NCBI GenBank assembly: GCA_038824035.1
Contig: JAWBBW010000017.1
Location: forward strand, 1 to 30,938
Reading direction: 5' to 3'
From: Desulfurococcaceae archaeon
GTDB taxonomy: Archaea > Thermoproteota > Thermoprotei_A > Sulfolobales > Desulfurococcaceae
DNA length: 30,938 bases
Shown: one piece after another, positions 1 through 30,938 of the stretch
Position numbering within the stretch: position 1 is the stretch's first letter
How the letters are laid out: each line of letters begins with the position of its first letter
Notes under the pieces: model-generated
What the model was told of the DNA's origin: nothing
The model's database searches: none
Seen by the model: the letters and a program-made list of their open reading frames with translations, nothing else
Made by a program: the position numbers and the translations under genes

Positions 1-342
1 AGAATTTCGAAGAGCCCGCCAAGGTATTACGGGATATTGATCTATGGTTCGCCCGACAGGCCATTGCTCGATAGATCACCATCAGGGACTGGTTCTTCAG
101 CTCATATAGCATATCTACATTACATAGGCGAGGTGAAAATGGGCGAATACGTTGAGTTCCTTAGCGCAATAAACACCGCGTTCAGGTGTAGGATAATCGG
201 GGAGACAAGTATAAATGGCCTTAAAGCAGTGATCCCAGAGATCTCGAGCAAGGATAAAGCTTGCTATATAACGGGGTTTTCAACATTAATAGTAGAACCA
301 GATGATCCCATCAAAGAGGGTTTCCCCCCATTAATTATATGA
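1..342 (+). CDS. Proline racemase family protein, C-terminal part (5' end outside window)
   Basis: Frame is open from base 1 (RISKSPPRYYGILIYGSPDR...). Contains DRSPSGTGSSA (family motif DRSP[C/T]G[T/S]G), the F.S.I...F...I segment, V.P.I, and the C-terminal DDP...GF motif. Confidence 0.85.
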   Translation, partial: RISKSPPRYYGILIYGSPDRPLLDRSPSGTGSSAHIAYLHYIGEVKMGEYVEFLSAINTAFRCRIIGETSINGLKAVIPEISSKDKACYITGFSTLIVEPDDPIKEGFPPLII

Positions 343-486
343 GCCTATATTCAACATCGATAAGGGCGTAAAGGACATCTTATAATAATGTTATCGGCGA
401 GGACACGTGTCAAATGGAGTTCGAGAGGTGAATAGTTCGATGCAAATGGCTATGGCCTATTCAAAACCCGAGGACATGGTGAATGC

Positions 487-930
487 TTGGTGATAAACAA
501 GATCCATGTTAAAAATCAGCGATTATGTGAGTTGAGAAGCGTATTTGAGTTATTAGCTAGACATGTAGAGCCCTCATTGAAAAGAGGGCTTGTTGAGAAA
601 TTATCGATAAAGGGCATGTCTGGGAAAGAGATAGCGTCTTGCCTTGGCTTATCACCATCACTTGTAACGAGGTACTCTAGGAAAGAACGAGGCCTACACG
701 ATTTCACACATATACCCGTTATAAATGAGAAATTAGATAAGCTGGCCGAGAAGATCACGAGTATGGGCATTTGCGGCGAAGAGGTATACGTGGAGATCGG
801 CAAATTAGCCATTTACATACTCCAACACAAATACGCGTGTGAAATACATTATGGAATAGATAGATCGATCAACCCAATCGCTTGCAAGATATGCTCGAAT
901 TTGTTCAGCGCAATCCGTGATCATGCATAA
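487..930 (+). CDS. Predicted HTH transcriptional regulator (COG2522-like) with C-terminal Cys/His motif
   Basis: GMSGKEIASCLGLSPSLVTRYSRKERG helix-turn-helix, plus C..H...C..C at the C-terminus. Start codon uncertain. Confidence 0.75.
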   Translation: MVINKIHVKNQRLCELRSVFELLARHVEPSLKRGLVEKLSIKGMSGKEIASCLGLSPSLVTRYSRKERGLHDFTHIPVINEKLDKLAEKITSMGICGEEVYVEIGKLAIYILQHKYACEIHYGIDRSINPIACKICSNLFSAIRDHA

Positions 931-985
931 TTAGTTTATCAATCACGATAAGAGATATCCCCTGGATAATATACATATTCACTAG

Positions 986-1726
986 GTGTATGCATTGTTC
1001 TCAACCTATGCCGCAATAGTCAAGAACTTACGTGGTGTCGTCTTATTAGAGCTTGGGGAAAAGGGGGTTGATAAATCACTTGATTGGCTTATCAAGAGAT
1101 TTAAGTATAGGAATCTGGGCTTAGCCCCAATAATCGCGGAGAAATACCGGGATAGAATCAAGAAATACCTAGCTGGAAACCCTTTTCGAGAACTAGCATA
1201 TCCCATTGCATCCATCAAGGAGTTCAGGGGAAAACTAGCGGAAAAACTGGAATTGAGCGAAGAAGTATTGGAAACACTTGTTTTCTCGTCAATTTACGTT
1301 TCACCAGTCATCATGATTGGGGATACGTATCTAGACGAGCTCATGGAAATATCCATAAACACTGTTAATACATGTAGAGAGCTGAATACAAATGAGTGGA
1401 AACTTCACTTGAGAATAGCTGATTACTCGGTACTGGATATGTACGAGTGGAGCATAGAGAACGCCAGATACGTGGTCTCGAGTCTAAAAACCAACAAGGA
1501 TTTCACCAACGCACTAGTTGAAAGATATAGGAGGATTGAAAAAGATAGGAAAAGGTATTGGAGAATCATGTGCAATGAAGGAAGACAAGTGTTCGTTTTA
1601 TACATAGACATGTTGAAACTAGTGATGAACAGGGAGCCTGGTTTATTGAAAGATATCGATGATGATTGTTTAGCAATCATGGGCATTATATCAGTGGTCC
1701 GCGTTCCGCCCGGTATTTCAGGGTAG
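986..1726 (+). CDS. Hypothetical protein
   Basis: 246-aa ORF with protein-like composition, co-oriented with and 22 bp from the radical SAM gene. No motif recognised. Confidence 0.7.
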   Translation: MYALFSTYAAIVKNLRGVVLLELGEKGVDKSLDWLIKRFKYRNLGLAPIIAEKYRDRIKKYLAGNPFRELAYPIASIKEFRGKLAEKLELSEEVLETLVFSSIYVSPVIMIGDTYLDELMEISINTVNTCRELNTNEWKLHLRIADYSVLDMYEWSIENARYVVSSLKTNKDFTNALVERYRRIEKDRKRYWRIMCNEGRQVFVLYIDMLKLVMNREPGLLKDIDDDCLAIMGIISVVRVPPGISG

Positions 1727-1748
1727 AATACATATAGGTGTAAATGTA

Positions 1749-2888
1749 ATGGGATTGATCAGCGATATATTGAGGGAGAAGAAAGAAGTAATCGAGAGGA
1801 TAAGGAGAACGCTAGGCCCTGATGAGATTTCGAGAGCGCTCAGAGATCACCACAGCAAGCGTAGACCTAGACCTTGTGGCATAACCATTCACACCGGTAT
1901 TGGATGTAGCTATGGATGTACATATTGCTATATATACGACATGGGGTTCCCCGGTAAGGTTACTCCATATCCATTGAAACCTGCTGAAATGGCCTTCGCC
2001 ATCGCTACTAATCCATATGTATTGCCTAGAATGGTTTTCGCCGCTTACGGCTCTGTCACAGAGCCTTTCCTAGAGGAGACAAGGAATCTATCGATACAAT
2101 ACATTGGGGAAGTGTATAAGTGGTTGAAATTGCCTAGCCAAGTGGCGACGAAAAGCGTGTTGAATGATTTACTGGCCTCTGAGCTCAAGAACACTGATCC
2201 AATGCTTAACGTACTTATAACGATAATCACGATTGAAAGATATGCCGAATTAGAGCCATGTGCACCGAGCCCATTAGATAGAATAGAAGGGGGCTCTATT
2301 GCCGCGGACAAGAAATTGAACGTGACATTGTTTGTTAGACCAATAATCCCAGGGATAACTAACAAGGAAATAGACAAGGTACTCTCAATAGCCATTGAAA
2401 AGGGAATTGATACAGTTGTATTCGGATCCCTCAGAGTGACCCATGGGATATTACGTAGGCTTAAAGCCAGGCTAGGCAACATCGTGGATATAGAAAAGAG
2501 ATTGGACAAGATGCCGAGATCCAGTACTCAACAAGTGCCAATCAAGGCTATGGATATAAAGAAAAAGCTGGTTAAAACAGCCATTGATTACGGATTTAAA
2601 GTGTTCGAGACTGCTTGCTCAGCCAATGTGAACGCCCATAGGGAGTTTTGCAATGCATGTGGATACGGGCCTTGCGGCGATCCAAGCAAGAAACCGCGTT
2701 TCTCGAGTAATGATGTGCTTGAATACCTAGAGCACTTTAATATAAGTGCCAAGGACATGGAAATCGACGAGGACCATGTAAGATTATATATATTACCGAG
2801 GAACCATGTGGACAGAGTACTCGATATCGTTAAGTATCATTTATCATTCAGCACCAGGTTGAGAGTAAGGCTCCACTTAACCAAGTGA
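1749..2888 (+). CDS. Radical SAM protein (SplB/COG1533-like archaeal family)
   Basis: CxxxCxxC motif GCSYGCTYCY; GSVTEPF, TKS and RPIIPGIT segments typical of this subfamily; GGTG RBS upstream. Confidence 0.85.
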   Translation: MGLISDILREKKEVIERIRRTLGPDEISRALRDHHSKRRPRPCGITIHTGIGCSYGCTYCYIYDMGFPGKVTPYPLKPAEMAFAIATNPYVLPRMVFAAYGSVTEPFLEETRNLSIQYIGEVYKWLKLPSQVATKSVLNDLLASELKNTDPMLNVLITIITIERYAELEPCAPSPLDRIEGGSIAADKKLNVTLFVRPIIPGITNKEIDKVLSIAIEKGIDTVVFGSLRVTHGILRRLKARLGNIVDIEKRLDKMPRSSTQQVPIKAMDIKKKLVKTAIDYGFKVFETACSANVNAHREFCNACGYGPCGDPSKKPRFSSNDVLEYLEHFNISAKDMEIDEDHVRLYILPRNHVDRVLDIVKYHLSFSTRLRVRLHLTK

Positions 2889-3025
2889 ATCTCAACCATT
2901 CATGTCAAAAAGGGACCACGGTATTTCATACGTGATCCCATGGATCGAATAAAGTGTATTTCAATTGGAATGTTTTTAACCAATCATTGCTATTGGATCT
3001 ATGAATTGAAACACATGATGATGTT

Positions 3026-4258
3026 ATGCTTAAATTAATTAACGTAGCGATCTCATTCATAGTCATGTTGTTTACAAACATAGGTGTAATAGGGTCTCTG
3101 TTAATCCTGTATATCAGGGAAATATACAGGCTTGAAACGATCACGCCCATAGCTGTTTCATTCACCATTGGAGGAATGCTCTCCGCTATATCAATGCCCA
3201 TCGCTGGCCATGTATATGATAAAAAAGGTCCCCGTGTAATGCTCTCATTTACCGCTTCATGTACATTACTATGGGGTCTTTGCATGTATTTGATGGGGAA
3301 AACTGGTTCATGGAGTCATGCTATGATTGCTTGGTATTTTGCATGGGCTTTCCAAGGATTCGCGTTTCCATTTGTAGTGATGAGCATAAATCCTGTTTTA
3401 ATGATGACATTTCCGGATAGACGCGGCCTCGTCATATCTATTACACAATCCGCCCAGGCCTTATCCATGGCTTTCTGGCCATACATGTTGAGACATATGG
3501 CACAGGTCCTCGGGTTTTTCAACGCATTGGCAACTATAGGCGTCTTGAATGCATTGATATTGATGTTCGCCTCTGCTCTACATAATCGGCTAAATGGCTA
3601 TGCCAAGCCCAGTGGGCATGAAAAAGCATCCGCGTTGCCTGGGAACCAGAGGCGTGTGACAGGGCTTATAACGGTTTTCCTGATGATCTTCTTCATAGCC
3701 ATGTCCTCTATGATCATAATGAGCTTTTTCGCCGGTATACTAGAGGATTTGTTTCAAGGCCCTGGCAAGCATATAACCGATGTCAATGGAACATTAATAC
3801 CCTTGATAATGAGCTTGACAGGGCTGTTACAGGCATTAATGGCCATGCCATGGGGCATTCTCATAGATAAGATCGGCCCTTTCAAGACGATCCCAGCGAC
3901 ATATATGGCAGAGACGTTGTCAACGTTCCTGGCCTTTATAACGTATACATCGAATCCATGGATCACCTCGGTATTCATAGTCATGAGATACGTGTTTTTC
4001 ACCGGTGAGCCGGTTGCGCACTGGACACTCATACCCTTGATTTTCGGCATAGAGAACTTTGGATTGATCTCCGGCACATTAAACTCCGCGCCCATTGCAT
4101 CATCTATTATAGCGCCTCTTCTAGGCGGTTTGATCAAGGATATCACTGGGAGTTACCGGGCATTACTGATATTATCCACCGGGTTATCATTACTGGCTTT
4201 CTCCGTGTATGGAATTAAACTACGAGAATTAATGTCCACGCGCTCCGCGACCGAATAA
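3026..4258 (+). CDS. MFS transporter (possibly oxalate:formate antiporter/MCT-like)
   Basis: About 12 hydrophobic helices; MFS motif A twice (GHVYDKKGPR, GILIDKIGP); FPDRRGL and FG.ENFG...G...APLLGG.IKDITGSY segments. Confidence 0.85.
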   Translation: MLKLINVAISFIVMLFTNIGVIGSLLILYIREIYRLETITPIAVSFTIGGMLSAISMPIAGHVYDKKGPRVMLSFTASCTLLWGLCMYLMGKTGSWSHAMIAWYFAWAFQGFAFPFVVMSINPVLMMTFPDRRGLVISITQSAQALSMAFWPYMLRHMAQVLGFFNALATIGVLNALILMFASALHNRLNGYAKPSGHEKASALPGNQRRVTGLITVFLMIFFIAMSSMIIMSFFAGILEDLFQGPGKHITDVNGTLIPLIMSLTGLLQALMAMPWGILIDKIGPFKTIPATYMAETLSTFLAFITYTSNPWITSVFIVMRYVFFTGEPVAHWTLIPLIFGIENFGLISGTLNSAPIASSIIAPLLGGLIKDITGSYRALLILSTGLSLLAFSVYGIKLRELMSTRSATE

Positions 4259-4350
4259 GCCGGGAATACTGAGAATACTGAGATACTTGAATTTATATTA
4301 AAATAATCGGGGATCTATAAGGATCTATAGGCTAGGTCTATGTGATATTC

Positions 4351-5106
4351 ATGTCTGAAAAGGATAGGCGAGATATCCTTTTAAGTAGGGCCAGGGAATT
4401 CGTTGAGAGATCCAAGGAGACTGATTACGTGATGCCGATCATATTGCCATTTATACCAGCCATCATGATGGCTATCGGATCCATACTCTTGATAATAGGG
4501 TTTATCACGTGGTTTATACATGGCGGCATATTAGTAGTGATAGGCTTTGTAACAATATTGTCAGGTATAATCATAAACTTCTACGTCATCTATAAATGGA
4601 TTGAAAGAAGGAACAAGCACTTCGAGCGGACATTATTGTTCTTCGAGATCATTGGTGAGATTGCCGTAATATTGGGGTTTAAGAGGACATATATTATAAA
4701 GACCAGGTTAAACGAGCTCAAAGCCATCAACTCCACTATGAGAAGTGCGTTAGGCAACACGATCTTAACAATACTACCGCTGTATATATACTATGTCTAT
4801 CATTTCCTTAACAAGGACTTTGCAAAGCACTCTGAAAAAGAGAGGTTATTACTCAACGAGATATTCGACGAACTGAAGGAGAGAAACCAGTTGTTTGTCA
4901 GGAGACTTGAGGAATTCCGAGATGTACCTGATAGAAGCACTTTACTATACTTTATATTAACGTTTTTGACAGGAGGGCTTTTCCTAATATATTGGGTCTA
5001 TACATTGACGAAGGACCCCAATACTCATTTCGAGTCACACAGTGTTATCGAGAGGGATATAATGGATGCTCTCGCCAATATTGTCGCGAGGACTAAGGAG
5101 CATTGA
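4351..5106 (+). CDS. Membrane protein, DUF4234-like
   Basis: Repeated TM hairpin followed by Y..Y.W...RN.HF and YWVY.L.KD.N.HF units. ATG at 4351 preferred over GTG at 4342. Confidence 0.7.
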   Translation: MSEKDRRDILLSRAREFVERSKETDYVMPIILPFIPAIMMAIGSILLIIGFITWFIHGGILVVIGFVTILSGIIINFYVIYKWIERRNKHFERTLLFFEIIGEIAVILGFKRTYIIKTRLNELKAINSTMRSALGNTILTILPLYIYYVYHFLNKDFAKHSEKERLLLNEIFDELKERNQLFVRRLEEFRDVPDRSTLLYFILTFLTGGLFLIYWVYTLTKDPNTHFESHSVIERDIMDALANIVARTKEH

Positions 5107-5122
5107 ACACTAGATAGGGTTT

Positions 5123-5551
5123 TTAATGAAACGACTCCTTCTCCATATTAACCTCTATATATGTGATCGCCCCTGTGGGACACGTGCTTGCACAGGCTGG
5201 TGGTAGGTTTTTCAATAGCCTATGATAACATAGATCGCACTTAGTTATTAGACCTAGCTTGTCAATCACCTTGATCGAGTTATATGGGCATATTTTCACA
5301 CACTCCAAGCATTTAGTGCACTTGGAGTGATCTATCAATACAACATCACTGGATTTATTTAATGCGTTTGCCGGGCACTTTGTAACACAGAGCGGGTTTG
5401 TGCAATGTAGACAAGTGTATGGTATGGATATCCTTGCCTCATCCATTACATATACTTCTATGTTGTTGATACCATTATGTTCTCTTGCACAAGCTATTTC
5501 ACATGCTTTACAACCGATACATAGCTTTGGATATATCAGTAGTCTCCCCAT
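5123..5551 (-). CDS. 4Fe-4S dicluster electron-transfer subunit (formate dehydrogenase beta / HycB-like)
   Basis: Four Cys clusters: CIGCKACEIAC, CLHCTNPLCVTKCP, CTKCLECVKICP, KCDLC...PACASTCP. Overlaps the end of fdhA; ATG at 5551 follows a GGTG RBS. Confidence 0.9.
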   Translation of the reverse strand: MGRLLIYPKLCIGCKACEIACAREHNGINNIEVYVMDEARISIPYTCLHCTNPLCVTKCPANALNKSSDVVLIDHSKCTKCLECVKICPYNSIKVIDKLGLITKCDLCYHRLLKNLPPACASTCPTGAITYIEVNMEKESFH

Positions 5552-7604
5552 TCCACGCACCTGTTTTAGTCTTAACTATTCTGCATGCACATACCTTGGT
5601 CTCAGGTATCTTGGAAACAGGGTCTAACGCGTCATTTGTTAACACATTCGCCCCCCAATGCCAGGGGAGCGACACCAGGTATTCCGGCACATCGTCGACT
5701 ATGCGTGCCCGAGCTGTGTATTCCCCTCTTCTAGTGATCAATTTAACTACGTCGCCTTCTTCTATTCCATGTCTTCTCGCCGTAGCCGGGTTTATCAATA
5801 CCTCTGGCTCACGCCATCTCTTCGCAATAAGCTGTGATCTACCCGTCATAGTGTTGGAGTGATATACACCGACAACCCTGTGAGTAGTTAATATGAGTGG
5901 GTATTCCTCGTCGGGGAGTTCCGCCGATTGTTTATGTTCCACTGGGATCAATACGAGCTTGCCATCAGGCGTGTTGAATTCATCAACGTAGAGTATCCTA
6001 GTACCCGGGTGCTCAATGGAGTAACAAGGATATATTACACCTCCAACAGTGTTCTTCAATCTCTCAGGAGTGGCTCCAGCCAATGCCGGGATCACCTTGT
6101 TTATCTCCACTAAGACGTCTTCCGGGGTTGAATATGGAAAATATCTCCCAAGGCCCAGTTCCCTGGATATGGATATTAGTATGCTTAGATCGGGCCTAGC
6201 CTCTCCGGGTGGATCAAGTGCTTTAAAAGACCATTGAATCCTTCTCTCAGTGCTTATAAAACTCCCCTCTTTCTCGGCACAGGCCGCAGCTGGTAACAAT
6301 ATATCAGCTAATGCAGCTGTCTCTGTCATAAATATATCCTCGACAACTAGGAAATCCAGTTTTTCCAGGTTCTTGACGACATTGGTTGAATTAGCCATGG
6401 AAACGGCAGGATTAGATCCCACTATGTACATCACGCGTATATCCCCATTGCCAGCACCGCTGATTAAACACGGCAATGCGAGTCCAGGCTCACTTGGTAT
6501 TTCATCAACACCCCATAAACTAGCAATCCTGATCCTTTCAGCGTCATCTAAGACGCTTACAAGGCCCGGGAGGAATTCCGGCAACGCCCCCATATATGAA
6601 GCCCCCTGTACATTATTCTGACCCCTTAAACCACCTACACATGTCCCCGGCTTGCCATACCAACCCAGTAATGCTGCAAGATTGATCAAGGCCAATACAT
6701 TATAATAACCCATGGAGTGTTGTGTAACGCCCATTGACCAGAGCAAAGATCCTTTCCTAGTAGAGCCCATAATTCGCGCTGTCTCCAAGATCAATGATGA
6801 TGGCACATTACTTATCTCCTCTACCATTTCCGGTGTATATTTTTTGACTGTAGCTAACAATTGATCAAAGCCCTTAGTCCTATTCCTTATGAACTCCTCG
6901 TCATATAGCCTCTCACTTATGATCACATTCATCAACGCGTTCGCGACCACGATGTCTGTGCCGGGCTTTAGCTGAATATGGATGTCAGCGAACCACGCTG
7001 TCCTAGTTCTCCTAGGATCTACGACTATTAATACAGAGCCTTTCCTCTTAGCCTCGATTATGTATTTAAATAGGACTGGGTATGTCTCAGCTGGATTAGT
7101 ACCCCATGTCACGATCACTTCTGACTCAGCTATGTCGTGATATGTCCCAGTTAGGCCACCAACACCCATTGTCTTGGACATAGCCAGTAATGTCGGTGAA
7201 TGACATAGCCTGGCACAGTGATCTACGTTATTAGTTCCCAATAACCTAGCTAGTTTTTGGATTAAATAATTCTCCTCATTAAAGCACTTGGCGCTAGCTA
7301 TAAACCCGATCGAGTCTGGCCCATATTTCTTAGCCACATCCTTTATGACACTCGCGATCTCTCTAATCGCATCTCTCCAAGATATCTCCTTGAAACCGCT
7401 TTCAGTTCTTTTCAACGGCTTTTTCAATCTATCCTGTGAGATGAGGAAAGAAAAATCATTTGCCTTTGGACATAATTTCCCATTATTCACTGGATGTTCG
7501 TAATCATATTCTATTCCCACATATTTATTATCAACAACTCTTAGGAAAAGCCCGCATCCAACACCACAATAAGGACAGATGACTCGGACAAATTTCTCAT
7601 CCAT
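5508..7604 (-). CDS. fdhA: Formate dehydrogenase alpha subunit (Mo/W-bis-PGD, cysteine form)
   Basis: N-terminal CPYCGVGC...CPK cluster; active site NNVDHCARLCHSP (Cys, not Sec); LRGQNNVQGA; C-terminal DPVSKIPETKVCAC. ATG at 7604 with GGGAG RBS preferred over 7667. Confidence 0.92.
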   Translation of the reverse strand: MDEKFVRVICPYCGVGCGLFLRVVDNKYVGIEYDYEHPVNNGKLCPKANDFSFLISQDRLKKPLKRTESGFKEISWRDAIREIASVIKDVAKKYGPDSIGFIASAKCFNEENYLIQKLARLLGTNNVDHCARLCHSPTLLAMSKTMGVGGLTGTYHDIAESEVIVTWGTNPAETYPVLFKYIIEAKRKGSVLIVVDPRRTRTAWFADIHIQLKPGTDIVVANALMNVIISERLYDEEFIRNRTKGFDQLLATVKKYTPEMVEEISNVPSSLILETARIMGSTRKGSLLWSMGVTQHSMGYYNVLALINLAALLGWYGKPGTCVGGLRGQNNVQGASYMGALPEFLPGLVSVLDDAERIRIASLWGVDEIPSEPGLALPCLISGAGNGDIRVMYIVGSNPAVSMANSTNVVKNLEKLDFLVVEDIFMTETAALADILLPAAACAEKEGSFISTERRIQWSFKALDPPGEARPDLSILISISRELGLGRYFPYSTPEDVLVEINKVIPALAGATPERLKNTVGGVIYPCYSIEHPGTRILYVDEFNTPDGKLVLIPVEHKQSAELPDEEYPLILTTHRVVGVYHSNTMTGRSQLIAKRWREPEVLINPATARRHGIEEGDVVKLITRRGEYTARARIVDDVPEYLVSLPWHWGANVLTNDALDPVSKIPETKVCACRIVKTKTGAWNGETTDISKAMYRL

Positions 7605-7741
7605 AAAAAGACTCCCGGTCTGTTTATTACACATTATGATGATATAATGACTGCCCTTTAAAATCACCTAGGGTTTATATTACATGATGAAATCCAAAAT
7701 ACAAATATATGGATCATGAAAAGAATATGTAGAAACTACAA

Positions 7742-7757
7742 CCTGGTATATACCAGG
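7742..7757. promoter_or_regulatory. Perfect 16-bp palindrome, candidate operator or terminator between mobA and fdhA
   Basis: CCTGGTATATACCAGG is its own reverse complement and is intergenic. Function is inferred only. Confidence 0.35.
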
Positions 7758-7768
7758 ATCCGCATTGC

Positions 7769-8377
7769 TCAATATAGATGGATGATGACTAGATCTTTAA
7801 TTTTGTTTAAATCATCTAATGTGTTTATATTGAATAACTCTCCACGAGGATCCTTAAACACTTGATCAACATCGAGGTACATTATTGATTCAGAGTTATT
7901 CAAACATCTATTGATACTTAATTCCCCTTTCAACAAGCATATCTCCAGTAGATCAATAGCTTTACTCCTATATATTGCGAAAAGTGGTTCTAGGTAACGC
8001 GTTGAACGCCACCTAGGTATGCACGCACTCGCTGAATTGATGCACATGGATAAAAGCCTTTTGATGCTTTCAATACTGATGAATGGTGTATCACATGCTA
8101 TCACAAAGAATTCGTTGAATATCCTTAATTGATAAATAGCTGTTAAAGGTCCAGCCAAGATATTGTCGATAATTACATTAAACCCAAGGTCAATCAGGTG
8201 ATTCGCGTTCAAGTGTGAAGCCAATACATGTATATCGGTGAATTCCCTCGACCTCTCCAATTTTCTATAAATAATCTCAAGTAATGACGTGCCACCGAGG
8301 TTGTGGAGACATTTATCAACTGAGAGCATTCTGGATGACCTACCGCCAGCCAAGATAACTGCTATCAATAAAAACAC
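7769..8377 (-). CDS. mobA: Molybdenum cofactor guanylyltransferase
   Basis: ILAGGRSSRM...DK, GPL, ACDTPF, EPLFAIY and FNINT.DD motifs. Confidence 0.92.
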   Translation of the reverse strand: MFLLIAVILAGGRSSRMLSVDKCLHNLGGTSLLEIIYRKLERSREFTDIHVLASHLNANHLIDLGFNVIIDNILAGPLTAIYQLRIFNEFFVIACDTPFISIESIKRLLSMCINSASACIPRWRSTRYLEPLFAIYRSKAIDLLEICLLKGELSINRCLNNSESIMYLDVDQVFKDPRGELFNINTLDDLNKIKDLVIIHLY

Positions 8378-8490
8378 CTGGATTACCTAATGGCCAGGGC
8401 ATTATTAAGTACAAATTTTAATATCTTGCACAACATAATATCAATGAGCTTGTAAAAATCCAGCATGTTGTGATCAAGACAGTGATCTTA

Positions 8491-9393
8491 ATGCTCATGG
8501 ATAGGTTTGGACGGGTAGTCGATAGCATTAGGATAAGTGTAACAGAGATTTGCAATTACAACTGCATATTTTGCCATAGAGAGGGGTTGATCAACTATAA
8601 TTCAAACAAAGAGCTCGGTGCAGAGGATTGGGGTTTTGTGGCTAAAGTGGCCGGTCTCATGGGCATCAAAGAAGCTAAGATAACAGGTGGTGAACCCCTT
8701 CTCAGAGCGGATATCGCTGATATCGTCAAGGAGATGAATATGAATGGATTGAGGACTTCTATGACAACAAATGGATATTTACTCCTAGAACACGCTAAGC
8801 GATTAGCCGAGGTCGGGATAGAACATATCAATGTCAATTTACCTTCGTTGAACCCGGCTTTGTATCAAAAAATAACGGGAGGGGTTTTGCATAAAGTCAT
8901 AAACGGTATTGATACAGCCCTCCAATATGGCATAGCACTTAAGATAAATTTCCTCGTTATATCGTTAAATGCCGGGGAGATCGAGAGGATCTTAGACTAC
9001 GCCTCATCGAGGAATATCGATGTGAATCTCATCGAGTTAATACCACTTGGTTTGAATAGTGATGAGTATAGAAACCTATATTATCCATTAAGCGATATAG
9101 AGAGCGTTATAAGCAAAAGAGCTGTTAAAACATGGACAAGGGAATTCCAATCCCGTCCCATTTACCAATTAGATACAGGCATCAAGGTCACCTTGATCAA
9201 AGGTTATGGAAATCCCGATCTCTGCTCCAAATGTACCAGGATAAGATTCACACCTGATGGAAGGATCAAGACATGTCTATTCATACAAGAATTCATTGAT
9301 TCCAGAAAACACATTATAGAGAGAAATTTAAACGGCCTAATGGGGGATTTCGTAAAAGCCATCACCATTAGAAGGCCGTATTTCACTAGGTAG
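8491..9393 (+). CDS. moaA: GTP 3',8-cyclase (molybdopterin biosynthesis)
   Basis: DRFGR...RISVT..CNYNCIFCH.EG, ITGGEPLLR, TTNG, and C-terminal C..C.RIR.T.DG.IK.CL. Start at 8491 or 8497 more likely than 8470. Confidence 0.93.
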   Translation: MLMDRFGRVVDSIRISVTEICNYNCIFCHREGLINYNSNKELGAEDWGFVAKVAGLMGIKEAKITGGEPLLRADIADIVKEMNMNGLRTSMTTNGYLLLEHAKRLAEVGIEHINVNLPSLNPALYQKITGGVLHKVINGIDTALQYGIALKINFLVISLNAGEIERILDYASSRNIDVNLIELIPLGLNSDEYRNLYYPLSDIESVISKRAVKTWTREFQSRPIYQLDTGIKVTLIKGYGNPDLCSKCTRIRFTPDGRIKTCLFIQEFIDSRKHIIERNLNGLMGDFVKAITIRRPYFTR

Positions 9394-9471
9394 TCTTTAT
9401 CCTGGAGACAATCTACATGCGTTGATTTTAATCAAAAGTTGACATATATTTTGATGCCGAGGGGCGAGGAC

Positions 9472-11079
9472 ATGGTCACAAGGTTTGATCTAATCATTAA
9501 GAATGGCATTGTGGTCGATGGATCCGGGTCACCGCCATTTAGGGCAGATATAGGCATCTTAGGTGATCGTATCTGGAAGATCGGAAACCTAGCTGGCTCA
9601 GAAGCAGATATCGTCATTGATGCAAAGGGATTGATGATATCGCCTGGTTTCATAGATATACATAACCATAGCGATATCTCGTTACTCGAATTACCTACGG
9701 CTGATAACTATGTCCTACAAGGCGTTACAACAATTGTCATTGGGAACTGTGGGTATTCACCAGCTCCTTTAACAGATTTGAACAGGGATGAGATTATACG
9801 TGAAGTGAAAAACATCCATCCCGATGTCCAGATCACGTGGTCTACTTTCAACGAATACTTAAACACGCTTGAAAAAACGAAGCCATCTATAAACGTCGTC
9901 CCCCTTGTAGGACATGGGACCATTAGATCAGCTGTCCTGGGTTTCGCGGATACAGTGGCAAGCGAGAGGGATATAAGCTTGATGAAGTCCCTTGTAGAGG
10001 AGGCGATGAGATCCGGTGCTTTCGGCATAAGCACAGGCCTGATATATGTACCAGGCATGTTTAGCGATAGAAAAGAGATCATCGAATTAGCTAAAATAGC
10101 CGCAATTTATCAGGGGGTCTACTTTACGCATATGAGGAATGAAGGTGTGGGCCTCGTGGACTCTGTCATAGAGGCCTTGGAAATAGGCTTAAACGCTGGC
10201 CTTGGAGTCGAGATCTCACATTTAAAAGCATGTGGTAGGCCTAACTGGGGCAAGGTCAAAACAGTTCTCGACTTAATATCCGAATATGCGTATAAGGGGC
10301 ATGATGTGAGTGCCGATGCTTACCCCTACGAAGCTTGGTCCACTTCTTTGACAACACTTTTGCCGAGTGATTATAGAAAAGGCTCGGCATCGGAGATATT
10401 GGAGAAATTGTTGAACCCCAATGCTATCTATGACATAATGAACAAGCAAAGTGATCTGGCGATAGAGGAGGGATATATCTCATGGCATGACATAGAGATC
10501 TCCTTTTCGCTGAGACATAAGGAGTGGGAAGGCATGAGGCTCTCTCAGATCGCCGAGAAGCTTGGAATAGACCCGGTTGAAGTAATGGTTAAGTTGCTCA
10601 TAGAAGACGAGTTATTAACTGAAATCGTGGGATTCACCATAAGCCCCGTAGATGTTGAGAGCGTTATATCTCATCCATTGGTGGCGATTGGTAGTGATGG
10701 CTCTATTTATAGGAAAGGAATGGGTAAACCTCATCCCAGATCATATGGCACTTTTCCAAGAGTCATAGCCAAGTTTGTCAGAGAGAAAAAGGTGATCTCG
10801 TTGCCAGAGGCCATAAGGAAAATGACATTGTTACCGGCGAGGAAACTGGGGATCTGGGATAGAGGGTTGATCAGGCCTGGTTTTAAGGCCGATCTAGTTA
10901 TATTTGACTACTACGCGATAAACGACACCGCGACATATAATAACCCTCATTCATATCCAACCGGTATAAAATGGGTCATTGTTAACGGGGAAATCGTGGC
11001 TGAGAATGGGAAAGTGTTGACCTCGGCTAGGCCGGGATCGATTCTCAGGAAAACAGCCCAATTTTTAAAAGAACTATAG
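9472..11079 (+). CDS. N-acyl-D-amino-acid deacylase (D-aminoacylase, amidohydrolase superfamily)
   Basis: PGFIDIHNHSD, GNCG, GHGTIR, STGLIYVPG, THMRNE, SHLK, GSDG and PHPRSYGTFPRV motifs. ATG at 9472 follows GAGGA. Confidence 0.9.
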   Translation: MVTRFDLIIKNGIVVDGSGSPPFRADIGILGDRIWKIGNLAGSEADIVIDAKGLMISPGFIDIHNHSDISLLELPTADNYVLQGVTTIVIGNCGYSPAPLTDLNRDEIIREVKNIHPDVQITWSTFNEYLNTLEKTKPSINVVPLVGHGTIRSAVLGFADTVASERDISLMKSLVEEAMRSGAFGISTGLIYVPGMFSDRKEIIELAKIAAIYQGVYFTHMRNEGVGLVDSVIEALEIGLNAGLGVEISHLKACGRPNWGKVKTVLDLISEYAYKGHDVSADAYPYEAWSTSLTTLLPSDYRKGSASEILEKLLNPNAIYDIMNKQSDLAIEEGYISWHDIEISFSLRHKEWEGMRLSQIAEKLGIDPVEVMVKLLIEDELLTEIVGFTISPVDVESVISHPLVAIGSDGSIYRKGMGKPHPRSYGTFPRVIAKFVREKKVISLPEAIRKMTLLPARKLGIWDRGLIRPGFKADLVIFDYYAINDTATYNNPHSYPTGIKWVIVNGEIVAENGKVLTSARPGSILRKTAQFLKEL

Positions 11080-12072
11080 ATGTATATCAAAGCTTAATTC
11101 AAACACACGATGACAGGCAACTTGATGTTCGATATCTATTTTTTCAAGCCTAGGTTCTTCGGTTTTACATTTTTCAATGGCAAATGGACATCGCGGGTGA
11201 AATCTACACCCTGTGGGTGGGTTAAGAGGGGATGGGGGTTCACCCTGGATCACGAGTTTCCCTCGCGATCTAGCGATCTTGGGATCCGGATATGGCACTG
11301 ATGAGAGCAAAAACACCGTGTAAGGATGACGTGGGTTTTTCAATATTCTCGATGCATTGCCATATTCCACTGCCTTGCCCGCGTACATAACTAATAGCTT
11401 ATCACTGATATGTTTCGCCGTGAGTAAGTCATGTGTTATGAAGACATATGTCAATTTATATTTCACTTGTAAATCCAAGAGAAGGTTTAATATCTGTGCT
11501 TGAATAGACACGTCGAGAGAAGAAGTGGGTTCGTCTAAGACAACTAGCTTCGGTCTCAATATAATCGCCCTAGCTATTGAGACACGTTGTTGCTGGCCCC
11601 CTGAGAGTTCATGTGGATAGCGATCCAGGTGTTCTTGCCCAAGTCCCACGTCTTCGAGCACTTTGATCATCATATCCATCATCTCAGCTTTATCGTTACA
11701 TATCTTGTGGATGATCAATGGCCTTGAAAGTATGTCCTTGATCCTCATGCGGGGATTTAACGAGGAGTATGGATCTTGAAATACTATCCCAGTTGATCTC
11801 CTGAACCATTTGAGCTCTTTTCCAGAAAGCTTCGTGATATCCGTTCCATCAAATATGATTTCACCGGATGTTGGTTCCACTAGTCTAAGTATTGTTAAAC
11901 CAAGTGTACTCTTACCAGAACCAGATTCACCTACAATACCTATCGTAGAGCCCTCTGGTACCTGAAAATCAACTCCATCGACGGCTTTGAGATAAGTGGG
12001 CTTGGAGAATAATCCGTGTTTAACCGTGAAATATTTCTTCAAATCCCTAACCACAAGCAGGTCCATGCTCAA
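11074..12072 (-). CDS. oppF: Oligopeptide/dipeptide ABC transporter ATPase
   Basis: GESGSGKST, LSGGQQQR, LDEPTSSLD, HPYT and GCRFHPRCP motifs. Confidence 0.93.
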   Translation of the reverse strand: MSMDLLVVRDLKKYFTVKHGLFSKPTYLKAVDGVDFQVPEGSTIGIVGESGSGKSTLGLTILRLVEPTSGEIIFDGTDITKLSGKELKWFRRSTGIVFQDPYSSLNPRMRIKDILSRPLIIHKICNDKAEMMDMMIKVLEDVGLGQEHLDRYPHELSGGQQQRVSIARAIILRPKLVVLDEPTSSLDVSIQAQILNLLLDLQVKYKLTYVFITHDLLTAKHISDKLLVMYAGKAVEYGNASRILKNPRHPYTVFLLSSVPYPDPKIARSRGKLVIQGEPPSPLNPPTGCRFHPRCPFAIEKCKTEEPRLEKIDIEHQVACHRVFELSFDIHL

Positions 12073-13047
12073 TCACCTGCAAGGACTGTAGAGATGACAA
12101 GCCACTAGGTGGTTATTGCCTAACTCCACCATGGAGGGTTCCTCTCTCCTACACCTATCTGTTGCAAATAGACATCTGGGGTGGAATCTACACCCTGTAG
12201 GCGGATTTATCAAATCGGGGGGACTTCCGGGTATTTGGCTAAGCCTAGCCTTCGGCTCTGTCCTCATTTTCACACAATCTATTAAGCCCTTTGTATACGG
12301 ATGTAGTGCGTTTTCGAACAACTCATCGACCCTTGCGATCTCCACTATTTTACCAGCATACATGACTGCGACCCTATCGCACATCTCGGCCACGATCCCG
12401 AAATTATGTGTTATCAGGATAAGTGCCAATCCATATTCCGATCTCAGATCCCTGAGCAATTCCAATATCTGTGCCTGTATGGTGACGTCCAATGCCGTTG
12501 TCGGCTCATCGGCAATTAAGAGAGAGGGCCTTGATATGGTCATCATGGCTATCATGGCTCTCTGTTTCATGCCACCGCTATATACATGTGGATAGTCCCT
12601 TGCCCTGATCTCCGGGTCAGGTATTTTAACCCTGCCCAATTGCTTAATCGCCATCTTGATTGCATCTCTCCACGATAAGTCTTCGTGGAAAACAGGTATC
12701 TCAGCCACTTGTACACCCACACGATAAACGGGGTTGAGAGAGGTCATTGGGTTTTGAAACACAATTGTTATTTCTTTTCCACGTATTTTGCGCAAATCAT
12801 CATCACTCAGCCTCAACAAGTCCACGCCTTTATATATGATCTCCCCTGAGACAATCCTGGCATTTGGCGGTAGTAATCTCGGTATTGCAAGGGCCAGCGT
12901 GCTTTTACCACAACCAGACTCCCCTACAAGGCAAAAAGCCTCGCCCTTATATACCGTAAAATTGACATTATCAACCGCTGTGAGGGCTCCTCTACTGGTC
13001 TCGTAACGCACTTTCAAGTTTTTGACTTCGAGTATCACGTCTCCCAT
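12073..13047 (-). CDS. oppD: Oligopeptide/dipeptide ABC transporter ATPase
   Basis: GESGCGKST, FQNPMTSLNP, SGGMKQR, ADEPTTALD, HPYT and GCRFHPRC motifs. Confidence 0.93.
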   Translation of the reverse strand: MGDVILEVKNLKVRYETSRGALTAVDNVNFTVYKGEAFCLVGESGCGKSTLALAIPRLLPPNARIVSGEIIYKGVDLLRLSDDDLRKIRGKEITIVFQNPMTSLNPVYRVGVQVAEIPVFHEDLSWRDAIKMAIKQLGRVKIPDPEIRARDYPHVYSGGMKQRAMIAMMTISRPSLLIADEPTTALDVTIQAQILELLRDLRSEYGLALILITHNFGIVAEMCDRVAVMYAGKIVEIARVDELFENALHPYTKGLIDCVKMRTEPKARLSQIPGSPPDLINPPTGCRFHPRCLFATDRCRREEPSMVELGNNHLVACHLYSPCR

Positions 13048-13054
13048 CTACATC

Positions 13055-13933
13055 TCACCTCAACCTGAGTTTCGGGTCCATTATATCCCTCAGCGCATCA
13101 CCAAGTAGGTTGAAGCTTAACGCTGTTAATGTGAGGAAAAGGCCTGGGAATATCGAACACCACGGTGCTATGAATATATAGTCCCTCGATTCACTCAACA
13201 TAGCCCCCCAATCAGGGGTGGGAGGTTGTGCGCCAAAGCCCAAGAAGCTGAGCGCGGTGGTGTATAATATAGCCGAGGGCACTGTGAGCGTTGCCAGTAT
13301 TATCACGGATGGTAGTACATTGGGTAGTATATACCTGAACATTATGCTGATATCGCTCTCTCCTATAGCTCTCGCCGCTATGACGAACTCTCTGTTCACA
13401 AGCGACTGTGTCTTGGCTCTCACAACCCTGGTGTACGGCGCCCAGCTGACCAATGCCACCGCCATCACTACGTTTGTTAAACCCGGGCCTATGATAGTGA
13501 CTATTGCGAGCGCCAAGACTATTGGAGGTAGAGCCCAGATCATGTCTGTGAAAGCCGAGATCACCTTGTCCACTGCACCATTATAGTACCCTGCGATCAA
13601 ACCAAGGGTAACCCCTATTAAGACCTCGATTGATACCGCGACCACGCCGACCCAGAGCGCTATTCTAGCTCCATGGATCACTCTGGTGAAAACATCTCTA
13701 CCAAGGTGATCTGTACCGAAAATGTGATTTATGGATGGAGGCAATAATCTAATGGATATATTGACCTCATCATATCTATACTGAGATATGAAATCAGCTG
13801 AGATAGCCATTAAAGCTATTATACACAATATCGCTAAGCCGATCACACCTCTCCTATGTCTTACAAACAGCTTGAAGGATTCGTTTTCATTCAAGGAGAA
13901 AACCTTGTTTCTAAGGCCTGTGAACAAGGTCAT
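13055..13933 (-). CDS. oppC: Oligopeptide/dipeptide ABC transporter permease
   Basis: HIFGTDHLGRD, EFVIAARAIG (EAA loop), LSFLGFG.QPP.PDWG and GDALRD..DPK motifs. Confidence 0.93.
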   Translation of the reverse strand: MTLFTGLRNKVFSLNENESFKLFVRHRRGVIGLAILCIIALMAISADFISQYRYDEVNISIRLLPPSINHIFGTDHLGRDVFTRVIHGARIALWVGVVAVSIEVLIGVTLGLIAGYYNGAVDKVISAFTDMIWALPPIVLALAIVTIIGPGLTNVVMAVALVSWAPYTRVVRAKTQSLVNREFVIAARAIGESDISIMFRYILPNVLPSVIILATLTVPSAILYTTALSFLGFGAQPPTPDWGAMLSESRDYIFIAPWCSIFPGLFLTLTALSFNLLGDALRDIMDPKLRLR

Positions 13934-14874
13934 GTGGATCCTCCCTTTTCAATACGTATCCTCGGATCCAGCGTAGCGACCACGAGATCGCCGAGCGTGT
14001 TGAACACCACCGTGAGGATCGTTATTATGAATACTATTCCCTGTACCACGGCATAGTCTTGCCTGACTATGGAGATATACAGCAATCTACCCATACCTGG
14101 CAAGGCGAACAGTGTTTCAATGACCACTGCACCTCCAATGAGCCAGGGTAGATCCAGGAAAAACATGACGACAACAGGCAATATGGCATTTCTGAGCGCG
14201 TGGATCATTATAACCCTGTTCCTGGGCAATCCCTTGGCCCAAGCCGTTCTCACATAATCCTCGTTAAGGACCTCTATCATCTCTGCCCTGGTCAACCTCA
14301 TCACAGAGGCCGAGGATGGCAATGCAAGTGTGAGAGCCGGCAATATTATGGAATGCGGGCCTTCATAACCAGATATCGGGAGTAATCGTAAATAATAGCC
14401 AAATAGCAACATGAGCAATAAACCAAGCCAAAAACCGGGAATAGAGTACAGTGTAATCGAGATAACCGAGGCCACGGTATCTACTAAGCTTCCTCTTTTC
14501 AACGCCGCTAATAACCCCATCATTGTTCCAAGTGTATAGGATATTAAGAGAGACATCGACATGAGGGAGAGAGTATAGGGTAACCGAGTGAGGATTAAAT
14601 AGGAGACTGGTTGACGCGTCATTATTGAGATGCCGAAATTCCCTCTCAAGATATTTGAAAGCCAATAGAAATACTGGATATAAACTGGCTTATCCAAACC
14701 CCATGTCCTTCGCAATTCCTCTAATCTCTCCTGGGATACTCTCTCGCCAGCTAATAAGAGCTGTATGGGATCTCCTGGCAATATGAACATTATGTAAAAA
14801 AGAATTAAAGTTACGCCGAACACCACTAATATGCCTATTAGCAATTTCTTGACTACATAGTTTATCAGGCTCAT
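13930..14874 (-). CDS. oppB: Oligopeptide/dipeptide ABC transporter permease
   Basis: PGDP, GLDKP..QY, EDYVRTAWAKG, HALRNA, E.LF..PGMG and LDPRIR motifs. Confidence 0.93.
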   Translation of the reverse strand: MSLINYVVKKLLIGILVVFGVTLILFYIMFILPGDPIQLLLAGERVSQERLEELRRTWGLDKPVYIQYFYWLSNILRGNFGISIMTRQPVSYLILTRLPYTLSLMSMSLLISYTLGTMMGLLAALKRGSLVDTVASVISITLYSIPGFWLGLLLMLLFGYYLRLLPISGYEGPHSIILPALTLALPSSASVMRLTRAEMIEVLNEDYVRTAWAKGLPRNRVIMIHALRNAILPVVVMFFLDLPWLIGGAVVIETLFALPGMGRLLYISIVRQDYAVVQGIVFIITILTVVFNTLGDLVVATLDPRIRIEKGGST

Positions 14875-14891
14875 TTCAATAATCCCAATCT

Positions 14892-16520
14892 CTACTTCTG
14901 TATTACCCTTGCATCGTTCAAGAAGAAATCGCCATTAGGCAACACTATTAATCCCTCGACATTCTTGTTGACAGCTAGGTAATCTTTCAAAACAAATAAC
15001 GGTATCAATGGTAAATCATCCAATAAGATCTCTTGGACTTTTGAATATACTCTACTTCTTTCAGTTACATCGACAACGCCGCGGCCAAGCTCCAGTAGCT
15101 CGTCCACCTCTGGATTGGCATAGGTATAGTTGCCTATCGTGCTGTGTACTAGGTATATCAATATATCTGGATCTGGCCATGAAAACCTCCTGAAAGCTAT
15201 TTCGAACTCCCAGTTACGCGTCATTGTTCTCACATAGTCATATGTATATTCTTTTATCTCGACATCGATACCTATTTTCTTCAATTGCGCTTGGATGAGA
15301 GGTGCCAGTTTCTTCATTGCTGGGTCATCTACAGCCGATAAAAGTGTTAACTTGAATGGAATTCCATCTTTATCCAAAACGCCATCCCCATCCGTATCGA
15401 TCCACCCAGCTTCACGTAGTAACGCCTTCGCCTTATCTAGATCATATGCATATCTCTTACTCGCGATCTCCTCTATTGTGGAGTTATAGCAGAACTGGGT
15501 AGGTGAGAGAAACGAATGCCAAGGTATAATGTTGTGATCAAGCGCGACAGCCAACTCCGTGCGGTTAATGGCCATCATTATTGCCTGTCTAACCCTGACA
15601 TCACTTAGTTTAGCATCTCTCACGTTCACCATTAAGTAATATATCCCAGGTGTGACCACTTCATATAATTTGATATTTGGATTATCCTTAAGCCTCTTAA
15701 CCATTTCCAGTGGAACACCCCTAACTATGTGGACGCGCCCAGCTTCTAATTCAGTGATCCTAGTCAAGTCCTCTGGGATAAACCTTATAATTATCTCATC
15801 TATGTATGTGTTAGGCCCCTTATTATTGACAAATGGCAAGTTTGTCTTATAATAGTCATTTCTAATTAGGGTTACATGAGAGCCCCTAACCCATTCCTTG
15901 ACTTTATACGGCCCGCTTCCCACGGCTTCTCTGCCAAAAGCCTCATCCCCTATTTTCTCAGCTAGATACGCATTGACAGGCGCCCCATATGCTGTCACGA
16001 GCACGCTCCAGATATATGGAGCCGGCCTACTGAAAATCAATTTCAATGTATAATTATCCACAACGACTATTTCTTTGACATCTGCAAAATCCTCGGCATA
16101 TGGTGATATCTCTATGTAGCGTTCAATGGATTTCTTAATGGCCTCTGCTGTGAGTGGGTCCCCGTTGGAAAACTTCGCGTCTTTCGGCAAGTGAAATGTG
16201 ATGGTGAGGCCATCTTCGCTGACCTCCCATTTAACCGCTAGATCTGTCACTATGTTCATATTCTCATCTAGGGCAACTAACGGTTGATATAGCAACGCGT
16301 GAACCTCGTTCGCCCATGTAACTTGTTGAATATCTAGTGATGATGGTTCCTCGGGTATAGCTATCACCAATGTCTTAGCATATTGAACAGTTGGTTGCTG
16401 AACAGTTGGCTGGGCCGTTGGCGCTAGGTTAACATAGATCAGGTAGGCCGATACAGCGACGACTACGACAATCGCGATTAATATTACCGCAACGGGTTTT
16501 AAGGCAAACTTCTTGCTCAT
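14892..16520 (-). CDS. oppA: Peptide ABC transporter substrate-binding protein (family 5)
   Basis: N-terminal TM anchor and PTAQPTVQQPT linker; KFSNGDPLTAE, VGSGPYK, VRQAI..AINR and Y..P..D.LL motifs. ATG at 16520 (MSKKF) preferred. Confidence 0.92.
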   Translation of the reverse strand: MSKKFALKPVAVILIAIVVVVAVSAYLIYVNLAPTAQPTVQQPTVQYAKTLVIAIPEEPSSLDIQQVTWANEVHALLYQPLVALDENMNIVTDLAVKWEVSEDGLTITFHLPKDAKFSNGDPLTAEAIKKSIERYIEISPYAEDFADVKEIVVVDNYTLKLIFSRPAPYIWSVLVTAYGAPVNAYLAEKIGDEAFGREAVGSGPYKVKEWVRGSHVTLIRNDYYKTNLPFVNNKGPNTYIDEIIIRFIPEDLTRITELEAGRVHIVRGVPLEMVKRLKDNPNIKLYEVVTPGIYYLMVNVRDAKLSDVRVRQAIMMAINRTELAVALDHNIIPWHSFLSPTQFCYNSTIEEIASKRYAYDLDKAKALLREAGWIDTDGDGVLDKDGIPFKLTLLSAVDDPAMKKLAPLIQAQLKKIGIDVEIKEYTYDYVRTMTRNWEFEIAFRRFSWPDPDILIYLVHSTIGNYTYANPEVDELLELGRGVVDVTERSRVYSKVQEILLDDLPLIPLFVLKDYLAVNKNVEGLIVLPNGDFFLNDARVIQK

Positions 16521-16628
16521 GGTATATACCCATGCTCCTTTATAATGGAACAGTCTTTTAATTGTTGTGTTAAACATGGAACAAATATTAAAATAATCGT
16601 TCTATTTATAACAATTTATCCCTGGATA

Positions 16629-18005
16629 TCACCATCCAGTCATATATTCAAGCACTTGATCCGGTATTCTGCCCTCTTCTGTGTCCACTACAGCGCTCTC
16701 AATGGTTTCAAGCGCTTTATCGACATCCTCCCCCGGTATATTCAAGGGAGGGGCTATCCTCACAACATTTCCATTAACACCTACTGTTAATAAAATAACC
16801 CCTCTTTTCCACGCACTCCAAATGACTTTTAATGCCATTGGCTTAGATGGTTCTTTGCATGACTTATCCACGACTATTTCTAATCCCAGTAACAACCCTT
16901 TACCCCTGACATCGCCCACGATCTTGCTTCTACTCATGATCTCTGAGAGCCTGTTGTATATGTACTCTCCGAGAACGCGGGCCCTTTCAACCATGTTTTC
17001 TTTTTCAATGACCTCGAGCGTGGCTAGGGCTGATACCACTGAAACAGCATGGCCAGAGAGTGTGAACGATAGTCCAACCGGTGGGAGAGAATCCAATATT
17101 TCCTCACGACCTATTACAGCCGATATCGGCATTCCACCTCCTAGCGCCTTGCCGGTCACGATGATATCTGGTTCAACGTCGAAGTGTTGAATAGCCCACC
17201 ATTTACCGGTTCTCCCAATACCTGTTTTAACCTCGTCAACTAGTAACACGATTCCATATTCATGTGCCAATTTATGTAGTCCTTGAACGAAATACTTGGG
17301 TGGCACTACTATCCCACCATCACCTTGAATGGCTTCTAGGGTTATCACGGCTATCTCTTCATTAAGTTTCCTCAATGCTTTCTCAATGTTATTCAAGGCC
17401 ATATTGGATAGGTCAACTGGGTTTTCATATCCATTTATACCCCATGGATTCCTATATGGATTTGGATATTCAACTAAAACCACGTCGTTTAAAAGCATAA
17501 ACGTATTCCTAATTTTCTCATTGTAAATTCCAGATGCCGACATCGACAAATATGTTGAACCGTGGAAAGAGCCTTTGAATGCCATTATATATCTCCTACC
17601 ACTATAAGCCCGTGCAATCATCAACGCTAGATCCATTGCATCAGACCCGGAAAAACCAAATAGAACTTTTTTCCTGAATGAACCGGGCGTGATCTCTATT
17701 AATTTCTTAGCAAGTAGACACGGTTCCTCCGTGTAAAAATAAACCATGGGATATACGAGGTATTTGTCGAGTTGTCTTGAAACAGCTTCTACGATTTTTC
17801 TATGTAAATGCCCGATGTTGAAAACAGCTGCCCCGGATACGAAATCTATGTACTCATTGCCATTGATATCAACGACTCTTGAACCCCTGCCTTTGGCGAT
17901 TACTAGTGGATAATACTTTAGAAAAGCGCATTTCGGAAATACTTCGTTACTTAACCTGAGGATGTCCATGACCTTGCTGGATCCTAAATAATCTTCAACG
18001 CTCAT
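16629..18005 (-). CDS. Class-III PLP-dependent enzyme, probable broad-substrate amino acid racemase (BAR-like)
   Basis: Fold-type I class III motifs (D..GN.YIDF, SGSDA, FHG, DEV.TG.GRTG, GKALGGGMP). EAIQGDGG has Asp229 rather than the transaminase Glu; Lys286 binds PLP. Strong recalled resemblance to Pyrococcus horikoshii BAR (KYYP.VI, YRN.WGI.GYE.P..L, GRIPD.V.....W). Confidence 0.8.
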   Translation of the reverse strand: MSVEDYLGSSKVMDILRLSNEVFPKCAFLKYYPLVIAKGRGSRVVDINGNEYIDFVSGAAVFNIGHLHRKIVEAVSRQLDKYLVYPMVYFYTEEPCLLAKKLIEITPGSFRKKVLFGFSGSDAMDLALMIARAYSGRRYIMAFKGSFHGSTYLSMSASGIYNEKIRNTFMLLNDVVLVEYPNPYRNPWGINGYENPVDLSNMALNNIEKALRKLNEEIAVITLEAIQGDGGIVVPPKYFVQGLHKLAHEYGIVLLVDEVKTGIGRTGKWWAIQHFDVEPDIIVTGKALGGGMPISAVIGREEILDSLPPVGLSFTLSGHAVSVVSALATLEVIEKENMVERARVLGEYIYNRLSEIMSRSKIVGDVRGKGLLLGLEIVVDKSCKEPSKPMALKVIWSAWKRGVILLTVGVNGNVVRIAPPLNIPGEDVDKALETIESAVVDTEEGRIPDQVLEYMTGW

Positions 18006-18661
18006 TTGGATCCCTTGTTAGATAACTAGACCTGGGTGTTATAAAATAATAGTTTTATCCAAGAACGAGCTATCAACAGCATATCTGATATCCGGCTAAC
18101 CACGAGAACGCATCATAGTTGTATCCAATACCTTATTCACTAAGCAATGTTTTACGAGACAGGCTCCTTGTCCGCACATGGTTATAGTCGTTGTAATGAT
18201 TGACACCATGGCCAAGAAATATATCCTCACTAATCTCTTCAATTTGGAAATAAATGACCATAGTAATAGGAAATAATTGAACCGTATATTGCCTAGAAGT
18301 ATGGAATACTGGTCATTTAAAGGATTATCACTTAGTGAGTAAAGCGGTGATTGGATTTAAATAAAACCCGATATATTGCATAATTATATCACGTTGCTCG
18401 GGAATACCGGTTACTGATCTACTCAGTTGGTTTAAAAGAGTTTTCAATGTCGATCCCCATACACATAATTCCATATCCATCGGCTCCACAGATCTATGTA
18501 TCAAATCCCTATGAAGACCTTATGGGAATCCCCAGGATATGTTTCCATTGAATGGTTCCAAGATATTTATACTTTCCAGCATAATCATTGAGAGTAAGTA
18601 AAGGATATGTGGAAAAGTAAAAAATAAATACTAAATTACCTGGTTTTCACGTGTCTTTTAC

Positions 18662-19504
18662 CTAGGCTATGCTGTATGGGTAAAGCCTAGGGGCGGCTGT
18701 CACTAGTAATTCAAATATTTTATATGCCTCTATAATGTCCTTTGCAACGTATTTCACGGTCTTACCATCTATTCTCTTGACAATAGGCAATAACTCAGCT
18801 ATATCGGCCATTTCTGTGCCGAGAAATCTGATTTTCACTTCAACTGGGTATTGCGTTTTCAACGTTTTCATCTCTCCTTGTTTAAACCTGAGTACAGCTC
18901 TCTCTACAGCATTCTCCAATTCTATCTCCACTTTCTTCATGCCTTGGCTCATAGAGGCAAACCTTGAAAGAGAACGCTTCAATACCACTTTCTCAGCCCA
19001 TGGCGTGTATTTGGACACGTCGCCTTCTATTAAACTCGCATCCCCAGCCACCAGAACTACTGGGACATTGAAATGCCCAGCTACATATGTGTTCAATAAA
19101 AACTCGCTAACCGGTATATCATTTACTTCTACACTGTCTATTACAGCGCTACTGTATGTATGGTCAAAACTGGATCTCGGTGTTCCAGCTTTCGCGTGAT
19201 AACCTAGGAACACTGCTATATCTGATCCCTCTACGCCCGTCATCATGCTGACCGGCCTGGGGAACCCCCTTATCAACATGACGTATTCGGGTAAATCATC
19301 GACTTCAAGCCCGATCATCGGACCATGGCTATCAGCTATCACTATTTCATCAAATCCATTCTTATGTAAAGCCCTAGCCACGATCAACGCTATCTTCGTA
19401 GTTATTCGTCGCGCTTCATTGAACAATACACCTTTTAGGAAAAGGTGTTCGCCTGAAGCAATGAAGGGCATGCCCTCCATATCCACTGATATAAATGCCC
19501 TCAT
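18662..19504 (-). CDS. dppA: D-aminopeptidase, peptidase family M55 (Bacillus DppA-like)
   Basis: FISVDMEG, DSHG, GYHAKAG, HTYS, SEFLLN and V.GD motifs. Confidence 0.92.
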   Translation of the reverse strand: MRAFISVDMEGMPFIASGEHLFLKGVLFNEARRITTKIALIVARALHKNGFDEIVIADSHGPMIGLEVDDLPEYVMLIRGFPRPVSMMTGVEGSDIAVFLGYHAKAGTPRSSFDHTYSSAVIDSVEVNDIPVSEFLLNTYVAGHFNVPVVLVAGDASLIEGDVSKYTPWAEKVVLKRSLSRFASMSQGMKKVEIELENAVERAVLRFKQGEMKTLKTQYPVEVKIRFLGTEMADIAELLPIVKRIDGKTVKYVAKDIIEAYKIFELLVTAAPRLYPYSIA

Positions 19505-19555
19505 ATTTTCACCAAGTGATATATATGGTTCATTAAGGGAAAAAAGATATGGTGA

Positions 19556-21000
19556 TCATTTCTCTCCGCTTTTCTTAGTCCCATATATTTCATCATAGTA
19601 TTCGCCGAGAAGGCCTCTCGCAACCCGTTCTACTCCGACTTCTTGTATCCTCTTTCTGACATAGACCGTGTATATTAAGATACCAAGCAATACCCAGGCA
19701 ATCAATAGTACATATTCATATGGCCAGACAAGGCTGATATCGGTGCCCGGTATTATCGGCATCAACACAACTATTAATCCTACTATTAATGCTATGCCTC
19801 CGATTACAAACGGGGCTGGAACTGAGAAAGGCCTCTTTAAGTGTGGATATCTCCTCCTACATATCAACATTGATAAAACAGCTGTTAACCAGCAAACACC
19901 GAGAGCTACACCACCTATATCTAGGAACCACACTAGGCCTTTCCTACCCAGTAATCCAAGTATCATTGAGATCACTAGTGTGAACAAGAGGGCCCGTGTT
20001 GGAACACCGTATTTAGGATGTATTGATTCAAATTGCTTGGGGAATAAAGCTCCACGCGATAGAGCGTAGATCATCCTTGACGTAGTCATCATTGCAGGTA
20101 TCCAAGATGTCACCAAGCCCAGGAATGAGGCAAGTCATGCAATGATCCCAAGGCCTGGGTAAACGATATTTAACTCGTCTATTAATCCACGAGGAGCTAT
20201 CTCCGAGGAACCTTGCCATGGTATTATGAGCGCGCCGGCAAACATCATCAACATATACCAGCAACCAGCTAATACGGCGCTGAGCGCGACTAGATAGCCG
20301 AATTTCCTGACCTCTACTTTGGTCTCCTCAGCGATCATGGGTAGGGTTTCAAAACCCGATAAATAACCTATACCCATTAATGCGAACCTGAACGCAGCGG
20401 TGGCTGGACTTATCTCTGATTTGAATGGAGGCGTGAAATTATCCAATGAGCCGCGTAATGCGGCAACGCCTATTACCACTAAGCCACAGAACAAGAGGAG
20501 GATAAAGAGGGCTGTCTGGATATGTCCAGTTAATCTCACGCTGAAATAGTTCATGGCAAAGACTATTAAAGCCCCTATATAGCCCACTATTATCCATGGG
20601 AGATAACCGGGAACCCTGCTACCTCGTAAAGTGGTATGGTGTTTAGCTGTGGAAAGATCCAACTTAACAGAAATGGTAAGCCAATCACATAGAATGAGAG
20701 AGCGGCCGCTAACATGCCTAGTAAGAACATCCATGCTATGAAGAACGAGCCAGTGGCACCTATAGCTGGGTATACGAAGGCCACTTCACCACCCTCTCTT
20801 GGAATAGCAGTTGACATCTCAGAGTAGGCTAAGGCTATCAGAGATGCCATGATAGTAGCGACGAAGTAACCTAGGATTACTCCACCGGGGCCATAAAGGT
20901 CGTAGAATGTGGTGTTCAGGTATACCCAGCTTGTCCCTACTATACCGGCAACTCCTAGGGCTAGTACATGGTATCATTCAAGGACTCTCTTAAGAGACAT
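19556..21000 (-). pseudogene. APC-family amino acid permease, disrupted
   Basis: Reconstructed from ATG at 21000: MSLKRVLE*YHVLALGVAGIVGTSW... In-frame TGA at 20974-20976; 1-nt deletion near 20605 (FPV/YLPW); second in-frame TGA at 20135-20137 (GIIA*LASFLG). APC motifs AYSEM..AIP.EGG, GFET....AEE, SRM.YAL.R..LFP.....HPKYGVP and RPF.VP are present. Confidence 0.9.
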
Positions 21001-21179
21001 TATCCCCCTAGATAATTTATAAAGGTATATTTTTTAAAGCTTTCTATAAAATTAGATTCCACATTTTTTAAATGTCGTGAATATAGATCTATAGTTCTCT
21101 ATAACGAACTAGAGGGAATTTTTATGAAACGAGAAGATATATTAATGGCTCTAAACATATCCCAGCTAGAGGGGTTCAT

Positions 21180-22214
21180 ATGTCTAAACCCATTCTCTCT
21201 ATTCCATCAATAGATCTGCATGAAGATGTATCAGCGTATTACCTCTATCATGGTGGTGGTTCACCGCTCGGTGATTTCGGAGAAGATATACCTGGCCGAG
21301 ATGCCGATATACCTAAGTACAGGAGAGCTGGTGTGAAAGTGGTTTTCTCAGCTATATTCCCAGGTATCGAGAGTTTCAGCCCAGAGGAATCGAGGGCTCT
21401 TCTAGAGCTATATGGTAAATGGCTTCCAGCTACGAAATACAGAGTTCCCCAATCCATTCTCTGGGAGCATTTCTTAATTTACTATAAAATGGCCGAGGCT
21501 TATGGCATTAAGATAGTCGAGTCGATGGCTGATATAGAGCACTGCTTGAGGAATACTGGTATCTGTTTTGTCTTACATTTAGAGGGGGCCGAACCAATTG
21601 ATGATCCCTATGACCTGGTTCTCCTGAAAAAACTCGGTCTAAGAAGTTTAGGTATAACTTGGAATTATCAAAACAAATATGGCTCTGGATGTGCAGCGAG
21701 AAAAGACCTTGGGCTGACAAGTGACGGGGAGGAATTAGTTAAAATGGCAAATAAATTAGGTATTATAATAGACCTGGCCCATGCCAGTAAAAGAACAGCC
21801 TTAGACACATTAGTCATCAGCAAGAAACCCGTGATCATAAGTCATGCCAATATCAGGAAATTCGTAGATAGGCCTAGAAACGTTGACGATGAAATACTAG
21901 AAGCCCTTAACAAAAATGGCGGGGTGATAGGTATCTCGGTTATAGGCCCACTTATCTCGCAAAGGCCTAGGTCAACGTTGGATGAGCTGGTAGAGCACTT
22001 CGCCTATGTCCACGAAACCTATGGATCACATCTACTCGCTATAGGCACTGATTTCCTCGGTTTACTGGGTCTACCGGCGCCAGAGGGTTTTGAAAGCATT
22101 GATAAATTACCAGCACTTTACGCTAAGCTCGTTGAAAAAGGGTTTTCGGAAAACGATTTGAAAAAAATAGCGTATGAAAATGTCCTCAGAGTTCTAAAGG
22201 CTAATTTCGGGTAG
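21180..22214 (+). CDS. Membrane/renal-type dipeptidase, peptidase family M19
   Basis: DLHED, LHLEG, G.TWN..N, DLAH, SHAN, RN.DD and GTDF motifs; ends with ENVLRVL. Confidence 0.9.
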   Translation: MSKPILSIPSIDLHEDVSAYYLYHGGGSPLGDFGEDIPGRDADIPKYRRAGVKVVFSAIFPGIESFSPEESRALLELYGKWLPATKYRVPQSILWEHFLIYYKMAEAYGIKIVESMADIEHCLRNTGICFVLHLEGAEPIDDPYDLVLLKKLGLRSLGITWNYQNKYGSGCAARKDLGLTSDGEELVKMANKLGIIIDLAHASKRTALDTLVISKKPVIISHANIRKFVDRPRNVDDEILEALNKNGGVIGISVIGPLISQRPRSTLDELVEHFAYVHETYGSHLLAIGTDFLGLLGLPAPEGFESIDKLPALYAKLVEKGFSENDLKKIAYENVLRVLKANFG

Positions 22215-22470
22215 ACTTGATATATTATTTTTCCATCAAACCCTGTATAACCGGTTCCTTGTCCTATGAAAGATGTGTTTTCAAAATAAATCATTAACCA
22301 TCCTGATTCATTCCGCTAAGCAATATGATGCTTAGAAAAACAAGATCTCGTGTCAAGAACATATGTAGATCCTTGAAGGGGTCTTTTATCCCCGAAACCG
22401 GGAAACTATAGGCAGGGAGATGGGGTTTCTCTAGCGCTATTTACGTCAAGGGACCTAGGCAAGAATCTAT

Positions 22471-22855
22471 TCAACGTATTACCTCGTCACAATAAATGAG
22501 GCTTAAGCATGCTGAGACCTTCTCTACGAATACATACCGGATCAGTGGATCAAGGGCCAAGTTCATCGAGAACGCCCGCCTTTTACACGAACCACGCATG
22601 ACCATTACCAGGTATCGATAAGAATCACGTGATAAGCTCAGCGTATCGATGTCATACCTGGACGCTTTCAAAGCTCCCAGGAGATCTTCGGTAAATTTGT
22701 AGAATGTAGTAGTGATCTATGCAGATATTCCAAGGATGCAGGGGATGGATATGTGTGACTTTATAGAGAATGTTCAGATCCAGAGAACTATGGGAAATCC
22801 AAGACTGTTTTTGCCTAAAACATCTAAGATCGTTTCCTCTGGGAAGGAATAACAA
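22471..22855 (-). pseudogene. Possible decayed gene of unknown family
   Basis: One minus-strand frame reads protein-like across two stops: YSFPEETILDVLGKNSLGFPIVLWI*...*ITTTFYKFTEDLLGALKASRYDIDTLSLSRDSYRYLV... No family recognised. Confidence 0.3.
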
Positions 22856-22873
22856 AGAACCAAAAACATTTTG

Positions 22874-23593
22874 CTAAGTTCGCTTTGATCTATGGGCATG
22901 GGAAATCATTAGTTCACGTAACTCATCTGGATTGTTGAATAACATGTCAACGAGCTCTCTAGGCAATTTCTCTATCCCCAGGATATCTATCACCGGGGCA
23001 AGCATTTTCTCGATCACTCGTTCGGCGATAAGGGGTGAGCCGTATTTATTCACGATAATGTCTCTGATTACAATGGGATCCTCTAAGAGCAGTGTCACAC
23101 AGTCTTTACCAGTGCTCTTCTTACACAGAGCAGTGAGAGACTCGTATAGACCAGGAAAAACCCTTGATAACCTTGCCCTGATGATCTCCGAGAGCGTTGC
23201 GGGCACTACGTGATTAAGCGTGACAACTCTTTTCCTAAGAGCTGAGTAAAGCCTTGGGTCTAAGTAAACTAAGCCGAGTTCCCAGTCAACTTTGATCAAC
23301 CTTGAAACCGCGTCTCCGAGAGAGACCTTTGATATACCGGTTAAGTCTATGACATTTTTCAAAACACCCCTTTTAGGGCCATTGCTAATTAGGAGAGATA
23401 TGTAGATCACAGATGCAATAATAGTTCTTTTCTTCTTACCTTCAAACCAAACAGGGTGGGATTCGACAAGAGATTCCAAAACCATAGAACATTCTTTCAA
23501 AATACCGAGCTTAGAGCATAAATCCTCGGGCCCGAGCCTAACTCTACTTAGGATCATAGAAAGCCATGGAGAATCACCACTCATGAGCATCAC
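22874..23593 (-). CDS. Hypothetical protein: TFB cyclin-repeat-like N-terminus fused to a DUF3227-like C-terminus
   Basis: FEGKKKRTIIASVIYIS...TGISKVSL resembles the TFIIB repeat (GK.P..AAA.LYIA...GV..VT). PGLYESL..LCKK.TGKDC..LLLEDP..IRDII..KYGS resembles archaeal DUF3227. Confidence 0.55.
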   Translation of the reverse strand: MMLMSGDSPWLSMILSRVRLGPEDLCSKLGILKECSMVLESLVESHPVWFEGKKKRTIIASVIYISLLISNGPKRGVLKNVIDLTGISKVSLGDAVSRLIKVDWELGLVYLDPRLYSALRKRVVTLNHVVPATLSEIIRARLSRVFPGLYESLTALCKKSTGKDCVTLLLEDPIVIRDIIVNKYGSPLIAERVIEKMLAPVIDILGIEKLPRELVDMLFNNPDELRELMISHAHRSKRT

Positions 23594-23795
23594 TCAGTAG
23601 TCAAGGTCAAACATGTTAAATGCTAACTTGGCAAAGGGCTTTAAAAACTAACCTTTTCTTTAAAAACGACAGGGATCCAGTCGTTGGCTTAGTTAAAAAA
23701 TTCGCGGAAAAACGGGCTTATAAATCTTTACCCATTTATATACCTGGACCGAGGTTGAAAAGAGGGCCGGGCGCATGTAAGTACCGGAGAGAGAA

Positions 23796-24383
23796 GTGAC
23801 CACAGCGTCTACAGTGTTATCACTGTTACTAGTATCAATAACCCTTGTAAATATCTTTCTCTACAACTTGTTAACTATAGTTGCTATTCCACAAACCCCT
23901 GGTATCGTGTTTCAAGCAGGTAGCTGTGCTGGACAACCAGATATCGGTAACAACCTGGTAACTGTTAATCTCGGCGCTAGTGCCACTGATATATCTGTGA
24001 TAGTGCATCCTACATACCAGGAAACATATTACAAGGATATTTTCAGGATAGTGAACAACAATGATGATGCCATAAACATCTACTTGGTATTTGATTCCGT
24101 GTCCAACACTCTTCCCACAGGTAATGTGGTAAAACTCCTCGTATATGAAGATATGACTAAGGTGAAAGAACTAGATATCACTAACTTATCCCCAGGAGCT
24201 TTTATAGGAATAGGAACAATGAGGGCTGGAGGAGTATGGCAAGTAGACCTGTACATAAAAATACCAGAGGGAACATATATCACCGGGACACAATACCGGG
24301 TAATAGCTAGATTAGTTTACACATCGTTGTCCGGGACATTATCAGTACCGTTATCAGACAGGCATATAATTAAATATAATTGA
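23796..24383 (+). CDS. Secreted beta-rich protein, candidate SipW-processed fibre subunit (TasA/archaeal bundling pilin-like); possibly decaying
   Basis: N-terminal hydrophobic helix followed by a beta-strand-rich body. In-frame upstream ATG at 23775 is immediately followed by TAA. A signal peptidase remnant lies directly downstream. Confidence 0.5.
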   Translation: MTTASTVLSLLLVSITLVNIFLYNLLTIVAIPQTPGIVFQAGSCAGQPDIGNNLVTVNLGASATDISVIVHPTYQETYYKDIFRIVNNNDDAINIYLVFDSVSNTLPTGNVVKLLVYEDMTKVKELDITNLSPGAFIGIGTMRAGGVWQVDLYIKIPEGTYITGTQYRVIARLVYTSLSGTLSVPLSDRHIIKYN

Positions 24384-24416
24384 TGGTTTTAAATCCCATT
24401 ACTAAAATTCACCCCT

Positions 24417-24868
24417 ATGATTTATCTATTTAAACTCCTGTCCTATGTTCCCACGGCTATATCATTACTCCTCATCATTATCATCACCTTTGCCTTTATT
24501 GTTCTATCTAAGCCTAGTCACCTCAACTCAACGAACATGTCAATGGTTTTCTACGATATCATGAAACCTGTTTCTGAGGCTAGTAACATCGTCCACTTTG
24601 ACACTATTTACAGCTAGGGGTACTATTGTTAATCGCCTAACTTCCACTCATCACTCTGGGAACAGGATTATAGAGCCCCCGAGTCCCACGCTGTAAGCAA
24701 TAGAAAGTCTTTCGTCTAATAAAAGACAATGAAATCGAGTAATTCGATTTTCCTTTTTATCTAAAAGGGGTTGGGGGAATGGTGTTCAGGGTTATCGAGG
24801 AGCTTTGGATCCCACCCTTGATCATCTCACTGACTCGTATACTCTACGACATGGCTAAACACTGGTGA
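24417..24868 (+). pseudogene. Degenerate signal peptidase I (S26B, SipW/Sec11-like)
   Basis: TM helix, then VFYDIMKPVSEASNIV (cf. SM.P....GDIV), then after a frameshift GTIVNRLTSTHHSGNRIIE (cf. GDIV.Y.....HR.I), then KDN..DFP...GVGGMVFRVIEELWIPPLII (cf. KGDNN..D.P....G.V...P). Contains stops and frameshifts. Confidence 0.6.
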
Positions 24869-25311
24869 TAAAATATCCATTAAAGTATTGCTGGCTACCA
24901 GCTTTGGTATTAATGAAAAATAGCCATGAATTTAGCTGAACCATTAATATCGATGGGTTATGTTTAAACCTGGTTTAGACGACTATATTAGCCCTAGCTG
25001 GTTATTTTATTATCAATCTAATAATCAATTAATAGTATGAATCCTTGATATCTCGATTGACCTGATATATACTATCTCGTTGTACTAAATCTCTTTCATT
25101 AATTAGATTACAAGTGAACCCGATTAATCTCCACTTTTACCTCAGTTGTTGTTAAGACAAGTGCCTTGACCGCTAGTTAGGCTACCCGGTGTTTTCAGTA
25201 TTTTCAACAATGTATTGGCTATGGCTTTAAAACTAGTCATTAATAATCATTTCGAGAAATCTGTAGCGTTTTCCAAGAGATCGTAAAGTGGATTTGCGCA
25301 ACTAGGTCACG

Positions 25312-25986
25312 GTGACATGCTTGATCGTTAGGACCAGGTCTCTGAGAAATCCCTCTAAACACCTTCTTAAAGCTATTTACATAGTCCTGGTTCTACATAT
25401 ACTACTATCCCCTGTATATATTAGTAAAGAGTTCTTGCCAAGCGTGGAAATCGATGTATGTGGCAATATCTATCGAGTTATCGATGGAGACACATTGGAT
25501 GTTTTCCCTGTTGGCAGGGTTAGATTAGCCGATGTAAACGCCTCTGAATTGGGCATAGTTAATGGTGAAACAGCGAAACAGGCTTTACTAAATCTTGTTC
25601 AAAAACACGGGCCCAAAGTTTATCTAGACGTGGATGATCTCCATGTTATTGATAAATATAACAGGGTAGTGGCTATTGTGTACCTTAAATACAATGAAAC
25701 ACACATACTCAACGTGAACAAGTGGCTTATCGACAATGGCTATGTAACTATTTCTGATTATCCAAATGAATTCGATCCAAACATGTGGACACTGTACACA
25801 TACCTACCCAGTGATCCGTGCGTGGAGAAAACTATTATAACAACTACCACAGTTACGATCACTGTGACCACGGGCGTTGTTCAAACACCGGTAGACATGT
25901 TGACACAAGTAGTAGTGATGTTTACGATAATTGTTGTGATCATGGCCATGTCCATGCTGATATGCATCACGAGGAAAAAGCGGTAA
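25312..25986 (+). CDS. Thermonuclease (staphylococcal nuclease-like), surface-anchored
   Basis: VIDGDT, VRLADVNA.E, DKYNR.VA.VY and NVNKWL...GY motifs; Thr-rich linker; C-terminal TM helix ending RKKR. Confidence 0.88.
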   Translation: MTCLIVRTRSLRNPSKHLLKAIYIVLVLHILLSPVYISKEFLPSVEIDVCGNIYRVIDGDTLDVFPVGRVRLADVNASELGIVNGETAKQALLNLVQKHGPKVYLDVDDLHVIDKYNRVVAIVYLKYNETHILNVNKWLIDNGYVTISDYPNEFDPNMWTLYTYLPSDPCVEKTIITTTTVTITVTTGVVQTPVDMLTQVVVMFTIIVVIMAMSMLICITRKKR

Positions 25987-26388
25987 ATACAGTGGTGTTC
26001 TCGAAATTATAGGTCCTTATATTGGATGTTGAGACCATGTTTATATATAATTCGATTCAATTACTCATTACTCTATACTACCCTGAATAATTAAGGGTAT
26101 TTTGATCACTACATTTCCACTATATCTTGTAGACAAATGATATTCTCATAAAATCCCTTACTATTAAGAATTCGCTAAAAACACTGCAAACCTAAGACAA
26201 GAACATATCTGTGGAGTTTGGTGCAAAACAATTATTTGAAGACATGGCCTTTACTTTACTCCCTACCTCATCGTCTGTGGGATTTATTGTTGTCACGTGA
26301 TTTATGGGTTTTCGCGCAATAGTGTCTATTCTCCATCCGATAATTTAAAAATACCCCGTGTTCCATGTTGTTTGTAATTGTGATTGAT

Positions 26389-27156
26389 ATGCTGAGAGTT
26401 ATTGATAACAAGGAGAAGTGTATAGTTATGGCCGTGGTTAGTGGCGGTATCGACAGTACGTGTTATTTGGCCTTATGGCTTATGAGGGGTTGTGATGCAC
26501 ATGTGTTGTACTTTGACTATGGCCATAAGGCCAAGGAAAAAGAGCTGAAGTCACTTCGTGCTGTGATAGAGGATCTAAATGAAATTGCCAAATCGAGGAA
26601 TTGGGGCAGGGTTATTGAGCTAAGAATTGTGCCCATGGCTTTTATGAAGGAGTTCTGGGCTGGTACACAACTTGTTGATGAGGGTGTAGAGGTCAAAGAA
26701 ATGTATGAGCCCAGCGTTGTTGTGCCTATTAGAAACGTCGTTATGACAACCATAGCTACAGCCTACGCTTACACGATATCCTCTCAGAAAAACGTAAATG
26801 TATACGTGATAATTGGTAGTCAGTATAATGACTTGGAACCCAGGGAGGATACATGGGAACCCCGGTATCCCGATTGTTCACCTGAATGCTTAGAAATTTT
26901 GCAAGTCGCTCTAAGAGTGTGCCATTTCAGAGGAGATCGGAGAGTGGAGATATGGAGTCCGAGTAGAGAGGGCCTTGGTAAGGCTGATCTCATCAAGCTA
27001 TGTCACGATATCATAGGGGACACCATGTTTAAGACATGGAGTTGTTACATAGGGTTAGAGAAGCATTGTGGTGTATGCGAGAGCTGTAGAAATAGGAAAA
27101 GAGCATTCCGCGAAGTTGGCATAGAGGATAAAACAGAATACTTGAACACGGATTAA
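26389..27156 (+). CDS. queC: 7-cyano-7-deazaguanine (preQ0) synthase
   Basis: SGGIDS, FDYG, VP.RN, YPDC and TWSCY....HCG.CESC..RK.AF motifs. ATG at 26389 preferred over 26365. Confidence 0.88.
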   Translation: MLRVIDNKEKCIVMAVVSGGIDSTCYLALWLMRGCDAHVLYFDYGHKAKEKELKSLRAVIEDLNEIAKSRNWGRVIELRIVPMAFMKEFWAGTQLVDEGVEVKEMYEPSVVVPIRNVVMTTIATAYAYTISSQKNVNVYVIIGSQYNDLEPREDTWEPRYPDCSPECLEILQVALRVCHFRGDRRVEIWSPSREGLGKADLIKLCHDIIGDTMFKTWSCYIGLEKHCGVCESCRNRKRAFREVGIEDKTEYLNTD

Positions 27157-27416
27157 TAAGTTGACATAACCATGGTAAGGCTCCATGAAATATCTTTATC
27201 CATGATTAACACAGGTTCCACCACCTAACCGGGTTTTCTGGGATTTCAGCTGTTGTCTTGGTGTTTTTAGTACATGTGTATGTTTATAAGCCTCGCCATG
27301 TAAGTTTTCCAGGTATAAATGCATGGGAACGGGGTTTATGGTTATCATTTTCAATGCCATGGTGGTAAATGAGCTATTGGGAAAATAATGTTGTTAAATA
27401 TATGCCTTGTCCAGCT

Positions 27417-27650
27417 CTATTTCAGTATGAACATTAACCAGGGCAATCCAATGGCTATGTACACAATGTAGAATATGAGGCCAAATACCAAACCCAGTTT
27501 CCAGAAATCCCTACCCCTGATATATCCACTTCCATAGTATACTGGGGCCGGGCCAGTGGCATATGGCGATATAACCCCCATTAATCCAAGCGTGTATGCA
27601 AGTGAATAAGCCGCTATTTGTGGCGATATACCCGGTATACCCAACGCAAG
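27417..27650 (-). pseudogene. C-terminal fragment of a DASS-family anion permease (CitT/TtdT-like), 5' truncated
   Basis: LMGVISPYATGPAPVYYGSGY....FWKLG..FG is the DASS C-terminal signature. The frame is closed upstream by TAG at 27666-27668, inside the foreign fragment. Confidence 0.85.
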
Positions 27651-28260
27651 AGTTCTGCTGAAGTACTACGGCAGAGGATACGTTGCTTTGCCGGCTAAGC
27701 AGGATTCATCGCTGAGAGCAAGACCGGATCTCGTAGCGGTACCAGTCGATAAATCGACTTGGAGGCCCCTCTACTCTAATGCTGTTGCCATAGAGGTAGA
27801 GTCCTGCAATGAGCTCGAGACCCACCCAGAGAACGTGGTTCACAACTGGCTGAAGGAATCCGTCAAGGACTTCGCCGAGGTCCACAGCTGGACGGATGAA
27901 AAATGCTTCGAGAAGCTCAGGCAACTGTACGAGAAGCATGGAGAAGTCCACGGAAAGGTGAAGATATTCTCGGTGAGAATAGAGAAGCCCGGTAAACCTG
28001 TTGTGCAACCGAGCGCTAGTACACTAACGGCTCCGTCCACGGCTGGTGAGAGGGTGAGGGTGGTTGAGGTCCAGGGGAGGAGGTACAGGATCGTGTTCAA
28101 GAGTACCGATGATGTGGCGAGATTTGATAGGTTTAGTGGTATACCTGCTATACAGATCTCAATCAAAGGCTCGGAGGTCGTTATCTACATGAGGAGCCTT
28201 GGTAAGTCGATCACTATTCAAGCTGAGCGCGTGGATGAGCTTACCTCCTCCTCTTCTTGA
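27643..28260 (+). pseudogene. 5'-truncated gene with a PD-(D/E)xK-like domain; resembles the C-terminus of crenarchaeal conjugative-plasmid TraG/VirD4-like proteins
   Basis: Frame extends upstream of the ORF-track start (NARVLLKYYGRGYVALPAKQ). Contains RPDLVA...AVAIEVES..E..THPE.V..N..K...EVH.WT. The plasmid assignment is from recall only. Confidence 0.55.
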
Positions 28261-28330
28261 CTGGTTTTACAACCGTGTACTTCCCCATCCTCATGGATTT
28301 GAGCACACCGTACTTCACTAGCGTGTTCAC
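27645..28330. mobile_element. Fragment of a foreign element (conjugative-plasmid-like) carrying two truncated convergent genes
   Basis: Both internal genes lack 5' ends. The left edge cuts the DASS gene and the right edge is CRISPR repeat 1. GC is higher than in the flank (34/60 at 27841-27900 vs 26/60 at 26701-26760). Confidence 0.6.
28241..28330 (-). pseudogene. C-terminal end of a winged-helix DNA-binding protein, cut by the CRISPR repeat
   Basis: Minus strand reads VNTLVKYGVLKSMRMGKYTVVKPVKKRRR* (wHTH recognition-helix end plus wing). No start upstream: the frame runs into the repeat and meets TGA in spacer 1. Confidence 0.6.
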
Positions 28331-28615
28331 GAATACAATATAAAGAATTGAAAGCCCTAAGGGGCGAGTGGTTCAGCTCTGATGTGGGTGAATACAATAT
28401 AAAGAATTGAAAGCTTGTAGAGCTGGTACAGGTCTGACTTTACTACTACGCCTTTGGGAATACAATATAAAGAATTGAAAGGTAGCGGAATCCCCGTACA
28501 AGTACAGCCAAGGCATCCACTTAGAATACAATATAAAGAATTGAAATGAAGAACTGCAGTTCACTGCATTCACTGAATGCAGTGATCTAAGGAATACAAT
28601 ATAAAGAATTAGAGG
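28331..28615 (+). CRISPR. CRISPR array, 5 repeats and 4 spacers, no cas genes in window
   Basis: 24-bp repeat GAATACAATATAAAGAATTGAAAG at 28331, 28390, 28458, 28524 (last base T) and 28592 (degenerate end AGAGG). Spacers are 35, 44, 42 and 44 bp. The ATTGAAAG 3' end and the degenerate right-hand repeat indicate + orientation. Confidence 0.97.
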
Positions 28616-28659
28616 CGGGGATGTCATTCAGGGGTGGGCTCGTCTTCGTAGTAAGGGCT

Positions 28660-29082
28660 TGAGCCAATGGATAAAGTCGAGTTGATCCGCGGGATCGAGT
28701 CGCGGGGGATAAAGTGGTGTTCGTTGGCGATGGGGTTAACGATGTACTGACAATAAGGGAGGCTTTCGTGGGGATTGCCATGGGTAAAGCCTCAGATATT
28801 GCGAAGAACGGTGGCGACGTTGTCTCGATCTTCAATGACATGAGAGACGTGGTGGAGATCCACGAGCTGAGCGGGAAAGTGAACGGGATTGCACTAGAAA
28901 ACCTCACATGGGTGTTCGCATACAACGCGATGTTAATCCCCATGGCAACAAGAGCGCTCTACTCGAGCCATTGTGTGTTTTTGAAACCGGAATGGGCTAC
29001 GCTAGCCATGATCCTGAGCGATATATTGGTGATAGCGAACCCCCTTAAACTCGTGGTTAACGAGTCATCGTGGAGACATTAG
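28660..29082 (+). pseudogene. copA: C-terminal remnant of a P1B-type (Cu+) ATPase
   Basis: PMDKVELIR..., a frameshift in the G run near 28704-28708, then VFVGDGVND, GIAMG, DIAK, ENL.W.FAYN...IP and P.WA.LAM.LSD. The phosphorylation and N domains are missing. Confidence 0.85.
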
Positions 29083-29195
29083 AGAGATCCCCAGAACACG
29101 CATTCCGCTCACCGAGGTTCTCAACCTCAACCCACGATCCCATCAGTAGCCTAGATCTCGAGAACAATTGATGTAAATGTTCACCATCGCTGTTT

Positions 29196-29906
29196 TTACT
29201 TAACGAGAAAACTGGCAGTGATGAGGAAAAGTACAACGGAGTAGAGCAATATATCCTTTTTCTTGAAGAACGTGAACCTGATCCTAGGCCTCAGCGTCGC
29301 CCCATAGATCAAGTGTGCTTCGTAAAGCCCTCTCGCAGTGTATAGTGAAAGCAATATAAGGGGTATTACGAGCTTGTAGAGTTTCCTACCCCTGTACTTC
29401 AGCTTGATCGCCACGGCTGATTCGGAGAGATAGTTTAGGAGCACTGGTATGTGGGCAATGGTCACGGACAACATGAAGGCCTGGGTTTTCAGGCCCATCT
29501 TGCTGAACACATATCTCCACTCCTCGAGGCTTACCACTTGAAAGAACAATGAGAAAGATAGAAAAAACGCTACGAGTCTTAAAGCCCCAACCGGTATGTT
29601 CACAGGATCTGGGGCAAGCCAACCCATGAAATGGCTTAAATAAAAGACGAGTGCACCGGCCACTGTGAACAACAGTATTAACCTAGTCCCTTCAAGTACA
29701 ACTCTCACCCCGCGTATGAGAGTCGAAATCGCGAGAACTATCGATAACACCAAGGCCGTTCTAATAATCTCCGCTCTGAGCCCGGCTTCAAACCTTGTAT
29801 AAGTAAGATACGCCAGGATAAACAAGGCTGTAAATAACCTGGACAACGTGCTGAATTGTTCTAGCTTTCTGGATTGAACTAGAAGATAAGATAAGCTTCT
29901 AAGCAT
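29196..29906 (-). CDS. Membrane subunit of an ECF-type ABC transporter (EcfT-like)
   Basis: Multi-TM protein overlapping the ATPase stop. ATG at 29906 (MLRSLSY) with GAGGTG RBS; the longer ORF-track start lies inside the ATPase gene. Confidence 0.65.
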   Translation of the reverse strand: MLRSLSYLLVQSRKLEQFSTLSRLFTALFILAYLTYTRFEAGLRAEIIRTALVLSIVLAISTLIRGVRVVLEGTRLILLFTVAGALVFYLSHFMGWLAPDPVNIPVGALRLVAFFLSFSLFFQVVSLEEWRYVFSKMGLKTQAFMLSVTIAHIPVLLNYLSESAVAIKLKYRGRKLYKLVIPLILLSLYTARGLYEAHLIYGATLRPRIRFTFFKKKDILLYSVVLFLITASFLVK

Positions 29907-30938
29907 ATTCCACCACCTCGCTGTACAACTTCGACGCGTAGACCAGGTCATGGTGAATCCGAGTTCTATCCGCTGTAAACTCGCTGAGCACTCCGTTCTC
30001 CAACTTGTAAATCCTAGTCCACACAGGGGATATCGATGCATCCAAGCTACTGGATGCAACAACAACCGATGCACTGAGACCGGAGAGGTGTTCTAGGAGC
30101 ATGAACCTACCCTTATACGTTAAACCGGAGAACGGTTCATCTAACAATAATAAGCCAGCGCCCGAGAGAACCGCGAGCTCTACTGCAAGCTTCACCATCT
30201 GGCCATGGCTGAGGTTGAACGGGGATTGATCCGGATCTAGCCCTAGTTGAACGACTCTGTCAAGGCCCTCTTTAATACATTTCTCCCCCAGTTTCCTGGT
30301 CCTGCATATTTCTTGGACCTCTTTCTTAACTGTTTCCTCGGTGTAGAAAAGTGCTATGTTCTGGGGTATGTACACCGTGTCCACGTATCTTTCAACTCTA
30401 CCATTCCTGGGCTTTAAATAACCTGAAAGCAATTTGAGTAACGTTGTTTTACCTGAGCCGTTGGGCCCGTAGATGAGTACGATGTCTTCCTCTTCGAGAT
30501 TCAAGTTAATGCCTCTTAGAACAGGTTTGTTCTCATAGCTATGGTGTAATCCTCTAGCTATTAGAACGGGTTTTCTACCTCCTCTACTCCTATGTCTCTT
30601 CGACGTGAACTGTGTTTCAATATGTAGTTTTGGGTTTTCAGCGCGAGCGAGGATCAGCCCTGTTACATCCCTGAGAACACCGTTTTTCAGAACCATGATC
30701 CTGTCGAAATACCTGTATATGGGTAGAAACCTGTGCTCTATGACGAGCACGGACTTGCCGAGTCTCCTCAAAACAGATAACAACTCTATAAAGGCCCCTA
30801 CACCTTCATCGTCAAGCCACATCAGTGGTTCATCAAACACCATGAGTAAGGGATTTGCTATAATAGACTTAGTAACTAGAACTCTCTTTGCTTCACCACC
30901 TGAAAGTTCGAAGAAATATCGGTCAAGCAATTTATAGA
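29899..30938 (-). CDS. ECF-type ABC ATPase with duplicated ATPase domains (5' end outside window)
   Basis: Domain 1: LSGGE, FDEP, IEHR. Domain 2: GPNGSGKTT, YIPQN, LSHGQ, LLDEPFSGL. Confidence 0.88.
   Translation of the reverse strand, partial: YKLLDRYFFELSGGEAKRVLVTKSIIANPLLMVFDEPLMWLDDEGVGAFIELLSVLRRLGKSVLVIEHRFLPIYRYFDRIMVLKNGVLRDVTGLILARAENPKLHIETQFTSKRHRSRGGRKPVLIARGLHHSYENKPVLRGINLNLEEEDIVLIYGPNGSGKTTLLKLLSGYLKPRNGRVERYVDTVYIPQNIALFYTEETVKKEVQEICRTRKLGEKCIKEGLDRVVQLGLDPDQSPFNLSHGQMVKLAVELAVLSGAGLLLLDEPFSGLTYKGRFMLLEHLSGLSASVVVASSSLDASISPVWTRIYKLENGVLSEFTADRTRIHHDLVYASKLYSEVVEYA

Follow-up and report, generated by a model that had tools for sequence, protein, structure and literature searches.

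The gene cluster at positions 9439 to 22214 of the window (the whole 30,938-nt stretch of DNA analysed) has, in our judgement, an even chance of being a Desulfurococcaceae-like hot-spring archaeon's version of the Pab87-type gene set for scavenging D-peptides and D-amino acids. It encodes an amidohydrolase of the D-aminoacylase (DAA) family, an OppABCDF importer, a class-III PLP enzyme with a QGD motif, an M55 metallopeptidase, a broken APC permease and an M19 dipeptidase. Every gene named by an earlier note on this DNA was found in its place, and the family assignments proved right, with catalytic residues intact in alignments to solved relatives. The cluster is less new than that note had supposed: Delfosse et al (2009; PMC2651629) already list its core for Pyrococcus abyssi and propose a D-peptide role. 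What is already known is the core unit, from the Pab87 locus; the M55/M19 swap, the BAR-paralogue PLP enzyme and the lack of a linked Lrp gene set the present locus apart.

The locus is a mosaic put together from two modules that form separate transcription units: PLP-OppABCDF, to which the DAA gene runs convergent, and M55-APC, from which the M19 gene diverges. The DAA-like gene (9439/9472–11079, forward strand; Amidohydro_3 in Pfam) has a TTG start at 9439, homologue alignments begin at the ATG at 9472, and its end overlaps that of the convergent OppF gene by 6 nt. The reverse strand carries the genes for an OppF/DppF-type ABC ATPase (11074–12072) and an OppD-type ABC ATPase (12073–13047), both with ABC_tran and oligo_HPY domains, an OppC-type permease (13055–13933; BPD_transp_1 and OppC_N), an OppB-type permease (13930–14874; BPD_transp_1 and BPD_transp_1_N), an OppA-type substrate-binding protein (14892–16577; SBP_bac_5, 295 bits) and the class-III (fold type I) PLP enzyme (16629–18005; Aminotran_3, 333 bits). 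The PLP gene heads this operon, 51 nt upstream of OppA, and the Opp genes overlap or lie 0–17 nt apart, forming a family-5 Opp/Dpp importer set of one binding protein, two permeases and two oligo_HPY-tailed ATPases. The second module comprises the M55 (DppA-type) gene (18662–19504, reverse; PF04951, 272 bits, cut-off 25), the APC-family amino-acid permease pseudogene (21000–19556, reverse; AA_permease fragments) and, divergent from the permease gene, the M19 dipeptidase gene (21180–22214, forward; PF01244, 270 bits, cut-off 26). An AT-rich non-coding spacer of 656 nt (18006–18661) separates the modules and contains a TATA-like stretch about 35–45 nt upstream of the PLP gene start. No ORF of at least 60 aa was found in the spacer, Rfam and tRNA searches returned no match to it, and no similar sequence was found in the genome or in the fetched loci; 1-nt indels in it distinguish sibling strains.

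Contigs of three separate metagenome studies span the gene junctions, indicating that the juxtaposition is not an assembly chimera. In this 1.33-Mb genome the DAA and M19 genes are each single-copy, and so is the M55 gene if a short contig-10 remnant is not counted. A rough post-hoc estimate gives a probability of about 2 × 10−5 that all three would fall by chance within 13 kb of a BAR-like gene. A chance origin of the clustering is unlikely because of these single-copy genes, this estimate and the recurrence of sub-sets of the cluster in other lineages.

The D-stereospecific protease Pab87 (CubicO) of P. abyssi is encoded near a PLP aminotransferase (PAB0086), a D-aminoacylase (PAB0090) and a dipeptide ABC transporter (PAB0091–95), and the processing and use of environmental bacterial D-peptides by this murein-free archaeon was proposed (Delfosse et al, 2009; PMC2651629). 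This gene order was recovered in the Pyrococcus-like genomes G310 and G315, and in G310 the locus further includes genes for BAR, an Lrp protein and an S12 protease of the Pab87 type. The best matches of its DAA and OppA–F proteins in the present genome (G000) all lie in the window, at 36–57% identity (OppF 57%, OppD 53%); the reverse search, run for DAA, gave a single match in G310, at the Pab87 locus. The two loci share a BAR-family class-III PLP gene, a DAA-family amidohydrolase gene and OppABCDF. They differ in that the window has M55 and M19 genes in place of the S12 protease gene, the Pab87-type S12 gene of this genome being kept on contig 1 in an unrelated context. The window PLP gene is a paralogue heading the Opp operon, whereas the Pyrococcus BAR gene has its own transporter and Lrp regulator; an APC permease gene replaces those for the DUF819 and PH0137-like membrane proteins; and the DAA gene, which in Pyrococcus lies upstream of Opp, here runs convergent to it. 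The locus itself contains neither a Pab87-type S12 protease gene nor an Lrp gene; no Lrp regulator was found on its contig, the four AsnC-type genes of the genome being spread over contigs 6, 10, 11 and 14. A Mur ligase gene was not found in this genome.

The best PDB relatives of the DAA-family protein were the D-aminoacylases 1rjp and 1m7j (E = 3.5 × 10−86). All six aligned positions of the metal/catalytic set (His-x-His, Cys, His, His and Asp) are kept relative to these enzymes, and we take the roles of these residues from the Alcaligenes enzyme. The YPY motif, a conserved ligand-binding motif of D-aminoacylases (PMC12149444), is also present (DAYPYEAW aligned with DAYPYVA). The DAA and M19 proteins share fold family and catalytic residue set with solved D-aminoacylases and M19 dipeptidases at moderate identity, but the DAA protein has a longer insertion between residues 304 and 362, and its best NCBIfam model (PRK09061, "amidohydrolase family protein") scored below the cut-off (217.5 versus 340 bits). 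A literature search for substrate data on archaeal members of the DAA and M19 families found none.

The PLP enzyme had been likened to BAR, which holds as far as its closest solved relative and its motif are concerned. It aligned end to end with BAR (PDB 9wrf), including the GKALGGG stretch with the Schiff-base lysine, and scored 536 bits against it, compared with 366 bits for Ala/Ser racemase and 317 bits for the aminotransferase-labelled 7vno. Its QGD motif (EAIQGDGG) is shared by all three solved racemase/epimerase relatives shown (BAR, Ala/Ser racemase and Ile 2-epimerase), as well as by 115 of the 120 homologues listed, and is replaced by QGE in the aminotransferase-labelled 7vno and 2eo5 and in a contig-3 paralogue. 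From work on related racemases we assume that the Asp is the second catalytic base, for which aminotransferase-type homologues have Glu. By its position in a 31-row tree, however, the enzyme is paralogous to BAR, the characterised broad-specificity amino-acid racemase, and belongs to an uncharacterised clade: it falls in a 12-row group (support 96/99) outside the BAR clade, and the sister clade of 15 rows (support 86/83) holds the P. horikoshii protein together with a closer BAR relative encoded on contig 16. That contig-16 protein shares 72% identity with the BAR-like protein of G310, and its gene adjoins a PH0137-like one. With the P. horikoshii protein P0052, which was taken as BAR because it gave the same score of 536 bits as 9wrf, the window protein shares 51% identity. 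It stayed below the NCBIfam equivalog cut-offs for BAR (NF006228; 491 versus 608 bits), Leu/Met racemase (418 versus 800) and Ala/Ser racemase (378 versus 639).

In P. horikoshii, BAR (PH0138) is clustered with the transporter PH0137 and the Lrp-type regulator DARP (PH0140); D-allo-Ile induces it, and it sustains growth on D-amino acids (Kawakami et al, 2026; PMC13628549). In that cluster as in the window locus, a fold-type I PLP gene of the racemase family is linked to an uptake system that serves, or here would serve, the use of D-amino acids, but in this genome the true counterpart of the P. horikoshii cluster lies on contig 16; the window gene is a sister paralogue, linked to an ABC peptide importer and to no regulator.

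The sole PDB relative of the M55 protein was Bacillus subtilis DppA (1hi9, E = 8 × 10−27). The Asp, Glu, His, His and Glu positions of 1hi9, presumably the zinc ligands, are kept, and the score was below the NCBIfam Bacillus DppA equivalog cut-off (158.9 versus 430 bits); D-specificity would be predicted here from one characterised relative. The PDB relatives of the M19 protein were M19 dipeptidases, with Glu, His, His and Asp aligned and an N-terminal HxD (DLHED) read in the sequence; we take the identities of the binuclear-metal ligands from renal dipeptidase. Its best solved relative was GliJ, a dipeptidase of the gliotoxin pathway, and not the L-Xaa-D-Xaa dipeptidase 3id7. Among bacteria that recycle their own murein, the B. 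subtilis dpp operon joins the D-aminopeptidase gene dppA to genes for a dipeptide ABC transporter, and in E. coli ddpXABCDF a D-Ala-D-Ala dipeptidase is encoded beside an ABC transporter of D,D-dipeptides; we know of no racemase or D-aminoacylase gene in either. In these operons a D-specific peptidase gene accompanies a family-5 peptide ABC importer and D-peptides from the wall are salvaged, an arrangement that the window locus resembles, but the M55 and Opp genes of the window lie in different transcription units.

A route for D-substrates can be proposed from these assignments, in which we infer that the substrates have D-stereochemistry, that racemisation runs from D to L and that the two modules cooperate. 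OppA has a hydrophobic segment at residues ~28–47, forming an N-terminal membrane anchor, whereas the enzymes of the cluster have no N-terminal hydrophobic segments. Anchored OppA and OppBCDF would take up short D-residue peptides or N-acyl amino acids, which may come from bacterial wall debris or heat-racemised protein. In the cytoplasm, the DAA-like amidohydrolase would strip acyl or aminoacyl groups off a C-terminal D-residue, M55 would remove N-terminal D-residues and M19 would cleave Xaa-D-Xaa dipeptides. The PLP enzyme, predicted to be co-transcribed with the importer, would turn the freed D-amino acids into L-forms, to be fermented or used in protein synthesis. Free amino acids would enter through the second module's APC permease, but this is inactive in this strain.

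The distribution of the genes was examined in 301 genomes of the class by reading co-localisation (within 20 kb, among genomes with both genes) off the coordinates, where fragmented assemblies hide some cases. The co-localisation in archaeal genomes that the earlier note suggested looking for was seen for sub-sets of the genes; all four enzymes (PLP, DAA, M55 and M19) occurred together in only 1 of the 301 genomes, and each pair in 1–4 of the 10–36 genomes with both genes (BAR and M19, 3/18; BAR and DAA, 3/10; BAR and M55, 3/10; M55 and M19, 4/25; M55 and DAA, 2/29; M19 and DAA, 1/36). The scattering in relatives that the note named as evidence against its reading was thus found in part. Each module recurs in a few relatives. 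A PLP/BAR gene adjoins DAA in G006:C5, in the window's order, and in G005:C36, G272:C39, G287:C19 (L019) and L018; DAA adjoins Opp in G003:C30, G006:C2, G370:C402 and G390:C120; and the M55-APC-M19 trio occurs in G010:C25, G068 and G028, G073 having an M19-APC pair of which M55 is not part. Close M55 orthologues have unrelated neighbours in G073, G294, G204, G206, G245 and G036, as do M19 orthologues in G009, G012, G013, G023, G024 and G227.

The locus may instead serve the ordinary peptide and amino-acid catabolism of a peptide fermenter, with an L-peptide Opp system, general exopeptidases and amidases and a catabolic PLP enzyme, so that stereochemistry does not organise it. We consider this rather unlikely. 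All the proteins are indeed under the NCBIfam equivalog cut-offs, M19 (127/301 genomes) and M55 (54/301) are common in the class and mostly occur away from racemase or DAA genes, the best solved relatives of OppA are generic peptide, nickel or opine binders, and BAR-family genes also adjoin methyltransferase/corrinoid genes. Against it stand the racemase-type QGD motif and BAR as the closest solved relative of the PLP enzyme, the adjacency of the DAA-Opp unit to the experimentally D-stereospecific protease in four Thermococcales genomes, and the repeated adjacency of BAR-family genes to DAA or M55/M19 in separate lineages.

It is unlikely that rearrangement merely joined two unrelated units, PLP-Opp-DAA acting on D-substrates and M55-APC-M19 on a separate uptake of amino acids and dipeptides. 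The non-coding spacer with its separate promoter-like stretch would fit such a junction, as would the occurrence of the left-hand unit alone in G006:C5 and of the right-hand one in G010:C25 and G073, the M19 gene mostly adjoining a cation-efflux gene in the same genus, and lesions that differ between units and strains. However, in two genomes of different families, G028 and G068, a BAR-family gene directly adjoins the right-hand unit, the sole characterised M55 relative is a D-aminopeptidase (as the Pfam name has it), and in G029 the DAA and M55 genes lie 5 kb apart with a DAO-family oxidoreductase gene between them.

Import of nickel or a metallophore, with the racemase-like and amidohydrolase genes making or recycling a D-amino-acid chelator, is very improbable: the nearest NCBIfam models of OppB, OppC and OppA are nickel-transporter components and several NikA structures are among the PDB matches of OppA, but these models all scored below cut-off (OppB, Opp2B, 307 versus 350 bits; OppC, the nickel/oligopeptide permease Opp2C, 288 versus 300, and NikC; OppA, NikA, 170 versus 393), the oligopeptide binder AppA is among the best solved relatives of OppA, no opine or nicotianamine synthase gene was found in the window, and the Pyrococcus unit that matches carries the annotation of a dipeptide transporter and is treated as one in PMC2651629.

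Beyond D-peptide scavenging in this organism, we tentatively suggest that hyperthermophilic peptide fermenters share a modular, horizontally exchanged D-peptide toolkit, with a stable core of BAR-family racemase, D-aminoacylase and Opp and swappable D-specific peptidases (S12 CubicO in Thermococcales, M55 and M19 here). If so, the window PLP enzyme would found a second racemase subfamily, tied directly to peptide import and so far seen in Desulfurococcaceae-like genomes, and life at high temperature would regularly draw on the D-residues of bacterial walls or heat-racemised protein as a nutrient.

The salvage pathway that the earlier note called complete accords with the gene families, the active sites and the match to the Pyrococcus unit, but it is eroding. 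Relative to intact orthologues of 476–486 aa, the APC permease gene carries a TGA at 20976–20974, a frameshift near 20604 and a second TGA at 20137–20135; both TGA codons are at conserved Trp positions, and sibling strains have TGG and one extra base at two of the lesion sites. A sibling strain lacks 2520 nt, including DAA and most of OppF. The locus is decaying, with the permease broken here and the D-aminoacylase gone in the sibling strain, which argues for weak selection.

All genes that the earlier note had named in this locus were found in place by ORF listing and Pfam/NCBIfam scans, on a contig (contig 17) that consists entirely of the window and belongs to a 1.33-Mb genome of 99.7% completeness. 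The runs containing the window's sequence are hot-spring metagenomes. The left module begins with the D-aminoacylase-family amidohydrolase (DAA) gene (9439-11079, plus strand; homologue alignments begin at ATG 9472), which is convergent with oppF and overlaps its end by 6 nt. The genes for OppF, D, C, B and A (11074-16577, minus strand) are spaced 0-17 nt or overlap by 4 nt, and the gene of the class-III PLP enzyme (16629-18005, minus strand), the first on this strand, ends 51 nt ahead of oppA, indicating that the PLP gene and OppABCDF form one operon. The right module consists of the M55 peptidase gene (18662-19504, minus strand), an APC permease gene lying in pieces 51 nt upstream on the same strand (21000 to 19556, aligned to intact orthologues), and the M19 dipeptidase gene (21180-22214, plus strand), which is divergent from the permease. 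Formate dehydrogenase, MobA and MoaA genes form the left flank, and the right-flank genes are without assignment. OppA has a membrane anchor at its N-terminus; the other enzymes (DAA, M55, M19 and the PLP enzyme) should be cytoplasmic since a hydrophobic N-terminus is absent in all four.

The modules are separated by an AT-rich spacer of 656 nt (18006-18661), in which strains differ by 1-nt indels, indicating that it is non-coding. It contains no ORF that reaches 60 aa, and Rfam and tRNA scans gave no match there or elsewhere in the window. A gene remnant or repeat is unsupported, as blastn and tblastx against the rest of the genome and the compared loci found no similar sequence.

Only family-level names are justified for the window enzymes, because all score under the NCBIfam equivalog cut-offs. 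The M55 peptidase aligned over its full length with Bacillus subtilis DppA and keeps all five metal-ligand positions. The closest solved relatives of DAA are D-aminoacylases (E 3.5e-86), and its metal/catalytic set (His-x-His, Cys, His, His and Asp) is kept. Also kept is the YPY motif of D-aminoacylases named in an excerpt of PMC12149444. M19 retains the HxD, Glu, His, His and Asp positions and has GliJ as its nearest solved relative. Some archaeal family-5 ABC systems carry sugars; sugar import by this Opp-type system was rejected because no sugar binder occurs among the solved OppA relatives.

Two further M55 sequences were observed. A 67-aa remnant with an in-frame TAA in the source genome, G000 (L002, G000:C10:8562-8759), may be the vestige of a second type of M55 with about 40% identity to that of the window; most genomes in the genus have this type (an M55 match was obtained in 14 of 16). 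A C-terminal fragment of a window-type M55 (62-69% identity) in a relative (L014:910-9530, G005:C14) sits 2.8 kb upstream of another OppABCDF operon.

The PLP enzyme had been noted for a racemase signature. Its top solved relative is the P. horikoshii broad-specificity amino-acid racemase (BAR) (536 bits, compared with 366 for Ala/Ser racemase, 356 for Ile 2-epimerase and 317 for the aminotransferase-labelled 7vno), but the closest BAR relative in the genome lies on contig 16. The PLP enzyme is 51% identical to P. horikoshii P0052, and the BAR-like protein of the Thermococcales genome G310 showed 72% identity to the contig-16 gene versus only 52% to the PLP enzyme. The contig-16 gene is adjoined by a PH0137-like membrane protein gene. 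In the motif that reads QGE in aminotransferase-type homologues, the PLP enzyme reads QGD; QGD occurs in 3/3 racemase and QGE in 2/2 aminotransferase-labelled structures shown, and QGD in 115 of 120 homologues among those listed. A maximum-likelihood tree of 31 rows, which left out the named Ala/Ser and Leu/Met racemases, placed the PLP enzyme within a 12-row clade (96/99) of Desulfurococcaceae-like sequences, sister to a 15-row clade (86/83) of Pyrococcus, Thermococcus, Fervidicoccus, Synergistetes and contig-16 proteins.

A pattern-based search with the PLP protein returned 80 loci, mostly of distant bacterial aminotransferases whose neighbours are not relevant. The Pyrococcus BAR genes were not among them, and only the closest loci were used. 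Amino-acid permease genes are often adjacent to BAR-family genes in other genomes. At L012 (G003:C53:1-6100) and L124 (G086:C10), such genes adjoin those for an MttB-family methyltransferase, a corrinoid protein, MtrH and an amino-acid permease, suggesting that some family members may act in methylated-amine/betaine metabolism.

Among 31 genomes of close relatives, selected regions of which were compared by tblastn and Pfam, the left module was found in unchanged order (PLP-OppABCDF-DAA) at 63-73% identity in G006:C5, where a further DAA paralogue comes directly after DAA, together with genes of an Asp/Glu/hydantoin racemase and of the saccharopine-dehydrogenase family (L097:439-2650). Partial left modules are present in G003:C30 (DAA/OppABCDF), G006:C2 (Opp-DAA) and G005:C36 (PLP and DAA fragments). 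The right module M55-APC-M19 recurs in G010:C25 (72-90% identity). In the class sample treated below, G068 has an exact copy of the window's right-half arrangement (M55-APC/M19) with a frameshifted BAR-family gene adjoining, and G073 has an M19/APC pair without M55; further close M55 and M19 orthologues have unrelated surroundings. In G028, of another family, BAR, a diaminopentanoate-dehydrogenase-like gene, M19, APC and M55 lie inside 6 kb. At this Fervidicoccus-like locus (L003/L004, G028:C1:851041-862000), where the BAR-family, 2,4-diaminopentanoate-dehydrogenase-like, M19, APC and M55 genes stand in that order, arginine deiminase and ornithine carbamoyltransferase genes follow M55, a neighbourhood that may point to a connection with ornithine/arginine fermentation.

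The co-localisation search proposed in the earlier note was run on 301 evenly sampled genomes of the class. Homologues were found in 32 genomes for BAR-like proteins (E<=1e-120), 127 for M19 (E<=1e-40), 66 for DAA (E<=1e-60) and 54 for M55 (E<=1e-60). Pairs within 20 kb, judged from coordinates, were counted among genomes with both genes; these counts are lower bounds because many assemblies are fragmented. BAR+M19 (3/18) and BAR+M55 (3/10) co-localised in G000, G028 and G068, BAR+DAA (3/10) in G000, G272 and G287, M55+M19 (4/25) in G000, G010, G028 and G068, M55+DAA (2/29) in G000 and G029, and M19+DAA (1/36) in G000. All four enzymes were found at one locus in G000 alone.

A related locus is known from Thermococcales. 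According to excerpts of Delfosse et al. 2009 (PMC2651629), Pab87 of Pyrococcus abyssi is a D-stereospecific S12 protease encoded amid PAB0086 (PLP-dependent aminotransferase), PAB0090 (D-aminoacylase) and PAB0091-95 (dipeptide ABC transporter), and processing of bacterial cell debris containing D-amino acids was proposed. In 99 sampled genomes of this order, DAA homologues were found in six, five of which were inspected (G306 was left out). G310 and G315 carry a PH0137-like gene, BAR, Lrp, a Pab87-type protease, DUF819, DAA and OppABCDF; G370:C402 and G390:C120 carry Opp, DAA and a Pab87-type protease; and L018 (G304) has Lrp followed by SSF symporter-DAA-BAR. Each DAA/Opp protein of the G310 locus matches the window genes best within G000, whereas the window has the M55/M19/APC module where Pyrococcus has the S12 protease, and the contig-16 gene, not the window PLP gene, is nearest to the G310 BAR. 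Four AsnC-type regulators are encoded in G000, none on the window's contig.

The BAR part of the G310 locus is the cluster of Kawakami et al. 2026 (PMC13628549), excerpts of which leave peptidases, aminoacylase and ABC transporters unmentioned. Literature searches on the four enzymes together, archaeal M55/M19 and hyperthermophile D-aminoacylase gave only the Pab87 paper as relevant, and excerpts of the reviews PMC8142540 and PMC12363236 contained nothing on such clusters. The earlier note knew of no description of these genes as one cluster. The idea and core gene set have been published (2009, 2015-2026), but no published description of this arrangement was found in the main texts covered by the searches. 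The new features are the M55/M19/APC module instead of the S12 protease, the distinct racemase-family paralogue at the head of the importer operon and the presence in a terrestrial Thermoproteota lineage.

A Pab87-type S12 'CubicO' protease gene is also present in G000 on contig 1 (L132). There (G000:C1:115047-116444 and 119110-120036), a DUF1028 protein with a putative peptidoglycan-binding domain is encoded about 2.7 kb away, in a host in which a search found no Mur ligase.

The permease is indeed broken: compared with intact orthologues (476 and 486 aa), it shows three lesions, namely TGA codons at 20976-20974 (codon 9) and 20137-20135 and a frameshift near 20604. Both TGA codons occupy conserved Trp positions. 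Recoding of TGA as Trp was rejected because the permease's own stop is TGA, a frameshift is also present and siblings read TGG. Population data were taken from contigs of three hot-spring DNA runs (three studies) and one RNA-library run over 9000-22500, which span the OppA/PLP gene, PLP gene-spacer-M55 and APC/M19 junctions. Runs X1, X2 and X10 have C at 20135, restoring TGG, and one extra base after 20604, while X3 is identical to the window at both lesions, indicating that at least two of the three lesions are specific to this strain type. In one X2 contig, 9299 is fused to 11820 across a 9-nt stretch common to both sides; this deletion in a sibling strain takes out 2520 nt (the MoaA 3' end, the whole DAA and most of OppF), throughout which X2 depth is absent. 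These strain differences indicate that the locus is being lost piecemeal in this population. X10 contigs (~97% alike) cover OppA, M55-APC and the M19 end, although RNA-library contigs do not prove transcription; the PLP gene and DAA are hardly covered, and missing cover proves nothing.

The best-supported explanation, whose chances we consider evenly balanced, is a two-module D-peptide/D-amino-acid scavenging system. It is favoured by the D-specific protease adjoining a matching DAA-Opp unit in Thermococcales, and weakened by the sub-threshold family scores, the position of the PLP enzyme in an uncharacterised paralogue clade and the strain-level decay; generic peptide catabolism is a rather unlikely alternative. 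The rarity of the full cluster also weakens scavenging, while BAR-family genes adjoining M55/M19 in G028 and G068 and a DAO-family gene between DAA and M55 in G029 favour it; a fortuitous fusion of an unrelated right unit to a D-related left one appears slightly more doubtful still. Metal or metallophore import is highly improbable.

How murein-less archaea handle D-amino acids is understood only in part: a single D-specific protease (Pab87) and a single racemase system (BAR/DARP) have been studied, both from Pyrococcus. With the same core, different peptidases and a distinct paralogue, the locus offers five soluble thermostable proteins (OppA, DAA, PLP enzyme, M55 and M19) for direct stereospecificity tests, and the sibling strains supply natural knock-out variants. 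If the enzymes are D-specific, D-peptide scavenging would reach beyond Thermococcales and they would be of use in D-amino-acid biocatalysis; if not, database D-labels on archaeal M55, M19 and DAA families need more caution.

The Mo-cofactor genes MoaA and MobA (7769-9393) lie beside DAA, and genes with MoeA- or MogA-type domains adjoin BAR, DAA or M55 in several other lineages, which may reflect chance or old synteny. Such Mo-cofactor neighbours were observed at L119:79-2256, L098:9875-11407, L010:4677-5447 and L011:2766-3518.

Follow-up and report, generated by a model that had tools for sequence, protein, structure and literature searches.

The window, by which we mean the whole 30,938-nucleotide stretch of DNA analysed, is contig C17 of a metagenome-assembled genome (MAG) of a hot-spring archaeon, and its genus consists of hot-spring Desulfurococcaceae. 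This genome (G000) comprises 1.33 Mb in 29 contigs and is 99.67% complete by marker genes. Genomes of relatives are labelled G011, G006, G007, G002, G009, and G016, with L011 for the locus in G011. X1, X2, X5, and X6 are metagenome runs from samples other than that of G000, and their assembled Logan contigs were compared with the window. A mis-binned second organism as the source of C17 was considered and rejected, as the genes of C17 have no near-identical duplicates elsewhere in G000. A search of the window against Rfam gave no family at gathering score.

On the left chromosomal side lies an intact gene for QueC, the 7-cyano-7-deazaguanine synthase (26365-27156, plus strand; Pfam QueC, E 9e-35). 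It is single-copy in G000, and protein look-ups placed its exact 255-aa form on five contigs, the longest of 56,454 bp. It is followed by the 3' fragment of a gene of the DASS (Na/sulfate symporter) family on the minus strand (27417-27644), which holds the last 75 codons and matches Pfam Na_sulph_symp at profile positions 398-468 of 472 (E 4e-16). In protein look-ups, the exact protein of this fragment was on four contigs and a variant with one different amino acid on two. The sequence-only reading had taken this fragment for a host DASS gene cut by the left end of foreign DNA. The fragment is indeed the end of a DASS gene, but a full-length, frameshifted DASS copy lies on C23 of G000 and is 98% identical to the window fragment over 27415-27638.

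Positions 27649-28330 form a block of higher GC content (683 bp, 51.4% GC against a genome mean of 41.5%) that ranks in the top 0.16% among 13,130 genome windows of equal size. About 690 bp of higher-GC DNA with two 5'-truncated genes had been noticed from the letters, and both gene ends can now be named: the 3' part of a conjugation ATPase gene and the 3' part of a gene for a winged-helix protein. The ATPase part (27649-28260, plus strand) comprises the last 203 codons and the stop codon of a TraG/VirD4-like ATPase of a crenarchaeal conjugative plasmid family. Its product is 88% identical in amino acids to residues 755-865 of a 966-aa protein of G006. Identity to the window fragment is 85% for the TraG gene of the G006 element and, in nucleotides, 91% for the copy on G011:C77. 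The whole G006 ATPase carries DUF87, TrwB_AAD_bind, TraG-D_C, and T4SS-DNA_transf domains, and over residues 4-863 it is 35-42% identical to its homologs in pNOB8, pKEF9, pARN3/4, pING1, pHVE14, pAH1, and pTC. Thus the block is a decayed, chromosomally integrated remnant of a conjugative plasmid of the pNOB8/pKEF9 family, and it has the coupling ATPase by which such a remnant is recognized. Neither an integrase nor a tRNA attachment site at the remnant border is present in the window, which retains 683 bp of the plasmid, and ARAGORN predicted no tRNA, whether in the window or in loci L011-L014. The fuller copy in G011 has an N-terminal integrase fragment (PHROG integrase, E 3e-6) and a tRNA-like stretch. 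The 190-aa ORF of the truncated ATPase was found letter for letter on eight contigs in protein look-ups. The ATPase fragment had no relatives in a viral contig collection and matched distant Bacillus phages only in a phage collection.

The DASS fragment and the ATPase fragment are joined at 27645-27649 with 1 nt of microhomology at 27648, as judged from an alignment of C17, C23, G011, and G006. G011 has a near-twin of this junction, with the breakpoint 5-9 nt away on the ATPase side; it retains 558 bp more of the DASS gene and 5-9 nt more of the ATPase gene than the window does. Beyond it, the winged-helix gene of G011 is intact and is followed by a transposase and an integrase remnant, and there is no CRISPR array. 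We rejected the notion that G011:C77 is itself a chimera across the DASS repeat, as its junction lies 558 bp past the shared segment. Since G011 carries a near-identical DASS/ATPase junction together with an intact winged-helix gene, the plasmid remnant was already chromosomal before it was joined to the CRISPR array. The left junction is therefore a separate and probably older event, and the two ends of the block were not made by one event. No direct repeat of at least 6 nt is shared between 27610-27690 and 28290-28370, so there is no target-site duplication, and the earlier failure to see a repeat, a tRNA, or a duplicated target is borne out. The sole match shared by the block ends is an 8-nt inverted one (at 27659 and 28309), which is about at chance level.

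The second gene end (28244-28330, minus strand) consists of the last 29 codons and the stop codon of an 80-aa protein, which is encoded whole in G011 (L011 2221-2463). The 80-aa protein had no Pfam match even at E 10. Its predicted fold is a winged helix (pLDDT 83.9), and the best PDB matches of the model are the DNA-binding domains of Fur, ArsR/SmtB, and BlaI, with a TM score of about 0.7. Homology to G011 stops exactly at 28330 and the first CRISPR repeat begins at 28331, while metagenome contigs that reach 28330 (runs X1, X2, and X6) continue as an intact winged-helix gene. Together these place the truncation exactly where repeat 1 begins, as had been noticed from the letters. Foreign DNA thus meets the repeat with no base added or missing, which is what a product of recombination between a spacer and its protospacer should look like.

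The array remnant (28331-28615, plus strand) has five repeats of 24 nt, starting at 28331, 28390, 28458, 28524, and 28592. Three are identical, one has 1 mismatch, and the last is degenerate with 3 mismatches. The four spacers, at 28355-28389 (35 nt), 28414-28457 (44 nt), 28482-28523 (42 nt), and 28548-28591 (44 nt), are all unique. At least three near-identical repeats separated by unique spacers of similar length, the mark of a CRISPR array, are therefore present. No other array in G000 is built from this repeat. With one or two changes, the same repeat builds arrays of up to 39 repeats in relatives, and in G016:C25 such an array lies about 2 kb from cas1, so the repeat family does occur beside cas genes. 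The window array was oriented after those of relatives, where the repeat has a conserved leader and cas1 on its 5' side.

On the right, the degenerate last repeat abuts the 3' fragment of a P-type ATPase gene (28616-29082, plus strand), a pseudogene with a 1-nt frameshift near 28700 that is 55-64% identical in amino acids to the C-terminal ends of the full-length ATPases encoded by relatives and by C23. The junction between the array trailer and the P-type ATPase gene also occurs in metagenomes: record 8 of X1 has 3 mismatches over 28457-29300, and record 16 of X2 spans 28390-29300. Two minus-strand genes follow. One encodes a 236-aa membrane protein (29199-29906); we dropped an earlier label of ECF T-component for it, as it has no Pfam match. 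The other encodes an ABC-ATPase (29899-30936; Pfam ABC_tran) and is cut by the contig end. These right-flank genes are 79% identical in nucleotides to those of G007:C9 and G009, where their left neighbors differ. The exact 236-aa protein was on nine contigs in protein look-ups, again with a longest contig of 56,454 bp.

Among relatives, 16 arrays have an upstream flank readable over 160 nt, and the leader motif TTTGATCAGAnCCnCATGATCACCATGA occurs in 14 of them; of the remaining two, one has a leader-like end only and the other (G007:C2) has foreign DNA upstream. In G000, neither a leader-like sequence nor any further repeat was found, upstream of 28331 or elsewhere, which upholds the view of the array as leaderless. 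No Cas1 match was obtained in G000, compared with 7 of 16 genus relatives. Nor did tblastn searches of G000 with the cas1 ORF of G016:C25 and its neighbor, and with all ORFs of at least 90 aa from G006:C15:1-16000, give any match. Pfam models for Cas6 and DevR were also negative in G000, a result of little weight as both missed a Sulfolobus control. Of the parts of a functional CRISPR-Cas system, then, neither a leader at the locus nor cas genes in the MAG were found. The array is a dead, orphan remnant in a genome with no detected cas gene.

Its spacers point to the plasmid family beside it. In the G006 element, the primase-helicase gene contains a match to spacer 2 over 43 of its 44 nt, and spacer 3 matches a primase-helicase gene on G011:C59. 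Among 256 unique spacers of the retrieved arrays, only window spacers 2 and 3 matched a retrieved locus or G000 outside an array. These matches show that the array targeted the plasmid family from which the window fragment comes. Spacer 1 had no exact match in metagenome contigs or in genome contigs, in a search that may leave out own-genome records.

If a spacer once recombined with the winged-helix gene, the shared sequence would lie at the end of the block. A candidate overlap of 39-45 nt lies at 28286-28330 on the plus strand, with CCN-type motifs at its 5' side: CCT at 28289-28291 would fit a 39-nt spacer, and a run of C at 28283-28286 would fit one of 43-45 nt. Spacers of this repeat family span 35-52 nt. 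The two protospacers that were found have the 5' flanks CTT and CCT, and the motif is drawn from these two; a CCN within the permitted positions is expected by chance about half of the time and hence counts for little. We infer that a spacer equal to 28286-28330 or 28292-28330 once existed. A search of 41 relatives with the whole region turned up no array with a spacer equal to the winged-helix end, the 256 spacers of the retrieved arrays include none either, and a search of 28230-28330 against 325 genomes of the order (one per species) gave the G011 element and six chance-level matches only. Leader-proximal spacers are strain-specific, and the searches of relatives took one genome per species.

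The reading we find likeliest, at about even odds, is that these features record a deletion driven by homology between a spacer and its protospacer in the integrated, decayed plasmid, which removed the leader and the upstream part of the array and possibly the cas genes. The array would once have held a spacer taken from the winged-helix gene of the plasmid. That spacer and the chromosomal protospacer, in direct orientation, would have recombined over about 39-45 bp, and damage from self-targeting may have triggered the recombination. The intervening DNA would have been lost, with the leader, the repeats upstream, whatever else remained of the plasmid, and perhaps cas genes as well, leaving one copy of the shared sequence that runs straight into the next repeat. 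Both spacer-protospacer recombination and deletions driven by self-targeting have been reported, in the part of PMC8616872 that covers them, and PMC4390879 mentions that short sequences recombine in Sulfolobus. The sequence-only reading had proposed spacer-protospacer recombination as the integration of a free invader. This form does not hold, but recombination between a spacer and a protospacer already in the chromosome, with deletion as its outcome, fits. Support for the altered form is circumstantial: the exact junction, the spacers against the same plasmid family, the 39-45-nt end with a compatible PAM, and a second junction of the same kind in G007.

In that second case, on G007:C2, a 126-aa ORF in DNA of 56-67% GC stops where the first of 21 repeats starts, and a homolog with 95% identity extends 47 aa further. 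The junction is 1.36 kb from the contig end, its high-GC DNA is found nowhere else in G007, and a chimera is at least as good an account of it as a biological event. Counting the window, foreign DNA is fused to a repeat in 2 of 17 arrays with readable upstream flank (G000:C17 and G007:C2). It is quite possible, if somewhat less likely than not, that across the genus spacers serve as recombination handles, which would repeatedly fuse mobile-element DNA base-to-base to a repeat, remove the leader, and silence the array.

Orphan and leaderless arrays are common, and their origin can rarely be traced. If the junction is real, it is a scar, at base resolution, of a spacer that recombined homologously with its own target in a natural archaeal genome. 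A single event would then have ended both self-targeting and the activity of the array, and it would link autoimmunity against integrated elements with the decay of an integrated plasmid and the loss of CRISPR-Cas, three subjects that are mostly dealt with separately. On the genus-wide reading, immune memory itself would be driving genome rearrangement and CRISPR-Cas loss by a natural route. The mechanism yields a concrete prediction, open to test in tractable Sulfolobales. Should the junction be an artefact, the window and G007:C2 warn that identity between spacer and protospacer can join host DNA to mobile-element DNA in MAGs.

Such an artefact is the strongest of the rival explanations, yet we consider it unlikely. 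The assembler would have walked from the plasmid remnant, or from a co-occurring plasmid, through the 39-45 nt of spacer identity into the array, and the real genome would have an intact winged-helix gene and a leader-bearing array at separate places. G000, a MAG, is split into 29 contigs; hot-spring metagenomes contain intact, near-identical plasmid genes on contigs of high depth; and an exact boundary between foreign DNA and a repeat is the outcome expected of such joining. The G007 analog, close to a contig end and leading into DNA absent from the rest of its genome, also suits a chimera. However, the remainder of the winged-helix gene and its neighbors, a leader, further repeats, and cas genes are all absent from a MAG that is nearly complete. 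An identity of 39-45 nt also falls below the final word sizes that common short-read assemblers use.

Protein look-ups bear on the same question, and they weaken the chimera that had been listed as a third option. A contig of the same size, 56,454 bp, in another assembly is the longest listed for QueC, for the DASS-fragment variant, for the 190-aa ORF, and for the 236-aa right-flank protein, whereas for clusters of intact winged-helix homologs no listed contig is longer than 19,678 bp. Both flanks thus appear to lie on one contig, as judged from equal sizes. Besides this contig, the look-ups point to one of 52,420 bp as a carrier of the exact 190-aa ORF, the DASS fragment, and the 236-aa protein in other assemblies of this species. 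We infer that the join was formed in the cell rather than in the assembler. Searches for the junction itself were negative or neutral. The pattern 28309-28339, with two positions degenerate, had no match in metagenome contigs or genome contigs, a search that may leave out own-genome records. In X1, X2, X5, and X6, no listed contig bridges 28330/28331 or 27648/27649, which is uninformative either way since these are other samples in which rare variants are dropped. A search of sequencing runs with sampled words of 27300-28800 gave a best run share of 0.35, and no run reached half. Exact look-ups for the junction-spanning 59-aa ORF, the array ORFs, and the ATPase-fragment ORFs, with several alternative starts, gave no match, probably because gene callers passed over these ORFs or picked other starts.

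An ordinary illegitimate deletion or rearrangement, with its right end on a repeat boundary by chance, is improbable. The setting does favor it: the locus is a junkyard at a synteny break, where DASS, plasmid, and frameshifted P-type ATPase fragments lie and the amino-acid permease at 19556-20734 is split; in relatives, different genes stand left of those of the right flank; and the single nucleotide of microhomology at the left junction indicates that events of the end-joining type occur here. Yet the repeat-spacer period is about 65 nt, so an end falling exactly on a repeat start has a chance of about 1 in 65. Two foreign genes that are each cut exactly at a first repeat, in G000:C17 and G007:C2, are hard to explain by chance, and the second makes coincidence much less likely.

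The small CRISPR loci on pNOB8, pKEF9, and viruses (for the virus-borne mini-arrays, PMC6858448) are likewise short, devoid of cas genes, and equipped with spacers against mobile elements, and the window array, like those of pNOB8 and pKEF9, adjoins conjugative-plasmid genes. A mini-array or solitary repeat may have been plasmid-borne, with the junction between gene and repeat made on the plasmid; the 24-nt repeats would then have let the plasmid recombine with the host array. Locus F of S. solfataricus, which is leaderless, does contain a pNOB8-like fragment of 899 bp flanked by two of its repeats, in the account of that locus in PMC4390879, and integration through solitary repeat units has been proposed in the relevant part of PMC8616872. 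We nevertheless regard a plasmid-borne origin as a slim prospect, a little slimmer than chance deletion. No repeat-like sequence (up to 7 mismatches) was found in the element loci of G011, G006, G002, and G011:C59, and intact copies of the element carry an uncut winged-helix gene. Moreover, unlike the plasmid mini-arrays, the window array has a trailer joined to a chromosomal ATPase gene, a junction common to other strains that recurs in metagenome contigs with other upstream spacers, as for a chromosomal array.

Spacer integration first attacks the 5' base of the leader-side first repeat, the very position at which foreign DNA meets the present first repeat. Half-site integration by Cas1-Cas2, in which a 3' end of an over-long DNA was joined at the leader-repeat junction and repair then lost the leader, is nonetheless very improbable and was left with no specific support from the analysis, as the near-twin of the DASS junction in G011, which has no CRISPR join, makes the fragment chromosomal DNA with a pre-existing left end rather than an incoming prespacer, no Cas1 was detected in G000, and nothing marks repeat 1 as leader-proximal.

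We return to the deletion between a spacer and its chromosomal protospacer, which has partial counterparts among known systems. According to the part of PMC4390879 on locus F of Saccharolobus (Sulfolobus) solfataricus P1/P2, this crenarchaeal array, like that of the window, lacks a leader and some cas genes, and it does not take up spacers. There the plasmid fragment sits between two repeats inside an array of 88 spacers, whereas in the window it replaces the leader side of a four-spacer remnant and, unlike in locus F as described there, has its other end joined to a transporter gene fragment. If spacers do serve as recombination handles across the genus, this could account for the unexplained plasmid fragment in locus F, a locus originally described by Lillestol et al. 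2009. In the staphylococcal phages of Varble et al. 2019, as related in PMC8616872, homologous recombination over the length of one spacer joins an invader to a CRISPR locus, as we propose here. That case concerns phage infection of bacteria in the laboratory and ends in transduction of that locus, while the window concerns a plasmid remnant in an archaeal chromosome and a deletion. Remodelling through self-targeting (Vercoe et al. 2013, through PMC8616872; type III-A of S. aureus, PMC5687920) selects, in the passages that describe it, for deletions by which the target is lost or the system disabled. Those passages do not say that the deletions end at the spacer itself, unlike the deletion proposed for the window, which would end there.

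The array remnant at 28331-28615 consists of five 24-nt repeats, the last of them degenerate, and four spacers of 35-44 nt. The window is the entire contig C17 of a MAG of 1.33 Mb in 29 contigs (G000, completeness score 99.67%), and no further copy of the repeat was found in the rest of this genome. Arrays of the same repeat family in related genomes reach 39 repeats and have a conserved AT-rich leader 5' of the repeat, in the same orientation as in the window, and in the relative G016 cas1 lies about 2 kb past the leader. Therefore, the leader side of the window array is the left of 28331. Spacer 4 (28548-28591), for which no target was found, contains a near-perfect palindrome in which 24 of 25 nt equal their own reverse complement (28561-28585).

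The leader has been replaced, as the sequence-only reading proposed. There were 25 arrays listed from relatives, and nine were dropped because their flank is cut by a contig end. For the other 16, an upstream flank of 160 nt could be read; the leader motif is present in 14 of them and a leader-like end only in one, while one (on contig C2 of the relative G007) is preceded by foreign DNA. Nothing leader-like was found anywhere in G000. Cas1 had no match in G000 either, whereas 7 of the 16 genus relatives have one; the cas1 ORF of G016 (contig C25) and its neighbour, and the ORFs of at least 90 aa from 16 kb of contig C15 of the relative G006 that include a cas1 match, likewise found no match there. 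The genes beside cas1 and the array in G016 (C25:1-12000) have syntenic counterparts on contigs C10 (619-8477) and C22 (1467-4500) of G000, and the corresponding place on C10 lacks both cas1 and an array. As assembled, the array is an orphan.

In place of the leader is a block of 683 bp (27649-28330) with a GC content of 51.4%, compared with 41.5% for the genome, which puts it in the top 0.16% among 13,130 windows of equal size. The sequence-only reading had seen here about 690 bp of higher-GC DNA with two 5'-truncated genes, and both points were borne out. The plus-strand gene (27649-28260) is what remains of a large ATPase, namely its final 203 codons; the whole protein of 966 aa is present in an integrated element of G006, with HerA/DUF87, TrwB, TraG-D_C, and T4SS-DNA_transf domains. 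Its neighbours there are a VirB11-type ATPase, a PriX/prim-pol primase, a DUF5906 helicase, an HNH protein, and a large ORF labelled by eye as a putative DNA methylase. Since residues 4-863 of the G006 ATPase are 35-42% identical to homologues of pNOB8, pKEF9, pARN3, pARN4, pING1, pHVE14, pAH1, and pTC, the fragment comes from a member of this crenarchaeal conjugative plasmid family. The minus-strand gene (28244-28330) retains the final 29 codons for an 80-aa protein whose gene is whole in the relative G011. This protein has no Pfam match, and it is confidently predicted to fold as a winged helix (pLDDT 83.9), the best PDB matches of the model being the DNA-binding domains of Fur, ArsR/SmtB, and BlaI. 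An 8-nt inverted match, at about chance level, occurs within the plasmid fragment at 27659-27666 and 28309-28316 (TGAAGTAC / GTACTTCA), 11 nt from the left border and about 15 nt from the right one.

The right junction (28330|28331) could be placed against intact copies. The G011 copy is 91% identical over 27648-28330 and then continues into the remaining winged-helix gene, while the window goes into repeat 1. Metagenome contigs of three hot-spring runs (X1, X2, and X6) that reach 28330 also continue as the intact gene. Thus, the winged-helix gene is cut exactly where repeat 1 begins, and the two sides share no base at the join, in agreement with the breakpoint proposed from the sequence alone.

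The left junction (27645-27649) has a different history. As suspected earlier, it cuts a DASS transporter gene, of which only the last 75 codons remain on the minus strand (27417-27644). A second DASS gene on G000 contig C23 is full length but frameshifted and reads as two frames that overlap (4019-4804 and 4654-5454). The fragment (27415-27638) is 98% identical to this copy over 224 bp (C23:4017-4240), compared with 84-89% once the downstream flank is counted, which suggests recent gene conversion between the two copies. The C23 locus has its orthologue on contig C77 of G011 (96% identity over 2.2 kb), and there the DASS gene is also 5'-truncated and fused to this plasmid ATPase fragment. On the DASS side the junctions of the two genomes lie 558 bp apart (228 bp of DASS joined in G000, about 790 bp in G011, at about 3068-3075 of that locus), and on the ATPase side only 5-9 nt. 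Such near-coincident ATPase-side breakpoints could stem from a deletion on one side only or from a favoured break site. Past the ATPase, the G011 remnant contains the whole winged-helix gene, an AT-rich spacer region, an IS200/605-type transposase ORF, an integrase N-terminal fragment, and a tRNA-like stretch. Moreover, the truncated 190-aa ORF of the window recurs letter for letter on 8 public-assembly contigs, and the DASS fragment is exact on 4 contigs, with a 1-aa variant on 2 more. From these recurrences and the near-twin junction in G011, the plasmid fragment was probably already a chromosomal scar beside DASS, and the CRISPR join would have come later and taken away all that lay past codon 51 of the winged-helix gene. 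The sequence-only reading described both ends correctly, but the two do not come from one event, the left one being separate and probably older.

Two spacers have targets. Spacer 2 matches at 43 of 44 nt the primase-helicase gene of the G006 element; the TraG gene of this element, 7.5 kb away, is 85% identical to the window fragment. Spacer 3 matches at 28 of 30 nt (blastn-short; 86% over all 42 nt) a 927-aa ORF on G011 contig C59, labelled by eye as a putative primase-helicase. These matches show that the system that built the array was in conflict with this conjugative plasmid family.

The G007 array on contig C2 is a second case. It has 21 repeats on the minus strand and no leader, with repeat 1 at about position 3258 of the locus C2:169000-173617. 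The first repeat is preceded, at the contig end, by 1.36 kb of 56-67% GC DNA with a SAM-methyltransferase gene and a 126-aa ORF. This ORF abuts the repeat, from which the final two letters of the stop codon come, and a 95% identical metagenome homologue (P0029, 173 aa) extends 47 residues past the cut. The three other arrays of G007 have normal leaders. With the window included, 2 of 17 arrays with readable flanks start with a foreign gene that breaks off at the repeat. Since an end would fall on the first base of the repeat by chance about 1 time in 65, the two cases point to a systematic cause.

Of three mechanisms that give exact joins, spacer-protospacer recombination fits all observations. 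If the array had held a spacer against the plasmid remnant, that spacer would have been self-targeting, as the remnant was chromosomal, and would have been selected against. Crossover between spacer and protospacer in direct orientation would delete the interval, which could include the leader and cas genes, and the element would then run straight into the next repeat. Both spacer-protospacer recombination and self-targeting deletions have precedents (PMC8616872), as does recombination over short repeats in Sulfolobus (PMC4390879). A CCN-type motif, the PAM looked for at the breakpoint, lies at a distance suiting a 39-45-nt spacer, though it is weak. Thus, the recombination proposed earlier is retained for the exact join and the targeting of the plasmid family, but as a deletion whose partner is an already integrated remnant, given the G011 junction, and not a fresh invader. 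We give about even weight to a real join formed in this way and to all else taken together. Alternatively, the assembler might have used the same homology and produced a chimera. Assembly is the main risk; in each sequencing run searched, fewer than half of the words sampled from 27300-28800 were present, and the contigs compared came from other runs. Indirect evidence speaks against a chimera. QueC, a DASS-fragment variant, the 190-aa ORF, and a 236-aa right-flank protein seem to sit together on one contig of another assembly, since the longest contig recorded for each is 56,454 bp, while the clusters of intact winged-helix homologues list no contig above 19,678 bp. Furthermore, the MAG has neither the remainder of the winged-helix gene nor a leader, further repeats, or cas genes. 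We therefore consider a chimera unlikely and the junction probably real. Misdirected Cas1-Cas2 integration of an over-long prespacer at the leader-repeat junction fits poorly, because the left junction of the fragment apparently pre-existed.

Among described systems, locus F of S. solfataricus comes closest; it is reported as leaderless and inactive, with some cas genes missing and a pNOB8-like fragment of 899 bp lying between two of its repeats, and it has been suggested that integrated elements may become fragmented through CRISPR interference and subsequent repair (PMC4390879, PMC3025118). As far as those accounts describe locus F, the window differs in that its plasmid fragment takes the place of the leader side, abuts a piece of a transporter gene at the far end, and has a cut whose position intact copies fix to the base. 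A keyword search of the open-access literature found no natural archaeal deletion from protospacer to repeat, although one may be in print. The observation is thus confirmed, and its interpretation is partly supported, as a spacer-homology deletion with an already integrated plasmid remnant. The join relates to leaderless orphan arrays, self-targeting deletions, and spacer-mediated recombination, with a second candidate in the same genus.

On its other side, the array is followed, within about 25-40 nt of the degenerate last repeat, by the 3' end of a P-type ATPase gene (28616-29082) with a 1-nt frameshift near 28700. In G007 (contig C9) the intact homologue is 22 kb from the genes that come next in the window, and in G007 and the relative G009 these genes have ThiF-like and aminotransferase genes (labelled by eye) to their left. 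The surroundings of the array are a patchwork at a synteny break. An X1 contig (record 8, 3,496 nt) spans 28457-29300 with 3 mismatches and a 95% identical X2 contig (record 16) spans 28390-29300, and thus the junction between the trailer end and the P-type ATPase fragment is real. Upstream of the matched part the letters of both differ from the window, as expected for a chromosomal array whose newer spacers vary between strains. Another broken transporter gene on the contig is an amino-acid permease gene on the minus strand (19556-20734), split into ORFs of 186 aa and 199 aa that match Pfam profile positions 289-426 and 120-253.
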